IMG/VR virus record: IMGVR_UViG_3300042311_000626
Location: 64,001-86,468 of that record
Reading direction: 5' to 3' (one strand)
Source of the DNA: a virus
Taxonomy: Duplodnaviria; Heunggongvirae; Uroviricota; Caudoviricetes
DNA length: 22,468 bases
Part shown: in pieces, positions 1-22,468 of the stretch
How the letters are laid out: every line of letters starts with the position of its first letter
How positions within the stretch are numbered: the first letter of the stretch is position 1
Notes under the pieces: generated by a model
Told to the model about the DNA's origin: nothing
The model's input: the letters and a program-made list of their open reading frames with translations, nothing else
Database searches by the model: none
Made by a program: the position numbers and the translations under genes

Positions 1-1095
1 TACATTGGAACTTCATCAACTTTATACAGAGTAAGTATTTCTGATGCTCAATTAGCAACTTTAGATCTTCCTGATTTCTTAGCAGCTTCTGCTTTCATCA
101 TCAGTGGTTCAGGTGTTAACCCAGCAAACGTATTACAACAGTTTACTAACTACTCAAGTGGATCAGGTGCTACTGCATTAACATTCATTACTAACGCAGC
201 TCCATCAGTAGGTGCAGCAACTACAGTATTATTCTACAGCAAACAAACAACTCCTGCACAAAGAGGTGATTTCGAAGCAGATAGAACTAACACATCAGTA
301 CCTAACTCATTAGATGATAACCAAATTGTTATCCCAACAGTAAACATCCAAATGAAATCAGATGCTATTGTTGCTAAAACAAGAAAATTAAAAGCACAAT
401 GGACTCCTGAGTTAGCTCAAGATTTAAATGCTTACCAAAACATCGATGCTGAAGCTGAATTAACTGGATTATTATCTCAATACATCGCTATGGAGATTGA
501 CTTAGAAATCTTAGGTATGTTGACTGAAGAGGCAGCTACTACAGGATACTGGTCAGCAGAAAACAACAAAATCTGGAATGGTTCATCATTCGTTCAAACT
601 TCAACTACAACAGGTGGTTTCTATAACACACAAGGTGGTTGGTTCGCAACTTTAGGTACAGTATTACAATCAGTATCTAACAAAATCTTACAGAAAACTC
701 TTAGAGGTCAAGCTAACTTCTTAGTAATATCTCCAGCGGTTGCAACTATTATGCAATCAATTCCAGGATATGCTTCAGATGCAGGTGCTGAATTAGATAA
801 AGTATTCAACTTTGGTAGCCAAAAAATTGGTACTTTAAATTCTCGTTACAAAGTATATGTAAACCCTTACTTCAGTGATAACGTAATTTTAATGGGTTAT
901 AAAGGTGCTCAATTCTTAGAATCAGGTGCTGTTTATGCTCCATACGTTCCGTTATTAATGACTCCATTAGTATACGATCCAGAAACATTTACACCACGTA
1001 AAGGTATTATGACTCGTTACGCTAAGAAAATGGTACGTCCTGAATTCTACGGTAAAGTATTCGTTAACGGTTTAAATGCATTAGGTATTAACTAA
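1..1095 (+). CDS. gp23: Major capsid protein, T4 gp23-like (5'-truncated; frame 1 is open from base 1, so Met at 352 is internal)
   Basis: Frame 1 reads without a stop from base 1 (YIGTSSTLYRV...). It contains AKTRKLKAQWTPELAQDLNAYQNIDAEAEL, GQANFLVISP, YKVYVNPY, GYKG, GAVYAPYVPL and FTPRKGIMTRYA, all hallmark gp23-family motifs. Codon usage is strongly biased. Confidence 0.96.
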   Translation, partial: YIGTSSTLYRVSISDAQLATLDLPDFLAASAFIISGSGVNPANVLQQFTNYSSGSGATALTFITNAAPSVGAATTVLFYSKQTTPAQRGDFEADRTNTSVPNSLDDNQIVIPTVNIQMKSDAIVAKTRKLKAQWTPELAQDLNAYQNIDAEAELTGLLSQYIAMEIDLEILGMLTEEAATTGYWSAENNKIWNGSSFVQTSTTTGGFYNTQGGWFATLGTVLQSVSNKILQKTLRGQANFLVISPAVATIMQSIPGYASDAGAELDKVFNFGSQKIGTLNSRYKVYVNPYFSDNVILMGYKGAQFLESGAVYAPYVPLLMTPLVYDPETFTPRKGIMTRYAKKMVRPEFYGKVFVNGLNALGIN

Positions 1096-1118
1096 TAACT
1101 AATTACTTAGTAAAAATT

Positions 1119-1149
1119 AGAGTCGAGCGCAAGCTCGGCTCTTTTTTTT
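1119..1149 (+). terminator. Rho-independent terminator after the capsid gene
   Basis: 10-bp stem AGAGTCGAGC/GCTCGGCTCT (one G-U pair), GCAA (GNRA) tetraloop, then a T8 run. Confidence 0.93.
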
Positions 1150-1150
1150 C

Positions 1151-1159
1151 ATATTTATA
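1151..1159 (+). promoter_or_regulatory. ATATTTATA motif, putative phage late promoter element
   Basis: Immediately after the terminator and 21 nt before ATG 1181. The same motif recurs at similar spacing before other genes. Confidence 0.6.
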
Positions 1160-1180
1160 CGAAACTAAAACGTTATATAT

Positions 1181-1786
1181 ATGAGTTCAAACCATCACAC
1201 TGATGAGGTTTTTATTTACTTATTAGAATTAGAAGATAATAAAGTATATATAGGTAAAACTGTTAATCCTTCTCATAGATTTTATTCCCATAAAAAATCT
1301 AAAAATGTAATACAATTTACTATAATAGATAAAGTACCTAACTCTGAATGGAAATATTGGGAAAAATTTTATATAGAATTATTTAAAACTTGGGAATTTA
1401 AATTAGATAATAAAAATAATGGTGGAGGAGGACCTTCAAAAGGTCGATATTTAAGAAGCAAAGACCAAAATTGGAAAAATAATTTAAGTAAATCTCATAA
1501 AGGTAAAATTATTACTTCTGAAACACGTTTAAAAATGAGCAAATCTCATTTGAATAAACCATCACCATTTAAAGGTCAAACCCATACCTCTCAAACTTGT
1601 AAAATTATTAGTAAATCATTATCAAAATCTGTATTACAATATGATATTGATGGTAATTTACTTAATACTTTTACTAGCATAAAAGAAGCAGCTTTACAAA
1701 CCAAAACTAACAAAACCAGTATTTCGGGAGCATGCTCGGGAAAATATAAAAAAGTCGGAGGATATATCTGGAAGTATAATAACTAA
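1181..1786 (+). CDS. Free-standing GIY-YIG homing endonuclease with NUMOD3-like repeats and a C-terminal NUMOD1/IENR1 HTH
   Basis: FIYLL...VYIGKT...RFYSH (GIY-YIG), E in WEKFYIE, N in LDNKN; LSKSHKGK..SETRLKMSKS (NUMOD3-like); VLQYDIDGNLLNTFTSIKEAA...ISGAC.GK.K..GGYIW (NUMOD1). Confidence 0.9.
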   Translation: MSSNHHTDEVFIYLLELEDNKVYIGKTVNPSHRFYSHKKSKNVIQFTIIDKVPNSEWKYWEKFYIELFKTWEFKLDNKNNGGGGPSKGRYLRSKDQNWKNNLSKSHKGKIITSETRLKMSKSHLNKPSPFKGQTHTSQTCKIISKSLSKSVLQYDIDGNLLNTFTSIKEAALQTKTNKTSISGACSGKYKKVGGYIWKYNN

Positions 1787-1799
1787 TTTAAAATTAAGT

Positions 1800-2492
1800 A
1801 TGGATCATAATAGAACATTAGAGGCACAAAAAGTGTTTAAAGAAAAAAGAAAACCCAAATCTCCTATAAAATTTAATTTAGTATTAAATGAAGAACAAAA
1901 ATTAGCAAAAGCACTTATCATTGAAAACCCAGTTGTCGTTTTAAAAGGAATGGCAGGTTCAGGTAAAACCCTAGTTGCTGTTCAAGCGGCACTTGATATG
2001 TTGTTTAATAAAGAAGTAGACAAAATAGTAATTACTAGACCTACAGTTGCTAAAGAAGAATTAGGTTTCTTACCAGGCGATCTTAAAGAAAAAATGGACC
2101 CATGGTTAGCACCAATCTACCACAATCTATACATGTTATATGGTAAAGATAAAGTAGATAAAGAATTAGAACGTGGTAATATAGAAATTGTACCATTCGC
2201 GTTTATGAGAGGTAGAACATTTGTTGATTCATTTGTCATTGTAGATGAAGCACAAAACGTTACTCAAGATCAAATGGAAACTGTATTAGGACGACTTGGT
2301 AAAAATTCTAAAATGGTGATTTGTGGTGACTTAGCTCAAATTGATTTAAAAGTAAAAAAAGAAACTGGTTTCTCTTTCTTAACAAGAATTGAAGAACAAG
2401 TAGCTGGATTTAAAATATTTGCTTTAAAACAAAACCACAGACATGACATAGTAGCTCCAATATTGAAAGTATACCAAGAGTTCAGAGATTAA
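1800..2492 (+). CDS. phoH: PhoH-family ATPase
   Basis: Walker A GMAGSGKT, ITRP, LGFLPGDLKEKMDPW, FMRGRTF, Walker B IVDEAQN, RLG..SKMVICGD..QIDL, N.RH.IV. Confidence 0.96.
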   Translation: MDHNRTLEAQKVFKEKRKPKSPIKFNLVLNEEQKLAKALIIENPVVVLKGMAGSGKTLVAVQAALDMLFNKEVDKIVITRPTVAKEELGFLPGDLKEKMDPWLAPIYHNLYMLYGKDKVDKELERGNIEIVPFAFMRGRTFVDSFVIVDEAQNVTQDQMETVLGRLGKNSKMVICGDLAQIDLKVKKETGFSFLTRIEEQVAGFKIFALKQNHRHDIVAPILKVYQEFRD

Positions 2493-2505
2493 TTAGGGTT
2501 TTTTA

Positions 2506-2514
2506 ATATTTATA
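2506..2514 (+). promoter_or_regulatory. ATATTTATA motif, putative late promoter element
   Basis: Intergenic, 20 nt before ATG 2535. Confidence 0.6.
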
Positions 2515-2534
2515 GGTAGTAATTCTAACAATAA

Positions 2535-2912
2535 ATGGCAGCAGGTAAATATTCATTCACAATTGAACAAGGATCAACCGTAGACTTTGTAATAGTATAC
2601 AAAGATTCGTTTGGAGTCCCTGTCAATCTATCCACATATAATTCAAAAATGCAAATTAGGCTAACTTATGGTTCAGCACCTATTGTAACCTTAAGTAGTA
2701 GTCTTAATGCTGATGGTACTGGGTTAAATATGAGTAATGCTGCATCGGGAGCTATAGAAATATACATTGCATCTTGTACTTCTTCTATGTTTAATTTTGA
2801 CACAGCAATATATGACTTAGATATAATATCGGGAAGTGGAGATTGTCCTGTGGTTACTAGAATCCTTGAAGGTAAAGTTAAACTTAGTAAAGAAGTTACT
2901 GTAATTAGTTAA
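2535..2912 (+). CDS. Virion structural protein, beta-sandwich of BppU-N/LtfC-like type (tail/baseplate associated)
   Basis: FTIEQGST, NLS.Y..KMQIR, G.IEIYI, A.YDLDI.SG...VTRILEGKV.LS.EVT pattern, typical of this phage domain and lying next to fibre genes. Confidence 0.55.
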   Translation: MAAGKYSFTIEQGSTVDFVIVYKDSFGVPVNLSTYNSKMQIRLTYGSAPIVTLSSSLNADGTGLNMSNAASGAIEIYIASCTSSMFNFDTAIYDLDIISGSGDCPVVTRILEGKVKLSKEVTVIS

Positions 2913-3517
2913 TGAGTCAAATTGAAGTTAACAATACTTTTAATAGTGTTAATGTAGAAAACACGATAAATACCGTTGATGTTGATAACAGCAATGGTAA
3001 TATTGTTATTGTACCTCAAGAAATAGTAAAAATAATTGAGATCAATACTCCTGGCCCTCAGGGATCTCCAGGACCAGCAGGTGACCCTAGTATATTTACT
3101 AGCTCATTTGTTTCTACTTCATCATTTAATGCTTTTACTTCATCATATAACACAGGATCATTTACAGGTTCTTTTATAGGTGATGGTAGTGGATTAACTG
3201 GTTTACCTATATCAAAATGGACTGGATCTATTGATGGAAGTATTAGTAGAAACTCAGATGTATATGTAACAGGTTCATTTGGAGTAACAAATCAATCTAA
3301 TACATCATTATTTCTAATAAATGCTCAAGGAGCTGCAACAATAAAAAGCACAGCTGCTACTATATTTTTAATACAAAATCAAAATAACATAAATGTATTG
3401 ACTGTAAGTCAAAGTGGTGTTATAGTAGTAGCAACTCAATCTGTAGAATTATCAAATCCGGCACCAAATGGAGGAATGTATTTTACCTCTAATTCATTTT
3501 TTGTAGGGCTCGATTAA
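2912..3517 (+). CDS. Putative virion fibre/tail-associated protein with a short collagen-like stretch
   Basis: GPQGSPGPAGDP triplets and TGSFTGSF.G.GSGLTG beta-repeat. TAATG overlap with the upstream stop. Confidence 0.55.
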   Translation: MSQIEVNNTFNSVNVENTINTVDVDNSNGNIVIVPQEIVKIIEINTPGPQGSPGPAGDPSIFTSSFVSTSSFNAFTSSYNTGSFTGSFIGDGSGLTGLPISKWTGSIDGSISRNSDVYVTGSFGVTNQSNTSLFLINAQGAATIKSTAATIFLIQNQNNINVLTVSQSGVIVVATQSVELSNPAPNGGMYFTSNSFFVGLD

Positions 3518-3523
3518 AAATAA

Positions 3524-3532
3524 ATATTTATC
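3524..3532 (+). promoter_or_regulatory. ATATTTATC motif variant, putative late promoter element
   Basis: Intergenic, 19 nt before ATG 3552. Confidence 0.5.
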
Positions 3533-3551
3533 AACATAAAAACAATATAAA

Positions 3552-4580
3552 ATGGCAAATTGGAAAAAAGTCGTTGTATCCGGTAGTAACGTCTCTCAAC
3601 TAAACAATGATGCAAACTATTTAACGGCAGGTACATTAATAACCCCTAACGCTTTTAGTACAGCATCGTTTGACGGTACATTATTATTAGCAGATTCACC
3701 TTCAGGAAGTTTAAATTTTGCATCTTCGTCAGGACAAGGTTTAACTATTACAGCTAATGCTGGATCAGATACTTTAACATTTGGTTTATCCGCTATACCT
3801 AACAATAGTTTAGCCAATTCAGCTATCACAATAGCAGGTACATCAGTATCATTAGGTGGAAGTATTACACAAGCTACTATATTAGCAGGTTCAGGAGTAT
3901 TTTCAGGATCAGCTCAATTACCAGCAGGATTAGTATCAGGATCATCTCAAATTAACTATTCAGGAATAACAGGAGTACCAGCAAATATAATATCATCTTC
4001 TGTTTTATCTTCACCAGCTCAAGGTCAAGCTTTACTTACTACAAATGGTGTAGCAGGTTCTACAATTGATTTAGGATTAGAAACAGGAGATAGTCCATCA
4101 TTCGCAGGTGTAACAGCAGGTAATGTTACAGTAGGTGTTACAAATGATAATACAATTACTACAACAACTGGAGACTTAACAGTAACTTCAGCTGGAGGTA
4201 ACGTAACTATATCAAATAATTTAGTTGTAACTAATAACTTAACAGTACAAGGTACAGCATCTTTCCAAAATACAACTAACTTAGAAGTAGCTGATAGATT
4301 TATCTTAATGGCTTCTGGTTCGAATACAACTGGAGATGGTGGTATTGTAGTACAACAAGACACACAAAACATTGGTGAATTATTTGGATGGGATTCAGGA
4401 GCATCAAGATGGGCAGTAACAGGTTCATTTACAGCAAATAACTCTGCATTTACACCAGACGCTTATATGGCCGCCGTTGTAACAGCAGCAGGAACAACAC
4501 CAACACCAGCAACCAGATATAACGCAGTAGGTAATATTTACGTATCAAGTGGCGACGAAAGTATTTGGATATATTCATAA
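3552..4580 (+). CDS. Putative fibre/virion structural protein (342 aa, S/T/G/N-rich)
   Basis: N-terminus MANWKKVVVSGSN is shared with the 1527-aa fibre. LTVQGT...TTNLEVADRFILMASG..TGDGGIVV is a beta-rich fibre-like segment. Confidence 0.65.
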   Translation: MANWKKVVVSGSNVSQLNNDANYLTAGTLITPNAFSTASFDGTLLLADSPSGSLNFASSSGQGLTITANAGSDTLTFGLSAIPNNSLANSAITIAGTSVSLGGSITQATILAGSGVFSGSAQLPAGLVSGSSQINYSGITGVPANIISSSVLSSPAQGQALLTTNGVAGSTIDLGLETGDSPSFAGVTAGNVTVGVTNDNTITTTTGDLTVTSAGGNVTISNNLVVTNNLTVQGTASFQNTTNLEVADRFILMASGSNTTGDGGIVVQQDTQNIGELFGWDSGASRWAVTGSFTANNSAFTPDAYMAAVVTAAGTTPTPATRYNAVGNIYVSSGDESIWIYS

Positions 4581-4597
4581 AAAATAAAAAAATTGTT

Positions 4598-4804
4598 ATG
4601 AGCTTTAATGCACAAAACGTAGTTGTAAAAGACAAAACTACATCTAATATAGAAAATACTCTATCTCCTAATCAATTAAATGTGAAGGAGATAGAGATTT
4701 TACTTTCTTTAATAAGAAGATCAACTTTCCTTGGAGAAGACCTAGAACCTTTGTACAATATGGTTATTAAACTACAAAACCAATATTTAGAACAAACAAA
4801 ATAA
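4598..4804 (+). CDS. Small helical protein (68 aa), possible fibre assembly chaperone
   Basis: Start moved from 4565 (overlaps the upstream gene) to ATG 4598 after an A-rich leader. Shares an ExxxLxS...GxD...KL pattern with the next gene. Confidence 0.6.
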   Translation: MSFNAQNVVVKDKTTSNIENTLSPNQLNVKEIEILLSLIRRSTFLGEDLEPLYNMVIKLQNQYLEQTK

Positions 4805-4812
4805 CATAAGTT

Positions 4813-5049
4813 ATGGATTTATTTGAAATCAACCTTACTTTTAATGAATTGACCTTTTTAAGATCTGCTTTAGATCCTATTTCTATTCAAGGTAGAGATG
4901 CTCGTTTTGTAGCTTCACTACAAATGAAATTAGAGCAAGAAATTGAAGAAGTAAAACGTATGCTTCAAGACGCAGAAACTCAAAAAATGGAAAGTCTTCA
5001 AGACGCTATAAAAGAAGATCAAAAAATTAACAAAAGACCCACAAAATAA
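4813..5049 (+). CDS. Small helical/coiled-coil protein (78 aa), possible fibre assembly chaperone
   Basis: Clean ORF 8 nt after the previous stop, with a charged heptad-like C-terminus. Paralogous motif with 4598..4804. Confidence 0.65.
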   Translation: MDLFEINLTFNELTFLRSALDPISIQGRDARFVASLQMKLEQEIEEVKRMLQDAETQKMESLQDAIKEDQKINKRPTK

Positions 5050-5132
5050 CATAAATAAAATGCATTACATCAATGGTATCAACATTGGTGCGAGGTAATA
5101 TACTTCTTATATTTTATTTGTTTAGATCGCAT

Positions 5133-5141
5133 ATATTTATA
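5133..5141 (+). promoter_or_regulatory. ATATTTATA motif, putative late promoter element
   Basis: Intergenic. About 10 nt upstream of a GC-richer structured segment and 68 nt before ATG 5210. Confidence 0.5.
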
Positions 5142-5150
5142 TTATATATT

Positions 5151-5196
5151 ATAGATCCCTAATGGGAAGTGGGCAGGCAATCCTGTAACCAATCAT
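5151..5196 (+). ncRNA. Candidate structured 5' leader RNA (possible three-way junction), family unassigned
   Basis: CCC-TAAT-GGG hairpin (5157-5166), AAG linker, TGG/CCA plus GCAGG-CAAT-CCTGT hairpin (5170-5191), closed by GAT/ATC (5154-56/5192-94). It is a GC-richer island in a very AT-rich spacer. Confidence 0.4.
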
Positions 5197-5209
5197 AATA
5201 CTACTTAAT

Positions 5210-5926
5210 ATGAATAACTTTTACGTGTACAGTCACATTAAAAAAACTGATGGAAAATGTTTTTATATAGGTAAAGGAACAGGAAATAGAGCCTTTACTT
5301 CTTCTTCTCGAAATAGATACTGGAATGAAATAGTTAATAAACATGGGTTTGTATCTATTATTTTAATTAATAATATATCTGAAGAAAAAGCATTTGAAAT
5401 AGAATCCCAATTTTGTAACCAAATTGGTTATAAAAATCTTACTAATATAAGAAAAGAAACTGGTTGGGGAGGTCATTCACACCAACCTGAAACTATATTA
5501 AAATTATCAAAGCCTATTTTTCAATATGATTTACAAGGAAATCTTGTAAAAAGATGGGAAAGTGCTACTTTAGCTTCCCAATTTTTTGGAAAAAATTCAC
5601 CAGCAGCCATTACGGAATGTTGTAGAGGGATTAGAAAAAGTATATATGGGTTTAAATGGAGACATATAGATAATCCTATAAATGAGTCTCCTAAACATAT
5701 AGTTAAAAAATTTAAAAAAGAAAAAATACCTCCTTATTATAATCCTATAAATCAATATGATTTAAAAGGCAATTTTATAAAAACATGGACTAATATAAAA
5801 GAAGCATCTCATATGTTAAAAATTAAAACTAGTTCTATTTCACAATGTGTAAATGGAAAATATAAAACATCTGGAGGTTTTGTTTGGTCAAAACTATTAA
5901 ATAAGGAAGGAGGTCATTTTGCCTAG
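5210..5926 (+). CDS. Free-standing GIY-YIG homing endonuclease with two NUMOD1/IENR1 HTH domains
   Basis: FYVYSH...CFYIGKG.GNRA, EEKAFEIE, LTN..K.TG.GG; two copies of PI.QYDL.GN..K.W......A......I..C..G..K...GF.W. Confidence 0.9.
   Translation: MNNFYVYSHIKKTDGKCFYIGKGTGNRAFTSSSRNRYWNEIVNKHGFVSIILINNISEEKAFEIESQFCNQIGYKNLTNIRKETGWGGHSHQPETILKLSKPIFQYDLQGNLVKRWESATLASQFFGKNSPAAITECCRGIRKSIYGFKWRHIDNPINESPKHIVKKFKKEKIPPYYNPINQYDLKGNFIKTWTNIKEASHMLKIKTSSISQCVNGKYKTSGGFVWSKLLNKEGGHFA
5902..5914 (+). promoter_or_regulatory. Strong Shine-Dalgarno (AAGGAAGGAGGT) inside the endonuclease 3' end, serving the TTG start at 5919
   Basis: AGGAGG at 5908-5913, 5 nt before TTG 5919. No other gene start inspected in the window has a comparable SD. 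Confidence 0.65.
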
Positions 5927-8900
5927 TTGGAAAAAAGTCATAATTAGCGGCTCGAATGCTGCTTTAAATTCTCTTAATGTTTCAAACGGAATTACAGGTT
6001 CTTTATTTGGGACCGCTTCATTTGCCTCTAATGGAGGTGTAACTCAATTATTAGCAGGACCAAACATAACATTATCACCAACAAATGGTAAAGGTCAAGT
6101 TACAGTTTCATCAACTAGTGGTGGAGGTGGCTTTAATACAGCAACAGGATCTTACGGTAGTTTTTACGATACTACAACTCAAACTAATGTAGCAGGTACT
6201 GCTCGCTCAATGTCTTTCAATACGACAGATATTACAAATGGAGTATCAATATCAGGATCAACAAATCCTTTTAACACTTATATCAAGACTGAAAATGCAG
6301 GTGTATATGATATACAATTTTCTGCTCAAGTAGATAAAACAGATAGTGGTACAGATGAAATATGGATTTGGTTAAGAAAAAATGGAACAAATTTAACAGA
6401 TACTGCAACATCGATACAATTAGTTGGTAATGAAGCTCATTATGTAGCAGCATGGAATTTCTTTGTTAATTCAGCTGCAAATGATTATTATCAATTAATG
6501 TGGTATTCACCGGATGCTAACGTACGCTTACACGCAGAACCTGAATTTGGAGTAGTACCAGGTATTCCTTCAGTAATAGTAACAGCAAATAGAGTAGATC
6601 AATTCTTATCAAACACAGGTTCATTTACAGGCTCATTTACAGGAGTATTTACAGGTTCATTATTTGGAACATCTTCATTTGCTTCAACAGCACAAACAGC
6701 ATCATTTGTAACAGGATCAAACGTATTTGGGCCATTTGGTTCTAACAGTGTAATAAGTGCTTCTTTTGCTCAAACAGCATCATTCTTAAACAGTACAACA
6801 AATGCATTTATTCAAAACGGAAATTCATTTGGTACAACAGCATTATTAGGAACAAACGACAATCAACCACTTGCTTTAGAAACAAATGGAACAACTAGAA
6901 TGTTTATTTCTAGTAGTGGGGACGTAGGTATTGGAACGACAAGTCCAAATGGTAAGTTAGAAATTAGAGGAATTGAATCAAATACAAAAGATTTACTTTT
7001 AAATTTATCTAAATTTGCTTACGGAACAACACAATTTTATCAAAACTATTCAAATACATTTTACACTGCTGGAAAAAGTTTAGAAATTGAAGTTGAGGCT
7101 TTACCTTTATTACAATTAGCTGTTAACAATGCTGGTTCCCAAGGTAAAGTTATATTTCCAAACGGTAACGTAGGTATTGGAACAACAAGTCCTGGAGGTA
7201 AATTACATATTTCTGGTGCAGGTTCTGGCCTCGCATTAACTTTTGGTAATAGTGTTCCTAATAATCCTTTATTTATAAATACTTATGGGGATTGGAGTGG
7301 AATTGGTATGGATCAATCAAATGCTGGTCTTAGGCTTGTTGGAGATTATACTAGTGGAGCTTCATTAGTTGATATAGGATATTACTCATCAGGTACAGTA
7401 TCTCATGCTAATTGGGTTAGTAAGGTTAAAGTAATGCAGAGTGGTAACGTAGGTATTGGTACAACAAGTCCAACTTACAAATTTGAAGTAAGTGATGGTA
7501 CAAGAACAGGAGTAATAAACCCAAACTCAGGGTTAGACGCAATCTTTATAGGGGTTACTCAATCCAAACCATTAATTTTTGGAACTGGTGACACAGAAAG
7601 AATGCGTATTACTTCAGCAGGTAACGTACTAATAGGTACAACCACAGATGGTGGAAATAGGCTTGAAGTAGTTGGGACAGCAAATAATTGGGCAGGAAGC
7701 TTTACAGGAAATACAACAACTGGCCAATCTTATGGAGCAATTGTAAGAGGTGGAACAAATAGTTCAGATGTTGCTTTTAATGTAAATAACGCAGCAAATT
7801 CAACAACCTACCTTAACGTAAGAGGAGATGGTAACGTAGGAATTGGAACAACTTCGCCTGATGCTCCATTAGATATTGAGAATACAAATGCAACATCTAT
7901 AATTTACCAAAGAACAGGTGTATCTGCTAAGAAATGGGGTTTTGTTAGTGATAATAGTAATACTTATTGGAGCAATATAACTGATAACACATTACCGTTT
8001 ACATTAAGTAATAGCGGTAACGTAGGTATTGGAACAACAGGCCCTTCTCAAAAATTAGATGTAAGCGGAAGTGCTTATATTGCTGGTAATATTATTCTTC
8101 CTCAAAACCCTACAGGTACTACATATGGAAATGGTGTGTCTGCCTCTCCTCCATATATGATAAATCAAGGAGCAGGTGATAATGACGCTATACGATTCTA
8201 TGCAGAATCTGCTGCTACTAATCAGGTAAGTATGGTATTTGAGGTAAACGATGATATAGAAACTGCCGGTAGTGAATGGATATGGAGAAATAAAAAAACT
8301 TATGGAGGCTATGAAGCTACTACTCCTATGCGCCTTAGTGGGGCAGGTGAATTAGAGGTTTCAAAAATTGTAGCTACATCAATAACAGGTTCTTTATTAG
8401 GGACAGCATCATTTGCTCAAACAGCATCATTCTTAAACAGTACAACAAACGCCTTTATACAAAACGGAAATTCATTTGGAACAACAGCATTATTAGGAAC
8501 AAATGATAATCAACCACTTGCTTTAGAGACTAATGGAACAACTAGAATGTTTATTTCTAGTAGTGGTGACGTAGGTATTGGAACGACAAGTTCATTAGGG
8601 CCATTAGAGGTATATAGAGGAAATTCTGGCGGATTAGGTGGACATATTATTGTAAATAATAATGGATTAGCAATTGGTAGTTCAACCGCTTTAATGTTTG
8701 GAGATGGTCCTATAAACGGTATTCGTGGTGCAATTTCAACAACTACAGAAGACTCTCCGTACTATGGGCAGATGGACTTTAAGACAGGTGCTGATATTTA
8801 TAGTAATTTGTTTACAAGAATGACTATAAAAGGAAACGGTAACGTAGGTATTGGAACAACAAGTCCATCTTATAAATTAGATGTTTTAGGAGATATTGGA

Positions 8901-10502
8901 GCTTATGCAAATGGAGACAACAACGGATTTATTGGTACGGCAGGAGGTACGCATATACTTTCTCTAACAAGGTCTACAAATAATGCAAAATTAGCAGGAT
9001 ATGATGGAGTTATTTTTTATACAAATGCAACTACATTAGCAGGAGGTAGTGAAAGAATGCGAATCACTTCAGCAGGTGATGTAGGAATTGGAACAACAAG
9101 TCCTAACAGGCTATTAACAGTAGCTGGAACAACATCAGGATTAATAGCTCTAAATGCTTCAAGTTATAGAAATACAACAATAGGTTCGGATTCTGTAGGT
9201 AATTTTATTGTATATGATGATACTGCATCTTCATATAGAATGGTGATTAATTCATCAGGTAACGTAGGTATTGGAACGACAACACCGCAAAGAAAACTAG
9301 ACGTAATATCAGGAGCTAATAATTTTGTTTCTGTGGGGATAGATGCTGTAGCAGTTGGACAATGGGCTGGTCTTCATTTTGGATATGCAGAAGGTGCTAA
9401 TAACTTGTATAGAAAATCTGCAATAGTCTTTGAAAGAACAGATTTAACATCAAATAACGCTCAAGGAAAAGTACACATATTAAACGGGCCTCAAGGAAAT
9501 GCAGATAGTGCTACTTTAGCTGATTCTAAGTTAACAATTGCAGAAAACGGCAACGTTGGTATTGGAACAACAAATCCATTATATAAATTAGATGTTAATG
9601 GCACTGGAAGATTTTCAAGCGATCTATTAACAAATGCTAGATTTGGTGTTGGTAGTACAAATATAAACTCTAGAGTGTTTGCATCTGCTTTTTCAGGGGA
9701 ACTTGCAACCGCTATCTTTACAACATTTGATAGTGCTCAAGGTACACAAGAAGCGGCTAGATTTTCAACATCTGACCTTACTACTGGAGCTGTAAGAATT
9801 TACCCTCGTGTTGGGGTAGCAAATTTTAATGGAATAACTGTAGCAGATAGTGCAGTTATAGTTAATGCTACAACTAAACCAATACTTTTAGGAGTACAGG
9901 ATGGTTCAGCTGTTCAATTTACAGAAACAGATATTCGCATTGGAACTAATAATTCAGAAAAAATGCGTATCACTTCATCTGGAAATGTAGGTATTGGAAT
10001 ATCAACACCTACCTTAGGAACTTTACAAGTAAATGGAAATGTATTTGCAACTTCATTTACAGGTTCTTTACAAGTAACTAGTAGTCTTTCTTATAATAGC
10101 TCATTATCTACTTCTAACGTAAATGGAGAAATAGCATATTGGGGAGGAGGAACAGTAGCAGCAGGAACACTATACTATTATGATTCATCAGGAAACTGGA
10201 CAGCAGCAGATGCTGATGCTGAATCTACATCAACAGGAATGTTAGGAATAGCATTAGCAGCAGGAACAGCTTCAACAGTAGGAATACTATTAAGAGGACA
10301 TGCTAGATTTACAGGAGTATCAAGTTTTACAGGAACTACTACAGTAGGAGCAAAATTATATGTATCGACAACAGCCGGAGCATTTTCACAAACAGCACCA
10401 ACAGGTACAGGAGATGTCGTTAGAATAATAGGATATGTACAAAGTACAGCAAATGATCAAATTTATTTCTGCCCAGATACAACTTGGGTTACATTATTAT
10501 AA
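5919..10502 (+). CDS. Long modular fibre protein (1527 aa, TTG start): shared N-terminus, C1q/BclA-like jelly-roll, 12 GNVGIGTT-type repeat units, C-terminal capsid-cement/decoration-like domain
   Basis: TTG CCT AGT TGG AAA AAA gives MPSWKKV. G(N/D)V(G/L)IG(T/I)(T/S) recurs 12 times between ~6918 and ~9995. C1q-like segment at 6153-6596; ADAD...GMLGIA...YVSTTAG...TAP..G..VR.IG at 10122-10499. Confidence 0.85.
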   Translation: MPSWKKVIISGSNAALNSLNVSNGITGSLFGTASFASNGGVTQLLAGPNITLSPTNGKGQVTVSSTSGGGGFNTATGSYGSFYDTTTQTNVAGTARSMSFNTTDITNGVSISGSTNPFNTYIKTENAGVYDIQFSAQVDKTDSGTDEIWIWLRKNGTNLTDTATSIQLVGNEAHYVAAWNFFVNSAANDYYQLMWYSPDANVRLHAEPEFGVVPGIPSVIVTANRVDQFLSNTGSFTGSFTGVFTGSLFGTSSFASTAQTASFVTGSNVFGPFGSNSVISASFAQTASFLNSTTNAFIQNGNSFGTTALLGTNDNQPLALETNGTTRMFISSSGDVGIGTTSPNGKLEIRGIESNTKDLLLNLSKFAYGTTQFYQNYSNTFYTAGKSLEIEVEALPLLQLAVNNAGSQGKVIFPNGNVGIGTTSPGGKLHISGAGSGLALTFGNSVPNNPLFINTYGDWSGIGMDQSNAGLRLVGDYTSGASLVDIGYYSSGTVSHANWVSKVKVMQSGNVGIGTTSPTYKFEVSDGTRTGVINPNSGLDAIFIGVTQSKPLIFGTGDTERMRITSAGNVLIGTTTDGGNRLEVVGTANNWAGSFTGNTTTGQSYGAIVRGGTNSSDVAFNVNNAANSTTYLNVRGDGNVGIGTTSPDAPLDIENTNATSIIYQRTGVSAKKWGFVSDNSNTYWSNITDNTLPFTLSNSGNVGIGTTGPSQKLDVSGSAYIAGNIILPQNPTGTTYGNGVSASPPYMINQGAGDNDAIRFYAESAATNQVSMVFEVNDDIETAGSEWIWRNKKTYGGYEATTPMRLSGAGELEVSKIVATSITGSLLGTASFAQTASFLNSTTNAFIQNGNSFGTTALLGTNDNQPLALETNGTTRMFISSSGDVGIGTTSSLGPLEVYRGNSGGLGGHIIVNNNGLAIGSSTALMFGDGPINGIRGAISTTTEDSPYYGQMDFKTGADIYSNLFTRMTIKGNGNVGIGTTSPSYKLDVLGDIGAYANGDNNGFIGTAGGTHILSLTRSTNNAKLAGYDGVIFYTNATTLAGGSERMRITSAGDVGIGTTSPNRLLTVAGTTSGLIALNASSYRNTTIGSDSVGNFIVYDDTASSYRMVINSSGNVGIGTTTPQRKLDVISGANNFVSVGIDAVAVGQWAGLHFGYAEGANNLYRKSAIVFERTDLTSNNAQGKVHILNGPQGNADSATLADSKLTIAENGNVGIGTTNPLYKLDVNGTGRFSSDLLTNARFGVGSTNINSRVFASAFSGELATAIFTTFDSAQGTQEAARFSTSDLTTGAVRIYPRVGVANFNGITVADSAVIVNATTKPILLGVQDGSAVQFTETDIRIGTNNSEKMRITSSGNVGIGISTPTLGTLQVNGNVFATSFTGSLQVTSSLSYNSSLSTSNVNGEIAYWGGGTVAAGTLYYYDSSGNWTAADADAESTSTGMLGIALAAGTASTVGILLRGHARFTGVSSFTGTTTVGAKLYVSTTAGAFSQTAPTGTGDVVRIIGYVQSTANDQIYFCPDTTWVTLL
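6759..6944 (+). repeat. 186-nt direct repeat, copy 1 (62 codons)
   Basis: Encodes ASFAQTASF...GDVGIGTTS, identical in protein to 8406-8591. 11 synonymous differences by manual codon comparison. Confidence 0.95.
8406..8591 (+). repeat. 186-nt direct repeat, copy 2
   Basis: Manual alignment to 6759-6944: 175/186 nt identical, 62/62 aa identical. Confidence 0.95.
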
Positions 10503-10503
10503 T

Positions 10504-11100
10504 ATGGCATATATAGAAAAAGAATTAGTATTTCAAGAAAGTAAAATATACTTCGCAGACGCTACATCACCTACTGGAGAGAAAGCAGTAATGATGGATT
10601 GGGAAGATCCTATCATGTATGCTTCGGCACAGTACGTAGCAGAGAATGGAGGAAATATTCTAGAGATAGGATATGGTATGGGAATATCAGCAAATTACAT
10701 ACAATCATTCAGACCTACCTCTCATACAGTAGTTGAAATACATCCTGAAATAGCTAGTCAAGCAAGAAGATGGTCAAAGGGAGGAGAAGGAATAACAGTT
10801 TTAGAAGGAGATTGGTATAAGATAAAAAGTCAAATAGAAGAAAGAGGTCCTTATGATGGAATCTTTTACGATGCTTATGGAGATGACAATGAAAAAAAAA
10901 TAGTAGATTTTTGTATATCGATATTAAATAAAGGAGGAAGATTTACCTTATGGAATCCGCTACCTTACCCATTCACAGGTCAGAGGAAAGTTGAAAACGA
11001 ACAACTTACCTACGATATTATAGACCTATCAGGAATAAATGTACCAGATAACGATTACTTTAAACACGACGTTTACTACTTACCAAAAATACAGTTCTAA
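10504..11100 (+). CDS. Class I SAM-dependent methyltransferase, GAMT/RMT2 (guanidino N-methyltransferase) family
   Basis: VMMDWEDPIM...GGNILEIGYGMGISA..IQ...HTVVEIHPE...GDW...YDGIFYDAY matches the GAMT pattern (WETP, GGRVLEVGFGM, FDGILYDTY) and RMT2. Start moved to ATG 10504, since 10435 overlaps the fibre gene. Confidence 0.82.
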   Translation: MAYIEKELVFQESKIYFADATSPTGEKAVMMDWEDPIMYASAQYVAENGGNILEIGYGMGISANYIQSFRPTSHTVVEIHPEIASQARRWSKGGEGITVLEGDWYKIKSQIEERGPYDGIFYDAYGDDNEKKIVDFCISILNKGGRFTLWNPLPYPFTGQRKVENEQLTYDIIDLSGINVPDNDYFKHDVYYLPKIQF

Positions 11101-11786
11101 TGCCAACAATAAATACAGCAACAAGTCAAGGAGGATACCTTATTCTGAATGCCGCCGCTTCTTTTAACATATGGGAAGACCTTATTTTAAATACTACAAA
11201 TGCCGGTACTAATGTTACAAGTCCTTCTACTATATTTTCATTAACCGGATATACATCAGCTAGAGGAGGAACATGGTTTAGTAGGAGAGGGTATTTAACA
11301 TTTGACACATCTACAATCCCAGGAGCACTTACAGCTCTCTCGCTAAACATATATGTTGAAGCTGTATCAAATTTCCCAGATGCAATTATACAGTCCACAC
11401 CTTCTCCTAATACATCAACAGTTTTAGCTACTTCAGACTGGCAGTATGTAGACGAACAAGTTTTTTCAGATCCCTTTAGTCCTTCAGTAGGTTGGATGAA
11501 TATAGAGTTAAATGCAGCTGCAGTAACTACTGCTCAGGATGAAAATTATATCAATTTTGTGGTAAGAGACAATTACTACGACTACGACTATCTTAACAAC
11601 CTAACAGACCCAACTGTAGTAGTTTCTACAGAATATAGATATAACTACGCTAGTTTTATTCCATATCTAGATTATACAAGTTATGAATATGGACAAACAG
11701 TAAACGGAATAATTGCTGCCAATATGGCTAATGTAGACGGAGTACCAAAATTATATATAACTAGAGTATTAGGAGTATTCAATTAA
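11100..11786 (+). CDS. Hypothetical beta-rich virion-associated protein
   Basis: TAATG-coupled to the methyltransferase. R.YLTFDTS.IP...TALSL.IY is a jelly-roll-like pattern; the C-terminal TVNGI..ANMANVDGV motif is of a type seen in phage fibre loci. Confidence 0.55.
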   Translation: MPTINTATSQGGYLILNAAASFNIWEDLILNTTNAGTNVTSPSTIFSLTGYTSARGGTWFSRRGYLTFDTSTIPGALTALSLNIYVEAVSNFPDAIIQSTPSPNTSTVLATSDWQYVDEQVFSDPFSPSVGWMNIELNAAAVTTAQDENYINFVVRDNYYDYDYLNNLTDPTVVVSTEYRYNYASFIPYLDYTSYEYGQTVNGIIAANMANVDGVPKLYITRVLGVFN

Positions 11787-11809
11787 AAATAAAATTAAAA
11801 CTAAATATT

Positions 11810-12130
11810 ATGATAAATTACACATGGACATTTCCCGCTTTCGATTGCGTAATCGATGAAGACGGACTACAAACAGTAGTAACAACAGTACATTGGATAC
11901 TAACAGGTACTGATGAAGACAACATATCAGCAACTATATATGGTGCTCAATCTGTTGGACAACCAAACCCAGAAGCATTTACACCATTTCCAGATATATC
12001 AGAAGAACAAGTAATAGGATGGATGGAAAGCAGTATGGATGTAGATGCTTTAGAAGTAAATATAGCAACTCAAATTGATTTAATTAAAAACCCAGTAACA
12101 GAAGTATTACCAGCTCCTTGGAGCAATTAA
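11810..12130 (+). CDS. Conserved acidic phage protein typical of fibre loci (possible assembly chaperone)
   Basis: YTW.....D......L..VV..VHW..TGTD...F.PF.D.SEEQVIGW...LP.PW pattern, which I recognise from small genes following phage fibres. Confidence 0.6.
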   Translation: MINYTWTFPAFDCVIDEDGLQTVVTTVHWILTGTDEDNISATIYGAQSVGQPNPEAFTPFPDISEEQVIGWMESSMDVDALEVNIATQIDLIKNPVTEVLPAPWSN

Positions 12131-12141
12131 AATTAAATAAT

Positions 12142-12444
12142 ATGATACAAAAAATTCAACAAATACAACCTACCCAGGTAGGTAATAAAACAGCAGATCA
12201 GATTGTAGTAAATCTTAACACATCTGCTATGACTGAAACTCAATGTGAAATGTTTTGTTATTTAGTAGATACAACACAAACAACAAATTATGTATCTAAA
12301 AATAATACAAATGAAACTTTACCTTATACACTTTTAAAAGGTAATAAACATATACTTACAGGGAATGATCTTGATTTAGTAAAACAAGATGAAAACAATG
12401 CTTTAAACATAGCTGCCAATATATTAAATGCAACTTTAATTTAA
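12142..12444 (+). CDS. Hypothetical protein (100 aa)
   Basis: ATG 12142 follows an A-rich leader (12118 overlaps the upstream gene); TAA stop. Confidence 0.6.
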   Translation: MIQKIQQIQPTQVGNKTADQIVVNLNTSAMTETQCEMFCYLVDTTQTTNYVSKNNTNETLPYTLLKGNKHILTGNDLDLVKQDENNALNIAANILNATLI

Positions 12445-12471
12445 TATACGCCTAGAAATAAGCATATTGTA

Positions 12472-12480
12472 ATATTTATA
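12472..12480 (+). promoter_or_regulatory. ATATTTATA motif, putative late promoter element
   Basis: Intergenic, 19 nt before ATG 12500. Confidence 0.6.
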
Positions 12481-12499
12481 CCCAACAATATGTAAAAAA

Positions 12500-13672
12500 A
12501 TGGCAGACATCCCAGTATATAATGGTTCATCTCAATTCTTTCCAGGAGATACAGCCTTTGGTTTCTACGATTATCAATATGATTTTCAAATAGATGCTGA
12601 TAAGATTGTAACTTTTGTTACTCAACGTTTAGGATGGCCTATAGAAGTAGTTGAATTACAACCAATTCAAATATATACTGCTTTTGAAGAAGCAGTTACT
12701 GTGTATGGAAATGAAGTTTATCAATTTCAAATTAGAGAAAACATGCTTTCTCTTGAAGGAAACCAAACAGGTTCAGTTCCTTACAACCAACTATTATTAA
12801 CTCCTTCATTAGGAGGTGCTATTCGTATAGCAGAAAATTATGCTGAAGAAGCAGGAGTAGGGGGTAATGTAACTTGGTATAGTGGTTCTATTCTATTAGA
12901 AGGAGGTGTCCAAGAATACGACTTAAATAAGTGGGCACGCGAATCAGCTTCGCTAGCTTCTGGCGATTACATTGAAGTTAAACGCGTATTCTTTGAAGCG
13001 CCGCCAGCTGCGTTAAGATACTTTGACCCGTACGTAGGTATCGGTTATAGTTACGAAGGATTGCTAAATAGTTTTGGTTTTGGAGCATATTCTCCTGCTA
13101 TTACATTCTTATTAATGCCGTTGTTTTTTGACTTACAACGTATTCAAGCTATTAAATTAAACGATCAAATTAGAAGAGCACAATTTTCATTTGAAATCCA
13201 CAATAACCAATTAAAAATATTCCCAGTCCCATTACAAAAATATCCACTTTGGTTCCAATATATTAAAGGATCTGAAAGAGATAGCGCTATAGGTGGACGA
13301 AACTCTGAAGGTGTTCCACAAACTAATTTAATTACTAATACATCTAATGTACCTTATACAAATCCTAACTACAATTATATAAATTCTGTAGGAAGAATGT
13401 GGGTTTATCAATATACTTTAGCACTTTGTAGAGAAGTTTTAGGATATGTTCGAGGAAAATATTCAACTGTACCTATTCCTGGTTCAGAAGTAACATTAAA
13501 TCAAAATGATTTATTGACAGATGCTAGAAGTCAAAAAGAATCATTACTAGCTCAATTAAGAGAAACATTAGATCAAACAGGAAGACAAAAACAATTAGAA
13601 AAACTAGCAGCTAATTCTGAGAATTTATTAAAAGTTTTAAACGACGTTCCTATGGGACTATATATATTTTAA
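12500..13672 (+). CDS. gp13: Neck/head-tail adaptor protein, T4 gp13-like
   Basis: RLGWPIEVVELQPIQIYTAFEEAV parallels gp13 RLG.PIINVEL...Q. WVYQYTLAL..E.LG..R.KY...PIPG..VTLN...L..DA..QKE.L..QL parallels the gp13 C-terminus. Confidence 0.82.
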   Translation: MADIPVYNGSSQFFPGDTAFGFYDYQYDFQIDADKIVTFVTQRLGWPIEVVELQPIQIYTAFEEAVTVYGNEVYQFQIRENMLSLEGNQTGSVPYNQLLLTPSLGGAIRIAENYAEEAGVGGNVTWYSGSILLEGGVQEYDLNKWARESASLASGDYIEVKRVFFEAPPAALRYFDPYVGIGYSYEGLLNSFGFGAYSPAITFLLMPLFFDLQRIQAIKLNDQIRRAQFSFEIHNNQLKIFPVPLQKYPLWFQYIKGSERDSAIGGRNSEGVPQTNLITNTSNVPYTNPNYNYINSVGRMWVYQYTLALCREVLGYVRGKYSTVPIPGSEVTLNQNDLLTDARSQKESLLAQLRETLDQTGRQKQLEKLAANSENLLKVLNDVPMGLYIF

Positions 13673-13673
13673 C

Positions 13674-14006
13674 ATGGTATCTTTAGAAAAATTATTAAGT
13701 GAAGCAACATTTGAAACATTCTTCGTTCAAGTAATTATTAAAATGAAGAATGATTTTAATTTTACTGAAATTTATAATCAAGTTAGAGGTATAAGAGATG
13801 TAATTGTTGTTAAAGTAATCGATAATGAACAATTAAATGCCGCTTCTAATGATTTGTATAATTATTCTTTATTAGAAATAAAATACATTTCTGAAGGAAA
13901 TGCAGTTGAAACGGCAAAAGGCATCAAATCAGAAGCTCTTAAAATACCAGGATTGGTAAAATTTGAGGTTAGAACAAAAACAATATTAAAAATTAGAAAT
14001 TACTAA
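13674..14006 (+). CDS. Hypothetical protein (110 aa)
   Basis: Tightly packed ORF (1 nt after the gp13 stop). LEKLLSE N-terminus; alternating beta-alpha pattern that may be ferredoxin-like. Confidence 0.65.
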   Translation: MVSLEKLLSEATFETFFVQVIIKMKNDFNFTEIYNQVRGIRDVIVVKVIDNEQLNAASNDLYNYSLLEIKYISEGNAVETAKGIKSEALKIPGLVKFEVRTKTILKIRNY

Positions 14007-14011
14007 CAACA

Positions 14012-17000
14012 ATGGCTTGTAAAAATTATAATATTAGAATTAGACAAGTAGATTTAGACAATGCTATAAACAATCCAGACCCAAATTTAGATGGAAAGGT
14101 ATTTGTTAGCTTTACAGATTGTAATGGAAATCCTGAAAGTATCGCTTATTCCATAGCAGGAACATATTCTAATGCTTTTTGTGCTGATGATTCTGAAATG
14201 ATTGTTATTACTTATTCGTTTGAAGACATAGAAGTTATCACAGCTAACAGTACAGTAAACGCTGATGGGGAGTGCATTGCACCAACACCAACACCAAGTG
14301 TAACTCCAACAGTATCTATATCTCCTACACCATCTACAACACCGTTGTATCCATGTAATTGTATTAGTTTTACTAATATGTCACTATCAGAAGAAGCATT
14401 TGTTTCATATACACGATGTGATAATGTATCATCAAATATTCTTGCTTTAGAACCTAGTGATTCTATAACATTATGTGGTAGTGATCCTGGAGTAGTAGAT
14501 GGTGATGTAGTTATTCAAATTTTAGGAAATTGTGTTGGTAGACGTTGTATTCCATTTACACCAACACCTACACCATCATTAAGTATTACTCCTAGTTTTA
14601 GTGTAACGCCAAGTAATACACCAAGTGTAACACCAAGTATTTCTATTACACCTAGTAGAACACCAAGTATTAGTATTACACCTACTATATCACCTAGTAA
14701 AACAATACCACCTACTATGACACCTACTCCAACGATTAGTGTGTCTAAAACTCCGTCTCTTACACCACTACCAAGTGTTAGTAAGACACCTAGTGTAACG
14801 CCAAGTATTAGTATTACACCATCAAACGGAACTAGCCCTTCTCCAACACCATCTACTTCATTACCAATAGCTATACCAACTATAGCTGGTTTATGTATGA
14901 ATGTTCAATTTGGAGCAGCACCATCTGTAACACCAAGTATAACACCAACTAGAACACCAAGTATAACACCAACTATTTCAGTTAGTGTAACACCAAGTAT
15001 TACTCCTTCTACTACTCCAAGTGTTACACCATCAATTACACCATCGATTACACCATCAGTTACACCAAGTAGTACTGATCCACCGCCTCCACCAAGTCTT
15101 ACTCCTAGTAATACACCTAGTATATCTGTTAGTAATACACCTAGTTTAACACCAAGTAGAACACCAAGTAAAACACCAAGTATATCACGTACACCTAGTG
15201 TAACACCTAGTGTAACGCCAAGTATTACTCCAAGCAGAACACCTAGTATTTCTATTACTCCAACTCCATCTACTTCGAGACCTTGTACACCATGTGCTTT
15301 ACCTGATGTTGTTATTGGAGCACAAACATGGACAGCATGTAATTTAGATGTTACTACTTATAGAAATGGTGACATAATTCCACAAGTAACTGATCTTACT
15401 CAATGGGAAAATCTTACAACAGGGGCATGGTGTTACTATGATAATAACTCTATAAATGGTTGTACCTATAATAAATTATATAACTGGTATGCGGTGACTG
15501 ATCCTCGTGGATTAGCTCCGGTTGGGTATCATGTACCAACAGAGGCTGAATTTAGAACATTAGCTAATTATTTAGGAGGTACAAATGTAGCAGGGGGTAA
15601 ATTAAAATCAACAGGAACCACACTTTGGAACAGTCCTAATGCAGGTGCAACAAATGAAACAGGTTGGACTGGATTACCAGGAGGGGGGAGATCAAATGGA
15701 CAATTTAATTCAAAAGGTATATCTGGTCCTTATTGGACTTCTACACCTGATCCAAATCCAAATCCTGGGTTTACTAATTTAGCAACCTATATCGACCTAT
15801 ATAGCTTCAATCAACTACTTGATTTTAAAGGCTTTAGTAAAACTAGTGGATATTATGTACGTTTAATTAAAGACGTTCCAAATCCACTTACATGTAATAC
15901 CATATTATATAAAACACAAGGAAATCAATATTATTTATATAATTTTTCAACTAATACATCTACATTATTAAATGTACCTGCTGCACCATTTGATAGTGTT
16001 GCAACTTCATTAGGTATTTCTATAGCACCACTAGCCCGTACTTCTAATAAATTATGGTCTTACACATGGAATGTTAACGGTGGAGGTTTAAATAATAATA
16101 GTATAGTAGAATACAATACAACAAGTAACCCATTCACCGCAACTATTAACAGATATATTGCTTTACCCCAAGCACCAGAATCTACTTTTCCAGGGGGAAC
16201 AGAGTTCTATCCAGGAACTGGTTTATTTGCTATTAGTAATACAAAATTAATAGGGACTGTAAATAGAATAGGTGGTCTCCAATTACGTTCTATAGCATCG
16301 CAACAAGATGTAGTAGATAGCCCTTCAGCTAAATATGTTAATGGTGTAATGGTAGTAGAATATGATATTACATCAAATGTAGCTACTTGGACTCTTAAAG
16401 TTAAGTTACCTCCACAAGAAGATCCAGCAGGAGATTTACTATTAACTTCAGATAATAAACTTATAGTACTTACTAAATACCAAAATTATCATTTTTTAAA
16501 TCAATATAATTACAATACAGGAGTATTAGAATTTAGAAAACAAATATCACCTACTATAACAACAGATTGTGGTTTAGCTCAAGTAAATAATGAAATATAT
16601 TTAATGGGGTATAATGTGTATAAGTTTAATCCTACAACATTTGCATTAACATTAGTTCAATCACCGCAAACACAATTAGTAGCGGCTTCGCAATTAGCAA
16701 GTTGTATTAATGTAAATTTACCTACATCAAGTTGTTCTGAATGTTTAACATTACCTTTAAAACTATCAACTCCTATGAATTATAATGGAATTAATATAAT
16801 TCCTACATACACAGGACCAGTAGCTTCTGATAATTTTTTCCCATTAAGTACCTTAGGAATGCCAGTTTGTGAAGGAACTAATGTTACAACATATCCATCA
16901 TATTCTGCTTTTCTAGGAAACCTTTCTGGAGATTATACATATTCTTTAAATTTTAGCCAACCAGTAAATAATATTAAAATATCATATGGTGGAACTAATA

Positions 17001-18244
17001 GTAATCCTAACCCAGGTGAATTATTTACTTGGAATACAAATGTAGGAGTTCCTAATATATCATTATGTAAAGGATGTTATCAAACAGTAAATGGAAATAC
17101 AGTAACCGGCTCTTCATCAGGGAATATTAATTTAGGTGAAATTCAACAAGCTGGTGGAGGAATAATAACAATATCAGCTCCATTAAATTACACAACATTA
17201 ACTTTAACATCACCTGGAGGTAATCAGGGTTCAGTATTTAGTATATGCTCAGGAAGTATAATACCACAACCATCTAATGCTTTAGGATGTGTTTATATGA
17301 GTAGTTTTACAACAGGATTAACTTACTTATATAATGTTAATAATAATACATCGTCATCTGTTACTCTTCCTGTAGATCAACAACCAAATCCTAGTATTCA
17401 AGCTATTACAGATACTCATACTTCTACTAAATATTGGAGAGGTAATAGATGGGGTACTATTAAGGAATGGAATACCACTTCTACACCTAATGTGTTAGCA
17501 TTAAATAGAACAATAACAATACAAGGATTCCCGTTTCCATTTGGTAATGATCAAAAACAATGGAATAAAATGCAGGCTATAGATGATAATACATTGTTAG
17601 TTTGTGCAAACTACACTATACCTAATACCCCAGAAAATATATATTTTGGTAATTGGATAAATACTATAACATTATTTGATATAAGCAGCACTACTAATAT
17701 AGTTGGTTCTGCTCAACAAACACCATTATTTAACGTTTATGCACCTGCAGGTAATGTAGATGCACTTTTATTAACTACTAATAATAAATTAATAATCATT
17801 GGAAGAAGAGGTAATGGAATTAATCCATTTAATTATAATAATTATTATTTATCTCAATATTCTTATCCTGATGGTGCTTTAGAATTAGAGGTAAGTTTAA
17901 ATAATTATCTTCCCTCTTCAGGAGATGGAGGTACTACATACCTAGTTGCTTTATTTGAATCAGGTAATGGAAAAATTTATGCAAAAGTAGCAGCACAAAC
18001 TATTGGCGCACCAAGTATAACATATGAAGTTAATTTAAATTCTCCATATATATTTACTCAAGTTTGGAGTGGTATAGATCAACGAAATTTTTATTTTAAT
18101 TCATCAATTAACTGTAATACAGTAGCATTAAATCCAGCACCACCACCACCATCATTATCACCAACACCAACACCTAGTTTAACACCACCAGTGTCACCTA
18201 ATGTAGGAGTTAATACAATTTACAAATATTTAGATATTTTATGA
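14012..18244 (+). CDS. Large multidomain putative virion surface protein: Cys-rich N-terminus, Pro/Thr/Ser linkers, FISUMP (Fib_succ_major) domain, two related beta-rich domains
   Basis: IGAQTWT..NLDV..YRNGD.IP...AWCYYDN...YNKLYNWYAV.D.RGLAP.GYHVPT..EF..L...AGGKLK...ATNETG..GLPGG at 15308-15874 is the Fibrobacter succinogenes major-paralog domain. Long (TPSV/TPSISI)n tracts are present. Confidence 0.8.
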   Translation: MACKNYNIRIRQVDLDNAINNPDPNLDGKVFVSFTDCNGNPESIAYSIAGTYSNAFCADDSEMIVITYSFEDIEVITANSTVNADGECIAPTPTPSVTPTVSISPTPSTTPLYPCNCISFTNMSLSEEAFVSYTRCDNVSSNILALEPSDSITLCGSDPGVVDGDVVIQILGNCVGRRCIPFTPTPTPSLSITPSFSVTPSNTPSVTPSISITPSRTPSISITPTISPSKTIPPTMTPTPTISVSKTPSLTPLPSVSKTPSVTPSISITPSNGTSPSPTPSTSLPIAIPTIAGLCMNVQFGAAPSVTPSITPTRTPSITPTISVSVTPSITPSTTPSVTPSITPSITPSVTPSSTDPPPPPSLTPSNTPSISVSNTPSLTPSRTPSKTPSISRTPSVTPSVTPSITPSRTPSISITPTPSTSRPCTPCALPDVVIGAQTWTACNLDVTTYRNGDIIPQVTDLTQWENLTTGAWCYYDNNSINGCTYNKLYNWYAVTDPRGLAPVGYHVPTEAEFRTLANYLGGTNVAGGKLKSTGTTLWNSPNAGATNETGWTGLPGGGRSNGQFNSKGISGPYWTSTPDPNPNPGFTNLATYIDLYSFNQLLDFKGFSKTSGYYVRLIKDVPNPLTCNTILYKTQGNQYYLYNFSTNTSTLLNVPAAPFDSVATSLGISIAPLARTSNKLWSYTWNVNGGGLNNNSIVEYNTTSNPFTATINRYIALPQAPESTFPGGTEFYPGTGLFAISNTKLIGTVNRIGGLQLRSIASQQDVVDSPSAKYVNGVMVVEYDITSNVATWTLKVKLPPQEDPAGDLLLTSDNKLIVLTKYQNYHFLNQYNYNTGVLEFRKQISPTITTDCGLAQVNNEIYLMGYNVYKFNPTTFALTLVQSPQTQLVAASQLASCINVNLPTSSCSECLTLPLKLSTPMNYNGINIIPTYTGPVASDNFFPLSTLGMPVCEGTNVTTYPSYSAFLGNLSGDYTYSLNFSQPVNNIKISYGGTNSNPNPGELFTWNTNVGVPNISLCKGCYQTVNGNTVTGSSSGNINLGEIQQAGGGIITISAPLNYTTLTLTSPGGNQGSVFSICSGSIIPQPSNALGCVYMSSFTTGLTYLYNVNNNTSSSVTLPVDQQPNPSIQAITDTHTSTKYWRGNRWGTIKEWNTTSTPNVLALNRTITIQGFPFPFGNDQKQWNKMQAIDDNTLLVCANYTIPNTPENIYFGNWINTITLFDISSTTNIVGSAQQTPLFNVYAPAGNVDALLLTTNNKLIIIGRRGNGINPFNYNNYYLSQYSYPDGALELEVSLNNYLPSSGDGGTTYLVALFESGNGKIYAKVAAQTIGAPSITYEVNLNSPYIFTQVWSGIDQRNFYFNSSINCNTVALNPAPPPPSLSPTPTPSLTPPVSPNVGVNTIYKYLDIL
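14560..15280 (+). repeat. In-frame low-complexity tandem repeats (ACACC(A/T)AGT-based 12/18-nt units) encoding TPSV/TPSISI
   Basis: Directly visible; interrupted by IAIPTIAGLCMNVQFGAA at ~14865-14920. Confidence 0.9.
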
Positions 18245-19518
18245 TAACAAATAAAAAAATAGAAGAATTATACGAATCTACCCCAAACTATGTTGGGGTA
18301 GGTTTCGGTTTTAGACTTAAAAATAGAGAATATACAGAAGAACATGCTATTATTTTTACTGTAGATAAAAAACGTCCTATTGAAGAAATACCTGAAGATG
18401 AATTATTACCTAAGGAAATTGAAATTGATGGTGTTATTTATAAAACCGATGTTGTTGAAATTGGAAAAATAGAATTAATGTCATGTAGTACTACTACTTT
18501 AAATACTTGCTATAATTGGAGAGCACCCTTTATATATGATGGAGTACAATATGGGTTAAATATACCACCAGGAAATAGAGGATACATTAGACCTTTAAAA
18601 GGAGGTATTTCTTCAATATCACAGAACCAATCAGGTTACATGGGTACATTAGGATTCATAGCAGTAGATAATACAAAGAATGCCTTAGTAGGAGTAACTA
18701 ATAACCACGTTGTAATAGGAAATGCATTTTACACAGCATTAAGAAACGCCTCACCTGTAAATGAATATCAAGATATAGTATGGCAGCCTTCACCTTGGGA
18801 AACTAACCCGCCAAACACAAACTCAGCATATGTAATAGGAGAAGTAGCAAGATATGTTCCTATACATGCTAATGCTTATAATCAAGTAGATGGAGCATTA
18901 GTTACTATAGCACCTTCAACCGTAACTAATGCTGAATCATTTAAACAATATGGTTTAGCTTATAGTACTCCAATGCCTTTTGCTACAGCAGCAGAAATTG
19001 ATCAATTGTTATACACTAATCCTCCTATATATAGTAGTGGAAGAACATCAGGAGTAAAATTTGGTGGGTTATGTGGGTTAACAACTTTTGCTTTAAATAT
19101 GACAGTACCTGTAGGATCATCAAGCCCACCACCACCATCTGGTTATAATTTAGATGGAACTAAGGTTCCTGTAACTTTTAGTAGAATTATAGGATTTACT
19201 AGAACTAGTGTACAATGCCCTTTTCCTGTAGTAGGTGGAGACTCAGGATCAGCTTTAATAGCTGATTTTAATGGAGTTTACAAAATCATAGGGTTAGTAT
19301 TTGCTGCAAGTGAATATTATGGATTTGCTTGTAGAATAGATGAAGTAGCATCTCAATTAAATATATCAGCTTGGGATGGAACTACTAAAAACTATTTTAA
19401 TACAGGTTCAAGACAATTTAGAACAACACCGGGTGGTAGCTATGATAAAACAATAAATTGTAATGATAATATTTATTGGCAGGTAGGAACAATCAGCAAT
19501 ACTAACCCTTGTAATTAA
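18241..19518 (+). CDS. Trypsin-like (clan PA/S1) serine protease, Nal1-like, with an N-terminal prodomain
   Basis: Triad motifs TNNHV (H156), VDGAL (D217) and GGDSGS (S335). Prodomain GVGFG...AIIFTVDKK.P..E...DELLP.EI.G..TDVVE.G; RPL.GG.S, GTLG. ATGA overlap with the upstream gene. Confidence 0.88.
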   Translation: MITNKKIEELYESTPNYVGVGFGFRLKNREYTEEHAIIFTVDKKRPIEEIPEDELLPKEIEIDGVIYKTDVVEIGKIELMSCSTTTLNTCYNWRAPFIYDGVQYGLNIPPGNRGYIRPLKGGISSISQNQSGYMGTLGFIAVDNTKNALVGVTNNHVVIGNAFYTALRNASPVNEYQDIVWQPSPWETNPPNTNSAYVIGEVARYVPIHANAYNQVDGALVTIAPSTVTNAESFKQYGLAYSTPMPFATAAEIDQLLYTNPPIYSSGRTSGVKFGGLCGLTTFALNMTVPVGSSSPPPPSGYNLDGTKVPVTFSRIIGFTRTSVQCPFPVVGGDSGSALIADFNGVYKIIGLVFAASEYYGFACRIDEVASQLNISAWDGTTKNYFNTGSRQFRTTPGGSYDKTINCNDNIYWQVGTISNTNPCN

Positions 19519-19527
19519 AATATATAA

Positions 19528-20892
19528 ATGTTAAACATAAGCTTTACATTCACAGGATACTTAAATGGACGCCCATATTGGACATCAACTCAATATGGTA
19601 TGCAAATGATATGGACTGGACCTTATTGGGAAATTATAAATTGGCCATATGATGGGACACCTGTAAATTATACTGATACTGATATTCCATTAACAGGATG
19701 GCAACTTATAGATAATACAACTATGACTGCTAATTTTACTGTTAATTTAGGTGAATGTTGTTTTAACTATTCATTTGTTAATAATGTAGGACGATCATTT
19801 TTAGATATAAGTTATGTAGATTGTAATGGAAATCCTCAAGAAATAATAGCAGGATTCGGATTTTCAGGATCATTTTGTGCTAAATCTATATCTTATGTAT
19901 CCAACCCAGGATCATTGAATTTAACTGGAAATTCATGCCCATCTAATACAAATTGTTATAACTGGGAATTAATAGGACCTGTAACAGTATATTACACAGA
20001 TTGTAACGGAGTATCAGGAAATATGGCTACTGTACCTAACGGAGAGTTTGGTCCTAGTATTTGTGCTCTTAGTATAGATATATGGGATAATGCAGGTAAT
20101 TTCTATATTCAAGGATATTGCGATGACCCATCAGTATCAACAACACCAAGTGTTACACCATCAATAACACCATCAATAACACCAAGTACAACACCAAGTA
20201 GAACACCATCAACTTCTCCACCACTTCAAATACATTCAGTTTATAGTTGTTGTAATAGTAGAAAAGAAGGAATGTTAATATCAGATGCATTTATAGGTTT
20301 GACTGTAATATCAACAACAGGTGAATGTTTCTTTGTAAATAGTTCTATTGAACCAACAGCAACTGTAACATGGGATGGTAATTTAGGATATGTGAATTGT
20401 AATGAATGTACAGCTATAAATCTATGTCCGCCACCATCACCAACACCTAGTATTAGTGTCAGTAGAACACCAAGTGTAACACCAAGTACAACACCTAGTA
20501 TTAGTATAAGTAAAACACCTAGTGTAACGCCTAGTGTAACACCTTCAATTTCGATTAGTAAAACACCTAGTGTAACACCAAGTGTAACACCAAGTATCAC
20601 TCCAAGTACAACACCACCAGGTATATCATATTCATTTTATGCTAATGATTGGACTCCTTTTGGCCCATGTAACACTCCTGCTTATAATATATTTTCAGGT
20701 AGTGACGGTAAATATTATGCTTCAGATGATGGTGGAAATACCTTTACATTACTGTATTCTATAGCTGAGAACTGGTATCAACTTGTAGGTTACGATCCAT
20801 TCTTTATGGAAGATGTTTATCAACAATATGTAGTAAATTCAACTTCTACAACGATAACAATTGGTGGAACATTATTTTCTACATGTTTTTAA
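19528..20892 (+). CDS. Cys-rich, Pro/Thr/Ser-rich putative virion surface protein (454 aa)
   Basis: YVDCNGNP and YTDCNG motifs shared with the 14012 protein; two TPS repeat tracts. Confidence 0.7.
   Translation: MLNISFTFTGYLNGRPYWTSTQYGMQMIWTGPYWEIINWPYDGTPVNYTDTDIPLTGWQLIDNTTMTANFTVNLGECCFNYSFVNNVGRSFLDISYVDCNGNPQEIIAGFGFSGSFCAKSISYVSNPGSLNLTGNSCPSNTNCYNWELIGPVTVYYTDCNGVSGNMATVPNGEFGPSICALSIDIWDNAGNFYIQGYCDDPSVSTTPSVTPSITPSITPSTTPSRTPSTSPPLQIHSVYSCCNSRKEGMLISDAFIGLTVISTTGECFFVNSSIEPTATVTWDGNLGYVNCNECTAINLCPPPSPTPSISVSRTPSVTPSTTPSISISKTPSVTPSVTPSISISKTPSVTPSVTPSITPSTTPPGISYSFYANDWTPFGPCNTPAYNIFSGSDGKYYASDDGGNTFTLLYSIAENWYQLVGYDPFFMEDVYQQYVVNSTSTTITIGGTLFSTCF
20428..20620 (+). repeat. TPSV/TPSISISK in-frame tandem repeat tract (a shorter tract lies at ~20128-20225)
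   Basis: Directly visible ACACC(A/T)AGTGTA units. Confidence 0.88.
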
Positions 20893-20909
20893 AATATTAA
20901 ATAAACAAT

Positions 20910-21410
20910 ATGGCTTTATACGGTTCATCTAGAGATATTTCATTTTTTCATGTTATTAACAGAGAGTTAATTCATAACATCATTGAACAAAACATAGGAT
21001 ATTATCAAATATCACTAGATGAAACCTCTGTAAATGTATATGGTGAAGCAGCTAATGGTACTAAAATGTACTATCCGCCTGTTTTAATTCAATGTTTAAT
21101 TGACAGAGGTGATTATGAAGGTGATTATGATGCTCAAATCGGACCTGACTTTACTAGAAATTTTTCATTTAGATTTTTAAGAAGAGATTTAGTTGACCAA
21201 AACGTAGTACCTCAAATAGGTGATGTTGTTTTATGGAATAATGATTATTATGAAGTTAATTTAGTAAACGAAAACCAAGACATAGTAGGTAAAGTACCTC
21301 AATACAATTATGGAGGGGCTTACTTAGATGATTTTGGAGCAAGTTTTTCAATAATTTGTAATGCACATTATGTATCACCAGAATCATTAGGATTAACTCA
21401 AACTAGATAA
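20910..21410 (+). CDS. Head-closure/neck protein, T4 gp14-like
   Basis: NVYGE, then P.IGDVVLWNNDYYEV..V, parallel gp14 (LFGE; P.EGDLIYF....LFEI..V). It sits directly before the gp15-like gene. Confidence 0.68.
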   Translation: MALYGSSRDISFFHVINRELIHNIIEQNIGYYQISLDETSVNVYGEAANGTKMYYPPVLIQCLIDRGDYEGDYDAQIGPDFTRNFSFRFLRRDLVDQNVVPQIGDVVLWNNDYYEVNLVNENQDIVGKVPQYNYGGAYLDDFGASFSIICNAHYVSPESLGLTQTR

Positions 21411-22468
21411 TGGCAAATCAATTACCAATATTACCAAATACACCAGCTCGTGCTTTAAATGAATATATAGAACCGTACATACCAGGTACAAAACCTATAT
21501 TACCTGAAGATTTAATAACTAGAGCTAGTCAAATATCTGTTGATATTGAAAACGATGTTAAACCATTTTCAATTGGATTACAAGATATTGATGATGCTGT
21601 ATTCTTTTACTTTAATAATATTATAAAACCAACAATAGTTCAAAATGGTAATCAAATACCTGTACCTGTTTCTTATGCTTCTGCTGAAAGATGGGTATCT
21701 GTTCAAAAAGATGGGTATTTTAGAGATAAGAATGGAAAAGCAATGCATCCATACATTATTGTAAGAAGAACTGGATTTGAAAAAAATAGAACATTAGCAA
21801 ATAAATTAGATGGTAATAATGTAAATAACTTTGCTGTTGCTAGAGCTAGGTATAATTCTCAAAATCAATACACCAATTTTGATGTTTTAAATAACGTAAC
21901 ACCATCTGAGAAATTCTATTTAACTCCTGTACCAGATTATGTTAATATAACGTACGAATGCGCCATTATTACCAATTTTATTCAAGAAAACAACAAAATC
22001 GTCGAATCAGTAGAGTTTGCGTCAGATTCGTATTGGGGTGATAAAAATCGTTTTCAATTTAGAACATATATTGATAGATTTGACTCTACAAATGAATATG
22101 GTGTGAGTGATCAACGTATAGCCAAAACAAGTATGAATTTAACACTTTATGGTTATATTATTCCTGACACTATCAATAGAGATATGGCTACAAATGGTAA
22201 AAAACAATTCTTCTCTAAATCAATTGTTTCCATTACCGCCGAAACTTCAGTTAATGCTGATGGGAGAATAGCAGCTCCTACTGCCCCAAGAGTTAGTCAA
22301 CCTTTACCTAGTGTAATACCAAGTATATCAATTACACCAAGTATATCAATTACGCCTAGTGTAACACCAAGTATAAGTATATCACCTAGTATTACACCAA
22401 GTACATCAATTATACCTAGTATATCTGTAACACCAAGTATTACTCCAAGTATATCAATCACACCTAGT
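21410..22468 (+). CDS. gp15: Tail terminator/sheath stabiliser, T4 gp15-like, with a C-terminal TPS-repeat extension (3'-truncated; absent from the supplied ORF track)
   Basis: TAATG overlap at 21408-21412 and open for 353 codons to the window end. MANQLPILP...IPVPVSYASAERW...PYIIVRRT...PVPDYVNITYECAIITNFIQENNKIVESV parallels gp15 (VP..Y...E.F; PVP....YEL.I.T...DD..QIVEQI). Confidence 0.75.
   Translation, partial: MANQLPILPNTPARALNEYIEPYIPGTKPILPEDLITRASQISVDIENDVKPFSIGLQDIDDAVFFYFNNIIKPTIVQNGNQIPVPVSYASAERWVSVQKDGYFRDKNGKAMHPYIIVRRTGFEKNRTLANKLDGNNVNNFAVARARYNSQNQYTNFDVLNNVTPSEKFYLTPVPDYVNITYECAIITNFIQENNKIVESVEFASDSYWGDKNRFQFRTYIDRFDSTNEYGVSDQRIAKTSMNLTLYGYIIPDTINRDMATNGKKQFFSKSIVSITAETSVNADGRIAAPTAPRVSQPLPSVIPSISITPSISITPSVTPSISISPSITPSTSIIPSISVTPSITPSISITPS
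22310..22468 (+). repeat. (TPSISI/TPSV)n tandem repeat at the C-terminus of the gp15-like protein
   Basis: Directly visible; continues past the window end. Confidence 0.9.

What the first reader, a model, noticed from the sequence alone, without database searches (positions are those of the whole stretch)
5201..5926. Homing endonuclease appears to have taken over the fibre gene's ATG and supplied a replacement SD + TTG start
Seen: the endonuclease begins at an A-rich, SD-less ATG like the other starts here. The fibre gene begins 8 nt inside the endonuclease 3' end at a TTG, 5 nt after AGGAGG, the only strong SD I found. Deleting 5213-5921 gives ...ctacttaat ATG CCT AGT TGG AAA AAA (MPSWKKV), matching the ATG-started paralog MANWKKV at 3552. 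Inference: the element inserted just behind the start codon, captured the promoter, leader and ATG, and rescued the essential gene with a coupled start. Established: Bacteroidota largely do not use SD pairing. If that is the host, fibre expression would depend on translational coupling to the selfish gene, which could lock it in.
Basis: partly seen in the sequence, partly recalled or inferred. Interest (0 to 1): 0.78.

Follow-up and report, generated by a model that had tools for sequence, protein, structure and literature searches.

The report
Homing endonuclease captured fibre gene's start
A selfish GIY-YIG homing-endonuclease gene sits exactly behind the start codon of a phage tail-fibre gene, uses that gene's promoter, leader and ATG, and hands the fibre a built-in substitute start (very strong ribosome-binding site plus TTG). 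This is striking because the phage and its likely Flavobacterium-type host otherwise use no such sites.

Summary
The insertion reading is confirmed by endonuclease-free alleles.

**Empty site.**
- Flavobacterium phage immuto and 37 metagenomic loci read leader-ATG-CCA-AGT-TGG-AAA-AAA with no insert.
- Contigs from three lake metagenomes join window 5210 to 5920, skipping exactly 709 nt.

**Conservation.**
- I saw the DNA of 13 distinct endonuclease-bearing alleles. These belong to a clade of 33 protein clusters (62-88% aa identity, dN/dS 0.2-0.35).
- The fibre start is TTG (8) or GTG (5) and never ATG. All empty alleles use ATG.

**The ribosome-binding site.**
- In 12 of 13 alleles the disordered C-terminal tail encodes 9-11 consecutive base pairs to the Flavobacterium-type 16S 3' tail (dG -13 to -17.5).
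- In Flavobacteriales this class of site has been described only for rpsU.
- Synonymous sites in the tail are frozen (GGA 12/12; AAG 8/10 against 11% usage), which points to selection on the nucleotides.
- No other gene in the 86-kb contig, the related loci or 50 kb of immuto has a correctly placed site of this kind.

**Not shown.** Whether fibre translation runs by termination-reinitiation, by the extended site, or by both. "Lock-in" is also unproven, because empty alleles are 2-20 times deeper in the same lakes.

**Context.** This scan has found start capture by HNH endonucleases on other phage DNA before, so this is a new variant of a known kind. A second endonuclease in the window captured PhoH's first 11 codons.

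The parts
5133..5141 (+). Promoter-like motif ATATTTATA, 77 nt before the captured ATG. It is the likely late promoter now serving the endonuclease and the fibre together.
   Evidence: The motif also precedes the genes at 1181, 2535 and 12500 (first-reader note e1-5414483). It is not enriched overall (7 found, 4.1 expected). No copy lies inside the endonuclease gene. The assignment is an inference.
5150..5209 (+). Captured 5' leader of the fibre gene. It holds hairpin 1 (CCC 5157-5159 / GGG 5164-5166), the conserved block GGAAGTGGGC (5165-5174), hairpin 2 (CAGG 5174-5177 / CCTG 5182-5185), the block TAACCAATC, and an A/T-rich SD-less stretch.
   Evidence: The leader is 88-95% identical to endonuclease-free alleles. 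Both hairpins are kept through many compensatory stem changes across 33 distinct leaders. It is unique in the window. There is no Rfam match.
5210..5212 (+). The ATG that starts the fibre gene in empty alleles and now starts the endonuclease.
   Evidence: In immuto and 37 other loci the same leader runs into ATG CCA AGT TGG AAA AAA. In 20 of 33 clade proteins residue 2 is Pro. One allele (L286) begins ATG CCA AGT, which are the fibre's codons 1-3.
5213..5921 (+). The 709-nt inserted cassette. Its boundaries can slide by 2 nt because both junctions end in TG.
   Evidence: Metagenome contigs in runs X5, X6 and X7 join 5210 to 5920, 'skips 709', with 2 letters fitting both sides. The blastn match to immuto is split around this segment.
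5210..5926 (+). Free-standing GIY-YIG homing endonuclease gene (238 aa). It has a GIY-YIG catalytic domain (aa 1-80), two NUMOD1 / I-HmuI-like DNA-binding repeats (aa 103-152 and 180-228) and a disordered tail (aa 229-238).
   Evidence: Pfam NUMOD1 scores 46.4 bits and I-HmuI_NUMOD-like 32.8 bits. The AlphaFold model has pLDDT 80.7, with the tail below 50. Foldseek finds the I-TevI catalytic domain (TM 0.65), UvrC GIY-YIG and I-HmuI. Y7, Y19, G21, R27, E58, E65 and N79 are invariant in 34 sequences. dN/dS is 0.19-0.35.
5904..5914 (+). Extended Shine-Dalgarno AGGAAGGAGGT inside the endonuclease's last codons (K-E-G-G). It forms 11 consecutive pairs (one G-U) with the 16S 3' tail ACCUCCUUUCU.
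   Evidence: dG is -17.0. 12 of 13 alleles have 9-11 pairs. Gly is GGA in 12/12, while 28 of the other 29 invariant four/six-fold columns vary. Lys is AAG in 8/10 against 11% usage. The residue after Gly is G, D, V or A, always a G-initial codon.
5919..5921 (+). Substitute TTG start codon of the fibre gene, 4 nt after the extended SD, with A at -3.
   Evidence: It is the only canonical start after the in-frame TAA at 5898. The N-terminus xPSWKKV..SGS is conserved in all relatives. Across 13 alleles the start is TTG in 8, GTG in 5 and ATG in 0.
5924..5926 (+). Endonuclease stop codon TAG, built from fibre codons 2-3 (CCT AGT). It overlaps the fibre ORF by 8 nt.
   Evidence: Eleven of 13 occupied alleles have CCT at codon 2, giving TAG or TAA. 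Empty alleles have CCA (a few CCG, one CCT), which would extend the endonuclease by 8 codons.
5919..10502 (+). Long tail-fibre gene (1527 aa), intact, whose 5' end was invaded.
   Evidence: PHROG tail fibre families match at E 1e-50 and 4e-43. Relatives carry Peptidase_S74. The immuto counterpart is annotated as a tail fiber-like protein. Only about the first 80 nt are conserved between phages; the body is mosaic.

Best explanation
**Shown.**
- A 709-nt free-standing GIY-YIG/NUMOD1 homing-endonuclease cassette lies between the start codon and codon 2 of a long tail-fibre gene. The phage is an Immutovirus-like, T4-type phage whose genes otherwise lack Shine-Dalgarno sites.
- The endonuclease is read from the fibre's own structured leader and ATG, and probably transcribed from its promoter.
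- Its last ten codons form a disordered tail that more distant homologues lack. They double as a substitute translation-initiation region for the fibre: an A-rich tract, an 11-bp extended SD complementary to the 16S 3' tail, a 4-nt spacer with A at -3, and TTG.
- The endonuclease stop is made from fibre codons 2-3, five bases after the TTG.
- The cassette is polymorphic in nature and conserved, junctions included, across a deep endonuclease clade under purifying selection.

**Inferred.**
- The enzyme cuts the empty allele near the conserved leader/ATG/PSWKK island and spreads by double-strand-break repair late in infection. Insertion splits the target, which protects occupied genomes.
- The fibre is made from the same late mRNA. 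It starts either when ribosomes that finish the endonuclease restart at TTG, or by de novo initiation driven by the extended SD, or both. The second route is how Flavobacterium ribosomes read rpsU: a long SD-ASD helix displaces bS21.
- The rule 'never ATG, and CCT instead of CCA' most likely keeps the right junction unlike the target, or unlike the left junction (blocking cleavage or precise excision), and places the stop beside the restart codon.
For: **Empty site**
- Immuto reads leader-ATG-CCA-AGT-TGG.
- 37 IMG/VR loci with 33 distinct leaders all have ATG.
- Contigs in three lake runs skip exactly 709 nt, at 2-20 times the depth of the endonuclease part. One is about 98% identical over 520 nt upstream.
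- L197 is 86-93% identical over most of 1.3 kb upstream but is empty.

**Endonuclease identity and activity**
- Domains, fold and invariant catalytic residues.
- dN/dS 0.19-0.35 with dS 0.57-1.3.

**Tail and junction travel with the clade**
- 33 clusters end in ..K(K/E)GGx(F/S/C)A.
- Homologues at 33-49% identity at other sites end at ..WKYK or similar, without tail or overlap.
- DNA of 13 alleles.

**SD strength and uniqueness**.

**Nucleotide-level selection on the SD**
- Of 31 invariant four/six-fold columns only 3 are monomorphic, and 2 of those are the tail's GGA and GCC.
- Lys is AAG in 8/10 against 11% usage.

**Start codon**: it toggles between TTG and GTG at least 4-5 times on the endonuclease tree without ever becoming ATG.

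**Transcription**: no promoter-like motif copy inside the endonuclease gene.

**Extended SDs work in Flavobacterium**: for rpsU only, through a 13-bp helix that excludes bS21 (PMC9976891, PMC13000453, PMC13000457).

**Same strategy elsewhere in the window**: the second endonuclease carries PhoH's first 11 codons.
Against: - No expression or cleavage data exist, and every occupied allele is metagenomic.
- The host is inferred from SD-lessness and kinship to immuto, not known.
- Flavobacterium ribosomes are largely blind to SDs, both in initiation and in prfB frameshifting (PMC7797042, PMC10798248). The SD may therefore serve only a minority of ribosomes.
- Allele L285 keeps the endonuclease with an 11-nt A-rich spacer, no SD and GTG, so the SD is not indispensable.
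- The tail also has Bacteroidia-type features (upstream adenines, A at -3) that could suffice without pairing.
- No RNA structure at the junction enforces coupling.
- The promoter motif is not statistically enriched.
- TTG or GTG for the 20 clusters without DNA is inferred from the last two residues.
Confidence: 0.65

Rival explanations
1. The insertion is real but the SD is not used. The fibre starts only through Bacteroidia-type signals (upstream adenines, A at -3, no structure) and/or plain termination-reinitiation. Under this view the GGAGG is kept for another reason, such as a peptide constraint on K-G-G, a DNA-level role for the endonuclease, or inheritance from an SD-using ancestor.
For: Bacteroidia ribosomes sequester the anti-SD (PMC7797042). 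The prfB SD is barely used (PMC10798248). L285 works without an SD. The tail is A-rich with A at -3 in all 12 SD-bearing alleles. The junction is unstructured.
Against: - Synonymous positions are frozen exactly where they pair with 16S. Gly is GGA in 12/12 while 28 of the other 29 invariant four/six-fold columns vary. The rare AAG codon in 8/10 extends pairing from 9 to 11 bp.
- The residue after Gly varies (G, D, V, A) but always keeps a G first base.
- The tail is predicted disordered and is absent from more distant homologues.
- dS of 0.6-1.3 would have erased a neutral relic.
- Extended SDs are functional for rpsU (PMC13000453).
Confidence: 0.2
2. The endonuclease is no longer an active homing element. 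It is a fixed passenger kept because its translation is now needed to deliver ribosomes to the fibre start (lock-in or domestication).
For: The fibre has no start signals of its own. Endonuclease divergence roughly follows leader subtype, as expected for long vertical association. Precise loss needs an exact 709-nt deletion at a 2-nt microhomology.
Against: - If only an open frame were needed, dN/dS would approach 1. It is 0.19-0.35, and the catalytic residues are invariant.
- Occupied and empty alleles coexist for three leader subtypes and within single lake samples, with empty alleles more abundant.
- The extended SD may allow independent initiation.
Confidence: 0.12
3. The empty alleles are secondary. 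On this view the endonuclease-bearing arrangement is ancestral for this fibre family and was lost repeatedly by precise deletion.
For: The 2-nt TG microhomology, and in some alleles a longer xTG-CCN-AGT repeat at both junctions, could mediate deletion.
Against: - Empty alleles with ATG-CCA span both SD-using and SD-less phage groups and far more leader diversity. Occupied alleles are confined to SD-less phages.
- Deletion at the repeat would leave TTG or GTG and CCT, yet all 37 empty alleles have ATG and nearly all have CCA.
- The endonuclease clade's more distant homologues (33-49% identity) sit at other loci.
Confidence: 0.04
4. The fibre is made as an endonuclease-fibre fusion by a +1 frameshift near CAT TTT GCC TAG, stimulated by the upstream SD as in prfB.
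For: The fibre frame is +1 relative to the endonuclease. A strong SD lies upstream of a stop codon, loosely recalling prfB.
Against: - The SD-to-stop spacing and the codon before the stop do not match the prfB site.
- In L285 the two ORFs are separated by a stop and an 11-nt spacer, and in L284 the overlap is 17 nt.
- The fibre N-terminus xPSWKK is conserved as an N-terminus in all empty alleles.
Confidence: 0.02

Closest known systems
Free-standing GIY-YIG (Seg) and HNH (Mob) homing endonuclease genes of T4-type phages (review PMC2988022)
   Same: It is an optional endonuclease ORF at a fixed site between conserved sequences of related phages. It has a GIY-YIG catalytic domain plus NUMOD-type DNA-binding modules. 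It is expressed from host-gene transcription signals and is neither in an intron nor an intein.
   Different: T4 seg and mob genes sit in intergenic regions. Where they overlap a gene, they overlap the upstream ORF, so the endonuclease is the poorly translated downstream partner. Here the roles are reversed: the endonuclease takes the resident gene's own start and the resident gene becomes the downstream, restarted cistron. Sequence identity to any cultured-phage endonuclease is below 31%.
Intragenic insertions that split phage genes: mobE in Aeh1 nrdA, mobA in T4 gene 39/60, seg43(25) (PMC2988022)
   Same: An endonuclease gene sits inside a coding region, and the downstream part of the host gene gets a new start.
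   Different: Those insertions cut the protein into two polypeptides that must reassemble. Here only 1-3 codons lie upstream and they are re-supplied, so the fibre stays a single complete protein.
Start-capture cassettes noted earlier in this scan (unchecked AI notes): HNH genes in ninB, ninG, T4-type gene 46 and a T7-like tail-fibre gene that now starts at AUA behind a perfect SD
   Same: The endonuclease uses the host gene's start signals and brings a spare 5' end or start. In the T7-like case it is also a fibre gene with a strong SD and a non-ATG start.
   Different: Those are HNH enzymes in SD-using hosts. This one is a GIY-YIG enzyme in SD-less phages. Its substitute start is embedded in the endonuclease's own C-terminal codons, and its SD is of the extended rpsU class.
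Fungal mitochondrial mobile endonuclease ORFs that create hybrid genes (Allomyces atp6; Paquin et al. 1994, as cited in PMC4019555)
   Same: A mobile endonuclease ORF is fused in frame to a host gene and accompanied by a substitute copy of the displaced gene end, so the host gene stays functional.
   Different: The fusion there is at the 3' end (a substitute C-terminus) in a mitochondrial genome. Here it is at the 5' end, with a substitute initiation region.
rpsU (bS21) translation-initiation region of Flavobacteriales (PMC9976891, PMC13000453, PMC13000457)
   Same: It is an isolated, extraordinarily strong SD in a genome that otherwise has none. rpsU has 9-13 consecutive pairs with the 16S 3' tail and dG below -13 kcal/mol. 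This site has 9-11 pairs and dG -13.4 to -17.5.
   Different: This is a phage/mobile-element sequence lying inside a coding region with a TTG or GTG start and an overlapping upstream stop. No autoregulatory logic is evident, and function is untested.

Membership tests
GIY-YIG homing endonucleases | GIY-YIG catalytic fold with the conserved Tyr, Tyr, Arg, Glu and Asn residues | tested here: met
   Foldseek matches the I-TevI catalytic domain (1ln0, TM 0.65, prob 1.0), UvrC GIY-YIG (TM 0.55) and PD-T4-3 (E 4e-4). Y7, Y19, G21, R27, E58/E65 and N79 are invariant in 34 sequences. Pfam's LEM-3_GIY-YIG scores 25.5 bits, just under its 27-bit cut-off, so the case rests on fold and motifs.
GIY-YIG homing endonucleases | Separate sequence-tolerant DNA-binding module (NUMOD / helix-turn-helix) | tested here: met
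   NUMOD1 scores 46.4 bits (cut-off 22.8) and I-HmuI_NUMOD-like 32.8 bits (cut-off 27). The model shows two beta-beta-alpha-alpha-beta repeats. I-HmuI (1u3e) aligns at rmsd 1.5 over 56 residues.
Free-standing homing endonuclease genes | Presence/absence polymorphism at one precise site in otherwise homologous genomes | tested here: met
   There are 13 occupied alleles and 37 or more empty ones. Contigs in three metagenomes skip exactly 709 nt.
Free-standing homing endonuclease genes | Not carried by a self-splicing intron or an intein | tested here: met
   All but 8 nt of the 709-nt insert is endonuclease ORF. No intron family was found by Rfam at E up to 1. The endonuclease has its own stop and is out of frame with the fibre.
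Free-standing homing endonuclease genes | Site-specific cleavage of the empty allele and biased inheritance (homing) | not testable with these tools
   Only indirect support exists: purifying selection and an island of 88-95% identity around the site in otherwise diverged phages.
Translationally coupled (termination-reinitiation) gene pairs | The upstream stop lies within a few nucleotides of the downstream start | tested here: met
   The overlap is 8 nt in 11 of 13 alleles and 17 nt in L284. L285 has an 11-nt spacer.
Translationally coupled (termination-reinitiation) gene pairs | Downstream translation depends on upstream translation | not testable with these tools
   No sequestering RNA structure was found at the junction (z-scores -1.3 to +1.3), so no computational argument for obligatory coupling exists.
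rpsU-type extended SD initiation region of Bacteroidia | At least 9 consecutive pairs with the 16S 3' tail and dG below about -13 kcal/mol, correctly spaced from the start | tested here: met
   12 of 13 alleles have 9-11 pairs, dG -13.4 to -17.5 and a 4-6 nt spacer. The criterion is taken from PMC13000453.
rpsU-type extended SD initiation region of Bacteroidia | The host is a Bacteroidia member with a sequestered anti-SD | tested here: inconclusive
   The phage and its relatives are SD-less. The nearest cultured relative infects Flavobacterium. The host of this uncultured lake phage is not known.
rpsU-type extended SD initiation region of Bacteroidia | Initiation stimulated by loss of bS21 and abolished by single SD mismatches | not testable with these tools
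   This needs F. johnsoniae reporter or in vitro assays.
Start-capture endonuclease cassettes (host start used by the endonuclease, spare start supplied) | The endonuclease ORF begins at the host gene's own start codon behind the host gene's leader | tested here: met
   The leader plus ATG is collinear with empty alleles. Captured codons 2-3 are visible in relatives (MP.., MPS).
Start-capture endonuclease cassettes (host start used by the endonuclease, spare start supplied) | The cassette carries a substitute start, so the host ORF stays complete | tested here: met
   TTG or GTG is followed by P-S/N-W-K-K and an intact fibre ORF in every allele seen.

The most novel reading that the evidence does not exclude
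The endonuclease-borne extended SD is a genuine rpsU-type initiation signal. On this reading a mobile element in an SD-blind Flavobacterium-type host has independently evolved the one kind of SD that such ribosomes can read, a long SD-ASD helix that evicts or requires absence of bS21. Synthesis of an essential virion protein then depends on ribosome composition in the infected cell. The strict avoidance of ATG and CCA at the right junction would be self-immunity or anti-excision selection acting for the selfish gene.
Probability: 0.3. Interest if true: 0.85.

Novelty: new variant of a known kind. Interest (0 to 1): 0.72.

Why it matters
1. It is an unusually clean natural example of a selfish gene solving two problems at once: getting translated, and not killing an essential host gene. 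It has exact empty sites, 13 sequenced alleles and co-occurring forms in single lake samples.

2. In Flavobacteriales only rpsU is known to carry a functional, extended SD. A second, independently evolved and nucleotide-conserved extended SD on phage DNA would be a ready-made natural probe. It could show whether bS21-free ribosomes, or eviction of bS21, matter during phage infection. The published F. johnsoniae reporter and bS21-mutant strains can test this directly.

3. This hints at a general constraint on endonuclease-supplied restarts.

4. Practically, gene callers and annotators will mis-start such fibre genes. Endonuclease-occupied and empty alleles of receptor-binding genes also mark recombination hot spots in phage populations.

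Tried and rejected
- **Rfam scan** of 4900-6100 at E up to 1 gave only two sub-threshold chance hits. It found no intron and no known leader family.
- **RNA folds** of the junction in 8 alleles showed no conserved or significant structure hiding the SD.
- **Phage-encoded bS21** (PF01165) was not found in the 86-kb contig, the complete immuto genome or four related contigs.
- **Promoter-like motif** ATATTTATW occurred 7 times against 4.1 expected, so it is not significant on its own. The sigma-70 and terminator scan was uninformative for this lineage.
- **Cultured phages** carrying this endonuclease clade were not found; the best tblastn identity was below 31%.
- **First viral-contig scan** failed on a server fault and was repeated.
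- **IMG/VR and JGI scans** with the clade profile gave only about 10 clade loci. The rest were distant endonucleases at other sites, used as outgroups.
- **Friedrich et al. 2007** (PMC1851037) is not held, so I cite the Aeh1 case through the review instead.
- **Literature searches** for an endonuclease capturing a phage gene's start or supplying a coupled restart found no direct precedent.
- **Read laying** used only assembled contigs, so depths are rough and stretches without cover mean nothing.
- **Not tried**: genome contigs (prophage search), complex prediction and the protein-representative search, because they would not bear on the question.
Full report
**What is in the window**

The window is the right end of an 86-kb IMG/VR phage contig, about 54% complete.

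- It encodes a T4-type Gp23 capsid protein, PhoH, fibre genes and tail genes.
- Its nearest cultured relative is Flavobacterium phage vB_FspM_immuto. PhoH is 89% identical and capsid 65% identical at the protein level.
- ORF 5210-5926 encodes a 238-aa protein.
- ORF 5919-10502 encodes a 1527-aa tail-fibre protein that starts at TTG.
- The two overlap by 8 nt. AGGAGG (5908-5913) lies 5 nt before the TTG.
- In the fibre frame a TAA at 5898 precedes the TTG, with no other canonical start between them.

**The upstream gene is a homing endonuclease**

- Pfam finds NUMOD1 and I-HmuI-type NUMOD domains above threshold and a GIY-YIG family just below it.
- An AlphaFold model built on 34 homologues has pLDDT 80.7. 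It shows an N-terminal beta-beta-alpha-beta-alpha domain, two NUMOD-like repeats and a disordered last ten residues.
- Foldseek matches the N-terminal domain to the I-TevI catalytic domain (TM 0.65) and to UvrC GIY-YIG. It matches a repeat to I-HmuI.
- The GIY-YIG signature residues are invariant in all 34 sequences.
- Pairwise dN/dS is 0.19-0.35 at dS 0.57-1.3, so the protein is under purifying selection.

**The empty site exists, exactly as predicted**

- A blastn search of 4500-7500 against cultured phages hit only immuto, in two pieces. These are contiguous in immuto but 709 nt apart in the window.
- Immuto reads the same leader (about 88-90% identical) followed directly by ATG CCA AGT TGG AAA AAA GTC. 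This is annotated as the start of a tail fiber-like protein.
- A pattern scan of IMG/VR that left the first base of the start codon free found 37 further endonuclease-free loci with 33 distinct leaders. All have ATG, nearly all followed by CCA.
- The closest, L197, is 86-93% identical to the window over most of the 1.3 kb upstream (65% in one 80-nt stretch) but is empty.
- Assembled contigs from three lake-water metagenome runs of different studies join window 5210 to 5920, 'skips 709', with 2 letters fitting both sides.
- Those contigs have 2-20 times the depth of the endonuclease segment in the same runs. One is about 98% identical over 520 nt upstream.

So the 709-nt cassette is an insertion directly behind the fibre's start codon. 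Occupied and empty forms coexist in nature. Identity between phages collapses about 80 nt either side of the site. The site is therefore a conserved island, the kind of target such enzymes choose.

**The junctions belong to the mobile element**

- The endonuclease has 33 close clusters in public data (62-88% identity). All but one end in the tail ..L-N-K-(K/E)-G-G-x-(F/S/C)-A.
- More distant homologues (33-49% identity) sit at other loci. They stop right after the last NUMOD strand, have no tail and do not overlap their neighbour.
- I obtained DNA for 13 distinct occupied alleles. In every one the same structured leader runs into the endonuclease ATG.
- In 12 of them the tail encodes GGAG(G) 4-6 nt before the fibre start. 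The endonuclease stop is built from fibre codons 2-3: CCT AGT or CCT AAT in 11 alleles, and 17 nt downstream in L284.
- The fibre start is TTG in 8 alleles and GTG in 5, never ATG.
- On a tree of the 34 proteins the inferred start toggles between TTG and GTG at least 4-5 times (8-9 by parsimony) without ever reaching ATG. ATG is one mutation away and would only change the penultimate residue.
- In 20 of 33 clade members residue 2 is Pro. One allele begins ATG CCA AGT, the fibre's first three codons. The more distant homologues in that alignment lack this Pro. The capture therefore originally included more than the ATG.

**The SD is exceptional for these genomes and is kept at the nucleotide level**

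- Against a 10-nt anti-SD, the fibre is the only strong site among 116 ORFs of the contig (dG -13.5, next -9.0). Gene upstreams are depleted in SD-like sequence relative to background.
- None of 29 other genes in the related occupied loci reaches -7.
- Fifty kilobases of immuto show no correctly placed SD.
- Among empty relatives there are two groups. One has leaders ending in ..AAGGAGA..ATG and its other genes also carry SDs, so its hosts use SDs. The other is the SD-less, immuto-like group. All occupied alleles fall in the SD-less group.
- I took the Flavobacterium-type 16S 3' tail from an oligonucleotide in PMC13000453. Against it, 12 of 13 occupied alleles form 9-11 consecutive pairs with dG -13.4 to -17.5.
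- The Fredrick laboratory defines the unique rpsU SD of Flavobacteriales by the same measure: 9-13 pairs and dG below -13.
- That SD is functional, because a 13-bp SD-ASD helix sterically excludes bS21 and frees the otherwise sequestered anti-SD (PMC9976891, PMC13000453, PMC13000457).
- Selection acts on the bases, not the peptide:
  - Of 31 invariant four/six-fold degenerate columns in 12 alleles, only three use a single codon. Two of these are the tail's Gly (GGA) and Ala (GCC).
  - The Lys three codons upstream is AAG in 8 of 10 cases against 11% usage. That G extends the helix from 9 to 11 pairs.
  - The residue after Gly varies (G, D, V, A) but always starts with G.
  - The tail itself is predicted disordered.

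**How it most likely works**

*Shown.* The anatomy, its polymorphism, its conservation, and the unusual SD.

*Inferred.*
- The enzyme cuts empty alleles in the conserved leader/ATG/PSWKK island and is copied in by repair.
- Insertion separates the two halves of the island.
- The endonuclease is transcribed from the fibre's late promoter and translated from the fibre's native SD-less initiation region.
- The fibre is then translated from the same mRNA by ribosomes that terminate at TAG and restart five bases upstream, by rpsU-like initiation on the extended SD, or by both.

I cannot separate these routes computationally. No junction structure enforces coupling. Allele L285 shows that an SD-less, non-overlapping junction (11-nt A-rich spacer, GTG, MANWKK) is viable.

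dN/dS well below 1 and invariant catalytic residues point to selection for nuclease function. Empty alleles are the more abundant form in the sampled lakes.

The 'never ATG, CCT not CCA' rule is unexplained. My favoured reading is that it keeps the right junction unlike the target and unlike the left junction, and places the stop beside the restart codon.

**Comparison with what is known**

- T4 seg and mob genes are intergenic. Where they overlap, they overlap the upstream gene, so the endonuclease is the weakly coupled downstream partner (PMC2988022). Here the polarity is reversed.
- mobE in Aeh1 nrdA and mobA in T4 gene 39/60 split their hosts into two polypeptides (PMC2988022). Here nothing is split.
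- Fungal mitochondrial endonuclease ORFs fused to atp6 with a substitute C-terminus are the mirror image at the 3' end (PMC4019555, citing Paquin 1994).
- My literature searches found no description of a phage endonuclease capturing a start codon.
- This scan's own earlier notes report the same trick on other DNA for HNH genes in ninB, ninG, T4-type gene 46 and a T7-like fibre gene that now starts at AUA behind a perfect SD. These are unchecked AI notes.

The kind is therefore not new. What is new is the GIY-YIG lineage, the embedding of the spare initiation region in the endonuclease's own C-terminal codons, and above all an rpsU-class extended SD in SD-less phages.

**A second case in the same window**

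- The other GIY-YIG gene (1181-1786) begins with 11 codons that are 30/33 nt identical to the 5' end of immuto PhoH (MASNHHTDEVF-TPKRKPK..).
- It lies behind the same promoter-like motif.
- The window's PhoH (from 1800) begins with a substitute MDHNRTLEAQKVF and rejoins homology at KEKRKPK. There the restart is an ATG after a 13-nt A/T spacer with no SD.

Start capture is thus a repeated strategy of endonucleases in this SD-less phage. The extended SD is particular to the fibre cassette.

**Limits**

- All occupied alleles are metagenomic.
- The host, promoter, transcript ends, protein N-terminus, cleavage site and any role of the SD are inferred.
- TTG or GTG for the 20 clusters without DNA is deduced from the last two residues.
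- Metagenome depths come from assembled contigs.

Noticed in passing
window 1151-1850: The second GIY-YIG endonuclease (1181-1786) has captured PhoH's start. Its first 11 codons (MSSNHHTDEVF) are 30/33 nt identical to the 5' end of immuto PhoH, behind the same ATATTTAT motif. The window's PhoH (from 1800) carries a substitute 13-residue N-terminus after a 13-nt A/T spacer, with ATG and no SD. This supports first-reader note e1-5414482.
   Followed up: partly
window 5150-5209; leaders of L001, L091-L198, L004-L211: A conserved structured 5' leader sits in front of this fibre family in both SD-using and SD-less phages. It reads TATTATAG/TTTATTGG, hairpin 1 (CCC/GGG or CCT/AGG, sometimes extended), the block GGAAGTGGGC, hairpin 2 with at least ten different compensatory stems, then TAACCAAYC. 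There is no Rfam family and the function is unknown.
   Followed up: partly
loci L091-L198 (IMG/VR): The fibre family with N-terminus MPSWKK(V/L/I)..SGS spans two phage groups. One has an AAGGAGA SD in the leader and SDs on its other genes. The other (immuto-like) has no SDs at all. The same gene module therefore serves phages of SD-using and SD-blind hosts.
   Followed up: partly
L285:627-1468: A variant junction. The endonuclease ends at ..WKKASKK with TAA, followed by an 11-nt A-rich spacer and then GTG GCA AAC TGG (MANWKK, like the window's paralogue at 3552). There is no SD and no overlap.
   Followed up: partly
L017-L021, L215-L222; P0060, P0081-P0095: These endonucleases share 65-76% identity with only the first 95-102 residues (the catalytic domain). 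They have different C-terminal halves and lie at other loci. This points to domain shuffling between catalytic and DNA-binding modules.
   Followed up: no
window 5986-10502 compared with L001, L112, L150, L152, L197: Beyond about codon 25 the fibre body is unrelated between otherwise close phages (35-45% nt identity), while the upstream genes of L197 are mostly 86-93% identical. The recombination boundary of a mosaic fibre coincides with the endonuclease site.
   Followed up: partly
window 12899-12909: This is the only other 11-pair match to the 16S 3' tail in the contig (AGAAGGAGGTGT). It lies inside a gene with no start codon following, so it is probably chance.
   Followed up: no
L287:1-1927; first-reader note on window 15308-15874: Fib_succ_major (PF09603) domains occur in structural-region proteins of a related occupied contig and, per the first-reader note (not checked here), in this window. 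The domain is typical of Bacteroidota and Fibrobacterota surface proteins, which is a weak additional host clue.
   Followed up: no
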